Below, in pieces: positions 1-64,000 of a DNA stretch of 64,000 nt; positions within the stretch are counted from its first letter, which is position 1, and the number at the start of each line of letters is the position of its first letter. The notes below the pieces were generated by a model. That model ran no database searches. It saw only the letters and a list, made by a program, of their open reading frames with translations, and was not told the origin of the DNA. The DNA is from an uncultured Actinomycetes bacterium (lineage in GTDB: Bacteria; Actinomycetota; UBA4738; JBBDTT01), in assembly GCA_963742735.1 (NCBI GenBank), contig CAVUMN010000003.1:768001-832000 (forward strand), in the 5' to 3' direction. A program made the translations under genes and the position numbers.

Positions 1-421
1 CCGGTTCAACGAGCTCGTCGTCGAGCGACTGGTCGAGGGCGCGCTCGCGGCGTTCGCGCGCCACGGCGTCCCCACCGAGGACGTGGAGGTCGCCTGGGCG
101 CCCGGCGCGTTCGAGCTGCCGATCGTGGCCCGCCGCTTCGCGCGCGGCGGCGAGGTCGACGCGGTGGTCTGCCTGGGCGCGGTGATCCGGGGGGAGACGC
201 CCCACTTCGACTTCGTGGCCGAGGGAGCCGAGCGGGGGATCATGCAGGCGATGCTCGAGACCGACGTGCCGATCCTGTTCGGCGTGCTGACCACCGAGAC
301 GATGGAGCAGGCCCTGGACCGCGCCGGAGGGGGCCACGGGAACAAGGGCTGGGACTCCGCGCTCGCCGCCATGGAGATGGCCTCGCTGCTGGACGACCTG
401 CCCGGGAAGGGGGCGCCGTGA
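1..421 (+). CDS. ribH: 6,7-dimethyl-8-ribityllumazine synthase (5'-partial)
   Basis: Frame open from window start (RFNELVVERL); motifs PGAFELP, LGAVIRGETPHFDFV, FGVLT, GNKG. Confidence 0.95.
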   Translation, partial: RFNELVVERLVEGALAAFARHGVPTEDVEVAWAPGAFELPIVARRFARGGEVDAVVCLGAVIRGETPHFDFVAEGAERGIMQAMLETDVPILFGVLTTETMEQALDRAGGGHGNKGWDSALAAMEMASLLDDLPGKGAP

Positions 422-768
422 TCGTCGACAAGCCGTGGGGCAAGGTCACCACGTACGCGCTGAACCAGCCGTCCTCGATCCGCCTCATCACAATCGAGCC
501 GGGTCAGGAGACGAGCGAGCACTACCACCAGCTCCGCGACGAGAACTGGGTCGTGCTCGATCCGGGCCTGCGCATCCAGATCGGCAACCGCCAGATCGAC
601 GCCAAGCCGGGGGAGGAGTACGTGGTCGCCGCCGAGGAGCCGCACCGGATCACGAACACCGGCGAGACCCGGGGGCGGGTCCTGGAGGTCGCCCACGGCT
701 ACACGAGCGAGGACGACACGTTCCGCCTGCAGGACGACTACGGCCGCTCGCTCGACCCCGACTGGTAG
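418..768 (+). CDS. Cupin protein, phosphomannose isomerase type II C-terminal-like
   Basis: KPWG, SEHYHQLRDENWVVL, HRITN, DDYGR motifs; GTGA overlap with ribH. Confidence 0.8.
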   Translation: MIVDKPWGKVTTYALNQPSSIRLITIEPGQETSEHYHQLRDENWVVLDPGLRIQIGNRQIDAKPGEEYVVAAEEPHRITNTGETRGRVLEVAHGYTSEDDTFRLQDDYGRSLDPDW

Positions 769-810
769 CCACCCTCGCGGCCGGGGTAGGCAGCCCCCGG
801 GGGACGCTCC

Positions 811-894
811 TATACTCTCTGGCCTGAACGATGTACTCGACGTCGTGGTGGTACGGCCGCACGCCGATGGCGCGCGGCCCTTTTGTGGGAGGTG
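811..894 (+). promoter_or_regulatory. infC operon -10 box, leader hairpin and SD
   Basis: TATACT 811-816; hairpin GGCCGCACGCC-GAT-GGCGCGCGGCC 855-879 followed by CTTTT; GGAGGTG 888-894. Confidence 0.55.
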
Positions 895-901
895 ATGCGG
901 G

Positions 902-1539
<638 letters not shown>

Positions 1540-1543
<4 letters not shown>

Positions 1544-1728
1544 AGCAGAAGACGCACCGGGGCGCGGCCAAGCGGTACCGGATCACCGGTTCCGGCAAGG
1601 TCATGCGCCGCAAGGCCACCGGCAACCACATGCTGGGAAAGAAGTCGGGGAGCCAGAAGCGCCGCATCACCGGGACCGCCGTGGTCGGTCCCGAGGCGAA
1701 GGTCATCAAGAAGCTCCTGGGGCGCTGA
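1540..1728 (+). CDS. rpmI: 50S ribosomal protein L35
   Basis: GTG overlapping infC stop; [19 protein letters not shown]. Confidence 0.95.
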
Positions 1729-1731
1729 GCG

Positions 1732-2088
1732 ATGGCCAGGATCAAGCGAAGCGTTCACGGCCGCAAGAAGCACCGCGAGGTGCTCGAGCAGGCCAAGGGG
1801 TACCGCGGCGCGCGCTCCCGCAGCTACAAGAAGGCCAAGGAGCAGCTCCTGCACTCCGGCGTCTACGCGTACCGCGACCGCCGTGACAAGAAGGGGCAGT
1901 TCCGCCGCCTGTGGATCACCCGGATCGGCGCGGCCGCCCGCCAGAACGGCATGACCTACTCCACGTTCATCTCCGGCCTCACCGCCGCCGGCGTCGAGCT
2001 GGACCGCAAGATCCTCGCCGACCTCGCGGTGAACGACCCGAAGGCCTTCGGCGACCTGGTCGAGGCCGCCCGAGGGGCACGGGCGTAG
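1732..2088 (+). CDS. rplT: 50S ribosomal protein L20
   Basis: [42 protein letters not shown]. Confidence 0.98.
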
Positions 2089-3524
2089 CCGCCTCCCGCA
2101 TCTCGAGCACCAAGAACCCCCACGTCCACGACGCCGCACGCCTGAAGAAGCGCGCGCTGCGCGAGAAGGACCGCCGGTTCCTGGTCGAGGGGCGGCAGGG
2201 GGTGGCCGAGGCGCTCGAGGCTCGCCGGGTCGAGACCCTCTTCCACGCCGAGGGCACGCACGACGACCTGGCCGAGGTGGCGTCCTCGCTCGGTGCCCGC
2301 GTGGTCGCCGCCACCGAGGACGTCCTCAAGCACCTGACCTCCACCGTCACCCCGCAGGGGATCGTGGCGGTCGCCTCCTACCTGGACGTCCCCCTCGACG
2401 CGGTCCGGGACCCGAGGCTCGTCGCGGTGCTGTGCGCGGTCCGCGACCCGGGCAACGCCGGGACGATCCTTCGCTCGGCCGACGCGGCGGGGGCGGACGC
2501 GGTGGTGTTCGCCGGGGAGTCCGTCGACGTCTACAACCCGAAGACCGTCCGCGCCTCCGCGGGCTCGGTGTTCCATCTTCCGGTGGTGCGCTCGGTCGCG
2601 GAGCCGGAGGCAGTGGAGTCCCTGCGCGGCTCGGGGCTGCAGGTCCTGGCGGCGGACGCGAGCGGCGAGACGAGCCTGGACCAGGTGGACCTGTCCCGCC
2701 CGACCGCGCTGCTCTTCGGCAACGAGGCGTGGGGCCTGCCGCCCGAGACCGCCGCGCTCGCCGACGCGACCGTGCGGATCCCCATGCGGGGCCGGGCCGA
2801 GTCGCTGAACCTGGCCGCCGCGGCGACGCTCATGCTGTTCGAGGTGTCGCGGCCCGCGCCCGCAGTCGGCGGGGACGACCTCGCCCGGTGGATCTCGGGG
2901 TCGGCCCACGACCTGCGCTCGCCGCTCACCGGGCTGACCGGGTTCACGCTGATGCTCTCCCGCCGGTGGGACCGGCTCTCGGAGGACCAGCGGCGCGAGC
3001 TCGTGGAATCGATCGGCGTGGACGCCGAGCGGGTCGGACACAACATCAAGCGGGTGATCGACGCGGCCCGCGCGGGGCTGGGAACCCTGAAGCCGGGGGA
3101 GGAGCGGATCGACGTCCGCGACCTGGCGACGAAGGCGCGGGACGCCCTCGCCGCCCGCGAGCAGACGATCTCGCTCGACCTGCCCGACGCCGAGGTCCGC
3201 GTGCTCGGCGACCCGGACCGGCTGGGGATCGCCGTGATCGCCCTGGCGGAGGCGGCGGCGTGGTGGGGCGACTCCGACGACCTCGCGACGATCCGCGTGG
3301 AAGCCGGCGAGGGCGAGGGGCGCGTCGTCGTCACCCGTCCCGGGAAGCCCGAGCCGTGGCCGTTCACCCCCGAGGGCACCGGCCGGGGCACTGGCCTGGC
3401 CCTGCTCGCCGCGGAGGGCGTCCTGCGGGTCCACGGGGGCCGGCTCGAGCACGAGATCGGCGAGGCCGGGCTCAGGTTCACCGCCACGATCCCCGCGGGC
3501 CCTGTGGCAGACTCGCCCGCATGA
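2085..3524 (+). CDS. TrmH/SpoU RNA methyltransferase fused to HisKA and a degenerate HATPase domain (start uncertain)
   Basis: [38 protein letters not shown], then H-box [15 protein letters not shown] and G2-like GTGLALL...HGG with no stop between. Confidence 0.85.
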
Positions 3525-4582
3525 CCACGGACCCCCAGGACGCCGTTCGCTCGCTCGAGGCCGAGGTGGCGCGGGCCCGCGGGGCCGCCGCCGCCGCGTC
3601 GACCCTCGAGGACCTCGAGCAGGCCCAGGTGGCGCTGCTCGGCCGCAAGGCGCCGCTGTCGGCGATCAAGCGTTCGCTCGGCGAGCTCGACGAGGCCGGG
3701 CGCCGCCTGGTCGGACAGGCCACGAACGAGGCTCGCGCCGCGATCGAGTCGGCGCTGGCGGAGCGGCGCGCCGAGCTCGAGGGGGGCGCTGCCCGGGAGC
3801 GGCTGGATGCCGAGCGCATCGACGTCACCCTCCCCGGCCGGGCGAACCGTCCCGGCTCGCTCCATCCCCTGGCGGTCATCGAGTACCGCATCGTCGAGAT
3901 CTTCGAGCGGATGGGCTACCGGGTCGTCGAGGGCCCGGAGATCGAGACCGACTGGTACAACTTCCAGGCCCTCAACATCCCGCCCGACCACCCGGCCCGG
4001 ACGGTCAAGGACACGCTGTACGTGGACGTGCCCGGCCGCGACGACCTCCTCCTGCGCACCGAGACCAGCGCGATGCAGATCCACACCATGGAGTCGCAGC
4101 CGCCGCCCGTGTACATCGTCTCGCCGGGGCGGACGTTCCGCCGCGACACCCAGGACGCGACCCACTCCCCGGTGTTCCATCAGATCGAGGGGCTGGCGGT
4201 CGACGAGGGACTTTCGTTCTCCGACATGAAGGGCACCCTCGAGGCGTTCGCGCAGGGCATGTTCGGCCCGGACCAGCGGGTGCGCCTGACGGCGTCATAC
4301 TTCCCGTTCGTCGAGCCCGGCGCCCAGGTCGAGGTGTCCTGCTTCATCTGCGGCGGCGTCGGCTGCCGGACGTGCGGCAACGGCTGGATCGAGATCATGG
4401 GGTGCGGGATGGTCCACCCCAACGTCCTGGAGAACGTCGGCTACGACTCCGAGCGATATACGGGGTTCGCGTTCGGGATGGGGATCGAGCGGGTGGCGAT
4501 GCTCGTGTACGGCCTGCCCGACATCCGGCTGCTGTTCGAGAGCGACGTGCGGTTCCTGTCCCAGTTCCAGGCGGTCGGATGA
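3521..4582 (+). CDS. pheS: Phenylalanyl-tRNA synthetase alpha subunit
   Basis: GSLHPL, NFQALNIPPDHPAR, FRRD, FHQIEG, YFPFVEP, GFAFGMGIER. Confidence 0.98.
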   Translation: MTTDPQDAVRSLEAEVARARGAAAAASTLEDLEQAQVALLGRKAPLSAIKRSLGELDEAGRRLVGQATNEARAAIESALAERRAELEGGAARERLDAERIDVTLPGRANRPGSLHPLAVIEYRIVEIFERMGYRVVEGPEIETDWYNFQALNIPPDHPARTVKDTLYVDVPGRDDLLLRTETSAMQIHTMESQPPPVYIVSPGRTFRRDTQDATHSPVFHQIEGLAVDEGLSFSDMKGTLEAFAQGMFGPDQRVRLTASYFPFVEPGAQVEVSCFICGGVGCRTCGNGWIEIMGCGMVHPNVLENVGYDSERYTGFAFGMGIERVAMLVYGLPDIRLLFESDVRFLSQFQAVG

Positions 4583-6963
4583 GGGTCCCGTACGCCTGGC
4601 TCCGCGAGCTCTGCCCGGTCGAGCAGACCGTCGAAGAGCTCGCCGAGCTGCTCACGGCCAAGGGCATCCACGTCGAGGGCATCCTCCGGCCCTGGGGCGG
4701 GCTGTCCGGCGTGGTCGCCGCCCGGGTGATCGAGGTCCTGGACCACCCGAACTCCGACAAGCTCTGTCTGGCCCGGGTCGACGCCGGATCGCTGGGCGAG
4801 CATCCCGTGGTGGTCGGCGTCCGGAACATGGCCGCCGGCGACGTCGTGCCGTACGCGCCGCCCGGCGCGCGGGTGCCGGTCCTTGACGAACCTCTGTCGG
4901 CGAAGGAGCTCCGCGGCGAGACGTCCGAGGGGATGTTGTGCTCGCCTCGCGAGCTGGCGATCTCCGCCGACCACACCGGCATCCTGGTCCTGCCCGCCGG
5001 CGTGGACCCCGGGGCCGACGTGGCCGCCGCGTTCGGGCTCGACGACGCGGTCATCGACATCGAAGTCGAGCCCAACCGGCCCGACCTGCTGTCGGTGCTC
5101 GGCGTGGCCCGCGAGGCGTCGATGGCCACCGGCGTCCCGTTGATCGAGCCGGACCTGTCCGTCCCCGAGGGCGAGGAGCAGGCCGACGCCGTGGCGACCG
5201 TGAAGATCGAGGACCTCGAGCGCTGCCCGCGCTACCTGGCTCGGGTCATCCGCGGGGTGACGTCGAGGCCGGCGCCGATCGTCGCCCAGGCCCGGCTGAC
5301 GGCCGCCGGCATGCGCCCGATCTCCGCGGTGGTCGACGCGACGAACTACGTGCTCCTGGAGCTCGGGCACCCGCTGCACCCGTTCGACCTGCAGCTGCTG
5401 GCGGGGCCGGGAATCGTGGTCCGCCGCGCGGAGGACGGGGAGCGCTTGGTCACCCTCGACGGCGTCGACCGGAAGCTGACCGACGAGGATCTGGTCATCG
5501 CCGACCTGGAGAAGCCCGTGGCCGTCGCCGGCGTGATGGGCTCCGCCGTGGCCGAGGTCTCTGAGCAGACCTCCGACGTGCTGCTGGAGAGCGCGTACTT
5601 CTCGCCCCTCGGCGTCCTGCGCACCGCGCGGCGGCTGGGCCTGCGGACCGAGGCGAACATGCGCTTCGAGCGCGGGGCCGACCCCGAGGCGGTGCCCCGG
5701 GCGGCCGACCGGGCGGCCCAGCTCATCGCGGAGTGGTCCGGCGGGACCGTCGTGGCCGGCGTGATCGACGGCGGCGAGCCGCCCGCTCGTCGTCACGTGG
5801 CCGTGCGCCCGGAGCGGGCGTCGCTCCTGCTGGGCTTCGAGGTGAGCGCCCCCGACATCCGGGAGGCGTTCGGCCGCCTGGGGATCCGCGCAGCCCAGAC
5901 GGACGGCGTGGTGGACGTCGAGGTCCCCGGCTACCGCGTGGACCTGGATCGCGAGGTCGACCTCATCGAGGAGGTCGTGCGGGTCCGCGGCTACGAGGAG
6001 GTCGGCGCGTCCCTGCCCGGCGTGCGCCAGCGGGGCGGGGAGATGGAGTCCTACGCCTTCCGCCGACGGGTTCGCCACGCGCTGGCCCGGGCCGGCGTGC
6101 GCGAGGCGATGTCGCTGTCGTTCGCGAACCGCGACGACCTGGCGCTGATGGGCGTCGACCCGGACGCGCAGCTGAAGGTCGGCAACCCCCTCGCCGCCGA
6201 CGAGGGATGGATGCGCCCCTCACTGATCCCCGGCCTGGTCAGGGCGCTGGCCCGCAACCGCGCGCGCCAGGTGCCGGGCGCGGCCCTGTTCGAGACCGGC
6301 CACGTGTTCACGTCCGACGAGGCCCCGTACCGGGAGTGGGAGCAGGTCGCGTTCGCGTTCAACGGCTCGGCCGGGACGTGGTGGGGCGGCCACGCCCGCG
6401 AGTTCGACTTCTACGACGCCAAGGGCGCGCTCGAGCTGCTGATGGCCGGCCTGGGGATCAAGGACTGGTCGCTGGGGGAGCCGGCGGGCGCGCCGTTCCA
6501 CCCCGCACGATCGGCGCGCGTGCTCATCGCCGGCGAGCCGGTGGGGGAGATCGGCGAGCTCGACCCGGGCGCCCTGGAGCCCTACGACGTGCCCGGCCGA
6601 GCTTCGGCCGCCTGGCTGCCGATGGACGTCCTCGCGGAGCACGCGACCGACCTCCTGACCTACGCGGAGATCCCGAGGTTCCCGCCGGTCCGCCGGGACC
6701 TGGCCTTCGTCGTGGACGCCTCCGCCGGGGCCGAGGCGGTCCGCGCCGCCCTGGTCGAAGCCGGAGGTGACCTGGTCGGCGACGTGGTCCTGTTCGACGT
6801 GTTCACCGGCCGCCCCATCCCCGAGGGCAAGAAATCCTTCGCGTTCGCCGTGGACTTCCGCGCCCCCGACCGAACCCTGACCGACGACGAAGCCGACGCC
6901 GTGGTGACGCGCATCGTCGACCGCCTGGCCAAGGACTTCGGCGCCCAGCTTCGCACCGGTTAG
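4579..6963 (+). CDS. pheT: Phenylalanyl-tRNA synthetase beta subunit
   Basis: HPNSDKL, SEGMLCS, PNRPDLLS, RFERG, DLIEEV, RFPPVRRDLAF. Confidence 0.98.
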   Translation: MRVPYAWLRELCPVEQTVEELAELLTAKGIHVEGILRPWGGLSGVVAARVIEVLDHPNSDKLCLARVDAGSLGEHPVVVGVRNMAAGDVVPYAPPGARVPVLDEPLSAKELRGETSEGMLCSPRELAISADHTGILVLPAGVDPGADVAAAFGLDDAVIDIEVEPNRPDLLSVLGVAREASMATGVPLIEPDLSVPEGEEQADAVATVKIEDLERCPRYLARVIRGVTSRPAPIVAQARLTAAGMRPISAVVDATNYVLLELGHPLHPFDLQLLAGPGIVVRRAEDGERLVTLDGVDRKLTDEDLVIADLEKPVAVAGVMGSAVAEVSEQTSDVLLESAYFSPLGVLRTARRLGLRTEANMRFERGADPEAVPRAADRAAQLIAEWSGGTVVAGVIDGGEPPARRHVAVRPERASLLLGFEVSAPDIREAFGRLGIRAAQTDGVVDVEVPGYRVDLDREVDLIEEVVRVRGYEEVGASLPGVRQRGGEMESYAFRRRVRHALARAGVREAMSLSFANRDDLALMGVDPDAQLKVGNPLAADEGWMRPSLIPGLVRALARNRARQVPGAALFETGHVFTSDEAPYREWEQVAFAFNGSAGTWWGGHAREFDFYDAKGALELLMAGLGIKDWSLGEPAGAPFHPARSARVLIAGEPVGEIGELDPGALEPYDVPGRASAAWLPMDVLAEHATDLLTYAEIPRFPPVRRDLAFVVDASAGAEAVRAALVEAGGDLVGDVVLFDVFTGRPIPEGKKSFAFAVDFRAPDRTLTDDEADAVVTRIVDRLAKDFGAQLRTG

Positions 6964-6967
6964 AGGT

Positions 6968-8506
6968 TCAGGCCGGTTCGAAGTTGTTCAGGATCGAAAG
7001 CGCTTCGTCGATGGTTTCCTCATCGGCGGAGGGATGAATGAGGATGCCAGCTTCGAAGCCACGCCCAACGTCCTGGAAGAGCCACCAGTACCAGTCCTGT
7101 GTCCCGTCGCACCCCTCGTATGCGGGGTCCGCTGGCACTTTCCCTTCGAGTGTGAACGGTTCCGGCCGCGGATCCAGCTCCTCAGGCGTTTCCTGAACAG
7201 GCTCCGATATCCACACGAGTGCGCCGCCTCGGGGCAGAGCGAGCACCGCATCGTGATACGGCCCGAGGTTGCAGTCTTGCGCAATGCCGCCCGTGGGAGG
7301 GAAGTCCCAGGTACCCGCGACGAGCAGCATAGGTGAGTCGTGTTTGGGATCCGGCACCGGTCCCTCAACGGCGCGCCAGCCTGCCGGGATCAGGACGGTG
7401 TATCGCGCTTCAGTGTTCTCGAGGAGTTGAGGGTCGTCGTCCCCTCCGAGCGCCTCTTCGAAGAGCGGCGGAGGGTACTCGACTCTCAAGCCTGCCCGTA
7501 TCAGCTCAGCAAGGTCACTTACCACCGGGAGCGCGCCGCCCGGTTCAGCATCCACATAGACGTAAAGACTGTCGACTTGCCAGAACGCGCGTGTGGAAGT
7601 TGCGAGGAGATCGACGCCGTCGACCTCAGCGATCCTTCGGCCTCCCGGAAGGGGATACGGCCCGTGGGGAGGCGCCTCCACCGCCCGGAGGGTGAATTGG
7701 GAGGCGCTTCCGCCGGCCCGGACGATGAACGCCTCGAGCGTGTCCCCCTCGATCACGTCTCCAGCTTCCTGTACGACCAGCTCAACCCACTGAGACGGAG
7801 GGCACGAATAATGCGACCAGCGCCCGCTGAGATGGCAGGGCGGCTGAAACCCCGCCCGTACCCGGAGCGAGTCGAGGACGGCGTACGCCTGATCGATCGT
7901 TGCCTGTGGAGAATTGGGAGTCCACGCCACGGCTGCCTCGAAGTACCGACCACCGTCACGGAACCGAAATGTGATGCCGTCAAGTGGCGTTCCCGAGCCG
8001 CAGAAGACTTCCGCGAAGGTCCCTAATGGATGGATGCCAGCGAACGACGCCTGGATGCGAGGGGGGAAGCGGCTTGGCCTCATGTGCGATCCCTTGGGGT
8101 ATTCGACGATCCACACCGCGGCGCCGTCCTCTGGCAGATCCCTGTGACATTGACTGGACGACCGAATCGGCCAAGAGCCCGCAAGGACGATTTGGTGTGG
8201 GGCGTTCCCAATTCCACGTGGGCCCGGACGGACCGACCAATCGCGGGGGATCGTCACGCTGAAGTCCCCGTTCTTGCCAAGGACTGTTGTGCTCGGTTGC
8301 CGCCGGTCGGCCGGGCTTCCCTCATTGCCGGACAGCATCACCAGCGGGAGGGCGATTCCTGTGATCACGATCAGCGTCGAGATCGTGGCCGCGAAGAGCC
8401 GACGCCGCCGCAACCGCCGAGCTCGGCGCTGTACCGCGGCCAGGTCAGGGGAGGGCACGGTCGCCCTGCGTATCCGTTCCCGCAACTCATCCATCGACGA
8501 GCTCAC
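6968..8506 (-). CDS. Putative anti-sigma factor: single TM helix and a duplicated extracytoplasmic domain
   Basis: Overlaps ECF sigma stop; short cytoplasmic N-terminus, RRLRRRR then TM; internal domain duplication. Confidence 0.7.
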   Translation of the reverse strand: MSSSMDELRERIRRATVPSPDLAAVQRRARRLRRRRLFAATISTLIVITGIALPLVMLSGNEGSPADRRQPSTTVLGKNGDFSVTIPRDWSVRPGPRGIGNAPHQIVLAGSWPIRSSSQCHRDLPEDGAAVWIVEYPKGSHMRPSRFPPRIQASFAGIHPLGTFAEVFCGSGTPLDGITFRFRDGGRYFEAAVAWTPNSPQATIDQAYAVLDSLRVRAGFQPPCHLSGRWSHYSCPPSQWVELVVQEAGDVIEGDTLEAFIVRAGGSASQFTLRAVEAPPHGPYPLPGGRRIAEVDGVDLLATSTRAFWQVDSLYVYVDAEPGGALPVVSDLAELIRAGLRVEYPPPLFEEALGGDDDPQLLENTEARYTVLIPAGWRAVEGPVPDPKHDSPMLLVAGTWDFPPTGGIAQDCNLGPYHDAVLALPRGGALVWISEPVQETPEELDPRPEPFTLEGKVPADPAYEGCDGTQDWYWWLFQDVGRGFEAGILIHPSADEETIDEALSILNNFEPA

Positions 8507-8945
8507 CCCGCCTCAATGCGGCTCGCGCCTTCGCGAGATGGGATTTCACGGTGCCCTCCTCGCATCCCATCGTGTCCGCGACGTCGGCGATCGGAAGGTC
8601 GACCACGTAGTGGAGCAAGACCGCTTCCTGCTGTCTCGGGGGCAGGCTCCGTATGGCTCGCCACACGTCCAGGGCCCGGTCGAGATCGTGCTCCTGGGGA
8701 GCCGACGGCTCGACTCCAGGTCGCCTTCTCAGCGCTCGGCGCACTACGTTCAAAGCCGTCGTCGTCACCCATCCAGCCACCCATGGCCGATCCTTCAGTC
8801 GCCGCCAGCGTTCGAGCGCCCGCGCGAATGCCTCCTGCGTTGCCTCCTCCGCCAGCCCGGGATCGCCGCACAGAGCCAGCGAGGCCCGGTACACCGACCC
8901 GAACTCCGATTCGTAGAGCTCCTGAAAGCGCTCGTCGATCCGCAC
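8487..8945 (-). CDS. ECF sigma-70 factor
   Basis: Region 2 AEEATQEAFARAL...W; region 4 SLPPRQQEAVLLHY...GTVKSHLAKAR. Confidence 0.92.
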   Translation of the reverse strand: MRIDERFQELYESEFGSVYRASLALCGDPGLAEEATQEAFARALERWRRLKDRPWVAGWVTTTALNVVRRALRRRPGVEPSAPQEHDLDRALDVWRAIRSLPPRQQEAVLLHYVVDLPIADVADTMGCEEGTVKSHLAKARAALRRGELVDG

Positions 8946-9004
8946 GTGGCCCCATTCAAGTCCCGAACCCATCCGGAGGTGTACTCGCTCGCTAGACTGC
9001 TCGC

Positions 9005-9925
9005 ATGAGCAGGGACTTCCTTTCCATCGACGACCTCTCGAACGAGGAGCTGCTGGCGCTGCTCGAGCTGGCGGCGAACGTCAAGGCCAATCGAGGGGAG
9101 TACGCGAACCGGCTGGCCGGGAAGAGCGCGGCGTTGATCTTCGAGAAGCCGTCCACGCGGACCCGGGTGTCGTTCGAGGTGGCCTGCGCGGACCTGGGGA
9201 TTCACCCGCTGTCCCTCACGAGCTCCGACCTCCAGCTCGGCCGCGGGGAGACCATCGAGGACACCGGCCGCGTCCTGTCGCGCTACGTCGACGTGATCGT
9301 CCTGCGGACGTTCGGCCAGGACCGGCTAACCCGCCTGGCCGAGGCGGCCGACGTGCCGGTGATCAACGCCCTCTCCGACTACTCGCACCCGTGCCAGGCG
9401 CTGGCCGACCTCCAGACGATCCGCGAGCGCACGGGTCGCCTCGCCGGCCTCACCCTCGCCTACCTGGGGGACGGGAACAACGTCACCCACTCCCTGCTGT
9501 TCGCCGGCGCCAAGGCCGGCATGAACGTGCGCGTGGCCACGCCCGAGGGCTTCGAGCCCGACGAGGCGGTCGTGAAGCGGGCTCGGGAGATCGCCGAGGA
9601 CACCGGCGGGTCGGTCCACATCGGCAACGACCCCGCCGCCGCGTGCCAGGGCGCGCACGTCCTGTACACCGACGTGTGGGCGAGCATGGGCCAGGAGTCC
9701 GAGTCGGCGGTTCGGGGCTCGATCTTCCCGCCGTTCCGGATCGACGCGGCGGCGGTCGCCCGGGCCGCCCCCGACTGCATCGTCCTGCACTGCCTGCCGG
9801 CCCACCGGGGCGACGAGATCACCGACGACGTCATCGACGGCCCGCGCTCCGCGGTGTGGGACCAGGCGGAGAACCGCCTGCACGCCCAGAAGGCCCTGCT
9901 GCTCTGGCTTCTCGGCGGTGCCTGA
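9005..9925 (+). CDS. argF: Ornithine carbamoyltransferase
   Basis: STRTR, HPCQ, GDGNN, DVWASMG, HCLP, QAENR. Confidence 0.96.
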   Translation: MSRDFLSIDDLSNEELLALLELAANVKANRGEYANRLAGKSAALIFEKPSTRTRVSFEVACADLGIHPLSLTSSDLQLGRGETIEDTGRVLSRYVDVIVLRTFGQDRLTRLAEAADVPVINALSDYSHPCQALADLQTIRERTGRLAGLTLAYLGDGNNVTHSLLFAGAKAGMNVRVATPEGFEPDEAVVKRAREIAEDTGGSVHIGNDPAAACQGAHVLYTDVWASMGQESESAVRGSIFPPFRIDAAAVARAAPDCIVLHCLPAHRGDEITDDVIDGPRSAVWDQAENRLHAQKALLLWLLGGA

Positions 9926-9928
9926 GCC

Positions 9929-10555
9929 CTAGCCCGCCGGCTCGAACTGCAGCGCTTGCACGATCACCCCGACCTCGTCGCGCGTCGCCTGATCCGCGTC
10001 CTCGCCGAGGAACACCTCGAGCCGGATCGCGTTGCCCCCGCCCACGCACCAGGTCGCGACGCGCCACTCGAACGAGTCGTAGGCGCCCCGCGCCTTGAAC
10101 TCGCCGAGCGTCGCGGCCGGCGGCGTCCCCAGCTCCATGGACCCGAGCGACTCCGGCGGCGTCGTCGGCAGGGTCGACCCGCAGGCCACCTCGGCGATCT
10201 GGAAGAACGCCGCGGTCACGTAGGCGCCGTCGGGCGGCAGCGGCCGCGGGTCGAGCTCGGCCGCGCAGGTCTCCCCGCTGCCGATCATCCGCTTGAAGCT
10301 CACCAGCGCCACGTCGTGGGTCGAGGCGTGGGCGTCGTCCGAGGTCTCGCAGTTGACCGAGGCGCTCCCCACGAACCAGGCGTCGGGGGCGGCGAGGGTG
10401 AGCGTGCCGGCGGAGGACTCGGCCGAGGCCTGCCGTCCCAGCCCGATCACGTCAGGGCCGGGCCCGGCGCTACGGCTCAGGCGGGCGATCAGGACGCCCC
10501 CGGCCGTTCCGGCGACCGCGGCGATCAGCAGGATGGGGAAGACCCGGTTTCGCAC
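9929..10555 (-). CDS. Membrane-anchored hypothetical protein carrying a domain like the anti-sigma repeat
   Basis: N-terminal hydrophobic segment; LPPDGA and ADQATRDE...QFEPA motifs; TACACT -10 7 nt upstream. Confidence 0.7.
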   Translation of the reverse strand: MRNRVFPILLIAAVAGTAGGVLIARLSRSAGPGPDVIGLGRQASAESSAGTLTLAAPDAWFVGSASVNCETSDDAHASTHDVALVSFKRMIGSGETCAAELDPRPLPPDGAYVTAAFFQIAEVACGSTLPTTPPESLGSMELGTPPAATLGEFKARGAYDSFEWRVATWCVGGGNAIRLEVFLGEDADQATRDEVGVIVQALQFEPAG

Positions 10556-10593
10556 GGCGGAGAGTGTACGAGGGCGCCGCTAGACTCCCGCCC

Positions 10594-12312
10594 GTGCCCA
10601 GGCCGAACGACGAGGTCGCGGACGTCCTCCAGGAGCTCGCCGACCTGCTGGCGATCATCGGCGGCGATCCGCACAAGCCACGGGCCTACGAGAAGGCGGC
10701 CCGCTCGATCGGCGGCTACCACGCCGACGTCTCGACGCTGGACCTGAAGGGCATCCTGGCCATCCCCCAGGTCGGCAAGTCGATCGCCGTGAAGGTCCAG
10801 GAGTACCTGTCCACCGGCGCGATCCAGGCCGTCGAGGAGGCCCGGCTGCAGATCCCGGCGGGGGTCCGGGACCTCATCGCCATCCCCACGCTCGGGCCGA
10901 AGAAGGCGATGGTCCTGTACTCCGAGTTCGGCATCGGCTCGGTGGACGCCCTGGCCGAGGCCCTGGACGCCGGCCGCCTGGAGGGCATGAAGGGCTTCGG
11001 CGCCAAAACCGAGGAGAACATCCGCCGCGGCATCGACCAGCTGCGCTCCGCGTCGGGCCGCGCCCAGCTGAACGTCGCGATGGGCCTGGCCGAGGACCTG
11101 CTGGCCGAGCTCCGCGAGCTGAAGGGCGTGAAGGAGGCGGACTACGCCGGGTCGCTGCGCCGCATGCGAGAGACGATCGGCGACATCGACCTGCTCGTGG
11201 CCAGCACCAAGCCCGGCCCGATCATGGACGCGTTCACCTCGCACCCCCTCGTCGAGCACGTGAAAGCGCACGGCGACACGAAGTCGAGCATCCGGACCGT
11301 CCGCGGCCTGGACGTCGACCTCCGCGTGGTCCCCCCCGAGTGCTGGGGCGCGGCCATGCAGTACTTCACCGGCTCGAAGGCCCACAACATCCGCATCCGT
11401 GAGATGGCGGTGCGCAAGAAGCTGAAGCTCTCCGAGTACGGCCTGCACCGGGTCGACGACGACTCGCTCGTCGCGGCGGAGACCGAGGAGGAGGTCTACG
11501 AGCACCTCGGCATGCCCTGGATCGCGCCGACCCTTCGCGAGGACCGCGGCGAGGTCGAGGCCGCCCTGAAGGGCGAGCTCCCCGGCCTGGTCGAGCTGAG
11601 GGACCTGAAGGGCGACCTCCACACCCACACGATCCTGACCGACGGCCTGGCCACGCTCGAGGAGATGATCGCCGCCGCCCGCGAGCGCAAGTACGCCTAC
11701 TACGCCGTTACCGACCACGCGGAGCTGCTGTACATGCAGCGCATGACCCGCGAGAAGATCCTCGCCCAGCGCGAACGGGTCCGGGCCCTGGAGTCCGAGG
11801 GGACGATGAAGCTGCTCCACGGCACCGAGCTCAACATCCAGCCCGACGGCTCGGTGGACTGGGACGAGGAGTTCCTGGACGGCTTCGACGTGTGCGTGGC
11901 CAGCGTCCACAGCCACTTCACGCAGTCGAAGGAGGAGATGACCCGCCGGTTCATCCGGGCCATGGAGCACCCGAACGTGAACATCATCGGCCACCCCACG
12001 ACCCGCCAGATCGACCGGCGTCCTCCGGTCGACGTGGACCTCGACGCGGTGTTCGCGGCCGCCGCCCGGACCGGCACGGCCATGGAGGTCAACTCCTACC
12101 CGGACCGGCTCGACCTGAAGGACGACCACATCCGGCTGGCCCTCGGGCACGGAGTCAAGTTTGCCGTCGACACCGACTCCCACGCCGTGCCCCACCTGAA
12201 CGGGATGCGCTACGGGATCGGGCAGGCCCAGCGAGGGTGGCTCACCCCCGCCGACGTGATCAACACGTGGTCGTTGGCGAAGCTCCGCCGGTTCCTCGCC
12301 AAGGGCCGGTGA
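10594..12312 (+). CDS. polX: DNA polymerase X with PHP domain
   Basis: GSLRR...GDIDLL, FTGSKAHN, PHP HTH/TDH/DTDSH motifs; TAGACT 7 nt before GTG. Confidence 0.95.
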   Translation: MPRPNDEVADVLQELADLLAIIGGDPHKPRAYEKAARSIGGYHADVSTLDLKGILAIPQVGKSIAVKVQEYLSTGAIQAVEEARLQIPAGVRDLIAIPTLGPKKAMVLYSEFGIGSVDALAEALDAGRLEGMKGFGAKTEENIRRGIDQLRSASGRAQLNVAMGLAEDLLAELRELKGVKEADYAGSLRRMRETIGDIDLLVASTKPGPIMDAFTSHPLVEHVKAHGDTKSSIRTVRGLDVDLRVVPPECWGAAMQYFTGSKAHNIRIREMAVRKKLKLSEYGLHRVDDDSLVAAETEEEVYEHLGMPWIAPTLREDRGEVEAALKGELPGLVELRDLKGDLHTHTILTDGLATLEEMIAAARERKYAYYAVTDHAELLYMQRMTREKILAQRERVRALESEGTMKLLHGTELNIQPDGSVDWDEEFLDGFDVCVASVHSHFTQSKEEMTRRFIRAMEHPNVNIIGHPTTRQIDRRPPVDVDLDAVFAAAARTGTAMEVNSYPDRLDLKDDHIRLALGHGVKFAVDTDSHAVPHLNGMRYGIGQAQRGWLTPADVINTWSLAKLRRFLAKGR

Positions 12313-12917
12313 CTCCGGCCTCGCTCCGGCCGCTCCCGCGGCGCTTCTACGCCCGCCCCTCCCTGGAGGTGGCCCGAGACCTGCTCGGCTGCCTGCTGGT
12401 TCGCCACGAGCCCGGGGAGATCGTCGCGGCACGCCTGGTGGAGGTCGAGGCCTACGAGGAGGGCGACCCCGCCAGCCATTCGTTCCGCGGGCCGACCGCC
12501 CGCACCGAGGTGATGTTCGGCGCGCCCGGTCACCTGTACGTGTACTTCACCTACGGCATGCACTTCTGCTGCAACGTCGTCACCGGCCGGCCGGGCGAGG
12601 GGAGCGCGGTCCTGCTCCGGGCCGCCGAGCCCGTGGACGGTCTCCCCGCGATGGCCCGCCGCCGCCGGACGGACGACCCCCGCCTGCTCTGTGCCGGCCC
12701 GGGCCGCCTGACCCAGGCGTTCGGGATCGGCCGGGAGGACAACGGGCTCGACCTGGTCCGCGGTCCCGGCCTCGTGATCGCCCGGGGCGAGCCGGTCCCG
12801 GAGGCGCAGGTGCATCGCGGGCCGCGGATCGGGATCCGGGTGGCCACCGACCGGCCGTGGCGGCTGTCGGTGGCCGGCAGCCCGTACCTCAGCCGTCGGG
12901 TGCGTTCGCCGGGTTGA
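12309..12917 (+). CDS. mpg: DNA-3-methyladenine glycosylase (AAG/MPG family)
   Basis: VARDLLG, EVEAY, YVYFTYGMH, AVLLRA, GPGRL, RIGI. Confidence 0.95.
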   Translation: MTPASLRPLPRRFYARPSLEVARDLLGCLLVRHEPGEIVAARLVEVEAYEEGDPASHSFRGPTARTEVMFGAPGHLYVYFTYGMHFCCNVVTGRPGEGSAVLLRAAEPVDGLPAMARRRRTDDPRLLCAGPGRLTQAFGIGREDNGLDLVRGPGLVIARGEPVPEAQVHRGPRIGIRVATDRPWRLSVAGSPYLSRRVRSPG

Positions 12918-15375
12918 CCCAGATCGTGACGGTGGTCCCCTCCTCGGCCTCCTCGCCGCCGGAGGGGCTCTGGCTCCACACCCGGTTCGGTACGGCCGAG
13001 CAGTCGGGGTCCGTGGGCTCACACCGCCACTGATTCACGAGGTCGACCACGTAGCCCATCGCCTCGAGCGTCTCGATCGCGTCGGCCCGGGGCATGCCGA
13101 CCACGTCCGGTACCTTCCCGTCGAACGAGCCGGGGGAGGGCGGTGGGCGAGAGTCGGTGGCGACCACCAGGCCGATGGCCGTGCCCATGTAGGCGTCCTG
13201 GCCGGGGCCGGGGTCCTGGCTGAGCACCGAGCCCGGCGCCTGGCCCGGCGCGTACTCCTCCGTGACGGCGGCGGCGAAGCCGTTGGCCTGCAGGGTCGCT
13301 TGGGCCTCCTCCAGGGGCAGTCCCACCACCGAGGGGACGGGGAGCAGCTGCGGCTCGCTGGGCTCGGCGCACCGCTCGCGGGGCTGGGTGCCGGCCGGGT
13401 AGCGGACCTCGCGGATCAGCTGGGGCGGCGTGAACTTGTTGGGCAGGCACCCGCGGGTGAAGTCGATCTTGATCGTCACGTAGCCGAACTCCGGCCGGGG
13501 GAAGTCGCGCGCGGGGAGCCCCTGCACCGCCCGGACCATGAACGCGTGCCAGATCTGAGCCGGCCAGGACCCGCCGGTGACGTGGGGCAGGCGCGTCCGA
13601 GGGGCGACCATCTCGATGCCCCCGCGGGGGAACCCCACCCAGACGGCCGCGGCCAGCTGGGGTACGTAGCCGGCGAACCAGGCGTCGCGCCACTGCTGCC
13701 CGGTCCCGGTCTTGCCCGCGGCCGGGCGGTCCAGGGCCGCGGCGGTACCGGTGCCGGACAGGACCACCTTCTTGAGGATCTCGGTGGTCACCCAGGCGAC
13801 CGCGGGGTTGACGACCTGGTCGAGGCGCGGCTTGTTCTGGACCAGCACCTTCCCGCTCGCGTCCTGGATCTTGGTGATCGCGATCGGGCGGGTGTGGGCG
13901 CCGTTCGTCGCGAGCGTCCCGTACGCCGACGCCATCTCCAGCGGGTTGACCGGGCTCGTCCCGAGGATCGTCGAGGGGTAGTTCACGAGCTTGCTGCGGA
14001 TCCCCATCTTGTGGGCCGTCTCGTTCAGGAGCCGGGCGCCCAGGAACGGGTCGCCCCCGCCGATGTCCCTGACCACCTGCGCGTAGACGACGTTCACGCT
14101 GTTGATCGTGGCCTGCTCCAGCGTGATCGACCCGAACGCCGAGCCGTCGTAGTTCTGCACGGGCCACGACCCTCCGCCGGGCAGCGGCAGGACGATGCCC
14201 GAGCCGGCGGTGTAGATCCGGTCCGGAGGGATCCCCCGCTCAAGCGCGGTGACGAGCCCGAACGGCTTGAACGACGAGCCGGCGGAGCGCCCGACGGCCC
14301 CGTCGGCCGTGGCCAGGTTCACCTTCGCCACCGGGTCCTTGCGCGAGAAGAAGTCCCGGCCCCCGACCATCGCCTTGATGTGCCCCGTCCGCGGGTCGAC
14401 GACCGTCATCGCCCCGTACGGGTCGGTCCGGTAGATCAGGACGTCGCTGACGGCCTTCTCCGCGAAGCCCTGCAGGCGGGGGTCGAGCGTGGTGTAGATC
14501 CGCAGGCCCCCGGTGTACAGGGCCTTCTCACGCTCTTCCTTGGTGGCGCCGAGCCGGCGGTCCGCGATCACCTGGCGGCGCACGTAGTCGACGAAGTGCG
14601 CGGCGGGGTAGCGGCGCGTCTCGGGGGGAACCTTCAGGCCGAGCTGCCTTCCGCCGGTGAGCTCCTCCTGGGCCCGGGTGATGTAGCCCTGCTCGCGCAT
14701 CAGGCGCAGGACCAGGTTCCGCCGCTCGATCGCGACCTCGGGATGGTCGATCGGGTCGTAGTCGGTAGGCGCGGCGATCACCCCGGCGAGCGTCGCGGCC
14801 TGGGCCAGGGTGAGCTCGCTCGCGTCGCGGGAGAAGTAGTGGTGGGCGGCGGCCTCGACCCCATACGCGCCGTCGCCGAAGTACACCGTGTTCAGGTACT
14901 TGCCCAGGATCTCGAGCTTCGGGTACTTTTGCTCGAGTTCCCAGGCCAGCCGTGCCTCCCGCAGTTTGCGGTTGAGCGTCCGCTCGCCGCCGGTCAGCAC
15001 GTTCTTCACGTACTGCTGGGTGATCGTCGAGCCACCCTCGACGATCGCGCCCTCGGTGGCGTTCACGTAGAGGGCCCGCATGACCGCCTTGAGGTCCACG
15101 CCGCGGTGCTCGTAGAACCGGGAGTCCTCGATGGCGACGACGGCGTTTCGCATGTGCTCGGGGATGTCGAGGATCGGCACGAGCGTGCGGTCCTGCTCGG
15201 CGTGCAGCGTCGTGAGGATCGTCCCGTCGGCCGCGTAGACGATCGAGGTCTGGGCGAGCGGGATCTCCGCCGGCTCGTCGTCGGTGAGGTCGGGCAGCCG
15301 GCACGCCGCGGCCGCGAGGGCCACGAGAACGAGCAGGAGCGCCAGGGGAGTGCGCAGGAGGGCTCGACGTGACAT
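12889..15375 (-). CDS. Class A penicillin-binding protein with two PASTA domains
   Basis: EDSRFYEH, GGSTITQQY, RKLRE; SSFK, SVN, KTG; two VPxVVG PASTA repeats. Confidence 0.95.
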   Translation of the reverse strand: MSRRALLRTPLALLLVLVALAAAACRLPDLTDDEPAEIPLAQTSIVYAADGTILTTLHAEQDRTLVPILDIPEHMRNAVVAIEDSRFYEHRGVDLKAVMRALYVNATEGAIVEGGSTITQQYVKNVLTGGERTLNRKLREARLAWELEQKYPKLEILGKYLNTVYFGDGAYGVEAAAHHYFSRDASELTLAQAATLAGVIAAPTDYDPIDHPEVAIERRNLVLRLMREQGYITRAQEELTGGRQLGLKVPPETRRYPAAHFVDYVRRQVIADRRLGATKEEREKALYTGGLRIYTTLDPRLQGFAEKAVSDVLIYRTDPYGAMTVVDPRTGHIKAMVGGRDFFSRKDPVAKVNLATADGAVGRSAGSSFKPFGLVTALERGIPPDRIYTAGSGIVLPLPGGGSWPVQNYDGSAFGSITLEQATINSVNVVYAQVVRDIGGGDPFLGARLLNETAHKMGIRSKLVNYPSTILGTSPVNPLEMASAYGTLATNGAHTRPIAITKIQDASGKVLVQNKPRLDQVVNPAVAWVTTEILKKVVLSGTGTAAALDRPAAGKTGTGQQWRDAWFAGYVPQLAAAVWVGFPRGGIEMVAPRTRLPHVTGGSWPAQIWHAFMVRAVQGLPARDFPRPEFGYVTIKIDFTRGCLPNKFTPPQLIREVRYPAGTQPRERCAEPSEPQLLPVPSVVGLPLEEAQATLQANGFAAAVTEEYAPGQAPGSVLSQDPGPGQDAYMGTAIGLVVATDSRPPPSPGSFDGKVPDVVGMPRADAIETLEAMGYVVDLVNQWRCEPTDPDCSAVPNRVWSQSPSGGEEAEEGTTVTIWVNPANAPDG

Positions 15376-15443
15376 ACGAGGAACAAAGTCTAGCCACGCC
15401 ACCTGCGAAAACTGGGAGGTCGGCTCACGTACCATCGGCGCCT

Positions 15444-16622
15444 GTGAGCGGCCTGGAGATCCTGATCGACGACGCGGCGGAGGTCGTCCCCGCCGAGGAG
15501 CTCGAGCGCAAGCTCGCCCTGGGCCGGCCGCTGCGGGTGAAGCTGGGGCTCGACCCCACGGCCGAGCACGTGACGCTCGGGTGGGCCGTGGTCCTGCGCA
15601 AGCTCCGCGCGTTCCAGGACGCCGGGCACGTCGCGGTCCTGATCGTGGGCGACTTCACCGCCCGGGTCGGCGACCCGAGCGGCAAGTCCGAGACGCGGCC
15701 GCGCCTGGAGAAGGACGTGGTCAAGGCCTACGCGGACCGGCTCCTCGACCAGTTCAAGCTGATCGTGAGCGAGGAGCGCCTGGAGATCCGCTACAACTCC
15801 GAGTGGCTCGAGCCCTTGACCATGGAGGAGGTCCTGGGCCTCACCAGCAAGTACACCGTGGCCCGGATGCTCGAGCGAGACGACTTCGCGAAGCGCTACG
15901 AAGCGGGCAAGCCGATCTCGGTGATGGAGTTCCTGTACCCGCTCATGCAGGCGTACGACTCGGTGGCCGTGGAGGCGGACGTGGAGCTCGGCGGGACGGA
16001 CCAGCTGTTCAACCTGCTGGTCGGCCGGGAGATTCAGCGCGACTACGGGCAGGAGCCCCAGGTCGCGTTCACCATGCCGCTGCTGGAGGGGATCGACGGC
16101 GTCCAGAAGATGAGCCAGTCGCTCGGGAACTATGTCGGGATCACCGAGGAGCCCGAGGAGATGTTCGGCAAGCTCATGCGGATTCCCGACGAGCTGACCG
16201 CCAAGTATCTGCGCCTGTGCACCGACGCGGCCCCCGCCGACGAGGCCCTGCCCCCCGTGAAGGCCAAACGGAACATGGCCCGGACGATCGTGGCGACCTA
16301 CCACGGCGAGGCGGCCGCCGACGCCGCCGAGGCCAGGTTCGACACCGTCCACGTTGAGCACGAGCTCCCCGAGGACGTGCCAGAGATCCCCCTGCCCCCC
16401 GACGCCGTGAAGGACGGCGCGGTGTGGCTTCCCCGGCTCCTCGTCTCCGCGGGACTGGCCGAGTCCAACGGCGACGCCCGCCGCTTGATCGAGAGCGGGG
16501 GCGTGAGGGTCAACCAGCAGGCGGTGACCGACCCGGCGACGGAGTTCAGCCCCGAGGACCTCGCCGGCGCCGTGGTGCAGGTCGGCCGCCGGCGGTTCGT
16601 GCGGATCGCCGCGTCCGGCTAG
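15444..16622 (+). CDS. tyrS: Tyrosyl-tRNA synthetase (type 2) with atypical signature motifs
   Basis: VKLGLDPT, IVGDFTARVGDPSGK, YPLMQAYDS, ELGGTDQLFN, C-terminal S4 domain. Confidence 0.95.
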   Translation: MSGLEILIDDAAEVVPAEELERKLALGRPLRVKLGLDPTAEHVTLGWAVVLRKLRAFQDAGHVAVLIVGDFTARVGDPSGKSETRPRLEKDVVKAYADRLLDQFKLIVSEERLEIRYNSEWLEPLTMEEVLGLTSKYTVARMLERDDFAKRYEAGKPISVMEFLYPLMQAYDSVAVEADVELGGTDQLFNLLVGREIQRDYGQEPQVAFTMPLLEGIDGVQKMSQSLGNYVGITEEPEEMFGKLMRIPDELTAKYLRLCTDAAPADEALPPVKAKRNMARTIVATYHGEAAADAAEARFDTVHVEHELPEDVPEIPLPPDAVKDGAVWLPRLLVSAGLAESNGDARRLIESGGVRVNQQAVTDPATEFSPEDLAGAVVQVGRRRFVRIAASG

Positions 16623-16625
16623 GCC

Positions 16626-17213
16626 TCAGACCGACGCCGTCGGCCCGGGCGACTCGGGGGTCTCGCTGGGGGAGGGGTCCGGGCTCGGCGCTGGGGTGAT
16701 CCGATAGTCCACGAACGTCACCACCGCGGTGGGGCCGCTCGGGTTGTCGGCGATCAGGACGACGATCGGCCGCGGGCGCCCCTGCAGCGGGATCGTGAAC
16801 AGCACGTCGTCCTCCTCGGCGGGGTGGCGCCCCCACTCGATCTCGGTGGCGAAGGCGTCCAGGCACGCGGCGTAGAACCCCGCGACCAGGGCCACCCGCG
16901 AGGACGCCTCGAACTCGAAGCCGCGGCCGGCGATCCGCCGGGCCGGGGTGCCGATCGGCTGGTAGGGGCCGGCGTACTCCTCCGGCCCCTGGAGCAGGGC
17001 GGTGGGGGGGACCGGGATCAGCCCGGGCATGCCCTGCGTGCGTGCCGAGCGCGGGAAGCACTCGCCGAGCTCGGGAGGATCCGACGCGAAGCTCGGGATG
17101 GGGGCCGGGGGCGAGCCGAGCGGCGACTGGGGCGGCTCGGGGACCGGCTCGCCCGTGCAGCCCGTGAGCGTCACGAGCACGGCCAGGAGCGTCGGCAGGG
17201 CGGCCCGTCTCAT
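16626..17213 (-). CDS. Pro-rich lipoprotein, hypothetical
   Basis: MRRAALPTLLAVLVTLTGC lipobox; TAGCCT -10 8 nt upstream. Confidence 0.7.
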   Translation of the reverse strand: MRRAALPTLLAVLVTLTGCTGEPVPEPPQSPLGSPPAPIPSFASDPPELGECFPRSARTQGMPGLIPVPPTALLQGPEEYAGPYQPIGTPARRIAGRGFEFEASSRVALVAGFYAACLDAFATEIEWGRHPAEEDDVLFTIPLQGRPRPIVVLIADNPSGPTAVVTFVDYRITPAPSPDPSPSETPESPGPTASV

Positions 17214-17305
17214 CGGGGGTGAGGCTATCCCGGCGCGGGCCGGAATGCCCGGGGCCGTGTCCAGGTTGTACCGATTGACCGCATCTGTGCCCCCTCGGGG
17301 CGGCG

Positions 17306-17335
17306 TTGACGCTCGAACGAGCACGGGTGTACCAT
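17306..17335 (+). promoter_or_regulatory. rrn operon sigmaA promoter
   Basis: TTGACG-N18-TACCAT about 400 nt upstream of 16S. Confidence 0.65.
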
Positions 17336-17501
17336 CACCGATTGGTGTCGACCCCCGCGGGTCGGGGAGAAGGGCGTCTTCGCACTTGAAGCACTCTTCG
17401 ATTGACAAGCGAATGGAGGCAGGAACGACGGCCTGACATGCTCAGGTTCCGTTCCTGCCGCCGGCTCGTCCGGCGGCTTTCGTTTGTCGGGGAACCCCCG
17501 C

Positions 17502-17533
17502 GGGCTCGCACCTTGAGAACCGAACAGTGTGCC
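17502..17533 (+). promoter_or_regulatory. 5' arm of 16S processing stem with boxA-like CTTGAGAAC
   Basis: Complementary to ITS GGCACACTGTTTGGTCCTGAGGGTGCGAGCCC (19439-19470); CCTTGAGAAC recurs at ~19500 before 23S. Confidence 0.75.
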
Positions 17534-17730
17534 AAAAGCCAGTGCAGCAACTCCCGTCCTTTGATGGGAGGGTGCGCGCGAGCGTGCCCGAACGAAGAAG
17601 GCGGAATGTACTAACCAGCCGGACAACCGGCCGGATCGGAAGGACCGAGATATGCGTTAGCCCATCTCGGTCGCTCCGGTATGAATCTCGACGGCAGAGC
17701 TCGGCTTCGGCCGGGCGACGCCGAGAGACT

Positions 17731-19264
<1,534 letters not shown>

Positions 19265-20076
19265 AGCCATTGGCAAAACCTGGACCCGCTCGAGGAGAGT
19301 TCGGTACTCCTCCCGCGGACCGTCCGGGGGTTCCAGGTCAATCACTGGTTATTCCGGTCGCGTTCAGCGTGCCGAGAGCACTTAGTACGCCCAGCAATGG
19401 GAGTGGAACGGAGCTCGAGGTTCGCCGGCCGTGTCCGGGGCACACTGTTTGGTCCTGAGGGTGCGAGCCCTCGGGCGGGAGAAGCTGTCCCGTCCGTGAC
19501 CTTGAGAACCGCATAGCGAGCGCGAGCATCTACAGTCAAGTTAGTAAGGGCTTACGGTGGATGCCTTGGCGCCAGGAGCCGATGAAGGACGCGTGAGGCT
19601 GCGAAAAGCCCCGGGGAGCCGCCAACAAGGCTGGGATCCGGGGGTGTCCGAATGGGGAAACCCGGCCGGGGTCATGCCCGGTCACCCAGGTCTGAATACA
19701 TAGGGCCTGTGGAGGGAACCGCGTGAACTGAAACATCTCAGTAACGCGAGGAAGAGAAAGCAACCGCGATTCCCCAAGTAGCGGCGAGCGAACGGGGATG
19801 AGCCTAAACCGGTGCGGCGTGATACCCCTGCGGGGTTGCCGTGCCGGGGTCGTGGGACCCACATGCGAGTGCGCAGGAGCTCGCGGGGAGTTACAAAGTT
19901 AGCGGATAGTCGAAAGCCATGGAAAGGGCTGCCACAGCGGGTAAGAGCCCCGTAGGTGAAATCTGACTGACCTCCCTCGTGGTGTTCCCGAGTAACACGG
20001 GACCCGAGAAATCCCGTGTGAATCTGGGGGGACCACCCCCTAAGGCTAAACACTCCCTGGCGACCGATAGTGAACC

Positions 20077-20107
<31 letters not shown>

Positions 20108-20606
20108 GGGAGGGGAGTGAAACAGTACCTGAAACCGTGAGCCTACAAGCTGTCGGAGCTCGTCGTTGGGTAACCAGCGGCGGGTGACGGCGTGCCTTTT
20201 GAAGAATGAGCCGGCGAGTTAGCCGTATGTGGCGAGGTTAAGTCTCTGGACGAAGCCGTAGCGAAAGCGAGTCTGAAATGGGCGTCCAGTCGCATGCGCT
20301 AGACCCGAAGCCGAGTGATCTATCCATGGGCAGGTTGAAGCGGAGGTAAGACTCCGTGGAGGACCGAACCCACCAGGGTTGAAAACCTGGGGGATGACCT
20401 GTGGATAGGGGTGAAAGGCCAATCAAACTCGGTGATAGCTGGTTCTCCCCGAAATGCCTTTAGGGGCAGCCTCGGGCGTTCAGTATCGGAGGTAGAGCAC
20501 TGAACGGGTTAGGGGGCCTACAAGCTTACCGACCCCGATCAAACTCCGAATGCCGATACTCCAGAGCCCGGGAGTGAGGGTGCGGGGGATAAGCTCCGTA
20601 CCCGAG

Positions 20607-20639
<33 letters not shown>

Positions 20640-20679
20640 CAAGTTCGTGCTAAGTGGGAAAGGATGTGGGATTGCCCAG

Positions 20680-20714
<35 letters not shown>

Positions 20715-21637
20715 GAAAGAGTGCGTAACAGCTCACTGGTCAAGTGGTCCCGCGCCGACAATGTAACGGGGCTAAAGCACGACACCGAAGCTGCGGCATT
20801 CCTCGTATGGCTCGGCCTCGTTGGGCAACCTTCGAGGTCCAGGCCGAGGGATGGGTAGGGGAGCGTTCTCACGCGAGAGAAGCGGCGGGGTGACCCAGCC
20901 GTGGATGCGTGAGAAGTGCGAATGCCGGCATGAGTAGCGAGAGAGGGGGGAGGAGCCCCTCCGCCGATTGTCCAAGGGTTCCTGGGGAAGGTTCATCCGC
21001 CCAGGGTTAGTCGGGCCCTAAGCCGAGGCCGACAGGCGTAGGCGATGGAAGACAGGTTGATATTCCTGTACCAGCTCATTCGCGCCAAGGCCGAATCCAG
21101 GTTGCTAAGGGAACCCCCTTCGGGGGGCTACCGACCCACCTGGTACTAGGCCAGCGAAGGGGGGACGCAGGAGGGTAGGTGGACCCAGGCGATGGTTGTC
21201 CTGGGGTAAGCGTGTAGGGGGGTCCCCCAGGCAAATCCGGGGGGCCATCAACTCCGAGGCGTGATACCGAGCCGCATCAGGCGAAGCCACTGATCCCATG
21301 CTGCCGAGAAAAGCCTCTAGCGAGCGAGTGAGCTGCCCGTACCCCAAACCGACACAGGTGGACAGGTAGAGAATACCGAGGCGATCGAGATAACCCTGGT
21401 TAAGGAACTCGGCAAGTTGCCCCCGTAACTTCGGGAGAAGGGGGGCTTCGGTAGGGTGAGATCCTTCGCGGATCGAGCCCGATGAAGCCGCAGAAACCAG
21501 GCCCAAGCGACTGTTTACTAAAAACACAGGTCCGTGCGAAGTCGCAAGACGCTGTATACGGACTGACGCCTGCCCGGTGCTGGAACGTTACGGGGATGGG
21601 TTAGCTCTTCGGAGCGAAGCTCTGAACCTAAGCGCCA

Positions 21638-21719
<82 letters not shown>

Positions 21720-22170
21720 CGACTTGGGCACTGTCTCAACCGGGGACTCGGCGAAATTGCAATACGAGTAAAGATGCTCGTTACCCGCGGAAGGACGGAA
21801 AGACCCCGGAACCTTTACTGCAGCTTGGTGTTGGGTTCTGGTATGCGCTGCGTAGGATAGGCGGGAGGCTTTGAAGCTCGGACTCTGGTTCGGGTGGAGC
21901 CAACCTTGAAATACCGCTCTGCGTGTACTGGGACTCTAACCCGGGTCCATGATCTGGATCGGGGACAGCGCCAGGTGGGCAGTTTAACTGGGGCGGTTGC
22001 CTCCTAAAAGGTAACGGAGGCGCCCAAAGGTACCCTCAGTCTGGTCGGCCATCAGACGCCGAGTGCAAGGGCACAAGGGTGCTTGACTGCGAGATCGACG
22101 GATCGAGCAGGTGCGAAAGCAGGGCCTAGTGATCCGACGGTGGCATGTGGAAGCGCCGTCGCTCAACGGC

Positions 22171-22202
<32 letters not shown>

Positions 22203-22240
22203 TTCCCAAGAGTCCATATCGACGGAACGGTTTGGCACCT

Positions 22241-23047
22241 CAACATCTGGGGTGAGGCGGGAGAAATCCCGTTCCAAGTATCGGCTTATAACGGCGAACC
22301 CCTAGCTGTCAGAGGCTCTCTCTACAGTGGGCAACGCCGTGGGAAGTCTGTCGGGAGTGCAGCGAGAGATCGTCATCGGGAGCTTGCTCGGCGATGGCGG
22401 GATGCGCTGCAAGACCAACGCGCTTCTCGAGATCAATCATTCCTTCCGCCAGCGAAGCTACGTCGACTGGAAGTACAGCCGGCTGGCCGAGCTGGTAGCC
22501 ACGCCACCCAAGGTGCGACGTGGGAACGGCGGCAGGATCGCGTATCGATTCACGACGCGAAACCTGCCGGCGCTGACTCCCTACTTCGAGCTCTTCTACG
22601 GAGAAGGAAGCAAGCGCGTTCCATTCGTGGAACTCGCCCCGCTCACCCTTGCGGTGTGGTTCATGGACGATGGTTCGAGATCGAGAAACGCGGTGTATCT
22701 GAACACTCAACAGTTCGACGAGGCGAGTCAGATCCGTCTCCTCGAGCTTCTGCGGGAACAGTGGGGGATCGAAGGATCGCTCAATCGGGACAAGACCTAT
22801 CACCGGATTCGCATCTCGGTGACGGGGACGGCCCGGCTGGGCGAGATCGTCGGCCCGCATCTGCTTCCCGAGCTCAGATACAAGCTCCCGCAAGTGACCC
22901 CGTAACGACTGAGGCCGCGGCCTCGGTGGCGGACCACTGCCTGGTACTCCCAGGCAAATCTACGGCCGCCACAACACGCCGACCCCTCGCCTTTGGTCAG
23001 GCAGGGTGAAGACATAGTCTGCGCCACTGGTAACAGTGGATCCCGTG
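22241..23047 (+). mobile_element. Group I intron at 23S position L2500 (probably subgroup IA)
   Basis: Splits GGCACCT^CGATGTCGG; exon U and terminal G; IGS GGGGTG 22249-22254; P3, P4, P7, P8, P9 pairings; S element AAGACATAGTC 23009-23019. Confidence 0.95.
22327..22905 (+). CDS. Two-motif LAGLIDADG homing endonuclease (I-SceI-like, LAGLIDADG_2)
   Basis: IVIGSLLGDG and LAVWFMDDG motifs; lies inside the intron. Confidence 0.92.
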   Translation: MGNAVGSLSGVQREIVIGSLLGDGGMRCKTNALLEINHSFRQRSYVDWKYSRLAELVATPPKVRRGNGGRIAYRFTTRNLPALTPYFELFYGEGSKRVPFVELAPLTLAVWFMDDGSRSRNAVYLNTQQFDEASQIRLLELLREQWGIEGSLNRDKTYHRIRISVTGTARLGEIVGPHLLPELRYKLPQVTP

Positions 23048-23063
23048 CGATGTCGGCTCGTCG

Positions 23064-23114
<51 letters not shown>

Positions 23115-23133
23115 CGGTACGCGAGCTGGGTTT

Positions 23134-23164
<31 letters not shown>

Positions 23165-23283
23165 TCCGTGGGCGTAGGAAACTTGAGGGGAGCTGTCCCT
23201 AGTACGAGAGGACCGGGACGGACGCACCTCTGGTGTGCCAGTTGTCGCGCCAGCGGCACGGCTGGTTAGCCACGTGCGGAAGA

Positions 23284-23314
<31 letters not shown>

Positions 23315-23509
23315 TTGCCCCGAGATGAGGTTTCCCATCCCTTTGTGGAGTAAGGCCCCTCGCAGACTACGAGGTTGATAGGCCGGAGGTGTACGCACGG
23401 CAACGTGTTCAGCCGACCGGTACTAATAGGCCGAGGACTTGACTTTGCTCGCGCTCGCTATGCGGTTCATCCAAGGTAACCGCTCGCACACCTCGCAAGA
23501 TCCGAGGTT

Positions 23510-23627
23510 TCTCGGTGACCATAGCGGAGGGGTCACACCCGGTCCCATCCCGAACCCGGAAGTTAAGCCCTCCTGCGCCGATGGTACTGCCCTGGAGACG
23601 GGGTGGGAGAGTAGGTCGTCGCCGGGA
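23510..23627 (+). rRNA. rrf: 5S rRNA
   Basis: CCCATCCCGAACCCGGAAGTTAAG, GATGGTACTG, GAGAGTAGGTCGTCGCCG; terminal helix pairs. Confidence 0.97.
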
Positions 23628-23636
23628 TTATTCGCA

Positions 23637-23670
23637 CGAGAGCCGCCTTTCGAGGCGGCTCTCGGCGTTT
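23637..23670 (+). terminator. rrn terminator hairpin
   Basis: CGAGAGCCGCCT-TTCG-AGGCGGCTCTCG, 12-bp stem, weak U tail. Confidence 0.75.
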
Positions 23671-23695
23671 GGGGCCCCTTCTGTACTCTCTGCGC

Positions 23696-24634
23696 ATGGC
23701 CGGTCGCAGGTACCAACCCACTCGAGGCGCTCGCGGTCCGTCGCGCCGTCCGCCGGCGGGGCGTGACCCGCGCAAGCGGCTCGTCCAGCAGGTGGAGCGG
23801 TCCGCCAAGCCGGGGTTGGGGCGCCAGGCCGGCGAGCTCGTGGAGAAGGCCGTCGACAAGCTCGGGCGGGGCGACCCGAAGGCCGCCCTCGAGCCCGCGG
23901 TCCGGGCCCGCGAGCTGGCCCCCCGGGCGCCGGCCGCGCGCGAGGTTCTGGGTATGGCCCTGTACGCCCTCGGCCGTTACCAGGAGGCACTCCGCGAGCT
24001 CCAGGCGTACCGGCGGATCACCGGCCGGGCCGACCAGAACCACCTGATCGCCGACTGCTTCCGAGCGCTTGGCGCACCGGAGAAGGCCGTGCCCATCGCC
24101 GAGGAGGCCATGCGCGCACAGATCGCCGAGGAGCCGCGGGCCGAGGCCACGGTCGTGGGGGCCTCCGCCCTGGCCGATCTCGGTCGCTACGCCGAGGCCC
24201 TCGCCCTGCTGCATCGCTGGCGGCCCGACCCCACGAAGGGCACGCGCTCCTGGGACCTGCGGGTCCGCTACGTGCTGGCCGACGTCCTGGAGAAGCTCGG
24301 CCGAACCGACGACGCCCGCGAGGCGTTCGAGGGCATCCTTCGCCACGACACCGACGCGTTCGACGTCCATGACCGCCTCGCGGCGCTGCCGGCGCCTCCG
24401 CGCGCGGCCGCCCCCGACCGCCCCGCCCGCGCGAAGGGCAAGGCGGCGGCCGGGAAGGGGGCCGCCGCCGCGAGGAAGCCCGTCGCGCCCAAGAAGCCGG
24501 TGGCTCGGAAGAAGCCGGTGGCCAGGACGAAGCCCGTCGCGCGGAAGAAACCCGTCGCGCGCAAGAAGCCGGCGGTCAGGAAGACGATGGCGGCTCGGAA
24601 GCCGTCGCCGCGCGGGCGCGGACGTAGCGGCTGA
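23696..24634 (+). CDS. TPR protein with a histone-like Lys/Arg-rich tail
   Basis: TPR helices; position matches the conserved actinobacterial TPR gene after tyrS/rrn; ARKKPV repeats. Confidence 0.85.
   Translation: MAGRRYQPTRGARGPSRRPPAGRDPRKRLVQQVERSAKPGLGRQAGELVEKAVDKLGRGDPKAALEPAVRARELAPRAPAAREVLGMALYALGRYQEALRELQAYRRITGRADQNHLIADCFRALGAPEKAVPIAEEAMRAQIAEEPRAEATVVGASALADLGRYAEALALLHRWRPDPTKGTRSWDLRVRYVLADVLEKLGRTDDAREAFEGILRHDTDAFDVHDRLAALPAPPRAAAPDRPARAKGKAAAGKGAAAARKPVAPKKPVARKKPVARTKPVARKKPVARKKPAVRKTMAARKPSPRGRGRSG
24470..24603 (+). repeat. Degenerate 18-bp coding tandem repeat (ARKKPV-like units)
   Basis: ARKPVAPKKPVARKKPVARTKPVARKKPVARKKPAVRK. Confidence 0.85.
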
Positions 24635-25538
24635 GGCCCATCGCGTTCATCCGGACCGAGGACAGCAGCTCGTAGCGCTCGATCAGCCACGGGTCGCGCT
24701 TGCGCGGATTGAACTCGCTCGCGACGCGAACCTCCAGGAGCTCCGTGATCCGGTCGAGGTCCGCCTCGGGCTCCTCCGCCAGGATCTCCTCCACCACCCA
24801 CGTCCACTTGCGCAGTCGATGCTCGGCCAGCTCGCACAGATGGTCGACCTGGGCGGCCGGGCCGAAGTGGCTGAACAGCAGCGCGCTCGGCTTGCGGTCG
24901 CGGATCCGGTGGACGCTCTGTACGGCGAGGTCCAGGTCGAACTCGGGGGGCGGCGTGGCCGGACGCAGGATGCCCACGTCGGACAGGAACACGCCGAGGG
25001 CGTCGCCGGTGAACAGGGCCTGTGTGTCGGAATCCACGAGCGCTACCTGGTGCCCCGCGTGGCCCGGCGTGTACATGACATCGAGCGAGCGGTTGCCGAA
25101 CGAGATCGTGTCGCCCTCGTCGATCGAACGGAGCCGTTCGGCGGGGATGGGGACGATCGGGCCGTACAGGCGATTCAGCTCCTCCTCGCCGCCGTAGACA
25201 CGCGCCGCGCTCGCCGTGAGCTTCGCCGGGTCCACCAGATGCGGCGCGCCCCGCGCGTGGACCCACACGGTCGCCTTCGGGTAGTGCTCGATCAGCGCGC
25301 CGGCACCGCCGGCGTGGTCCAGGTGGATGTGCGTGACCACGACGTGCGCGAGGTCCTCGGGGCCGATCCCCAGCGAGTCGAGCCCCGCGCGAAGGGCGTC
25401 GACCGACGTGGTCGGGCCGGTCTCGACGATCGCCGGCTGGTCGGCGTGGATCAGGTACGCCGACGTCACCCGCTCCTGGCCGCACATGACCGTGTCGATC
25501 GCGGTGATGCCGGCCGCCGCCTCGAACGTGCTCGCCAC
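24576..25538 (-). CDS. Metallo-beta-lactamase fold hydrolase
   Basis: THIHLDHAGG, TPGHA, FTGDA, SHFG; TAGACT 7 nt before GTG. Confidence 0.92.
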   Translation of the reverse strand: MASTFEAAAGITAIDTVMCGQERVTSAYLIHADQPAIVETGPTTSVDALRAGLDSLGIGPEDLAHVVVTHIHLDHAGGAGALIEHYPKATVWVHARGAPHLVDPAKLTASAARVYGGEEELNRLYGPIVPIPAERLRSIDEGDTISFGNRSLDVMYTPGHAGHQVALVDSDTQALFTGDALGVFLSDVGILRPATPPPEFDLDLAVQSVHRIRDRKPSALLFSHFGPAAQVDHLCELAEHRLRKWTWVVEEILAEEPEADLDRITELLEVRVASEFNPRKRDPWLIERYELLSSVRMNAMGLSRYVRARAATASEPPSSS

Positions 25539-25623
25539 GGGCGGCAGTCTACCGGGGGGTCTGTCAGTGCCCCCTGATAGCGTCGAGCCGATCGACCTCC
25601 CCCGGGTGTCGAGAGGAGGAGGC

Positions 25624-25935
25624 ATGGTCACGGTCAACGTCGTGGTCCTGGCGGGAACGCTCGCCGCGGACCCGGAGGTCATCGAGCTGCCGTCGGGGGA
25701 CCTGGTGTCGAAGCTCCGGCTGCAGGTCCCGGAGACGGGCAAGCGGGTGCTGCCGCTCGCGATCTCCGCGTGGACGGCGCCCACCCGGCGCGCGTCGAAG
25801 GACCTCACCAAGGGCGACCGGGTGATGGTCCAGGGCCACCTTGAGCGTCGGTTCTACAGGAACGGCGGCGGCGCGAGCTCCATCACCGAGGTGGTCGCCA
25901 AGGAGATCCGGCGGCTCCCGGAAAACCCCGACTGA
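25624..25935 (+). CDS. Short single-stranded DNA-binding (OB-fold) protein without an acidic tail
   Basis: VNVVVLAGTLAADPE, KGDRVMVQGHLERR; SD GGAGGAGG. Confidence 0.85.
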   Translation: MVTVNVVVLAGTLAADPEVIELPSGDLVSKLRLQVPETGKRVLPLAISAWTAPTRRASKDLTKGDRVMVQGHLERRFYRNGGGASSITEVVAKEIRRLPENPD

Positions 25936-25997
25936 GCAGGGAGAAGTCGGTTCCGCGCGAATAGGAAAGGAGGCAACCGGAAGGGTAGGGTTCGCAC

Positions 25998-26486
25998 ATG
26001 GCTTTCAGAGAGGGTTCAGACACCCGGATCCGCTACGGGCGCGTGCTGGGGCTGCTGTTCATCGCGGCCGGCTTCTCCGTGATCGGCGTCGCCTGGAACG
26101 GCGCCGCGAGCGTGGCGTGCGTCGACTGTCAGTTCCCGTACCTGATCTCCGGCGGCGCGACGGGCCTGGGCCTGATCGTGCTCGGGGGGACCCTCCTGGT
26201 GATCTCGTCCCTGCGGGCCGAGCGCATGCACCTGCAGGACACGCTGGAGTCCGGCCGTGGGCTCGTGGCGGGCAACGGGGCGGAGGTCGCGGGGAGCCGT
26301 ACCGGCGCCACCTCGAACGGGAGCGTGGTCATCGGCCGCTCCACGTACCACCGCCCGGACTGCCGGCTGGTGAAGGGCAAGACCGACCTCGAGCGGGCCT
26401 CGGTCGCCGAGGCGGCGGCCAGCGGGCTGAGCGCGTGCCGGGTGTGCAACCCGGCGACGGCGGACGCGGCCTCGGCGAAGAAGTAA
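25998..26486 (+). CDS. Two-TM membrane protein with a C-terminal Ada-like metal-binding motif
   Basis: QFPYLISGG, TM helices, YHRPDC...CRVC. Confidence 0.75.
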   Translation: MAFREGSDTRIRYGRVLGLLFIAAGFSVIGVAWNGAASVACVDCQFPYLISGGATGLGLIVLGGTLLVISSLRAERMHLQDTLESGRGLVAGNGAEVAGSRTGATSNGSVVIGRSTYHRPDCRLVKGKTDLERASVAEAAASGLSACRVCNPATADAASAKK

Positions 26487-26502
26487 GCGGCGGGCCCGGC
26501 CG

Positions 26503-27219
26503 TCAGGCCGGCGTGCCCAGGTACGCCTTGCGGATGTCCTGGGTCTCCATGAGGGCCTTGCGGTCGCCCTCGTAGATGATCTGGCCCTTCTGCATGATGA
26601 ACGCGCGGTCGACCACCTTGAGGGCGCCCACGTTCTGCTCGACCAGCAGGACCGTCACCCCGTCCTCGTTGATCCGCTTCACGATCTTGAGCACGTCCTG
26701 GACGAGCTTGGGGGACAGGCCCAGGGAGGCCTCGTCGATGAGCAGGAGGCGGGGCTTGGCCATCAGGCCCCGGCCGATGGCGAGCATCTGCTGCTCGCCG
26801 CCCGACAGCGTGCCGGCCATCTGGCTGCGGCGCTCCCCGAGGACCGGGAAGTAGTCGTAGACCTGGTCGGCCCGCTCGCGCACGAACTTCGCGTTCTTGC
26901 GCTGGGGCCAGGCGCCCATCCGCAGGTTGTTCGCCACCGACAGCGCCGGGAACACGTGGCGGCCCTCGGGGACCAGCACGATGCCGAGCTTGACCAGCTC
27001 CGTCGTGTCGAGCTTGTGGATGGGCTGGTCGTCGAACCGGATGCGTCCGGCCCACGCCTTGAGCATGCCGGCGATGGACAGCACGGTGGTGGTCTTGCCG
27101 GCGCCGTTCAGGCCGAGCATCGCCGCGGTCTCGCCCTCGTTCAGGCTGAAGGACACACCGTGCAGGACCGGCGTGGCGCCGTAGCCGGTGTAGATGTCGT
27201 CGACCTCGAGCAAGGCCAT
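26503..27219 (-). CDS. Liv-type ABC transporter ATPase (LivF-like)
   Basis: GLNGAGKTT, LSGGEQQML, IDEASLGL, VEQN. Confidence 0.93.
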   Translation of the reverse strand: MALLEVDDIYTGYGATPVLHGVSFSLNEGETAAMLGLNGAGKTTTVLSIAGMLKAWAGRIRFDDQPIHKLDTTELVKLGIVLVPEGRHVFPALSVANNLRMGAWPQRKNAKFVRERADQVYDYFPVLGERRSQMAGTLSGGEQQMLAIGRGLMAKPRLLLIDEASLGLSPKLVQDVLKIVKRINEDGVTVLLVEQNVGALKVVDRAFIMQKGQIIYEGDRKALMETQDIRKAYLGTPA

Positions 27220-28004
27220 CAGTGCGCCTCCGCGTCCTCGACCTCGCCGCCCAGGTAGGCGGTGACCACCTCGGGATGGCGCTGGATCTCCTCCGGGGGC
27301 CCGTCGGCGAGCAGCTGCCCGAAGTTCAGCGCGAACACGTAGTCGCACACCTCGACCACCAGCGGCACGTGGTGCTCGATCATCAGGATGGTCAGGTTCA
27401 GCGCCGAGCGCAGGAACGTCAGCGTCTCGCCCAGCGTGTGGGCCTCCTCCGGGCTCATGCCCGAGGACGGCTCGTCCAGCAGCAGGATGTCCGGGTCGGT
27501 GGCCAGGGCCATTGCCAGGTCGCACAGCTTCTGCGTGCCGTACGGGAGCCCGCCCACGCTCTCGTAGGCCAGGTGGAGCAGACCCAGGAAGTCCAGGATC
27601 TCCTCGGCGTTGCGCCGCAGCTGGCGCTCTTCGGAGAAGGATTGCGGCGAGCCGATCATGCCGCTCAGCGGCCCGTAGGCGACGTGAGCGTGCTGCGCGG
27701 TGAGGACGTTCTCGAGGACCGTCAGGGTGCGGACCACGCCGAGGTTCTGCCACGTGCGTCCCATCCCCAGGGCGGCGCGCTTGTGGGGTGCCAGGCCGGA
27801 GACGTCCTTGCCGCGGTAGGTCACCGTGCCCCGGTCCGGCTTGTAGATCCCGGACAGGCAGTTGAACAGGGTCGTCTTGCCGGCGCCGTTCGGCCCGATC
27901 AGCCCGACGATCTCCCACTCGCCGACCTGGATGTCCACGCCGTCGAGGGCCTGCAGGCCGCCGAAGCGGATGCTCATGTCCTTGACGTCGAGGACGGAGG
28001 TCAT
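27219..28004 (-). CDS. Liv-type ABC transporter ATPase (LivG-like)
   Basis: GPNGAGKTT, LPYGTQK, LDEPSSG, IEHH, AYLG. Confidence 0.93.
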   Translation of the reverse strand: MTSVLDVKDMSIRFGGLQALDGVDIQVGEWEIVGLIGPNGAGKTTLFNCLSGIYKPDRGTVTYRGKDVSGLAPHKRAALGMGRTWQNLGVVRTLTVLENVLTAQHAHVAYGPLSGMIGSPQSFSEERQLRRNAEEILDFLGLLHLAYESVGGLPYGTQKLCDLAMALATDPDILLLDEPSSGMSPEEAHTLGETLTFLRSALNLTILMIEHHVPLVVEVCDYVFALNFGQLLADGPPEEIQRHPEVVTAYLGGEVEDAEAH

Positions 28005-29398
28005 CGCTTCCTCCGACGCGTCGATCCGCCGTTGCCCTTGGTGGCGAGCTCGGGGGCGACCGGCAGCTCGCCGGTGTCCTCGACCGCGGGTTCGGCCTTG
28101 CCGTCGCCGGCCGCCTCGGCGATCGCTGCCGGCGTCAGGGGGGCGTGATGGGTGACCGCGCGCCCCATCGCGGCCTGGGCGCGGCGCAGGTAGAGACGCA
28201 GCAGGGAGACGACGAGCACGGCCAGGACGACCCCGAGGACGACGCCGATCCCGAGCTTGAACAGCCCCGAGCCGTCGAGCAGGGCGAAGCCCAGGATCAC
28301 GCCGAGCAGCAGCGGGAACCCCGCCATCTGGCCGGCCTCGTGCGTCGACTCGACGAGCAGGCCGCCCGAGAACCACCGCCGGAACGGCAGCAGCTGCTGG
28401 CCGATGCCGCCGGGATACAGCGTGATCGTCAGCAGGAGCAGCAGCGCGCCGAACAGCGGGGACAGCGTCTGGATCAGGACCTCGCCCACCAGCGGCGCGT
28501 TGAAGAACCCGCCGCCGGCAAGGTCCTGCACCACGAACGGGAAGATCGCGAAGAACACCGACCCGGAGATGACGCCGGCGCGCGACCCCAGGCCGCCGAC
28601 CACGGACATGAGCAGCCACACGAGCGCGCCCAGGAAGAAGAACTCGTTGTTGGTGACGATCTGGATCCAGTGCGCGAACAGGGAGCCGGCGACCCCCGCC
28701 ATGAAGCCGGTGAGCATGAAGGCGAACAGCTTGTACGCGGTCACGTTGATCCCCAGGGTCGCGGCGACCCGCTCGTCGTTGCGGATCGACACGATGGCCC
28801 GGCCCATCTTCGACTTCACCAGCCGCCAGTCGACGAAGACGAAGAGGCCGAGGAAGGCGATGCACAGGTAGGCGTAGGCGTGGCTCGACTCGAACGCGGC
28901 CGGACGCGGCGCGAGGGCACCCGAGCCGCCTCCCGTGAACGCTCGCCAGTTGAAGATCGTCGTCTCGGCCATCAAGCCGAAGGAGAGCGTGATCAGTGCC
29001 AGGTAGAGACCCTTGATCCGCAGGGCGATCAGCCCAAGGACGAGGGCGAGGACCGCGCCGCTGAGACCCGCCAGGGGAAGCGCGATCTCGAACCCGAGGT
29101 TCATCTCCGTGACGACGAAGGCCGAGATGAACGCGCCGATGCCGACGAAGGCCTGATGTCCCAGCGAGATCTGCCCGGCGTGTCCGGTGAGGACGTTGAT
29201 GGAGAGCCCGATGATGCCGAAGATCGCGGCCAGGGCGATGCGGTCGTCCCACACGATGTCGCCGAGGAGCGGGGTCGCCAGGATCGCGCCGACCAGGATG
29301 ATCGAGCCGATGACCCGGGCGGCGAAGCCCCGGGAGTCCGGCCGGAACCGGACGTGGGTCGTGGCGCCCTCGGTCAGCGTCGCCGCGGCGGTCGCCAC
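28001..29398 (-). CDS. Liv-type ABC permease (LivM-like) with C-terminal extension
   Basis: GHAGQISLGHQAF, RIKGLYLALITL, GRAIVSIRNDE. Confidence 0.92.
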   Translation of the reverse strand: MATAAATLTEGATTHVRFRPDSRGFAARVIGSIILVGAILATPLLGDIVWDDRIALAAIFGIIGLSINVLTGHAGQISLGHQAFVGIGAFISAFVVTEMNLGFEIALPLAGLSGAVLALVLGLIALRIKGLYLALITLSFGLMAETTIFNWRAFTGGGSGALAPRPAAFESSHAYAYLCIAFLGLFVFVDWRLVKSKMGRAIVSIRNDERVAATLGINVTAYKLFAFMLTGFMAGVAGSLFAHWIQIVTNNEFFFLGALVWLLMSVVGGLGSRAGVISGSVFFAIFPFVVQDLAGGGFFNAPLVGEVLIQTLSPLFGALLLLLTITLYPGGIGQQLLPFRRWFSGGLLVESTHEAGQMAGFPLLLGVILGFALLDGSGLFKLGIGVVLGVVLAVLVVSLLRLYLRRAQAAMGRAVTHHAPLTPAAIAEAAGDGKAEPAVEDTGELPVAPELATKGNGGSTRRRKR

Positions 29399-29399
29399 C

Positions 29400-30272
29400 T
29401 CAGGCCTCCTTCCCCAGGAGGCCCTGGGGCCGGATCATCAGCACGAGCAGCAGCATCGCGAAGACCGCGAGGTCCGATCCGCCGGGGACGCCCAGCTGCT
29501 GGTTGAGCAGGTAGATCCCCAGCGCGTTCTGGGCCACCCCGACCATCAGGCCGCCGATGAACGCACCCGGAAGGCTGGTCATCCCGCCGAGGACGGCGGC
29601 GACGAACGCGGGCACCAGCGAAGTGGACGTCATGAACCCGGGCGTGAAGATCGTGATGGGCGCCTGGAGGATGCCGGCGATCCCGCCGAGCAACGCGGCG
29701 CCGGCCCAGATGAACCGGCTCATGCCCGGGACGCTGATGCCGACGATCTGGGTGGCCAGCGGGTCCTGCGACGTCGCCAGGATCGCCAGGCCCCGGTCGG
29801 TCCGGAAGAAGATCGCCAGCACGACGGCGAGCCCCGCCAGGGCCACGGCCACCAGGACCTGCTGGGGGATCACGCCCGCCCCGAAGATGAACAGCGGGTC
29901 GCCCTGGACCAGCGGCTCCAGGTAACGGGGCTCGGGCTTCCCGAACAGGATCGTCAACGAGATGATGAACAGGGCGACGCCCACCGTCGCCACCAGGAGC
30001 GCGATCTTCGACGCGTTCAGGAGCGGACGGATGACCAGCCGCTCCACGATCAGGCCCAGCGCCACCGCGGCCACCAGCCCGATCGCCACCGCCACCAGGT
30101 AGGGGAGCTTGATGTTCTGATACATCGCCCACGTGGTGTAGGCCGCGACGGTGCCGAACTCGCCCTGGGCGAAGTTGAAGACCCGCGTGCCCTTGTAGAC
30201 GAGGACCAGGCCGACCGCCAGCAGGCCGTACACCGCACCCTGGAACAGCCCGATGATCGTGAACTTCAGCAC
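29400..30272 (-). CDS. Liv-type ABC permease (LivH-like)
   Basis: YGLLAVGLVLVY...NFAQGE, AAVLGG, IRPQGLLG. Confidence 0.93.
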   Translation of the reverse strand: MLKFTIIGLFQGAVYGLLAVGLVLVYKGTRVFNFAQGEFGTVAAYTTWAMYQNIKLPYLVAVAIGLVAAVALGLIVERLVIRPLLNASKIALLVATVGVALFIISLTILFGKPEPRYLEPLVQGDPLFIFGAGVIPQQVLVAVALAGLAVVLAIFFRTDRGLAILATSQDPLATQIVGISVPGMSRFIWAGAALLGGIAGILQAPITIFTPGFMTSTSLVPAFVAAVLGGMTSLPGAFIGGLMVGVAQNALGIYLLNQQLGVPGGSDLAVFAMLLLVLMIRPQGLLGKEA

Positions 30273-30305
30273 GGTGCCGGGCCCTCCCCGCCGGGTGCCA
30301 CTACG

Positions 30306-31628
30306 TCAGAAGGAGCTCTTGAAGGCCTCGATGGTCTCGTGGTGCCCGTTGTCGCCGGTGCAGACAACCTGCAGCACGTGGACCTGCTTGGCGCCGAACC
30401 GGTTCTCGGGCGTGTACTGGATGTCGGGGTACACCCCCGAGTGCAGACGCGCGGTCTCGGCCGTGGCGATGAACGACTCGCGGCTGATGCTCGGCCCGGT
30501 CATGTCGAACAGCTGGTGCAGGCTCTTCGCCACCCCCCACAGCAGGAACATGATGTCGTCGGTGCCCCCGGCATTCCGGAACGCCGGGTCGTACTTGTCG
30601 CTGTCGAAGAACGCCGGGGCCGGCGAGAAGAACACCGCGTTGTCGACCGAGCCGCTCGCCCGGCAGCCGGTCGAGGCCACCGTGTCCAGGCCCATGGTCA
30701 CCCCGACGCCCGCGTACTGCGGGCGGCACTGCGAGGCGGCGGCCATCTCCAGGAAGTACGTCGGCGCCACCAGCGGGTACACCACGTCGAAGTTCTTCAC
30801 GCTGCCGGTGCACAGGTTGCCGGCCATGCTGCCGCCGCGCTCGTTCTTCTCAGGACGGAACACCCGGACGCCGGGGAACGCCTGGGTGAACGAGCTCACG
30901 GCGTCGTCGAAGTTCGGGGTGTTCGTGGCGACCATCGCGATGTTCGAGCCGTCGGTCGTGTAGTGCTTCTTGATGTACTGCGCGAGGAGCGGACCCTGCT
31001 GCGCGTACGACATCGACAGGGCGAAGTAGTTCTCCAGTCCGCGGATGCCGATCTCGGTGACGCCGGCGGACAGGTACGGGACGCCCTTGCTGGCGGCGTA
31101 GCGCGCGCAGGACTGGATCTGGTCGGTGCCGCCGCCGCCGATGAGCAGGAACACCTTGTCCTGCTCGACCATCTTCTGGCAGACCTGCTTGGCGTGGGAC
31201 GGGTTGTACTGGTCGTCCTCGAAGACCGTGACGACGTTGCGGCCGAGGATCTTCTTGCCCTTCCAGTACAGGTCCTTGCCGGTGCGGAACGAGGTCGGGC
31301 TGATCGGAGCGGCGCCGGTGAGCGGCGCGTGGATCCCGATCTTGATCGTGGTCGAGGTGATGCCGGTGCGGTCCCCCGCGCCGGGCGGCGGCGCGACGGT
31401 CGGGCCTCCGTCGTCGTTCCCGTCGGGGCCGGTGGGATCGGTGGGGTTGTCGTTGTCGGGGTCGGTGGGGTCGCTAGGGTCGACGATGCCGTCCGGGTTC
31501 TCGCCGGTGAGGTCGGCGGGGATCTCGCCGGCGGCGACGGCGTCCTCGTGGACCCCGGCCTTCTGGCCGCAGGCCGCGGCGAGCAGGACGAAGGCGAACA
31601 CAGCGGCGAGCTTGCGCAAGTTGGTCAT
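30306..31628 (-). CDS. ABC substrate-binding lipoprotein, copy 1
   Basis: Lipobox LAAAC; TGITSTTIKIGIHAPLTG; EDDQYNP. Confidence 0.9.
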   Translation of the reverse strand: MTNLRKLAAVFAFVLLAAACGQKAGVHEDAVAAGEIPADLTGENPDGIVDPSDPTDPDNDNPTDPTGPDGNDDGGPTVAPPPGAGDRTGITSTTIKIGIHAPLTGAAPISPTSFRTGKDLYWKGKKILGRNVVTVFEDDQYNPSHAKQVCQKMVEQDKVFLLIGGGGTDQIQSCARYAASKGVPYLSAGVTEIGIRGLENYFALSMSYAQQGPLLAQYIKKHYTTDGSNIAMVATNTPNFDDAVSSFTQAFPGVRVFRPEKNERGGSMAGNLCTGSVKNFDVVYPLVAPTYFLEMAAASQCRPQYAGVGVTMGLDTVASTGCRASGSVDNAVFFSPAPAFFDSDKYDPAFRNAGGTDDIMFLLWGVAKSLHQLFDMTGPSISRESFIATAETARLHSGVYPDIQYTPENRFGAKQVHVLQVVCTGDNGHHETIEAFKSSF

Positions 31629-32815
31629 GAGGGCTTCCTCTTCAGTTTCGATTGGGCGTTGGCGAAGTCGGCCTTGATCGCCGCCCACAGGGCGACGAAC
31701 GGTGCGGCCAGGCGGGACGGGCGGGTGGCGTCGAGCGCGCCGGCGGTCCAGCCCCGGCGCTCGGCGTTGCGGGCCCGGATGGCGGCGATCACGCCGTCGG
31801 GGCGGGTGCTGGCGGCGGACTCGAGGATCACCGAGCGAACCCCGGAGAGCGCGACGAGCCCGACCGGCAGCAGCAGCCACACGTAGCCGGGCAGCTTCGG
31901 CTCGGCGGTGGAGACGGGGGCCTCACCGCCGTTCGTCCCGGGCTCCTCGACCGGCGGCGTGGGGTCCGGCGTCGCCACCGGGGTGTCGGGGGTGAAGTCC
32001 GTGGACGGCGGGAACCCGCCGTCGATCGGTGGGATGGGTGGCTCGGGCGGCGGGGGGAGGTACTCGATGACGACCTTGACCCGGTCCTTCGTGTCCTCGT
32101 ACTCGTTGATCGGTTCGGGCGTCTCGACGTCGTCGCGCGAGGGGATCTTCAGGTTGATCTGCCAGGTCTCGAGGGGGCCCCCCTCCCCGAGCTTCGGACG
32201 GAAGAGCACGCCGTTGCTGGCGAATGGGTCCTCACCCCACGGGGCGGCGATCTGGCTGAGGTCCCACGTCCACGTCGGAAGCTCGGTCGGGAGCTCGGGG
32301 GTGGTGAGCTTGCCCTCCACGCAGGAGCCCTCGTCGAAGATGGGCTGGACCTCGAACAGCTCGGCCTCGCCGGCGGCCCAGAAGTCGTCGATCCGGCAGG
32401 CCAGGATCATCCGGTCGGTGGCGTTGAACGTCGGGATGTCGCCGGGCCCGTCCTCCTGGACGATCGTCAGCGTGTACTTCTGGATGATCGATCCGGCCTC
32501 GACCCCCCGGCTGAACAGGTCGAAGTTGATCGCTGAGGTTTTCTCGATCTCACCGTTGGTCACCGCGACGGGCAGGGTGGCGAAGTCCTGCAGGCTGGGG
32601 AGTCGGACCCGCTGGACGACCGCGGGGGCGGGCGGGGGCAGGAAGTCCACCGCGACCTCCTCGTCGATCTGGCGGGTCCAGTACCACGAGGACTGGTCGA
32701 CGCCGTAGGTGAAGGTCAGCGTGTCGTTCGCGCCGAAGGCGGGCGAGGCGATCGCGAGCATCACCGTGAGCACGAACAGGACCGAGATCGAGCGGGCAAG
32801 CACCCTTCGGGTCAT
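31625..32815 (-). CDS. Secreted protein with C-terminal TM anchor, hypothetical
   Basis: Signal peptide (ASPAFG), acidic ectodomain, Pro-rich linker, TM segment; SD GGGAG. Confidence 0.75.
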   Translation of the reverse strand: MTRRVLARSISVLFVLTVMLAIASPAFGANDTLTFTYGVDQSSWYWTRQIDEEVAVDFLPPPAPAVVQRVRLPSLQDFATLPVAVTNGEIEKTSAINFDLFSRGVEAGSIIQKYTLTIVQEDGPGDIPTFNATDRMILACRIDDFWAAGEAELFEVQPIFDEGSCVEGKLTTPELPTELPTWTWDLSQIAAPWGEDPFASNGVLFRPKLGEGGPLETWQINLKIPSRDDVETPEPINEYEDTKDRVKVVIEYLPPPPEPPIPPIDGGFPPSTDFTPDTPVATPDPTPPVEEPGTNGGEAPVSTAEPKLPGYVWLLLPVGLVALSGVRSVILESAASTRPDGVIAAIRARNAERRGWTAGALDATRPSRLAAPFVALWAAIKADFANAQSKLKRKPS

Positions 32816-32927
32816 GTCACTCCCATTGTCACACACGCGGTACGGGCCGGGCAGGCGTGCCTCACGGGGCGATGACCTGCGGTTTTGGGTTTCGTGACGG
32901 CTCGGGGCGATTCCTGCCTGTTCGTGC

Positions 32928-34226
32928 TCAGAAAGAGCTCTTGAACGCCTCGCGGGTCTCGAAGTGGCCCTCGCCGGAGCACACGGCCTCGAGCACGTTG
33001 ACCGACTTGGCCCCGAAGCGGTTGTCGGGCGTGTACGTGATGTCCGGGTAGACGCCGGTCTTGACGCTGGCGCTCTCGGACTCCGCGATGAACCGCTCGC
33101 GCGAAAGGTCCTCGCCGGTTGCCAGGAACAGCTGGTGGGTGGTCTTCATGAGTCCCCACAGCAGCCACTCGATGTCGTCGCTCCCCCCGGCCTGACGGAA
33201 CTTCGGGTCGTACTGGTTGCTGTCGTGGAAGGCCGGGGCCGGCGAGAAGAACCGGGCGCCGGCGATCGCGTTGCCGTTGCAGCCGGTCTCGGCGACCGTG
33301 TCGAGCCCCATCGTGATCCCGACTCCGGCGTACTGCGGGCGGCACTGCGCGGCCTGGGACATCTCCAGGAAATAGGTCGGCGAGGTGAGCGGGTACACGA
33401 CGTCGAACGCCTTCACGCTCCCGGTGCACAGGTTGCCGGCCATGCTCGAGCCGCGCTGGTTCTTCTCCGGGCGGAACACCCTGACGCCCGGGAAGGCCTG
33501 AGTGAAGCTCGTGACGGCGTCGTCGAAGTTCGGGGTGTTGGTGGCGACGACCGCCACGTTGCCGGCGTCGGTGGTGAAGGTCTTCTTGATGTACTGCGCG
33601 AGCTGCGGGCCCTGCTGCGCGTAGGACTCGGAGGCCGCGAAGTAGTTCTCCAGACCGCGGATGCCGACCTCGGTGGTGCCGGCGGACAGGTACGGGACGC
33701 CCTTGCTGGCGGCGTAGCGGGCGCAGGACTGGATCTGGTCGGTCCCGCCACCGCCCAGGAGCAGGAACACCTTGTCCTGCTCGACCATCTTCTGGCAGAC
33801 CTGCTTGGCGTGGGACGGGTTGTACTGGTCGTCCTCGAACACCACCTCGACGGTCTTGCCGAAGACCTTGTTGCCCTTCCAGTACAGGTCCTTGCCGGTG
33901 CGGAACGAGGTCGGGCTGATCGGCGCGGCGCCGGTCAGCGGCGCATGGATGCCGATCTTGATGGTCGTGGCCGTGATGCCGGTCGTGTCGCCCTCGCCCG
34001 CGGGTGGCGGAGACACGCCGCCGCCTCCGCCGCCGCCGCCCGGGCCGGTCGTGGCGCCCGGCGAGGCGCCTGGAGACGCTCCCGGGTCGACGCCGACGTC
34101 GGTGCCCGGGCCGAGGCCGCCGGCCGGGACCTCCCCGCCCTGGACGGCCGCGTCGTGAACGCCCGGAAGCTGGCCGCACGCGGCGGCGAGCAGGGCAAGG
34201 GCGGCGACCAAGGCGAGCTTTCGCAT
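32928..34226 (-). CDS. ABC substrate-binding lipoprotein, copy 2
   Basis: Lipobox LAAAC; near-identical to 30306-31628 beyond the linker. Confidence 0.9.
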   Translation of the reverse strand: MRKLALVAALALLAAACGQLPGVHDAAVQGGEVPAGGLGPGTDVGVDPGASPGASPGATTGPGGGGGGGGVSPPPAGEGDTTGITATTIKIGIHAPLTGAAPISPTSFRTGKDLYWKGNKVFGKTVEVVFEDDQYNPSHAKQVCQKMVEQDKVFLLLGGGGTDQIQSCARYAASKGVPYLSAGTTEVGIRGLENYFAASESYAQQGPQLAQYIKKTFTTDAGNVAVVATNTPNFDDAVTSFTQAFPGVRVFRPEKNQRGSSMAGNLCTGSVKAFDVVYPLTSPTYFLEMSQAAQCRPQYAGVGITMGLDTVAETGCNGNAIAGARFFSPAPAFHDSNQYDPKFRQAGGSDDIEWLLWGLMKTTHQLFLATGEDLSRERFIAESESASVKTGVYPDITYTPDNRFGAKSVNVLEAVCSGEGHFETREAFKSSF

Positions 34227-34262
34227 TTGCTTAATTAGCGTAGCACTCACCAGCTTACCGGG

Positions 34263-35426
34263 TCAGTCCAGCGCCCGGATGACCATGCCCGAGCGGGGCT
34301 TGGGCCAGAACCACGTGGACTTTTGGGGGAGCCGGTCTCCGCGCTCGATGACGTCACGGATCCGGTCGACGTGGGTGGGGGGGAGCAGGTAGGCGACGTC
34401 GGCCCCCTCGGCCACGGCCCGTACGGCGTCCTCGGGGTCGGGCACGAAGGTGACCTCCGCGTCGGGGTAGCGGGCCAGGATCCGGTCGTGGATGGCGGCC
34501 ACCGTGGGCGGCTCGGCGTCGAGCTCCGCCACCCGCAGCTGCACGCCACCGCCGTTCGCCATGACCACCCCGAACCGGAGGTCCTCGTCCGAGACGAGGT
34601 TCAGGGCTTCCTGGAGGGAGCCGACCGGGAACCCGGGGGCGGGGATGCCCTCGCCGCGAACGACCCGGTGGATGGGCAGGACGGGGGGGTCCTCGGACGG
34701 GTCGATCACCAGGATCATCATCCGGTCCCACGGGCCCGGCCCGTGCTCGCGGTTCATCTCCTCCCGGTACGCGAGCGCGGTCGTGTAGCGGTGGTGCCCG
34801 TCCGCGATGAGCAGCGAATCGGCCGCGTAGGCGTCGACGAGCGCCTGGGGCACGTCGGGCTCGATCCACAGTCGGTGCACGACGCCGCTCGGGTCGACGG
34901 CCTCCCGATCGGGGGGCCGGGCCGAGGCGCGCTCGACGAGCTCGGCCTGGGGCGGCGAGGGGGCCCGCAGCACCGCGTAGATCGGGGAGAGGTTCGCGCG
35001 GACCTGGCGGATGACGCGGAGCCGGTCCTCGACGGGCCCGGGCATCGTTCGCTCGTGCGGGACGATGCCCTGGCCGAACGGCTCCAGGTCGATCGCCCCG
35101 ATCACGCCGCGGACCCGGCGCGCCTCGCCGGCGTGCTCGAAGGCCATCTCGTAGACGAACACGGCCGGGCGCTCGGTCTCTACCAGCACCCCCGCCTCGC
35201 GCCACTCCCGAAGCAGGCCGGCGGCGCGCGTGTACTTGTTCGCCCGCTCGTCGTCCCCCGGCTCGTCCTTCGGCAGGATCAGCCGGACCACGTTGTGGGG
35301 GCTCGCCGCCAGGTAGTCCTCGCGTTCGGCGTCGGAGATGGCGTCGTAGGGAGGCGCGGTGACCGCGGTAGGATCGCCGGCGGAGGGGGCATACACGAGA
35401 CCCGTGAACGGCGACAGACCGGGCAC
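34263..35426 (-). CDS. DUF1015 family protein
   Basis: APPYD, PHERT, IADGHHRY, LPIHR, PQKSTWFWPK. Confidence 0.9.
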   Translation of the reverse strand: MPGLSPFTGLVYAPSAGDPTAVTAPPYDAISDAEREDYLAASPHNVVRLILPKDEPGDDERANKYTRAAGLLREWREAGVLVETERPAVFVYEMAFEHAGEARRVRGVIGAIDLEPFGQGIVPHERTMPGPVEDRLRVIRQVRANLSPIYAVLRAPSPPQAELVERASARPPDREAVDPSGVVHRLWIEPDVPQALVDAYAADSLLIADGHHRYTTALAYREEMNREHGPGPWDRMMILVIDPSEDPPVLPIHRVVRGEGIPAPGFPVGSLQEALNLVSDEDLRFGVVMANGGGVQLRVAELDAEPPTVAAIHDRILARYPDAEVTFVPDPEDAVRAVAEGADVAYLLPPTHVDRIRDVIERGDRLPQKSTWFWPKPRSGMVIRALD

Positions 35427-35441
35427 GCCTCCTTATAGCCG

Positions 35442-35816
35442 ATGAGCCAGCGCACAGACGAACGCGAGTCCGCCTACGACCTGTTCGCTCGGGGGACCGG
35501 GCTGCTCGAGTCCGGCCACCCGCACGCCGCGGTGACCCTGCTCAGCCGGGCGAAGTCCCTCGAGCCCGACAAGGGCTCGGTCCGGGAAGCCCTCGCCCGG
35601 GCGCTGTTCCAGAGCGGCCGCTTCGCCCGCGCCCGCCAGGAGTTCGCGAAGGCCGTCCAGATCGACCCCGTCAACGACTACGCGCACTTCGGCCTGGGGC
35701 TGGCCTGCGCGCGCACCGGCCAGCGGGTCCGCGCCGTGGCGCACCTCAAGCTGGCCGTCACCATGCGCCCGGAGCGCGACGAGTACCGCGACGCCCTGGA
35801 CCGGCTGACCGGCTAG
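35442..35816 (+). CDS. Small TPR protein
   Basis: SVREALARALF, PVNDYAHFGLG. Confidence 0.85.
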   Translation: MSQRTDERESAYDLFARGTGLLESGHPHAAVTLLSRAKSLEPDKGSVREALARALFQSGRFARARQEFAKAVQIDPVNDYAHFGLGLACARTGQRVRAVAHLKLAVTMRPERDEYRDALDRLTG

Positions 35817-36616
35817 TGCTCGAGCGCTACCGCGCCCTGCTGCTGGACCTCGACGGCGTCCTGTTCCGCGGTGACGATCCCGTCCCCGGGGCCGCCGAGG
35901 CCCTGGCCGGGTTCCGGGCCCGGGGCCTGCGGCCGGTGTTCGCGACCAACAACTCGAGCCGGACGCCGGAGCAGGTCGCCGAGAAGCTCGCCGCGCTGGG
36001 GTTCGAGGCCGGCCCGTCGGAGGTCGTCACCTCCGCCCTGGCGCTGGAGGAGCTCATGGGCGACCGGCCGGCGCGGACCGCGTACGTGATCGGTGAGGAC
36101 GGCGTGCGAGAGGCGCTGCGCGGCCTGGGGGTCGAGCTGCTGGAGGGCGATCCCGAGGCGGCCGACCTGGTCGTGGTCGGATGGGACCGGAGCATCGACT
36201 ACCCCCGGCTGAAGCGGGCCAGCCTGCTCGTGCAGCGCGGGGCGCGGCTGCTGGCCACCAACGCCGATGCGTCGTACCCCGCGCCCGACGGCAACTGGCC
36301 GGGGGCCGGAGCGCTGCTGGCGGTGATCGAGGTCTCGGCCGGCGTGCGGGCCGAGGTGGCCGGGAAGCCCCGCGCGGCGTTCTTCGAGCGCGCGGCGCGG
36401 GCGGCGGGCGAGGGGCCGTACCTGGTGGTCGGAGACCGGCTCGAAACCGACATCGCCGGCGCCCAGGCCATGGGGTGGGACTCGGCGCTGGTCCTGACCG
36501 GGGTCTCGACGGACGCGGACCTGCTCGGATCGCCGTGGCAGCCGACGTACGTGGTCCCGGCGCTGCCGGACCTGCTCGCGGATCCGCCGCGGGCCGAGCC
36601 GGTGGCGGCGGGCTAG
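35816..36616 (+). CDS. HAD-IIA family phosphatase (NagD-like)
   Basis: DLDGVL, TNNS, GKP, GDRLETDI. Confidence 0.93.
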   Translation: MLERYRALLLDLDGVLFRGDDPVPGAAEALAGFRARGLRPVFATNNSSRTPEQVAEKLAALGFEAGPSEVVTSALALEELMGDRPARTAYVIGEDGVREALRGLGVELLEGDPEAADLVVVGWDRSIDYPRLKRASLLVQRGARLLATNADASYPAPDGNWPGAGALLAVIEVSAGVRAEVAGKPRAAFFERAARAAGEGPYLVVGDRLETDIAGAQAMGWDSALVLTGVSTDADLLGSPWQPTYVVPALPDLLADPPRAEPVAAG

Positions 36617-37425
36617 AAGACGCCGAAGCGCTCGGCCGCGTGGGGGTCGCCGCGCTCCTTGGGGAAGATCGCCAGGGCGATCAGCGCGCCGGCGGCGAAC
36701 CCGCCGATGTGCGCCCACACCGCGACGTCGGTCACGCCGGCCCCGGCCCCGCCGAGGCTCTGCAGGACGGGGAGGAACTGCAGGACGAACCAGAACCCCA
36801 GCAGGACGATCGCCGGGAGCTCCACCGTGGTGATGAAGTAGAAGATGACCAACGTGACCACACGTCTTCGGGGGAACATCACCAGGTAGGCGCCCAGCAC
36901 CCCGGCGATCGCGCCCGAGGCCCCCACGGTCGGGATGGCGGAGCCCGGCCCGGACAGGATGTGCGCCCCCGAGGCGAGCAGCCCGCACACGAAGTAGAAC
37001 AGCAGGTACTTCACGTAGCCGGCCTTGTCCTCGATGTTGTTGCCGAACACCCACAGGAACAGCATGTTGCCGCCGATGTGGACGAGCCCCCCGTGCATGA
37101 ACATCGAGGTGAACAGCGAGGCCCACACCGACTTGTCCGGGCAGTCCTCGGCGATCGCCTCGAGGGCCAGCCCGGCCTGCTCGCCGAACGTCTCCTCGAG
37201 GGCCTCGGCCGCCTCCCGGCCGCCGTCGGCGAGCGGCTTCTGGTGGGTGACCTCCCACGGCACCATGCCGTGGCAGAAGAAGAAGAGGATCTCCTTCTCC
37301 TCCTTGTCCGGCCCGGTGGCGAACGTCGGCTGCCACAGCAGGAACAGCAGGATGTTCGCCGCGATCAGGCCGATCGTCAGGTAGGCGCGGCGCTCGGTCG
37401 GGTTGCGATCCTTGAGCGGGAGCAC
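36613..37425 (-). CDS. Rhomboid protease
   Basis: HIGGNMLFLWVFG, GASG, AHIGG. Confidence 0.93.
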   Translation of the reverse strand: MLPLKDRNPTERRAYLTIGLIAANILLFLLWQPTFATGPDKEEKEILFFFCHGMVPWEVTHQKPLADGGREAAEALEETFGEQAGLALEAIAEDCPDKSVWASLFTSMFMHGGLVHIGGNMLFLWVFGNNIEDKAGYVKYLLFYFVCGLLASGAHILSGPGSAIPTVGASGAIAGVLGAYLVMFPRRRVVTLVIFYFITTVELPAIVLLGFWFVLQFLPVLQSLGGAGAGVTDVAVWAHIGGFAAGALIALAIFPKERGDPHAAERFGVF

Positions 37426-37435
37426 CGAGGCGGCC

Positions 37436-38494
37436 TCAGCCCGACTCGGCGCGGGCGGGAGCCGCGACGCTCCGGCGCGGCTTGAGCCTCCGGGCGGCGA
37501 AGGCGACGACCTCGGCGTTGAACGCCTCGTTCGCCTCCAGGAACACGGCGTGGCCGGCGTCGGGGAACACGACGGTCTTCGCCCGGGGGAGGCGCTGGCC
37601 GATCAACTTCGTCTCGGCCGGGTTGACCAGGCGGTCGCGTCCGCCCACCACCACCAGAGAGGGGACCTTCACGCCGGAAAGGGCGCCCGACAGGTCGTAG
37701 CCGGTCATGGCCCGGAAGGTGTCCACCCGGGTCTGCGGCGAAACCGTCGCGATCACGTCGCGGACGAAGCGCACGTGCGCCGGGGATGCCTCCCGGCCGA
37801 ACCCCACCCGTACGACGCGGTACGACAACGGCGTGGTGTGCCGCTCGCCGACGCCGTCGGTGAAGACCCGGTCGAGCACCGGGTTGCTGACGACGAACTC
37901 CATGATGGAGCCGAGCGCCCGGGCCTCCAGGCTCGCCCCGGGCCACCGCCCGGCGATCGACCGCGCGAAGTGCATCAGCGGGGTCGAGACGAACACCGCG
38001 CCCTTCGCGTGCCGGCGCGCGGCCTCGGGGTGGCCGGCCAGGTAGCCGAGGGTGAGCACGCCGCCCAGGCTGTGACCGACCAGGACCATGCCCATGGGGT
38101 CGGCGAAGTGCTCGACGACGCGGGCCAGCGCGTCCACGGAGAGCTCGAGCGTCAGGTGACCCCGGGCCACCGGGGTGGAGCTCCCGTGGCCGGGGAGATC
38201 CCAGGCCACCACGGTGAACCCGGCCTCGGACAGGGCCGCCTTCTGGTAGTGCCACACGGCCTCGGACAGACACCAGCCGTGGGTGAGGATGATCGTCCCC
38301 CGGGACCCGGGGAACCGCTCGGCGTAGATGCGCGAGGCGCGGGGGCCCCGCAGGGTCTCGACCTCCCCGCGAAGCGAGCCCAGCAGCTCGTGGTCCTCGG
38401 GGAGGTTCCGCGGCGCGCGGACGGCGCGCCCCGCCGCCGCGATGAGGCCGGCCGCGCCCACCGTCCCCGCCAGGAACCGATGGCCCCGCTTCAT
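37436..38494 (-). CDS. Alpha/beta hydrolase
   Basis: HGW, DLPGHG, GHSLGG, GGRD, AGH. Confidence 0.9.
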   Translation of the reverse strand: MKRGHRFLAGTVGAAGLIAAAGRAVRAPRNLPEDHELLGSLRGEVETLRGPRASRIYAERFPGSRGTIILTHGWCLSEAVWHYQKAALSEAGFTVVAWDLPGHGSSTPVARGHLTLELSVDALARVVEHFADPMGMVLVGHSLGGVLTLGYLAGHPEAARRHAKGAVFVSTPLMHFARSIAGRWPGASLEARALGSIMEFVVSNPVLDRVFTDGVGERHTTPLSYRVVRVGFGREASPAHVRFVRDVIATVSPQTRVDTFRAMTGYDLSGALSGVKVPSLVVVGGRDRLVNPAETKLIGQRLPRAKTVVFPDAGHAVFLEANEAFNAEVVAFAARRLKPRRSVAAPARAESG

Positions 38495-38498
38495 CGAC

Positions 38499-38852
38499 TC
38501 ACCCCGCCAGGCGCCGAAGGCGCATCAGGTCGCTCACGCTCGCGTCGATCCGGACGTGGCCGCCCAGGTACTTGGAGAACAGGCTGCTGTTGCCATCGAC
38601 CAGGTCGACCAGGTCGTCGGAGTTCAGCCGCAGCCGGATGTCGGCCCCCTCCGCGGCGCCCACGCGCAGCTTGCTCAGACGGCCGCCGGCCATCTCGGTC
38701 CAGAACCGTGCGTCGATGTCGGCCACGTGGACCTCGATCACGCGGGCGTCGGGGAGGGCCTCGGCGAGGGAATCCTGAACGCCGCCGCTCGCCTCGTCGA
38801 GGCGCTCGATGAGCTCCGTCAGCTTCGCCTGGACCTGAGCCTTCGTTGCCAA
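38499..38852 (-). CDS. SCP2 sterol/lipid-binding domain protein
   Basis: ADIRLRLNSDDLVDLVDG...VRIDASVSDLMRLR. Confidence 0.8.
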   Translation of the reverse strand: MATKAQVQAKLTELIERLDEASGGVQDSLAEALPDARVIEVHVADIDARFWTEMAGGRLSKLRVGAAEGADIRLRLNSDDLVDLVDGNSSLFSKYLGGHVRIDASVSDLMRLRRLAG

Positions 38853-38996
38853 CCCTTGTCCTTAAGAGACCTGCCGGAGGGAAGGGGCGGTGGGTCCGTG
38901 TCTGTGGCGGGCGCGAGTATACCCACGCACCCCAGGCGCCAATGCTCCTGGGTCTATCCTTCGGTTGCCGTTGCCGGCCGCTGAAGGGAGAGAGGC

Positions 38997-39386
38997 ATGC
39001 TCGATGTCGTGCGCCAGTACGTTGACGCCGCGCTGGGCGCGCTGCCGAAGGACAGGGCGATGGACCTGGCGTCGGGCCTGCTCGAGCAGGGCCAGGCCGG
39101 TCGCGACGGGGTCACCAAGCTCGCCAACGACCTGATGGAGTGGTCCCGGGCGAGCGTCGAGCGCCTGAGCGACATGGTGCGTGCCGAGGTCCGCAAGCAG
39201 GTGGGGGCTCTCGGCCTCGCCACCCGTGAGGACGTCGACGAGATCAAGCAACGCCTGTGGAAGCTCGAGGGCGCAGTGGGCGCGACGGCTCCGGTCTCGA
39301 AGAAGGCGCCCGCGAAGAAGCAGCCCGCGGCGAAGCGGCGTCCGGCGAAGCGCGCCGCCCCCTCGCCGCCCGACGGGGGTCCGTGA
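38997..39386 (+). CDS. Phasin-like coiled-coil protein with basic tail
   Basis: LGLATREDVDEI; KKAPAKK tail; conserved position before tlyA. Confidence 0.75.
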   Translation: MLDVVRQYVDAALGALPKDRAMDLASGLLEQGQAGRDGVTKLANDLMEWSRASVERLSDMVRAEVRKQVGALGLATREDVDEIKQRLWKLEGAVGATAPVSKKAPAKKQPAAKRRPAKRAAPSPPDGGP

Positions 39387-40186
39387 GGCGCCGCCTGGAC
39401 GTCGAGCTCCTCCGGCGAGGGCTGGCCGCCACCCGCGCCGAGGCGACGACCGCCATCCGCGAGGGCCGGGTGACCGTGGCGGGCTCGCCGGCGGTGAAGG
39501 CCGGGACCCTGGTGGCGCCGGAGGAGGCGGTGGCGGTGCTCGGCCCGGCCCGCCGGTTCGCCTCCCGCGCCGGGGAGAAGCTCGAGGCGGCCCTGGACCG
39601 CTTCGAGGTCGACGTCGTCGGGCGGCAGTGCCTGGACGCGGGGGCCTCGACCGGCGGGTTCACCGACTGCCTGCTCCAGCGGGGTGCGGCGCACGTGCTC
39701 GCGGTCGACGTGGGCTACGGGCAGCTGGCGTGGAAGTTGCGCGAGGACGCGCGGGTCACCGCTCTGGAGCGGACCAACGTCCGCGGGCTCGACCCGGCCG
39801 ACCTGCCGTACCGCGCGAGCGTGGTCACCGCCGACCTCTCGTTCATCTCCCTGGCCCTGACCATCCCCTCGCTCACCCGCGTGGCCGCGGACGAGGCCGA
39901 CCTGTTGCTGCTGGTGAAGCCCCAGTTCGAGGCGGGGCGTGAGGCGGTGGGCAAGGGGGGCGTCGTGTCGGACCCGGCCGCGTGGCGCGGGTCGATCGAC
40001 GGGGTGATCGAGGCGCTGGGGGCGGCCGGCGCCCCGGCCCTGGGCGTGATGGCGTCGCCGCTGCTCGGGCCCGCCGGCAACGCCGAGTTCATGGTCCACG
40101 CCTGGCGCGGCTACGAGAGCGACGACCCGGACGTGGACGGGGCGATCGACGAGGCCGTCGCCCTGCGCGGCGGGGTGTCCCGTTGA
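39383..40186 (+). CDS. tlyA: rRNA cytidine 2'-O-methyltransferase TlyA
   Basis: RRRLD S4 domain, SRAGEKL, DAGASTGGFTD, DLSFISL, VKPQFE. Confidence 0.96.
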   Translation: MRRRLDVELLRRGLAATRAEATTAIREGRVTVAGSPAVKAGTLVAPEEAVAVLGPARRFASRAGEKLEAALDRFEVDVVGRQCLDAGASTGGFTDCLLQRGAAHVLAVDVGYGQLAWKLREDARVTALERTNVRGLDPADLPYRASVVTADLSFISLALTIPSLTRVAADEADLLLLVKPQFEAGREAVGKGGVVSDPAAWRGSIDGVIEALGAAGAPALGVMASPLLGPAGNAEFMVHAWRGYESDDPDVDGAIDEAVALRGGVSR

Positions 40187-41052
40187 GCCGGGCCGGCTTC
40201 GTGGTGCACCCGGGGCGCCCCAGGGCCCGGGAGGTCGCGGCGGGCCTCATCGAGTGGCTCCGCGGGCGGGGCGACACGTCCGTGTCACTGCCGGATGAGA
40301 GCATCGGCGCCGACGAGGTGGCCGAGCCCGCTCGCTTCGCCGACGGGCTCGACGTGGTCGTCTCGGTCGGCGGCGACGGGACCCTGCTCCGGGCCGCCGA
40401 CCTGGCCCGGCTGGCCGACGTCCCGGTCCTCGGGGTGAACGTCGGGCGGCTCGGGTTCCTGACCGCGGTCGAGCCGGAGGAGGCCGAGGCCCTGCTCGAG
40501 CGGGCCCTGGCGGGCTCGGCGCCGGTCGAGGAGCGGATGGCGATCGAGGCCCACCCCGAGGACGCGCCGTGGGAGGGGACGCAGTGGGCGCTGAACGAGG
40601 TCATGGTCGAGAAGCACGCCCGTCACCGGCTCATCTCGATGGCGCTGTACGTGGACGATGAGTACGTGACCAGCCTCTCCGCCGACGGCGTGATCGTGGC
40701 CACGCCCACGGGCTCGACGGCGTACTCCTTCTCGGCACGGGGCCCGATCGTGACCCCGAAGCTGTCGTGCCTGCTGCTGACCCCCGTCTCGCCCCACATG
40801 GTGTTCGACCGGCCGATCGTTCTGGACCCGCGCGAGGAGGTGGTGGTCGAGGTCCGCGGGGAGGAGCCCGGGTACGCGTCTGCCGACGGCCGTCCCGGGC
40901 TGGAGCTTCCCGTGGGGGCGCGGCTGCGGATCCGCCGCGCCGAGCGCCCGGCCCGGCTGGTGCGCTCCCCGGACGCGACGAGCTTCTACTCCCTGGTGCG
41001 GGAGAAGTTCGACCTGCCCGTCGACGTCCGGGTCGAGCCGCCGGAGGACTAG
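40183..41052 (+). CDS. ppnK: NAD kinase
   Basis: GGDGT, GVNVGRLGFL, LNE, ATPTGSTAYS. Confidence 0.96.
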   Translation: MSRAGFVVHPGRPRAREVAAGLIEWLRGRGDTSVSLPDESIGADEVAEPARFADGLDVVVSVGGDGTLLRAADLARLADVPVLGVNVGRLGFLTAVEPEEAEALLERALAGSAPVEERMAIEAHPEDAPWEGTQWALNEVMVEKHARHRLISMALYVDDEYVTSLSADGVIVATPTGSTAYSFSARGPIVTPKLSCLLLTPVSPHMVFDRPIVLDPREEVVVEVRGEEPGYASADGRPGLELPVGARLRIRRAERPARLVRSPDATSFYSLVREKFDLPVDVRVEPPED

Positions 41053-41056
41053 GCGC

Positions 41057-42706
41057 GTGCTGCTCGAGCTGCACATCGCCGGCCTGGGCGTGATCGACGA
41101 CGTGACGATCGAGCTCGCCCCCGGGTTGAACGTGCTGACCGGCGAGACGGGGGCCGGCAAAACCATGGTCACGGTCGCTCTGGGGCTCGCGCTGGGGGAG
41201 CGGGCGTCGGCGGCGCTGGTCCGGACTGGAGCGGGCGCGGCGCGCGTGGAGGCCCGGTTCGCGGCGCCGGAGGGCGTGGCCGAGCTCGCCGAGTGGGGCG
41301 AGGACGGCGAGCTGATCCTGTCCCGGCAGGTCGCGGCCGAGGGGCGGGGGACCGCGCGGATCGGCGGCCAGATCGTCCCCGTGTCCACCCTCGCCTCGCT
41401 GGGCCCGAGGCTGGTCGAGGTCCACGGCCAGCACGACCAGCAGCGGCTGCTGGCGCCGGGCGCACAGCTGGCGTTCCTGGACCGGTTCGCCGGCGCGGAC
41501 CACCTCCGGGTCCTCGTCCAGTACCGCAAGACGTTCTCCCGCCTTCAGGAGGTCCGCGGACGGCTCGAGGAGTTGGAGCGCGCCGAGCGCGACCGGGCCC
41601 GCGACGCCGATCTCCTGGCCTACCAGGTCGGTGAGATCGAGGCCGCCGACCTGGTTCCCGGCGAGGCCGCCTCACTGGCGGAGGAGGCCCGCCGGCTGGA
41701 ACACGCCGAGTCGATCTCGGTGCTCGCCGCCGAGGCCGAGTCCGCGCTGACGGGGGAGGGCGCGGGGTCCGATGCCCTGGCCGCCGCCGCGGCGGCGCTG
41801 GAGCGGGCGTCGAGCCACGACCCGGCGGCCGGGGTGCTCGCGGCGCGACTGCGCTCGCTGGCCGCGGAGGCCGCCGACGCCGCCGGGGAGGTTCGCCGGT
41901 ACCGGGAGTCCTCCGAGGCCGACCCCGCGCGGCTGGCCGGGATCCAGGATCGGATCGCGGCGATCCGCGGCCTGGAGCGGAAGTACGGCGAGGGCGAGAT
42001 CGAGGTCCTGCACTACCTGGCCGAGGCGCGGGAGCGCCTCGCTTCGCTGGAGGGGGGCGAGGCCGAACGGGCTCGGCTGGCTGAGGAGGCCGAGCGCCTG
42101 GGGGCCGAGGCCGCCTCCCGGGCGGTGACCATCCGCAACGAGCGGGCGGCCGCCGGCTCGACCCTGGCCGGGGCGATCGAGGTGGAGCTGTGGGATCTGG
42201 GGATGGAGGGCGCCTCGGTCGGCGTCGAGCTCTCCGAGACCGCGCTCGGCCCCGACGGCGGCGAGCGGGCCGAGCTGCTGCTGGCGGCCGGGCCCGGCCA
42301 GCAGCGCCTCCCCCTGCGCTCGGCGGCTTCCGGAGGCGAGCTCTCACGAACCATGCTGGCCTGCCGGAGCGTCCTGGCGGACCTGGACGACGTGCCGACG
42401 CTCGTCTTCGACGAGGTCGACGCGGGGATCGGCGGAAGAGCCGGCGTGGCCGTCGGGCGGCGCCTGGCGCGCATCGCCCGTGGGCGGCAGGTCCTGGTCG
42501 TGACCCATCTGCCGCAGATCGCCTGCTTTGCGGACCGTCACATCCGGGTCGAAAAGGACGAAGGAACCGCTAGGATCGAGGGCCTCGACGACTCGGCCCG
42601 CGTCGACGAGCTCTCTCGCATGCTGGCCGGGCTTCCATCTTCCGAGGCGGCCTCCACGCACGCGGAGGAGCTGTTGGCCCAGGCAGCGAAAGAGAAGGGG
42701 ACATGA
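41057..42706 (+). CDS. recN: DNA repair protein RecN
   Basis: TGETGAGKT, HGQ, ASGGELSR, FDEVDAG, VTHLPQ. Confidence 0.97.
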   Translation: MLLELHIAGLGVIDDVTIELAPGLNVLTGETGAGKTMVTVALGLALGERASAALVRTGAGAARVEARFAAPEGVAELAEWGEDGELILSRQVAAEGRGTARIGGQIVPVSTLASLGPRLVEVHGQHDQQRLLAPGAQLAFLDRFAGADHLRVLVQYRKTFSRLQEVRGRLEELERAERDRARDADLLAYQVGEIEAADLVPGEAASLAEEARRLEHAESISVLAAEAESALTGEGAGSDALAAAAAALERASSHDPAAGVLAARLRSLAAEAADAAGEVRRYRESSEADPARLAGIQDRIAAIRGLERKYGEGEIEVLHYLAEARERLASLEGGEAERARLAEEAERLGAEAASRAVTIRNERAAAGSTLAGAIEVELWDLGMEGASVGVELSETALGPDGGERAELLLAAGPGQQRLPLRSAASGGELSRTMLACRSVLADLDDVPTLVFDEVDAGIGGRAGVAVGRRLARIARGRQVLVVTHLPQIACFADRHIRVEKDEGTARIEGLDDSARVDELSRMLAGLPSSEAASTHAEELLAQAAKEKGT

Positions 42707-43404
42707 CACAGCGCCGCGCTCCCATGGTCGTGATGTGGCTGGCCATCGCCGTCGCCGCCGCGGTGCTCGTCTCCACCGGCCTGCCCACCGGACGGGGCAA
42801 CGCCGAGGCCGCCGGCTTCGGTGGCGTGCGCCCGGTTGGGCCGCCCCCCATCGTCGACAAGGCCTTCCCGGCGTTCGCCCAGGCCGAGGGGATCACGCTG
42901 CACCTGCCCCAGGAGAAGCCGGTGGGCGTGCTCTTCCACGAGGCGGCGCACCGCGAGGCGCTGGCCATGGCGCCGTACGGCGAGTGCAAGCGCAACGCGA
43001 ACAAGACCCGCTTCCTCCCGCCCGACCCCGCCGCGCCGGGCCGGCCGTACATGGTGATGAGCAGCCGGGGACGCGGGACGCCCGCCACCTCCGCCGTGGA
43101 CATCCAGGCCCCGGCCGGGAGCACGCTGTTCTCCCCGGTCACCGGCCGGGTCGTCGCGGTGAAGGCGTACTGGCTCTACAACAGCTACCCGGACATCCGG
43201 ATCGAGATCGAGCCCGACGGCGCCCCCGGGCTGCGCGTGGTGATGATCCACCTGGAGCGCGTGGTGAACGTCGCGGTCGGCCAGCGCGTGGTCGCGTCGG
43301 TGACCCCGATCGGACGGCCCCGGGTCCTGCCGTTCTACTCGCAGACCGACACGTACACCGGCATGCACGACCCGCACGTGCACCTCGAGATCAAGCGGGT
43401 GTAG
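42703..43404 (+). CDS. Secreted M23-fold protein, probably degenerate
   Basis: Signal peptide; AVDIQAPAG...SPVTG, IHL, PHVHLE; first Zn-ligand His absent. Confidence 0.8.
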   Translation: MTQRRAPMVVMWLAIAVAAAVLVSTGLPTGRGNAEAAGFGGVRPVGPPPIVDKAFPAFAQAEGITLHLPQEKPVGVLFHEAAHREALAMAPYGECKRNANKTRFLPPDPAAPGRPYMVMSSRGRGTPATSAVDIQAPAGSTLFSPVTGRVVAVKAYWLYNSYPDIRIEIEPDGAPGLRVVMIHLERVVNVAVGQRVVASVTPIGRPRVLPFYSQTDTYTGMHDPHVHLEIKRV

Positions 43405-44568
43405 TTGCCGAGGCTCCGCCTCCGCCGCGCCCGACCCACCCAGTTCGCGGCGCGCGTGGATCGCCGGACCAAGAACCTGTTCGGACGCCTGCATCCGGGC
43501 GAGGTCGCGGTGATCGACCACGAGGACCTGGACCGCGTCGCCGCCGAGGGCCTGGTCGAGCGGGGGGCCGGCGCCGTCGTCAACGCGTCGCGGTCGATCA
43601 GCGGCCGGTACCCGAACCTGGGGCCGCTGGTCCTGGTCGAGGCGGGCATCCCGCTCATCGACGGGGTCGGCACGCTGGTCATGGAGAAGGTGGCGGAGGG
43701 CGCGCCCCTGCGCATCGAGGAGGACCGGGTCTACTCGGGCGACCGGCTGGTGGGGGTCGGCCACCGGCAGACCACGTCCACGGTTCGCCGGGCCATGGAC
43801 GAGGCACGGGCCGGGCTGGCGGAGCAGTTCGAGCGGTTCGCCGAGAACACCATGGACTACATGCAGCGCGAGCGGGACCTGCTGTTCGGCGGCGTGGGGC
43901 TGCCGGACCTTCGCCTGAGCCTCGACGGGCGGCACGTGCTGGTCGTGGTCCGGGGCTACAACTACCGGCAGGACCTCGGCGCGCTCCGCGCGTACATCCG
44001 CGACGTCCGCCCGGTGCTGGTCGGCGTGGACGGCGGGGCCGACGCCCTGCTCGAGGAGGGGTACAAGCCGCACATCATCCTCGGCGACATGGACAGCGTC
44101 AGCGAGCGGGCCCTGCGCTGCGGCGCGGAGATCGTCCTGCACGCCTACCCGGGAGGGTTCGCCCCCGGGCAGGAGCGGCTGCTCGGCCTGGGGATCCCGC
44201 ACGTCGTGGCCGAGGCCACCGGGACCAGCGAGGACGTCGCCTTCCTGCTCGCGCACGAGAAGGGCGCCGAGCTCATCGTGGCGGTGGGCACCCACGGGAA
44301 CCTTCGCGAGTTCCTGGACAAGGGGCGCGAGGGGATGGCGTCCACCTTCCTGGTCCGCCTGCGGGTGGGGGAGATCCTCGTCGACGCGAAGGGTGTGAGC
44401 CGGATGTACCGGGAGCGGATCCGCGGCCGGGACCTGGTGCTGCTGGTCGGCTCGGCCGTGGTGGCCATGGTCGTGGTGGCCATCGCCTCCGAGCCGTTCC
44501 GCCTCTTCCTGCGGCAGCTGCTGGTGCAGCTCCGCAACCTCCTGTTCGAGCTCAAACAGCTGTTCTGA
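43405..44568 (+). CDS. steA: Cytokinetic ring protein SteA
   Basis: DHEDLD, SISGRYPNLGP, GVDGGADAL, GDMDS, FLDKGR, C-terminal TM. Confidence 0.9.
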   Translation: MPRLRLRRARPTQFAARVDRRTKNLFGRLHPGEVAVIDHEDLDRVAAEGLVERGAGAVVNASRSISGRYPNLGPLVLVEAGIPLIDGVGTLVMEKVAEGAPLRIEEDRVYSGDRLVGVGHRQTTSTVRRAMDEARAGLAEQFERFAENTMDYMQRERDLLFGGVGLPDLRLSLDGRHVLVVVRGYNYRQDLGALRAYIRDVRPVLVGVDGGADALLEEGYKPHIILGDMDSVSERALRCGAEIVLHAYPGGFAPGQERLLGLGIPHVVAEATGTSEDVAFLLAHEKGAELIVAVGTHGNLREFLDKGREGMASTFLVRLRVGEILVDAKGVSRMYRERIRGRDLVLLVGSAVVAMVVVAIASEPFRLFLRQLLVQLRNLLFELKQLF

Positions 44569-44622
44569 GCGCCGGCTCGGTTCGCCCGACGTGACTAGGT
44601 TTCGAATGATCCGGGCGGGCCA

Positions 44623-44649
44623 TCAAGCTTTCGCCGCGCCAACCGATAC
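44623..44649 (+). promoter_or_regulatory. Putative sigma28 (WhiG/FliA-type) promoter
   Basis: TCAAG-N14-ACCGATAC ending 8 nt before ATG 44658. Confidence 0.6.
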
Positions 44650-44657
44650 AAGGGGCC

Positions 44658-45311
44658 ATGAGCGCCGCGATCAAGGTCATGCTGGTGGACGACCAACCGG
44701 CCGTGCGCTGGCTCCTCCGCAGCACCCTCGAGCCCGACGATCGGTTCGAGATCGTGGGCGAGGCGGGCGACGGCAACGAAGCCGTCTCGGTGGCCGAGGC
44801 CAACCACCCGGACTTGGCCGTGCTGGATCTGGCCATGCCGAACGGCGACGGCCTCAAGGCGATCAGCGAGATCCGCCGCACCTCTCCCGAGACGAGGATC
44901 GTCGTGCTCTCCGGGCACGCCGAATCGATGGGCGGCCTGGCCCGGGCGCACGGCGCGGCGGGCTGCGTGCAGAAGGGCCGTGAGCCCGAGGTCCTGTTCC
45001 GCGAGATCGCCAGGCTGTTCCCCGAGGTGTTCGGGGCCACGCCGGCGGACGCCCCGGACGCCGAGGTCGGCCCAAGCCCCGCACCGAACCTCTCGACCCT
45101 GCTGCACGACCTGCAGGGCGAGCTCACCATCGTCTACGGGTTCGCCGCCACCCTTCGCGACGCGAGGGAGCAGATGGACGCCGAGGCGGTCCTGGCCTGC
45201 GCCGAGCCGATCGAGCGGAGCGCGCGCGAGCTCTCCCGGCTGATCGGCGGCCTCCCCGAGGCGATCGCGGGATCGCTCGGACGTACGGCGACCGAGGTCA
45301 GCCCGTACTGA
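44658..45311 (+). CDS. Receiver domain fused to a stand-alone HisKA (DHp) domain
   Basis: VDDQ, LDLAMP, LSG, QKG; LLHDLQGELTIVYGF; no HATPase domain. Confidence 0.85.
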   Translation: MSAAIKVMLVDDQPAVRWLLRSTLEPDDRFEIVGEAGDGNEAVSVAEANHPDLAVLDLAMPNGDGLKAISEIRRTSPETRIVVLSGHAESMGGLARAHGAAGCVQKGREPEVLFREIARLFPEVFGATPADAPDAEVGPSPAPNLSTLLHDLQGELTIVYGFAATLRDAREQMDAEAVLACAEPIERSARELSRLIGGLPEAIAGSLGRTATEVSPY

Positions 45312-45340
45312 CCATGTGCAGAAATGGGGCCCACCGATCC

Positions 45341-45368
45341 TCAGCTTTCCGCGCTCGGCCGCCGATAG
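45341..45368 (+). promoter_or_regulatory. Putative sigma28 (WhiG/FliA-type) promoter
   Basis: TCAG-N16-GCCGATAG ending 13 nt before ATG 45382. Confidence 0.65.
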
Positions 45369-45381
45369 CTTCAGAGAGCAC

Positions 45382-46398
45382 ATGAGCAGCGAAACCGTCG
45401 AGGAGATCGCGGCGCCGCCGGTCGCCGGCTCGCCCCGGGCCGGGCAGCGGCTGCGTACGACGCCGCCGCCGGTCGGGCGGGTCCTGGTGGTCGACGACGA
45501 CCCCGACATCGCGTGGCTGATCGAGCATTCCCTGCGCTTCCAGGGACTGGACGTGCATCTGGCCGTCGACGGCCCGTCGGCCCTGGAGGCGGCCACCCGC
45601 CTGCAGCCCGACCTGATCCTGCTCGACGTGATGCTGCCCGGCATGGACGGAAACGCCGTCTGCGAGCGGCTGCGGGAGGACCCCCGCACCGCGAACGCGT
45701 TCATCATCATGCTCACCGCGCGGGTCCGGCTCGAGGACCGGATGACGGGGCTGGCCTCGGGCGCCGACGAGTACCTGCCGAAGCCGTTCCACCCCGAGGA
45801 ACTGCTGGCCCGGGTCGCCGTTGCCCTCCGCCGGCTTCGGGAGATGAAGGCCCTCTCGCCGCTCACCGGACTCCCGGGGAACATCCACATCCAGCAGCGC
45901 ATCGAACACCTGGTTGCCGATACTCGGCCGTTCGCCCTCCTCTATGCGGACCTGGATCACTTCAAGGCCTACAACGACCGCTACGGGTTCGTCCGGGGCG
46001 ACCGGGCCCTCCAGGCCCTGGCGGAGACCATCTGCCGGGTGGCCGCCGAGACGTCGGGTCCCGAGACGTTCGTGGGTCACGTCGGTGGGGACGACTTCGT
46101 GTTGCTGGTGGACCCGGGGCTGGCCGAGGCCGTCGCCTCGCGGCTGGTGGCGCGGTTCGACGAGGTGGTTCCCTCCCTGTACGACCCGCAGGATCTGCGG
46201 GCCGGCTCGATCGAGGTCGCCGACCGGCAGGGGACCCCCCACCGCTACCCGCTGCTGACCGTGTCGATCGGCGTGACGTCGACGGAGCGGCGCACCTTCG
46301 GTCACTTCGGCGAGGTCGTGACCGTGGCGAACGAGCTCAAGCAGTTCGCGAAGCGCGAGCCGGGCTCGTCCTACGCGTTCGACCGCCGCTCGGGCTGA
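45382..46398 (+). CDS. REC-GGDEF diguanylate cyclase
   Basis: VDDD, LDVMLP, KPF; LTGLPGN, DLDHFKAYNDRYG, GGDDF. Confidence 0.92.
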   Translation: MSSETVEEIAAPPVAGSPRAGQRLRTTPPPVGRVLVVDDDPDIAWLIEHSLRFQGLDVHLAVDGPSALEAATRLQPDLILLDVMLPGMDGNAVCERLREDPRTANAFIIMLTARVRLEDRMTGLASGADEYLPKPFHPEELLARVAVALRRLREMKALSPLTGLPGNIHIQQRIEHLVADTRPFALLYADLDHFKAYNDRYGFVRGDRALQALAETICRVAAETSGPETFVGHVGGDDFVLLVDPGLAEAVASRLVARFDEVVPSLYDPQDLRAGSIEVADRQGTPHRYPLLTVSIGVTSTERRTFGHFGEVVTVANELKQFAKREPGSSYAFDRRSG

Positions 46399-46435
46399 CC
46401 GACCTCTGTCGGCGGTTCGCATAGCATCCTCGGGA

Positions 46436-47356
46436 ATGATCTCGTTCCGCTATCACCTGATCACGATCGTGGCGATCTTCCTGTCGATCTCGCTGGGGAT
46501 CGTGATGGGGACGACGTTCGTCCAGGACCCGCTGCTCGACCAGCTTCGGGACCGGACCAACCGGCTCGACAAGGACAACCAGGAGCTCCAGGACCTCCTC
46601 GAGGTGCAGGGCCGACAGCTCGCGGCGACGGAGGCGTTCGCCCAGGCGGTCTTCCCCCGGCTGGCGACGTCTCGTCTCGAGCAGGTCCCGGTGGTGATCC
46701 TCACCCAGGCGCGGACGGCGGACGACGACCTGGAGGCCACCCGGGCCGCCCTCGAGCAGGCCGGCGCGGTCCTGCAGGCGGAGCTGGTCGTGCAGCCCCG
46801 CATCCAGGCGAAGTCGGAGGGCGCGCGGGTCGAGCTCGCCGGCGTCCTCGGGATGAGCCCCGACACCGGCGCCCGGGTGCTCACCGAGGCGGCGACCGAC
46901 CGGCTGGGCCGGCGCCTGGCCACCGGCCCCGACGGCGCCACCCCCCAGACCGACGTCCTGGCCGCCCTGCTGAGCGACGGCTTCGTCACCTCGCCGCGCG
47001 AGCCCGACGTCCAGCGGGTGGGCGGCGTCGGCACGGTGGTCGTGGTGGTTGCGGGAGGCCGGGGCGCGCCGGCGATGGAGATCGAGGACGTCCTGCTTCC
47101 GATCATGCGGTCCTACGTCCGCGACGGGATCGGCGCGGCCGCGCAGGCCACCGACTCCGAGTACCCCTTCGTGCAGCTGGTTCGGTCCGACGACGTCCTC
47201 TCGGACGCGGTGACGACCGTCGACGACGTGGACCTGGTGGCCGGCCAGCTCGCGCTGGTGCTGGCGGTGGAGGACCTCATCGAGGGCGACGGCGTGGGCC
47301 ACTACGGGACCGAGGGCGCCGCGCTGCCACCGCTGGAGCCGACCCCGCAGGCATGA
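46436..47356 (+). CDS. steB: SteB/MctB family protein
   Basis: MISFRYHLITIVAIFLSISLGIVMG, coiled coil, TTVDDVD...G...GHYG. Confidence 0.88.
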   Translation: MISFRYHLITIVAIFLSISLGIVMGTTFVQDPLLDQLRDRTNRLDKDNQELQDLLEVQGRQLAATEAFAQAVFPRLATSRLEQVPVVILTQARTADDDLEATRAALEQAGAVLQAELVVQPRIQAKSEGARVELAGVLGMSPDTGARVLTEAATDRLGRRLATGPDGATPQTDVLAALLSDGFVTSPREPDVQRVGGVGTVVVVVAGGRGAPAMEIEDVLLPIMRSYVRDGIGAAAQATDSEYPFVQLVRSDDVLSDAVTTVDDVDLVAGQLALVLAVEDLIEGDGVGHYGTEGAALPPLEPTPQA

Positions 47357-48033
47357 GCGAGCTCGGGGTCGTCGCGCTGATCGCCGCCCGCAACGAGGCG
47401 GACCGGATCGGCGACACCGTCCGGGCCGTCGCGACGATCCCGCAGGTCGAGCGGATCTACGTGGTCGAGAACGGCTCGACCGACCGCACGGTCGACGAGG
47501 CGCGCGCCGCCGGCGCGTGGGTGCTGACCGCGCCGGGCGGCATGGGCAAGGGCGACGCACTCGAGGGAGCCATGCACCGCGTCCGCGGCCGGGTGTACCT
47601 GCTGCTCGACGGCGACCTGGGCTCCTCGGCGAAGGAGGCCGCCCTGCTCCTCGAGCCGGTGCTGGGGGGCCGCGCCGACCTGACCGTCGGGACCTTTCCC
47701 CGCGACGCCCGCCACGGCGGGTTCGGGATCGTGAAGCGCGCCTCGCGGTGGCTGATCTCCGCGCTGACGAACGTCGAGCCGCAGGAGCCGATGAGCGGCC
47801 AGCGCGCGCTCACGGCGCGGGTGGCCGACTCCGTGCGTCCCCTGGCCGGTGGCTTCGGCGTCGAGGTGGCGATGACGATCGACGCGTTGCGCCTCGGGTT
47901 CCGGTTCCAGGAGGTCCCGGTGAACATGGAGCACCGGTACACCGGCCGCGACCTGTCCGGGTTCGCCCACCGCGGCCGGCAGGGCTGGGACATCCTGCGC
48001 GCCTGGGCGCCGCGGGCCCTGCGCATCCGTTGA
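47353..48033 (+). CDS. GT2 glycosyltransferase
   Basis: AARNEA, GSTDRT, GKGDAL, LDGDL, SGQR. Confidence 0.9.
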   Translation: MSELGVVALIAARNEADRIGDTVRAVATIPQVERIYVVENGSTDRTVDEARAAGAWVLTAPGGMGKGDALEGAMHRVRGRVYLLLDGDLGSSAKEAALLLEPVLGGRADLTVGTFPRDARHGGFGIVKRASRWLISALTNVEPQEPMSGQRALTARVADSVRPLAGGFGVEVAMTIDALRLGFRFQEVPVNMEHRYTGRDLSGFAHRGRQGWDILRAWAPRALRIR

Positions 48034-48782
48034 AGCTCCAGGCCCGGAACCACCGGGGCGTCGAGCTCCCGGTCGTCCTCGGCCTGGTGGTGGTCCTGAT
48101 CTCGCTGGTGCCGACGGTGATCGCCGGCGGCCGCGAGCAGACGTTCGGCGTGGCCATGGGGCTGGTGCTGGTGGCCCTGGGTGGCCTGCTCGACGACTGG
48201 TGGGGGAGCCACGTCCGGGGGATCCGCGGGCACCTGTCGGCCCTGGCCCGCGGCCGGATGACCACGGGCATCCTCAAGATCCTGGCCGGCTTCGTGGCGG
48301 CCGGGCTGGCCATCGCGGAGGTCGGCGGGTCGGTCGGGCGCATGATCGTCGGAGTCTTCGTGATCGCCGGGGCGACCAACCTGTGGAACGTCCTCGACGT
48401 CGCTCCCGGGCGCGCCCTCAAGGTGTTCGTCCCCGTCCAGGCCCTCCTGCTGTGGGGGCTGTGGGACACGGCCTTCGCCGTCCCGGCGGCCGCGTCCCTG
48501 GCCGCGGCGCTCGCCGTGCTGCCGTTCGACCTGCGGGAACGGGCGATGCTCGGCGACGCCGGCTCGAACCCGCTGGGGTTCCTGGTGGGGGTGGGCCTCT
48601 ACGCCCGGCTGTCGGCCCCGGCCCTGGGGATCGCGCTGGTGGTGATCCTGGGGCTGCAGTTCCTGGCCGAGACGATCACGCTGTCGAGGGTGATCGACTC
48701 GGCGCCGCCGCTGCGGTGGTACGACCGGCTCGGGAGGCTCCGCGATACGAAAAGTTCACGCGATTCGAGCCGGGATGGCTGA
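48030..48782 (+). CDS. MraY/WecA-like membrane phosphotransferase (GT4 family)
   Basis: GLLDD, NLWNVLDVAPGRALK, AMLGDAGSN; multiple TM helices. Confidence 0.82.
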   Translation: MKLQARNHRGVELPVVLGLVVVLISLVPTVIAGGREQTFGVAMGLVLVALGGLLDDWWGSHVRGIRGHLSALARGRMTTGILKILAGFVAAGLAIAEVGGSVGRMIVGVFVIAGATNLWNVLDVAPGRALKVFVPVQALLLWGLWDTAFAVPAAASLAAALAVLPFDLRERAMLGDAGSNPLGFLVGVGLYARLSAPALGIALVVILGLQFLAETITLSRVIDSAPPLRWYDRLGRLRDTKSSRDSSRDG

Positions 48783-48809
48783 CTGTGCTCGAACGCTCTG
48801 CTAGTGTGA

Positions 48810-50471
<1,662 letters not shown>

Positions 50472-50475
50472 GCGC

Positions 50476-51042
50476 GTGACCGCCCCCGGGGGCACGCCGT
50501 CGTCTTCGGAGCGTGTGTTCACCGGGCGCCTGTTCTCCGTCGACGTCGAGCAGTGGCACGACCCCGACCGCGGTCGCGAGATCGTCCGCCACCTGGGCGC
50601 GGTGGCCGTGCTGCCCGTCACCCGCGACAAGGGCGTCATCCTGGTCCGCCAGTACCGCGAGGCCATCCGCGACGAGCTCCTGGAGGTCCCGGCCGGCGTC
50701 CTCGACGTCCCCGGCGAGGAGCCCGAGAGCGCCGCGATCCGCGAGCTCGAGGAGGAGACCGGCCTGAAGGCCCGTGCCATCCGCCCGCTGTTCCCCATCC
50801 ACACCTCCCCGGGGTTCGTGGACGAGGCCATCCACCTGTTCGTCGCCGACGTCGAGGGCGACCCGAGGCCCCAGCAGGAGGAGGGGATCACCGAGATCGT
50901 CACGGTGCCCTTCGACGAGGCCGTCCGGATGGTCCGCGCGGGGGAGATCCAGGACGCGAAGACGGCGCTCGCCATCCTGTTGGCGGAGCCGCTGATCCGG
51001 GGCGAAGATGGACGGGCCCTCAGCGAGGAGGAGGCACCGTGA
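50476..51042 (+). CDS. NUDIX hydrolase (ADP-ribose pyrophosphatase-like)
   Basis: Nudix box PAG...AIRELEEETG; SPG; DAKT. Confidence 0.9.
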   Translation: MTAPGGTPSSSERVFTGRLFSVDVEQWHDPDRGREIVRHLGAVAVLPVTRDKGVILVRQYREAIRDELLEVPAGVLDVPGEEPESAAIRELEEETGLKARAIRPLFPIHTSPGFVDEAIHLFVADVEGDPRPQQEEGITEIVTVPFDEAVRMVRAGEIQDAKTALAILLAEPLIRGEDGRALSEEEAP

Positions 51043-52163
51043 TCGTCGGTGTGCCACGCGAGGTCAAGGACAACGAGTTCCGCGTCGCGGCGACCCCCGA
51101 GGGGGTCCGGGAGCTCACCCACCTGGGACATCAGGTCGTGGTCGAGACCGGGGCCGGCGAGGGGTCCTCGATCCCCGACGAGCAGTTCGTGCGCGCCGGC
51201 GCCGAAATCCTTTCCGCCGCGAAGCCGGTCTGGGACGGCGCGGACCTGATCCTGAAGGTCAAGGAGCCCATCGCCTCCGAGTACGACCTGATGCGCGAGG
51301 ACCAGATCCTGTTCACGTATCTGCACCTGGCGGCGAGCGCCGAGCTCACCAAGGCGTTGCTCGAGCGCAAGGTCGCGGCCGTGGCGTACGAGACCGTCCA
51401 GACGCGCGAGGGCGCGCTTCCGCTGCTGGCGCCGATGAGTGAGGTGGCCGGGCGGATGGCTCCGCACGTCGGCGCCGGGCTCCTGGAGCGCGAGCACGGC
51501 GGGCGGGGGATCCTGGTGGGTGGCGTCTCCGGCGTGGCCCCGGCGAAGGTCCTGGTGATCGGGGCGGGCATGGCCGGGTCGAACGCGGCGTGGATCGCGG
51601 CCGGCATGGAGGCCGAGGTCGTGGTCGTCGACAACAACCTCGACAAGCTCCGCTACATCGACCAGATCCACCAGGGCCGGATCCTGACCCTGATGTCGAA
51701 CCGGCTGTCGCTCGAGAAGCTCGTGCGGACCTCGGACCTGCTGATCGGCTCCGTCCTCATCCCCGGCGCGAAGGCCCCGAAGCTCGTCTCCGCGGAGATG
51801 GTGGCCAGCATGCGGCCCGGCTCGGTGATCATCGACATCGCCATCGACCAGGGCGGCTGCGTGGAGACCTCGCACATGACCACCCACTCGGACCCGACGT
51901 ACGTGGACCTCGGGGTCGTCCACTACGCGGTGGGGAACATGCCCGGCGCGGTCCCGCATACCTCGACGTACGCGCTCACCAACGTCACGCTGCCCTACGC
52001 CATCGCCGTCGCCGAGCGCGGCCTGGAGGACGCCGCCAAGCGCGACGGCGCGCTGGCCCGGGGCGTGAACACCTACGGCGGTCAGCTGACGAACGCGGCG
52101 GTGGGCGAGGCCCACGGCATGGCCGCCACCCACCTGGGCAGCCTGGTCGCCGGGGTCACCTAG
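51039..52163 (+). CDS. ald: Alanine dehydrogenase
   Basis: GVPREVKDNEFRV, KVKEP, LAPMSEVAGR, DIAIDQGG, NMPGAVP. Confidence 0.96.
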   Translation: MIVGVPREVKDNEFRVAATPEGVRELTHLGHQVVVETGAGEGSSIPDEQFVRAGAEILSAAKPVWDGADLILKVKEPIASEYDLMREDQILFTYLHLAASAELTKALLERKVAAVAYETVQTREGALPLLAPMSEVAGRMAPHVGAGLLEREHGGRGILVGGVSGVAPAKVLVIGAGMAGSNAAWIAAGMEAEVVVVDNNLDKLRYIDQIHQGRILTLMSNRLSLEKLVRTSDLLIGSVLIPGAKAPKLVSAEMVASMRPGSVIIDIAIDQGGCVETSHMTTHSDPTYVDLGVVHYAVGNMPGAVPHTSTYALTNVTLPYAIAVAERGLEDAAKRDGALARGVNTYGGQLTNAAVGEAHGMAATHLGSLVAGVT

Positions 52164-52187
52164 GCCGCGTCCGATAGCCTTCCGGGC

Positions 52188-53135
52188 GTGGCCGACCCCC
52201 TCACGTCCCAGATCCGGCGCACGCTCGACTGGCTGACCGTCGAGCGCGGGGTGTCCCACAACACCGTCGACGCCTACCGCCGCGACCTGGAGCGCTACGC
52301 CGAGCACCTGCGCGAACGGGGGATCCGCGACGCCCGCGGCGTGGACGAGGCGGCGGTTACCGGGTTCATCGAGGGTCTGTCGCGCGACGAGTACGAGCCG
52401 GGGAAGCGGTACACGGCCTCCTCGGTAGCCCGCACGCTCGCCGCGGTCCGCACGTTCCATCGCTTCCTGGTCACCGAGGGCGACACGCCGGAGAACCCCG
52501 CGCACGGCGTGGCTCGGCCCAAGGTGCCGCGGAACCTTCCGCACCCGCTTGCCCTGGCCGACGTCGAGGCGCTGGTGGGCGCGCCGGGCGCCGACGGTCC
52601 CGTCGCCCTGCGGGACACCGCGATCCTGGAGACGCTGTACGGGGCCGGCCTGCGCATCTCCGAGCTGGTCGGGCTGGACGTGGACGACGTCGACATGGAG
52701 GAGGGGAGCGTCCGCGTGGTCGGCAAGGGGGACAAGGAGCGGGTGATCCCGCTGGGCCGGTACGCCATCGCCGCCATCCAGGCGTACCTGTCGCGGGCCC
52801 GCCCGGGGATGGCCAAGCCCGTCTCGAAGGGCGCGCTGTTCCTGAACCAGCGAGGCGGCCGACTCACCCGGCAGGGCTCGGCCATGCTGCTGAAGCAGGC
52901 CGCCAAGCGTGCCGGGCTGAAGATCCGGGTGACGCCCCACAGCCTGCGCCACTCGTTCGCCACGCATCTGCTGGAGGGCGGCGCCGACGTGCGGGTGGTG
53001 CAGGAGCTGCTCGGCCACGCCAGCGTCTCGACCACCCAGATCTACACGCTGGTCACCGAGGACCACCTGCGCGAGGTCTACTACACCGCCCATCCCCGGG
53101 CCCGCCGGCCCCCGACGGGCAAGGCGGCGGGATGA
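52188..53135 (+). CDS. xerD: Tyrosine recombinase XerD
   Basis: GLRISE, GKGDKER, HSLRHSFATH, LGH, TQIYT; core synteny. Confidence 0.94.
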   Translation: MADPLTSQIRRTLDWLTVERGVSHNTVDAYRRDLERYAEHLRERGIRDARGVDEAAVTGFIEGLSRDEYEPGKRYTASSVARTLAAVRTFHRFLVTEGDTPENPAHGVARPKVPRNLPHPLALADVEALVGAPGADGPVALRDTAILETLYGAGLRISELVGLDVDDVDMEEGSVRVVGKGDKERVIPLGRYAIAAIQAYLSRARPGMAKPVSKGALFLNQRGGRLTRQGSAMLLKQAAKRAGLKIRVTPHSLRHSFATHLLEGGADVRVVQELLGHASVSTTQIYTLVTEDHLREVYYTAHPRARRPPTGKAAG

Positions 53136-54304
53136 CGCGCGTTCTTCTTCTCGTCTGTGACTCGTTCGGGGTGGGCGGCGCGCCCGACGCGGCCGCGTAC
53201 GGCGACGAGGGCTCGAACACCCTGGGCAACACCGCGCGACATGTGGGCGGCGTGGCCGCGCCGAACCTGGGACGCCTCGGGCTGGGACACCTGACGTCGA
53301 TCGAGGGCGTGCCGCCCGAGGCCGCGAACGGGACGGCGCACGGGGCGCTGGTGGAGCGCTCCGCCGGCAAGGACACCACCACCGGCCACTGGGAGGTCGC
53401 CGGCATCGTCCTGGACACGGCCTTCCCGCTCTATCCGGACGGCTTCCCGCCCGAGGTCGTGGAGCCGTGGGAGCGGGTCATCGGGAAGACGGCGCTCGGC
53501 AACCGGCCCGCGTCGGGGACCGAGATCATCGAGGAGCTCGGCGAGGAGCACCTGAAGACCGGCAACCCGATCCTGTACACGAGCGGCGACTCCGTCTTCC
53601 AGGTGGCGACGCACGCCGACGTGGTGCCGCTCGAGCAGCTGTACGAGTGGTGCCGGATCGCGCGGGAGATTCTCGGCGGGCCGCACGAGGTCGGCCGGGT
53701 GATCGCCCGCCCGTTCGAGGGGAAGCCCGGGGCGTTCACGCGCCGCCCGGAGCGCCGGGACTTCTCGGTCCCGCCGCCGCGGCCGACGCTGCTCGAGCAG
53801 ACGGTCGAGGCGGGGATCCCGGTGTACGGGGTCGGCAAGATCCGCGACATCTTCGTCGAGCGGGGTCTGACCGAGGCGACCTACTCGTCCTCGAACGAGG
53901 ACGGCATCACGAAGACCATCGAGTACCTGCGGCGGCCGGGCCCGTCGCTGGTGGTCTCCAACCTCGTCGACTTCGACTCGAAGTACGGACACCGGAACGA
54001 TCCCGACGGGTATGGGAAGTGCATCGAGGCCCTCGACCGGCGGGTGCCGGAGCTGCTCGCGGCCCTGGAGGGCGACGGGCTGCTGTTCCTGACCGGCGAC
54101 CACGGCTGCGACCCGACCACGCCGCCCACCGACCACTCGCGGGAGCGGACGCCCTGCCTGGTCTCGGGCCTGGGGGACCTCCCGCCGGTGGACCTGGGGG
54201 AGCGGATGTTCTCGGACCTCGGCGCGACGATCGCCGAGGTCCTCGGCGTGCGGACGCGAGGCCTGGAGGGGACGTCGTTCGCGGAGGAGCTGGGGCTCGA
54301 GTGA
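53132..54304 (+). CDS. deoB: Phosphopentomutase
   Basis: DSFGVG, GKDTTTGHWE, RVIARPF, DFDSKYGHR, DHGCDPT. Confidence 0.96.
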   Translation: MTRVLLLVCDSFGVGGAPDAAAYGDEGSNTLGNTARHVGGVAAPNLGRLGLGHLTSIEGVPPEAANGTAHGALVERSAGKDTTTGHWEVAGIVLDTAFPLYPDGFPPEVVEPWERVIGKTALGNRPASGTEIIEELGEEHLKTGNPILYTSGDSVFQVATHADVVPLEQLYEWCRIAREILGGPHEVGRVIARPFEGKPGAFTRRPERRDFSVPPPRPTLLEQTVEAGIPVYGVGKIRDIFVERGLTEATYSSSNEDGITKTIEYLRRPGPSLVVSNLVDFDSKYGHRNDPDGYGKCIEALDRRVPELLAALEGDGLLFLTGDHGCDPTTPPTDHSRERTPCLVSGLGDLPPVDLGERMFSDLGATIAEVLGVRTRGLEGTSFAEELGLE

Positions 54305-55614
54305 CGGACTACCGGGAGCTCGTCGCCGCCATCCGCGACGCGCGCGAGGTCCCGGAAGAAGAACTCCGCGCGTTCGTCCTGGCCTACGCGAAGGGCGAGG
54401 TCTCCGACTACCTGGCCGCGGCCTTCCTGATGGCCGCCTACCTGAACCCGCTGTCGCCGATGGACACGCTGGCGCTCACCCGGGCGATGGTCGACTCGGG
54501 CTCGACGCTACCCCTCTCGTCGGTGACCCGGCCGAAGGTCGACAAGCACTCGACCGGAGGCGTGGCCGACGGCGTCACGCTGGCGTTCGCGCCGGTGGCG
54601 GCGAGCCTCGGGCTGGCGGTGGCGAAGCTGTCGGGGCGCGGGCTGGGGCACACCGGCGGGACCCTCGACAAGCTCGAGGCGATCCCCGGCCTCCGCACGG
54701 ATCTGACGGTTCGTCAGATCGAGGAGCAGGTCGAGAAGGTCGGGTGCGTCGTCGCCGGGCAGACCGAGGATCTGGTGCCCGCGGACGGCAAGCTGTACGC
54801 CCTCCGCGACGCCACGGCGACCGTGGAGAGCCTGCCCCTGGTCGCGGCCAGCGTGATGAGCAAGAAGCTCGCCATCGGCACCGACCTCGTGCTCATCGAC
54901 GTGAAGGCGGGGAGCGGCGCGTTCATGAAGACCCCCGAGGACGCCGGCGCCCTGGCCGACGCCTGCGTCTCGCTGGCCGAAGCGTGGGGCCGCGACTGCC
55001 GGGCTGCGGTCACCGACATGTCTCAGCCCCTCGGCCAGGCGATGGGCAACGCGCTGGACATCGCCGAGGCCGTGGAGGTCCTGAAAGGGGAGTGGCGCGG
55101 CCGCCTGACCGACCTGGTGATCGAGTTCGCCGCGGCGGCGGCCGAGGAACTGCTCGGCGAGATCAACGAAGCTCACGTTCGCGCGGTCCTGGAGGACGGG
55201 TCGGCCCTGGAGGCGTTCGGGAGGATGGTCGAGGCCCAGGGCGGCGACCGCCGCGTCGTCGACGACCCGTGGTCGGTGATGGAGCGGGCGCCGGTCGTCA
55301 AGGAGATCCCCCCGCCCCTGGCCGGCTGGCTCGCGGCGGTCGACGCCGAGGCGGTCGGCCGGGCCGCCACCGCGCTCGGCGCGGGCAGGAAGAGAAAGGA
55401 AGACGCGATCGACCCCTCCGTGGGGATCCTGTTCCTGCCGAAGATCGGGGACCGCCTGGAGGAGGATGGACCGTTCGCGACCGTGCACGCCCGGACCGAC
55501 GACGACGTCGAGGCGACCGCCCGCCGTCTGGCGGAGGCGATCACGATCTCCGATCAGCAGATCGAGCCTCCGCCCCTCGTCTATGGTTGGCGCTCGACCG
55601 GAGATGGCGGCTGA
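54301..55614 (+). CDS. pdp: Pyrimidine-nucleoside/thymidine phosphorylase
   Basis: DKHSTGG, SGRGLGHTGGTLDKLE, LRDATAT, MSKK. Confidence 0.94.
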   Translation: MTDYRELVAAIRDAREVPEEELRAFVLAYAKGEVSDYLAAAFLMAAYLNPLSPMDTLALTRAMVDSGSTLPLSSVTRPKVDKHSTGGVADGVTLAFAPVAASLGLAVAKLSGRGLGHTGGTLDKLEAIPGLRTDLTVRQIEEQVEKVGCVVAGQTEDLVPADGKLYALRDATATVESLPLVAASVMSKKLAIGTDLVLIDVKAGSGAFMKTPEDAGALADACVSLAEAWGRDCRAAVTDMSQPLGQAMGNALDIAEAVEVLKGEWRGRLTDLVIEFAAAAAEELLGEINEAHVRAVLEDGSALEAFGRMVEAQGGDRRVVDDPWSVMERAPVVKEIPPPLAGWLAAVDAEAVGRAATALGAGRKRKEDAIDPSVGILFLPKIGDRLEEDGPFATVHARTDDDVEATARRLAEAITISDQQIEPPPLVYGWRSTGDGG

Positions 55615-56306
55615 TGAACCTCGACGACGTCCTGATCGCGGTGTTCCTGCTGGTGTGGCTGATCCCGAGCCTCACCCTGCACGAGTACGGCCACGCGAAG
55701 ATGGCCGACCGCCTCGGCGACCGGACGCCGCGGCTCGCCGGGCGCCTTACCCTGAACCCGATCCCGCACATCGATCCGTTCGGGACGGTCATCCTGCCGG
55801 GCCTGCTGCTGTTGCTCGTGGCCTTCGGGCGGACGGTCCTGCCGGTGTTCGCGTTCGCGAAGCCGACGCCGTTCAACCCGAGCAACTTCCGGGACGCCAA
55901 CAAGGGGACGATGTTGACCGCGTTCGCGGGGCCGAGCGTGAACCTGATCCTGGCGCTGATCGCCGCGGTGCTGCTCCGGATCCTCGCGCCCGACACGGTG
56001 GCGGCGACCGGCCTGTTCGGGGCGGTGGTGCCGACGTCGCGGGTCGGTCAGTTCCTGGCCGCCGGCCTGGTGGTGAACGTCATCCTGTTCGTCTTCAACC
56101 TGATGCCGATCCCGGGGCTCGACGGGTCGAAGGTGCTGGCGGGGTTTCTGCCGCCCCGGGCCCGCGAGGTCTACCGAAACCTCGACCAGTATCTGGTGCT
56201 CTTCGTGATGGTCGTGGTGTTCATCCTCCCGGGCCCGTTCTTCGCCATCGTCAGCGGCCTGGGGAACGGGATCTGCAGCATCGTCGTCGGCGGGGACTGC
56301 ATCTAG
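55614..56306 (+). CDS. Site-2 (M50) metalloprotease
   Basis: HEYGH, AGP, NLMPIPGLDG. Confidence 0.93.
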   Translation: MNLDDVLIAVFLLVWLIPSLTLHEYGHAKMADRLGDRTPRLAGRLTLNPIPHIDPFGTVILPGLLLLLVAFGRTVLPVFAFAKPTPFNPSNFRDANKGTMLTAFAGPSVNLILALIAAVLLRILAPDTVAATGLFGAVVPTSRVGQFLAAGLVVNVILFVFNLMPIPGLDGSKVLAGFLPPRAREVYRNLDQYLVLFVMVVVFILPGPFFAIVSGLGNGICSIVVGGDCI

Positions 56307-56325
56307 GACCCTCGGAGGGCCTCGG

Positions 56326-58692
<2,367 letters not shown>

Positions 58693-58771
58693 CACCCGAT
58701 CGTGCCACGTCGGGCCGGAGGCGTCCTCGCTTCCGAGGAACACCCCCCAAGCCCCGCTATCCTTGGGGTCC

Positions 58772-59527
58772 ATGAGCCGGGCTGAGGGGCTTCGGGCCGA
58801 GGCCGGCGCGTTCGAGATCGACCTCCCCGTGTACTCCGGTCCGTTCCGCGCGCTGGCCGAGCTGATCGTGTCCCAGAAGGTGGACGTCTGCGACGTCTCC
58901 ATCACGAGCGTCGTTCAGGCGTTCGTGCAGCGCCGTCCCGAGGCTGAGGGGTGGAGCCTCGAGGAGGCCACCTGGTTCGTCGCCACCTGCGCCACCCTGC
59001 TGGAGCTCAAGATCGGGCGCCTCCTGCCGCGCCACGTCGAGCAGGACGAGGAGGACCTCCTGGGCGGGACCTCGCCCGACGTCCTCTACGCGCGCCGCCT
59101 GGAGCTCGCCGCGTTCCGCCAGGCCACCCGCGACCTGGCCCGCCGGTTCGAGGACGGCGCCGGCTACTTCGGCCGCGACGCCGGCCCCGGCGAGGAGTTC
59201 GCGCACCTGTACCCCGACGTCATGGCGAAGATCACGGCCGCCCAGCTGGCCGGGGCCGCCGCCGAGATGCTCCGCCCGGCGCCGCTGGTCGACCTGTCCC
59301 ACGTCGCGCCGATCCGCGCGTCCGTGGCCGACGCGCTGGCCTGGGTGGTGGAGGCCATGCAGCACCGGCGAGCCGCGTCGTTCCGCGACCTGGTGGCCGA
59401 CTGCCGCGAGCCGATCTACGTCGTGGTCCGGTTCCTGGCGCTGCTCGAGCTGTTCCGCGACGGGCGAGTCGCCCTTCGCCAGGCCGACACGTTCGGCGAG
59501 ATCGAGGTCGAATGGGAGGACGCATGA
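58772..59527 (+). CDS. scpA: Segregation and condensation protein A
   Basis: FEIDLPVYSGPF, LLELK...LLP, RFLALLEL, QADTFGEI. Confidence 0.93.
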   Translation: MSRAEGLRAEAGAFEIDLPVYSGPFRALAELIVSQKVDVCDVSITSVVQAFVQRRPEAEGWSLEEATWFVATCATLLELKIGRLLPRHVEQDEEDLLGGTSPDVLYARRLELAAFRQATRDLARRFEDGAGYFGRDAGPGEEFAHLYPDVMAKITAAQLAGAAAEMLRPAPLVDLSHVAPIRASVADALAWVVEAMQHRRAASFRDLVADCREPIYVVVRFLALLELFRDGRVALRQADTFGEIEVEWEDA

Positions 59528-60075
59528 CCGAGCACGAGCACCACGCCGAGACTCGCCGGGCCCTGGAGGCCATCCTGTTCGTCTGCGACGAGCCCATCTC
59601 CGCGAACGTCCTGGCCCAGGCCGTGGAGCTCCGTCTGACCGAGGTCGAGCGGATCCTGCGCGAGCTGGCCGACGAGCTCGAGACCCGGGGGAGCGGCCTG
59701 GTCCTGCGCGAGGTCGCAAACGGCTGGCGCCTGGCTACCCACCCCGAGGCCGCGGCCTACGTCGAGCAGTTCGTCCTGGCCAATCGCCAGGCCCGGCTGT
59801 CGAAGGCGTCCCTGGAGACGCTCGCCATCGTGGCCTACAAGCAGCCCGTCACCCGGCATCAGGTCTCCTCGATCCGCGGCGTGAACTCCGAGGCCGTCCT
59901 GCGCGCGCTCCAGGACCGCGGCCTGATCGAGGAGACCGCCCGCGACGACGGCCCGGGCCACGCGGTGCTGTACGGCACGACGTCGGAGTTCCTGGAGCGG
60001 CTTGGACTCGCCTCGACCAGGGACCTGCCCCCCATCGCTCCGCTCCTCGGCGAGGCCGCCGCGGAGACCGGCTGA
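59524..60075 (+). CDS. scpB: Segregation and condensation protein B
   Basis: ALEAILF, LETLAIVAYKQPVTR, IRGVN, YGTT.FL. Confidence 0.96.
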   Translation: MTEHEHHAETRRALEAILFVCDEPISANVLAQAVELRLTEVERILRELADELETRGSGLVLREVANGWRLATHPEAAAYVEQFVLANRQARLSKASLETLAIVAYKQPVTRHQVSSIRGVNSEAVLRALQDRGLIEETARDDGPGHAVLYGTTSEFLERLGLASTRDLPPIAPLLGEAAAETG

Positions 60076-60091
60076 CGCGCGGCCACGCGCC

Positions 60092-60808
60092 GTGGAGGAG
60101 CGCGTCCAGCGCGCGCTGGCCCGGGCCGGGATCGGCTCCCGCCGCGCCAGCGAGAACCTGATCCGCGAGAACCGAGTCAAGATCAACGGCCGCGTCGCCG
60201 TCCTGGGCGACAAGGTGGATCCGGAGGTCGACACCGTCCAGGTCGACGGCGTGCGCGTGCCGCTCGCCGCCGACGCCGTGTACCTGGCGTTGAACAAGCC
60301 GGTGGGCGTGATCACGACGGCCCACGACACGCACGGCCGTGAGGACCTCCGCGCCTACTTCCCGTCCGGCGCCCGCGTGTTCGCGGTCGGCCGGCTGGAT
60401 CGCGACAGCGAGGGCCTCCTGCTCTTGACCAACGACGGCGAGCTGGCGAACCGGCTGACCCACCCCCGCTACGGCGTGGAGAAGGAATACCTGGCCGAGG
60501 TCGAAGGCGCCCTGAACGAGAAGGTCGTCAGCCGGCTCACCCGCGGCGTGGAGCTCGACGACGGCCTCGCGAAAGCGAAGACGGCGCGCATCGCGGGGCG
60601 CTCGAAGGGCCGTGGGGCGGTGGCGCTCATCATGACCGAAGGGCGCAAGCGCGAGGTTCGCCGCTTGCTGGCCGCGGTAGGCTTGCCCGTCACCAGGCTC
60701 GTCCGGACGCGGATCGGCCCGGTCCGTCTGCGTGAGCTCCCGCCCGGCGAGGTGCGCCCGCTCACGGTCGAGGAGGTCCGAGGGCTGTTCCGGGCGGCCG
60801 GGCTCTAA
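60092..60808 (+). CDS. rluB: rRNA pseudouridine synthase (RluB/RsuA family)
   Basis: S4 domain, NKPVG, GRLDRDSEGLLLLTNDG, EGRKREVRR. Confidence 0.9.
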   Translation: MEERVQRALARAGIGSRRASENLIRENRVKINGRVAVLGDKVDPEVDTVQVDGVRVPLAADAVYLALNKPVGVITTAHDTHGREDLRAYFPSGARVFAVGRLDRDSEGLLLLTNDGELANRLTHPRYGVEKEYLAEVEGALNEKVVSRLTRGVELDDGLAKAKTARIAGRSKGRGAVALIMTEGRKREVRRLLAAVGLPVTRLVRTRIGPVRLRELPPGEVRPLTVEEVRGLFRAAGL

Positions 60809-60823
60809 CACGAAGGAGCGCAC

Positions 60824-61183
60824 GTGCGGGTTCGAGCGGCGAGAGGGGCCATCACCGTGGAGCGCGACGAGTCGCGCCTGGTCCTCGACGCCACCGCGCG
60901 GCTGCTGAAGGAGGTCCTGGCCTCGAACGCGATCGACGAGGGCGAGGTCGTGAGCATCTTCTTCACCGCGACCCCGGACCTGGTCTCCGCGTTCCCCGCC
61001 GAGGCGGCCCGCGAGGCAGGCCTGACCGACACCGCCCTGCTCTGCGCGCGGGAGATCGACGTGCCGGGCGCGGTCCCCCGGGTGGTCCGGATGCTGATCC
61101 ACTTCAACACCGAGGACGAGACGTCGAAGATCAAGGACGTCTACCTCGAGGGCGCGAAGGCCCTCCGCCCGGACCGTGGCTGA
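60824..61183 (+). CDS. aroH: AroH-type chorismate mutase
   Basis: RGAITV, FTATPDL, FPAEAAR, YLEGAKALRPD. Confidence 0.93.
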   Translation: MRVRAARGAITVERDESRLVLDATARLLKEVLASNAIDEGEVVSIFFTATPDLVSAFPAEAAREAGLTDTALLCAREIDVPGAVPRVVRMLIHFNTEDETSKIKDVYLEGAKALRPDRG

Positions 61184-62276
61184 GGGCCCGCCCGGACCCC
61201 TCTGCGTGGTGGGCACCGGGCTGATCGGGACCTCGATCGCGCTCGCCGCCCGGGCCGCGGGGGTCGAGGTGCGGGGGTTCGACCCGGACCCGTCGGCGCT
61301 GGCCGGCGCGGTGGAGAGGGGCGCGCTCGAGCCCGCCGCTTCGCTGGAGGCCGCGGTGGCCGGGGCCCGCATCGCCGTCGTGGCCGCGCCGATGGACCGG
61401 GTGACCGAGACCGCCCTGGCCTGCCTGCGCGCCGATCCGGACATCGTGGTCACCGACGCGGGGAGCGCGAAGGCCGACGTGGTCGCGGCGGTCGACGCCG
61501 CGGCGAGCGAAGAGGAGGCGGCCCGGTTCGTCGCCGGCCATCCGATGACGGGGTCGGAGCGGAGCGGGCCCGGGGCGGCGTCGGCGTCGTTGCTGGACGG
61601 CACCGCGTGGGTGCTGTGCGGCGGGCCCCGGACGAGCCCCGCCTCGTTGGAGCTCGTGGAGTCGCTGGTCCGCGCGGTGGGCGCACAGCCGCTGACCATG
61701 GACGCCGAGCGGCACGACCGGCTGGTGGCCCTGATCAGCCACCTGCCGCAGCTCGCGTCGACCGCGCTGATGCGGGTGGCCGCCGTCCGCGCCGCCGGCG
61801 AGCCCGAGCTGATGCTCCTGGCGGCCGGCGGGTTCCGCGATCTGACGCGGCTGGCGGCGAGCAACCCCGAGCTGTGGGCGGACATCCTGCTCGCCAACGC
61901 CGACCGCGCCCGCGACGCGATCGACGTCTACGTCGACTCGCTCCATCAGCTGGGGAAGCTGCTCGAGTCCGGGGACCGCGAGGCCCTCATCGACGTCTTC
62001 CGCCGCTCGAAGGAGGCCCGGCTGGGGATGGGGGCCAAGCCCTCGGCGAAGGTCGGCGTGGCGATCCTGTCGGTGCCGATCCCGGACCGTCCCGGGGTCC
62101 TCGCCGACATCACGTCGATCCTCGGCGCCATGGGGATCAACATCGAGGACCTGGAGATCGTCCACTCCGCAGAGGGGGCGAAGGGGACACTGCATGCCAC
62201 GGTCGAGGAGGGCTCGGCCGAGGAGGCCGTCCGCGCGCTGGCCGACCGCGGGTACGAGGTCGGGCGACTGGCATGA
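61176..62276 (+). CDS. tyrA: Prephenate dehydrogenase with ACT domain
   Basis: GTGLIG, HPMTGSE, SHLPQ, GFRDLTR, DRPGVL. Confidence 0.93.
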   Translation: MAEGPPGPLCVVGTGLIGTSIALAARAAGVEVRGFDPDPSALAGAVERGALEPAASLEAAVAGARIAVVAAPMDRVTETALACLRADPDIVVTDAGSAKADVVAAVDAAASEEEAARFVAGHPMTGSERSGPGAASASLLDGTAWVLCGGPRTSPASLELVESLVRAVGAQPLTMDAERHDRLVALISHLPQLASTALMRVAAVRAAGEPELMLLAAGGFRDLTRLAASNPELWADILLANADRARDAIDVYVDSLHQLGKLLESGDREALIDVFRRSKEARLGMGAKPSAKVGVAILSVPIPDRPGVLADITSILGAMGINIEDLEIVHSAEGAKGTLHATVEEGSAEEAVRALADRGYEVGRLA

Positions 62277-63607
62277 GGCTCATCGTCCGTCCCGCGGCGG
62301 GTCCGCTCCGGGGCGAGGTCCGTGTCCCCGGCGACAAGTCGATCGCCCACCGATGGCTGATCCTGGCCGGCACCGCCCAGGGCTCGAGCGAGGTCCGCGA
62401 CCTGCCGGCCTCCCTCGATGTCCGTTCGACGGCCTCCTGTCTGGCGGGACTCCTCCCGGAGCTCCGGATGGACCTGCTCGCCTTCGCGCGCTCGCCCGAG
62501 GACGACCCCGAGCCGACCGTCGGGCTGGCCCTCGACGGCGCGGGCTTCGGGTCGCTCCAGCCGCCCGAGTCGCCGCTGTTCTGCGGGAACTCCGGCACGA
62601 CGGCGCGGCTGCTGAGCGGGCTGCTCGCCGGCCAGGCCTTCGAGTCGGTCCTGGACGGCGACCACAGCCTGCGCCGCCGGCCGATGGAGCGGGTGGCGCA
62701 CCCGCTGCGGCTGATGGGGGCCGACGTGCGGACCGACGACGGCACGCCGCCGGTCACGGTGCTGGGCGGGTTCCTCAACGGGATCGAGTACGAGACGCCG
62801 GAGCCGAGCGCGCAGGTGAAGAGCGCGGTCCTGCTCGCCGGCCTCCAGGCCGATGGGACCACGACGGTGATCGAGCCCGCCTCGACCCGCGACCACACCG
62901 AACGGGCCTTGCAGGCTCTGGGTGCGCCGTTGACGGTCGAGCCTCGGCGAGTCTCGGTGCGGCGGTTCCAGCATTCCGGGTTCGCCGGCTCGATCCCGGG
63001 CGACGCCTCGTCGGCGGCGTTCCTGGCCGCGGCGGCCGCGCTGGTCCCCGGCTCGGAGGTGGTGATCCACGGGATGGGGCTGAACTCGACCCGCGCGTCA
63101 TGGGTTCGGCACCTCGAGCGCATGGGCGCCTCGATCCAGGGGCGGATGGAGGGCGAGGAGCTCGGCGAGCCCGTGGGCAGCCTGCTCGCCCGCGCCGGCG
63201 ACGGCCTCACCGGGATCGTCCTCAGTGCCGACGAGACGGCCGAGGCCATCGACGAGGTCCCGGTCCTGGCGGCGGTGGCGGCCCACGCCGCCGGCGAGTC
63301 CCGCTTCGAGGGCGCGGACGAGCTTCGCGTGAAGGAGTCGGACCGGCTGAACGGGATGGCCGAGGGCATCCGGGGCCTCGGCGGCGAGGCCGCGGTCGAG
63401 GGGGACACGCTCGTGGTGGCGGGCGGCGGCCTGAGCGGCGGCGTGGCGCTGGGGCACGAGGACCATCGCCTGGTGATGGCGTTCGCGGTCGGCGCGCTGG
63501 CGGCCCGGGGCGAGTGCGTGATCGACGGGGGCGAGTGGGCGGGGATCTCGTTCCCGGGGTTCGTCCCGGTGCTCCGGGAGCTCGGCGCGGAGGTGACGGA
63601 GGATTGA
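62273..63607 (+). CDS. aroA: EPSP synthase
   Basis: PGDKSIAHR, GNSGTT, RRPM, SAQVKS, LRVKESDR, DHR. Confidence 0.96.
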   Translation: MRLIVRPAAGPLRGEVRVPGDKSIAHRWLILAGTAQGSSEVRDLPASLDVRSTASCLAGLLPELRMDLLAFARSPEDDPEPTVGLALDGAGFGSLQPPESPLFCGNSGTTARLLSGLLAGQAFESVLDGDHSLRRRPMERVAHPLRLMGADVRTDDGTPPVTVLGGFLNGIEYETPEPSAQVKSAVLLAGLQADGTTTVIEPASTRDHTERALQALGAPLTVEPRRVSVRRFQHSGFAGSIPGDASSAAFLAAAAALVPGSEVVIHGMGLNSTRASWVRHLERMGASIQGRMEGEELGEPVGSLLARAGDGLTGIVLSADETAEAIDEVPVLAAVAAHAAGESRFEGADELRVKESDRLNGMAEGIRGLGGEAAVEGDTLVVAGGGLSGGVALGHEDHRLVMAFAVGALAARGECVIDGGEWAGISFPGFVPVLRELGAEVTED

Positions 63608-64000
63608 GCCGGCCGGTCGTGATCGCCATCGACGGCCCGGCGGGGTCGGGCAAGAGCACCCTCGGTCGCGGCCTGGCCGTCGCCCTGGCGCTGCCGTACG
63701 TGAACACCGGCCTGATGTACCGGGCGCTCACCTCGCGGGCCCTCGACCGGTCGGTCGACACCGACGACGCCCTGGCGCTGGCCTCGCTCGCGGCCGAGCT
63801 CACGTTCTCGCTCGGCGACGGCGTGCCGTCCGAGCTACGGATCGACGGCGCCGAGCCCGGGCCCGAGCTGGTCCGCCCCGAGGTCGAGGCGGCGGTGTCG
63901 CGCGTCGCGCGGCATCCGGAGGTGCGGGCCATCCTGGCGGACGAGCAGCGGCGCCTGGGGGGCGGCGGCGCGGTCATGGAGGGCCGCGACATCGGGACGG
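63604..64000 (+). CDS. cmk: Cytidylate kinase (3'-partial)
   Basis: IAIDGPAGSGKST, TGLMYRA, MEGRDIGT; runs off the window. Confidence 0.95.
   Translation, partial: MSRPVVIAIDGPAGSGKSTLGRGLAVALALPYVNTGLMYRALTSRALDRSVDTDDALALASLAAELTFSLGDGVPSELRIDGAEPGPELVRPEVEAAVSRVARHPEVRAILADEQRRLGGGGAVMEGRDIGT

Follow-up and report, generated by a model that had tools for sequence, protein, structure and literature searches.

From CPR/Patescibacteria, Tsurumaki et al. (2024, PMC11270868) described group I introns with LAGLIDADG genes that interrupt 23S rRNA genes. The portions of that paper used here name the sites 1917, 1931, 1952, 2593, 2604 and 2657, list introns at sites 23IS9–11, 13 and 14 as previously unreported in bacteria, and describe bacterial rRNA introns as confined to a few species plus CPR. 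Position 2500 in CPR may already be included among 23IS9–11 of the same study, as far as those portions go. We analysed a stretch of 64,000 nucleotides of DNA (the window), in which an 807-nt group I intron interrupts a 23S rRNA gene. To judge from the same portions of PMC11270868, in which the CPR introns are grouped near the peptidyl transferase centre, the window intron is the same kind of element. At the site that is split in the window, GGCACCT|CGATGTCGG, CPR-labelled MAGs carry homologous endonucleases (49–56% identity). The host differs, however: the window's 23S rRNA gene was closest to those of Actinomycetota MAGs, and its host is a high-GC, soil-type, non-CPR bacterium. Introns of the self-splicing type are also known from domains IV/V of the 23S rRNA of Thermotoga, Coxiella, Simkania and cyanobacteria, several of them with LAGLIDADG genes (sections consulted of PMC11270868 and PMC3984707), but the sites given for them are 1917, 1931, 1951/1952 and 2593 (PMC11270868), whereas the window intron is at 2500. 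Neither site 2500 nor Actinomycetota was mentioned in the sections consulted of this literature on bacterial 23S introns (PMC11270868, PMC3984707). Literature searches gave nothing relevant on L2500 introns among the matches listed, and no actinobacterial rRNA introns among the matches listed; the only relevant prior paper was the CPR study. An intron at a site identical in E. coli numbering is Ft.rrl.6 of the Floydiella terrestris chloroplast, which the excerpt used here (PMC2997540) gives as subgroup IB, 381 bp and without an ORF. Compared by site, class and size, the window intron is unlike it in having P7.1/P7.2 (IA-like) and an endonuclease gene.

Two further systems share single traits with the window intron. 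The omega intron of the yeast mitochondrial 21S rRNA encodes I-SceI, an endonuclease of the same family (PF03161) as the window ORF, and like the window intron it lies in domain V of the large-subunit rRNA. Its host is mitochondrial whereas that of the window intron is bacterial, and the two proteins resemble each other only distantly (42 bits). The omega intron is at L2449, unlike the 2500 of the window. The phage T4 td intron (subgroup IA2) has P7.1/P7.2 and an endonuclease ORF looped out of P6, as in the window, but differs in its protein-coding host gene, its GIY-YIG endonuclease and its phage host.

Insertion site and host gene

The interrupted 23S rRNA gene (19534–23446, plus strand, as are all features below; RF02541, 2680.6 bits, model positions 1–2925) lies between the genes for 16S rRNA (17731–19258) and 5S rRNA (23511–23627). 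Within it the sequence reads GGCACCT, then the insert at 22241–23047 with G as its final base, then CGATGTCGG, and the two exon halves of the RF02541 match join at model positions 2526/2527. Since the motif begins at 2494 in the E. coli rrl copy, the T that is split is E. coli U2500. Global alignment to E. coli rrl, with the intron removed from the window gene and a tandem duplicate removed from the E. coli copy, placed window position 22240 at 2500 and 23048 at 2501, which puts the insert between U2500 and C2501. Both lines of evidence confirmed the insertion after the T that a preliminary description of this DNA had proposed. An E. coli-labelled circular record of 2911 bp was rejected as numbering reference because its identity to E. 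coli rrl was just 74%. The identification as a group I intron comes from the position by alignment, the fold by covariation and the RF00028 match of an ORF-less homologue; the terminal base, 23047, is the omega-G.

The site between U2500 and C2501 belongs to the peptidyl-transferase-centre region of the sole 23S rRNA gene found. The 5' exon flank had a single match in the 3.08-Mb, 88.9%-complete assembly, where one rrn operon was seen; a further, intron-less rrn copy is conceivable at this completeness. Because only one operon and one 5' exon match were present in the genome, this rRNA copy would need exact splicing, as had been supposed. The intron has a GC content of 61% vs 70.5% for the window.

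Fold of the intron and its reading frame

The fold was examined with 35 homologous introns. Over the whole structure 87.3% of 2664 cells were paired, vs 36–47% in slid controls in which the pairing partners were shifted by 1–3 columns. Compensatory changes, in which both sides had changed, occurred at 52 of the 83 pairs, and none of 500 shuffles attained any of five measures. Where helices vary in length (P5a/b, P7.1 and the inner stem of P7.2) the alignment was not reliable, with 46–69% of cells paired.

P1 (22236–22254) is formed by exon CACCT plus the first intron base, C (22236–41), with the guide GGGGTG (22249–54). All six of its pairs, including the U.G wobble at the 5' splice site (CACCUC/GGGGUG), were invariant in 35/35 sequences. 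The 5' strand of P10, ACATC (22243–22247), pairs with GATGT of the 3' exon (23049–53); 77–82% of its cells were paired across the family, with variation confined to the intron side. The P2 hairpin (22255–22274) has a GAAA loop, with 93.2% pairing and compensatory changes at 8/8 pairs. In P3, TCGGC (22281–22285) finds its partner GCCGA at 22978–82, and P3 is therefore pseudoknotted with P7; it was 98.3% paired (3/5 pairs compensatory). P4 (22291–96/22335–40, ACGGCG/CGCCGT; 99.5% paired, one compensatory pair) encloses P5 (22300–02/22329–31; 99% paired, 2/3 compensatory) and a variable P5a/b, the whole spanning 22291–22340. Owing to the variable length of P5a/b, just 46% of its cells were paired in the MAFFT alignment. 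The 5' strand of P6, GGGAAGTC (22341–22348), pairs with GACCCC (22896–22901; 100% paired, 2/6 pairs compensatory). The loop of P6 is the ORF; in ORF-less homologues a short hairpin closes P6 instead.

The four pairs of P7 (GACT, 22907–22910, with AGTC, 23016–19) were invariant and 100% paired. We take its 5' strand to lie within the classical R element AACGACU and its partner within an S-like element, GAAGACATAGTC. Two hairpins between P7 and P3' (22911–22972) give the intron an IA-like architecture: P7.1 (22911–15/22920–24; 69% paired, four pairs compensatory) and P7.2 (22926–32/22966–72; 92.7% paired, 7/7 compensatory), the latter with a length-variable inner stem (22938–44/22950–56; 49% paired). 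Hairpins P7.1/P7.2 in this place reportedly define subgroup IA, as Michel and Westhof are said to have proposed in 1990. P8 (22984–23006) was 96.3% paired with 6/7 pairs compensatory, and P9 (23024–23039; CCACTG-GTAA-CAGTGG, with a GTAA loop) 87.6% paired with 5/6. Eight nucleotides follow P9, the last being the omega-G. Across the family a terminal G was found in 43/64 introns; the 21/64 that lack it were mostly CPR-labelled, and the window copy has it. Covariation of the fold and the presence of P7.1/P7.2 thus bear out an IA-like group I intron at L2500. P1–P4, P7–P10 and the hairpins after R were all found at or near the positions first proposed for them, but the preliminary list of features had missed the LAGLIDADG ORF, which takes up the greater part of the insert.

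A search with RF00028 gave no match on the window (E up to 10) or on the whole genome. The same model matched an ORF-less homologue at the same site (L077:1947–2204) over model positions 1–253, with 32.7 bits and E 6.4e-7, short of the Rfam gathering score of 50 bits. The helices assigned by RF00028 on this 260-nt homologue agree with those drawn for the window intron, and Infernal assigned P7.1/P7.2 to inserted sequence that falls between R and P3'. RF00028 is without positions for a P6 ORF or for P7.1/P7.2, and the window copy went unmatched because an ORF of about 560 nt sits in P6. The absence of a group I intron, as an explanation of the negative search, was rejected in view of the match of the ORF-less homologue over the full model. 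The lack of a group I model hit had been named beforehand as evidence against an intron; on this point the window copy indeed had no match, whereas its ORF-less homologue had one below the gathering score.

The ORF (22327–22905; 192 codons from the first GTG) was taken from the ORF list and assigned to LAGLIDADG_2. It matched PF03161 over profile positions 1–166 of 168, with E 4.3e-36 and 124.8 bits against a curated cut-off of 25 bits. An in-frame GTG at 22339 is conserved across the family, the stop codon TAA is at 22903–05, and the final codons overlap P6'. Among solved structures the best match was I-SceI (E 7e-10), at the distant level given above, and the motifs LLGDGG and FMDDGS, with their aspartates, align to both LAGLIDADG motifs of I-SceI. 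Purifying selection acts on the ORF: dN/dS was 0.15–0.29 between the window ORF and its 15 nearest relatives, with a median of 0.19 over 168 pairs, and with ORFs delimited from the conserved GTG, 33 of 35 family members had them intact. Inspection of the sequence by eye found no convincing ribosome-binding site before the in-frame GTGs at 22327, 22339 and 22357, so expression of the ORF is predicted only.

Distribution of the family

Endonuclease homologues formed 2303 protein clusters at E <= 1e-10. In 67 of the best 80 related loci the endonuclease gene was in the same site, between the same two exon motifs. This, with the purifying selection on the ORF, lends indirect support to a predicted site-specific cleavage of the intron-less allele. 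The labels of the homologues were Actinomycetota, Acidobacteriota, Chloroflexota, Omnitrophota, Elusimicrobia, Proteobacteria and CPR. Fourteen of the best 80 loci were labelled Actinomycetota, which contradicts the rarity in this phylum implied by the preliminary description. By the rule set out there, such relatives and the other 23S insertions described below reduce novelty alone.

Among relatives of the same order the site was uninterrupted in 29/29 loci examined, while in 8/29 large insertions were present elsewhere in the 23S gene, at other classical intron sites. With the unpublished genomes G031, G049, G027, G006 and G030 excluded, the counts were 25/25 empty sites and 5/25 with other insertions. 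A sample of 400 genomes of the phylum, which included the unpublished G222, G172, G198 and G077, held only two close homologues, in G222 and G172. When the intron DNA was compared with 60 relatives, among them G031, G049, G027, G006 and G030, the only matches were three that were both short and weak (E 3e-4 to 7e-4), and these were set aside. The empty site in all same-order relatives points to horizontal acquisition, which is the most likely origin of the intron in the window lineage. Two genomes (L041 and L077) have ORF-less copies of 257–260 nt at the 2500 site, and both retain a free-standing endonuclease homologue nearby. With its core helices and endonuclease ORF intact and its distribution patchy, the window copy fits the earlier suggestion of an intact, possibly mobile intron.

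Alternative explanations, proposed mechanism and meaning

We consider it very probable that the insert in the sole 23S gene found, within its peptidyl-transferase-centre region, is a group I intron of IA-like type, both intact and mobile. Its position, its covarying fold, the family of its ORF, purifying selection and the patchy distribution support this reading directly; splicing, the specificity of the endonuclease and homing are what we infer. Sequencing runs were searched, and in none did the share of sampled words reach one half (best share 0.25). Read contigs from four runs (X1–X4) were short and lay on conserved exon sequence, and none bridged either intron junction. X4 gave one identical 232-nt DNA contig inside the ORF (depth 3.4) and X1 a piece near 22849–22917. 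Joints from 22238 to 23048/49 in X3 were rejected as ligated exons, since they carried other letters and had sides of 26–27 nt, and so came from other organisms. The run contigs are evidence neither for nor against splicing or the assembly.

The intron could be real and yet depend, in the cell, on its own LAGLIDADG protein acting as maturase or on host RNA chaperones. A single rrn copy leaves little scope for intragenomic homing, and the ORF is nevertheless under purifying selection; moreover, a maturase-like activity is recorded for the protein of the Thermotoga neapolitana 23S intron in the part of PMC3984707 consulted. This dependence is nonetheless unlikely in our estimate: every core helix is intact, and the persistence of ORF-less copies at the same site in L041 and L077 argues that the ribozyme can manage without a protein encoded in cis, although both genomes have the free-standing homologue nearby. 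The window copy might instead be a decayed relic, unable to ligate its exons, which RNases remove to leave a fragmented 23S rRNA or which is retained in the mature rRNA. Its failure to match RF00028 would suit such a relic, as would the lack of spliced RNA among the run contigs. There is also a precedent reported for Simkania: the title of Everett et al. 1999, as cited in PMC11270868, names an 'unspliced group I intron in 23S rRNA'. However, P1, P3–P9, P10, the U.G pair and the omega-G are all present, conserved or covarying, and the endonuclease ORF is intact. In the peptidyl-transferase-centre region an 807-nt insert or a chain break is also unlikely to be tolerated by the ribosome, and we hold a relic to be improbable.

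Joining of another organism's intron into this 23S gene through its universally conserved flanks, during assembly or binning, appears more improbable still. Such near-universal flanks do tangle metagenome assemblers (locus L008 has the intron and, 185 nt on, a second, uninterrupted site), and the junctions are unbridged by the run contigs. But the locus lies about 790 kb into a contig of a 5-contig assembly, and the genome has no other 23S copy to which the exons could belong. The same arrangement recurs in 67/80 independent loci, several of them on contigs of 0.27–1.24 Mb (L007, L006, L017 and L019); in the protein cluster that contains the window ORF the longest contig was 962,622 bases.

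For an intact, mobile intron we propose the following course. Upon transcription of the rrn operon the intron would fold into a core with a P3–P7 pseudoknot and a P4–P6 stack. An external guanosine would attack the phosphate 3' of U2500, held in P1 as a U.G pair against GGGGUG, and P10 would align the 3' exon while the omega-G (23047) occupies the G site in P7. Ligation of the exons would restore GGCACCU-CGAUGUCGG. The gene in the P6 loop is predicted to encode a LAGLIDADG endonuclease of the I-SceI family that has two motifs and acts as a monomer. This enzyme would cleave 23S rDNA that lacks the intron, across the 2500 junction, and repair of the break would then install a copy of the intron (homing); the same protein may also serve as a maturase that aids folding.

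The window intron is a member of a large and largely undescribed family of an already known kind of element, and its relatives are common in uncultured bacteria and hardly described outside one bacterial group. A wider reading, whose chances we see as evenly balanced, is that a very large, essentially undescribed and horizontally mobile family of IA type targets position 2500 and pervades CPR and also, outside CPR, uncultured bacteria of soil and freshwater (Actinomycetota, Acidobacteriota, Chloroflexota, Omnitrophota and others). On this reading the family displays every stage of a homing cycle: intact and decayed endonuclease genes, ORF-less ribozymes, and endonuclease genes that have moved out of the intron to a free-standing place behind the rRNA operon. 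If so, rRNA introns would be far commoner in ordinary bacteria than the 'a few species' of the literature, and about a quarter of the assembled 23S genes in this actinobacterial order would have one or more large insertions at classical intron sites. The range given in the portions of PMC11270868 used here, a few species plus CPR, stands against a site occupied in 67 of the best 80 loci from many phyla, the 2303 endonuclease clusters and the other large 23S insertions in 8/29 same-order relatives. Introns of this sort disrupt rRNA-based PCR surveys and metagenome assembly. With its single-copy 23S gene split at U2500, a free-living high-GC bacterium would find the ribozyme reaction essential. 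The family also supplies compact natural ribozymes of 257–260 nt as a test system, endonucleases of the I-SceI family expected to target a universally conserved rDNA sequence, and perhaps an example of cooperation between an intron and a free-standing endonuclease.

Insertion site and host genome

Rfam models identified one rrn operon in the window, with the 16S rRNA at 17731–19258, an interrupted 23S rRNA at 19534–23446 and the 5S rRNA at 23511–23627. The universally conserved 23S run GGCACCT/CGATGTCGG is interrupted by an 807-nt insert (22241–23047) with G as its final base, and the exon halves flanking it matched adjacent Rfam model positions. Since the uninterrupted motif starts at 2494 in an E. 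coli rrl copy with the canonical 5′ end, the T preceding the insert corresponds to U2500. Global alignment of the exon-only gene to E. coli likewise placed window position 22240 at 2500 and 23048 at 2501, which confirmed the coordinates given in the preliminary description for the proposed group I intron, and its L2500 designation.

The 23S rRNA contains two further segments that are extra relative to E. coli, one of ∼78 nt after ∼274–292 (window 19810–19905) and one of ∼72 nt after ∼1408–1417 (21076–21160); the latter lies in the region of the known insertion in high-GC Gram-positives. An annotated rrl copy from the E. coli ST2747 chromosome (locus L086, 943–3997) was 3055 nt long and carried a 153-nt tandem duplication of positions 2372–2525 (98.7% identical), so that the peptidyl-transferase motif occurs twice. 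Either a misassembly or a genuine variant could explain this.

The 5-contig assembly totals 3.08 Mb, with a completeness of 88.9%. Searched against it, the intron and its 5′ exon flank gave one match each, and the locus lies ∼790 kb into its contig. The GC content was 70.5% for the window, 61.1% for the intron and 59.7% for the rRNA exons. The 23S exons were nearest to those of an Actinomycetota-labelled MAG (L016; 83.5% over 2273 nt), with much lower similarity to Acidobacteriota or CPR loci. The host is probably actinobacterial.

Intron fold and the endonuclease ORF

Every helix previously listed was found in the intron, and exact coordinates could be assigned. For covariation analysis we used the window intron and 34 homologous introns from other genomes, a set chosen from 68 delimited introns for a C start, a G end and a length of 740–840 nt. 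Standard pairs occupied 87.3% of 2664 cells, compared with 36.5–47.4% when the 3′ partners were slid by 1–3 columns, and two-sided changes were seen in 52 of the 83 named pairs. None of 500 shuffles, a control that, unlike the slid one, does not correct for relatedness, reached any of five measures. P1 (22236–41/22249–54; 0/6 pairs compensatory), including its U.G pair, and P7 (22907–10/23016–19; 0/4) were invariant and 100% paired. Compensatory changes were detected in all eight pairs of P2 (22255–62/22267–74; 93% paired) and all seven of P7.2 (22926–32/22966–72; 93%), as well as in P3 (22281–85/22978–82; 3/5, 98%), P4 (22291–96/22335–40; 1/6, 99.5%), P5 (22300–02/22329–31; 2/3, 99%), P6 (22341–48/22896–901; 2/6, 100%), P8 (22984–91/23000–06; 6/7, 96%) and P9 (23024–29/23034–39; 5/6, 88%). 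The fold also includes P7.1 (22911–15/22920–24) and P10 (22243–47/23049–53). P5a/b, P7.1 and the inner P7.2 stem were 46–69% paired; these helices vary in length and their alignment was unguided. The stretches AACGACU and GAAGA(C/U)AUAGUC match the classical R and S elements. Two hairpins between the R element and P3′ reportedly define subgroup IA (Michel and Westhof 1990).

The scan with the Rfam group I model RF00028, suggested earlier as a check, left the intron of the window unmatched at thresholds up to E 10, because neither ∼560 nt in P6 nor two extra hairpins can be accommodated by the model. The same model aligned over its full length (positions 1–253; 32.7 bits, E 6.4e-7) with an ORF-less intron of the family (L077), a score short of the gathering threshold of 50 bits. 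In this alignment the P1–P9 assignments agreed with ours, with P7.1/P7.2 placed as inserted sequence after the R element and before P3′.

The preliminary description was right about the intron but overlooked an ORF at 22327–22905 (192 codons from the first GTG). The ORF matched nearly the whole Pfam LAGLIDADG_2 profile (E 4.3e-36, 124.8 bits, cut-off 25). The closest solved structure was I-SceI (E 7e-10), with both of whose motifs the ORF motifs LLGDGG and FMDDGS align; judged by its sequence, the predicted endonuclease belongs to the I-SceI family. The ORF forms the P6 loop, its final codons form the 3′ strand of P6 and its stop codon is within J6/7. At 22339, an in-frame GTG falls within a core stretch invariant in all 35 introns, and no clear ribosome-binding site was seen for the ORF. 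From the equivalent GTG the frame is open for 184–208 codons in 33 of the 35 family ORFs. The two broken frames (L029 and L072, with stops after 47 and 51 codons) are endonuclease genes decaying within otherwise conserved introns. Selection on the ORF was evident from dN/dS values of 0.15–0.29 for the window against each of its 15 nearest relatives, and the median was 0.19 over the 168 of 528 family pairs with dS < 2.5.

Distribution and variants of the L2500 family

When one genome for each prokaryote species was scanned, 496 stretches coding for relatives of the endonuclease were detected, of which we retrieved the best 80. Exact GGCACCT and CGATGTCGG motifs, with a spacing below 1500 nt, flanked the coding region in 67 of them; of the remaining 13, four were at a contig end, two were the free-standing genes of L041 and L077 described below and seven had no exact motif on one side. 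Actinomycetota-type labels were carried by 14 of the best 80 (L006, L007, L009–L020; 64–76% identity), several on contigs of 0.1–1.2 Mb. The other labels among the 80 were Acidobacteriota, Chloroflexota, Omnitrophota, Elusimicrobia, Proteobacteria, Vulcanimicrobiota, Planctomycetota, Methylomirabilis and many CPR groups; on short contigs such labels may reflect binning errors. Several of the distribution counts include genomes flagged unpublished. In a protein collection, 2303 clusters matched the endonuclease at E ≤ 1e-10 (best 72–80% identity); nearly all of the 120 clusters listed came from metagenome contigs of ∼1 kb, and the longest contig in the protein's own cluster was 962,622 bases.

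The 5′ exon region was present in 30 of 60 same-order relatives, and the L2500 site was uninterrupted in all 29 loci fetched from them. Other classical 23S intron sites (around 1912–1923, 1953, 2593 and 2603) were occupied by insertions of 246–1045 nt in eight of the 29, some genes having two. Three of these eight genomes are flagged unpublished; among the five published cases, one (L097:981–1187, 76.2 bits) reached the RF00028 gathering score. Another same-order relative contained group II intron domains just 3′ of the 5S gene (L098:2632–2941; RF02001 118.7 bits, RF01998 63.9 bits). Of 400 genomes sampled evenly from the phylum, 38 gave a LAGLIDADG_2-like match at E ≤ 1e-5. Close matches were limited to two (73% and 70%), and many of the rest lay inside open frames of 570–1550 codons and are probably inteins. 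The empty sites across the order and the spread over phyla fit repeated horizontal acquisition.

ORF-less introns occupied the same site in two Chloroflexota-labelled MAGs (L041:2201–2457, 257 nt; L077:1953–2212, 260 nt). Each had a free-standing homologous LAGLIDADG gene (59–62% identity) just downstream of the rRNA genes, at 2908–3624 in L041, after the 23S end at 2856, and at 2965–3444 in L077, after the 5S at 2776–2892 and without the C-terminal ∼30 residues. These may be endonucleases that departed from the intron and act in trans. The last base before CGATGTCGG was A, not G, in 21 of 64 delimited L2500 introns (loci L042–L082, CPR and other labels), typically as ...GTA, and 14 of the 21 start with T, not C. 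First and last bases of the 64 were C..G in 34, T..A in 14, T..G in 9 and C..A in 7. One precedent for loss of omega-G has reportedly come from a study of Coxiella. A 3.5-kb contig (L008) had an intron at 2067–2874 and a second, uninterrupted GGCACCT-CGATGTCGG site 185 nt on (3059), probably because intron-plus and intron-minus alleles in one sample became entangled during assembly.

Predicted splicing, homing and relation to known introns

No public sequencing run contained half of the sampled words. Contigs from four runs were short and confined to conserved exon sequence, apart from an identical 232-nt DNA piece in the ORF.

The splicing steps that we propose follow established group I intron chemistry. 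The precursor RNA would fold and an external guanosine would attack after U2500, which the guide positions in a U.G wobble; P10 would then align the 3′ exon, omega-G 23047 would take the G site in P7 and the exons would be ligated. With a single rrn operon, splicing must be efficient for ribosome production. The predicted target of the endonuclease is the uninterrupted 2500 region, and the enzyme would drive homing after intercellular DNA transfer.

The literature searched described no 23S group I intron in Actinomycetota and no site 2500 in non-CPR bacteria. The closest described elements are CPR 23S group I introns with LAGLIDADG genes, which cluster around the peptidyl transferase centre and occupy sites unreported in other bacteria (PMC11270868). 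A chloroplast rrl intron at site 2500, Floydiella Ft.rrl.6, is given in table 4 of PMC2997540 as subgroup IB, 381 bp, with no ORF; on that entry the site is identical to that of the window intron but the architecture is different. The intron first noticed from the sequence alone is real and was correctly interpreted. It belongs to an already known kind and is not a singular oddity, and its main value is as a way into a large, poorly described family.
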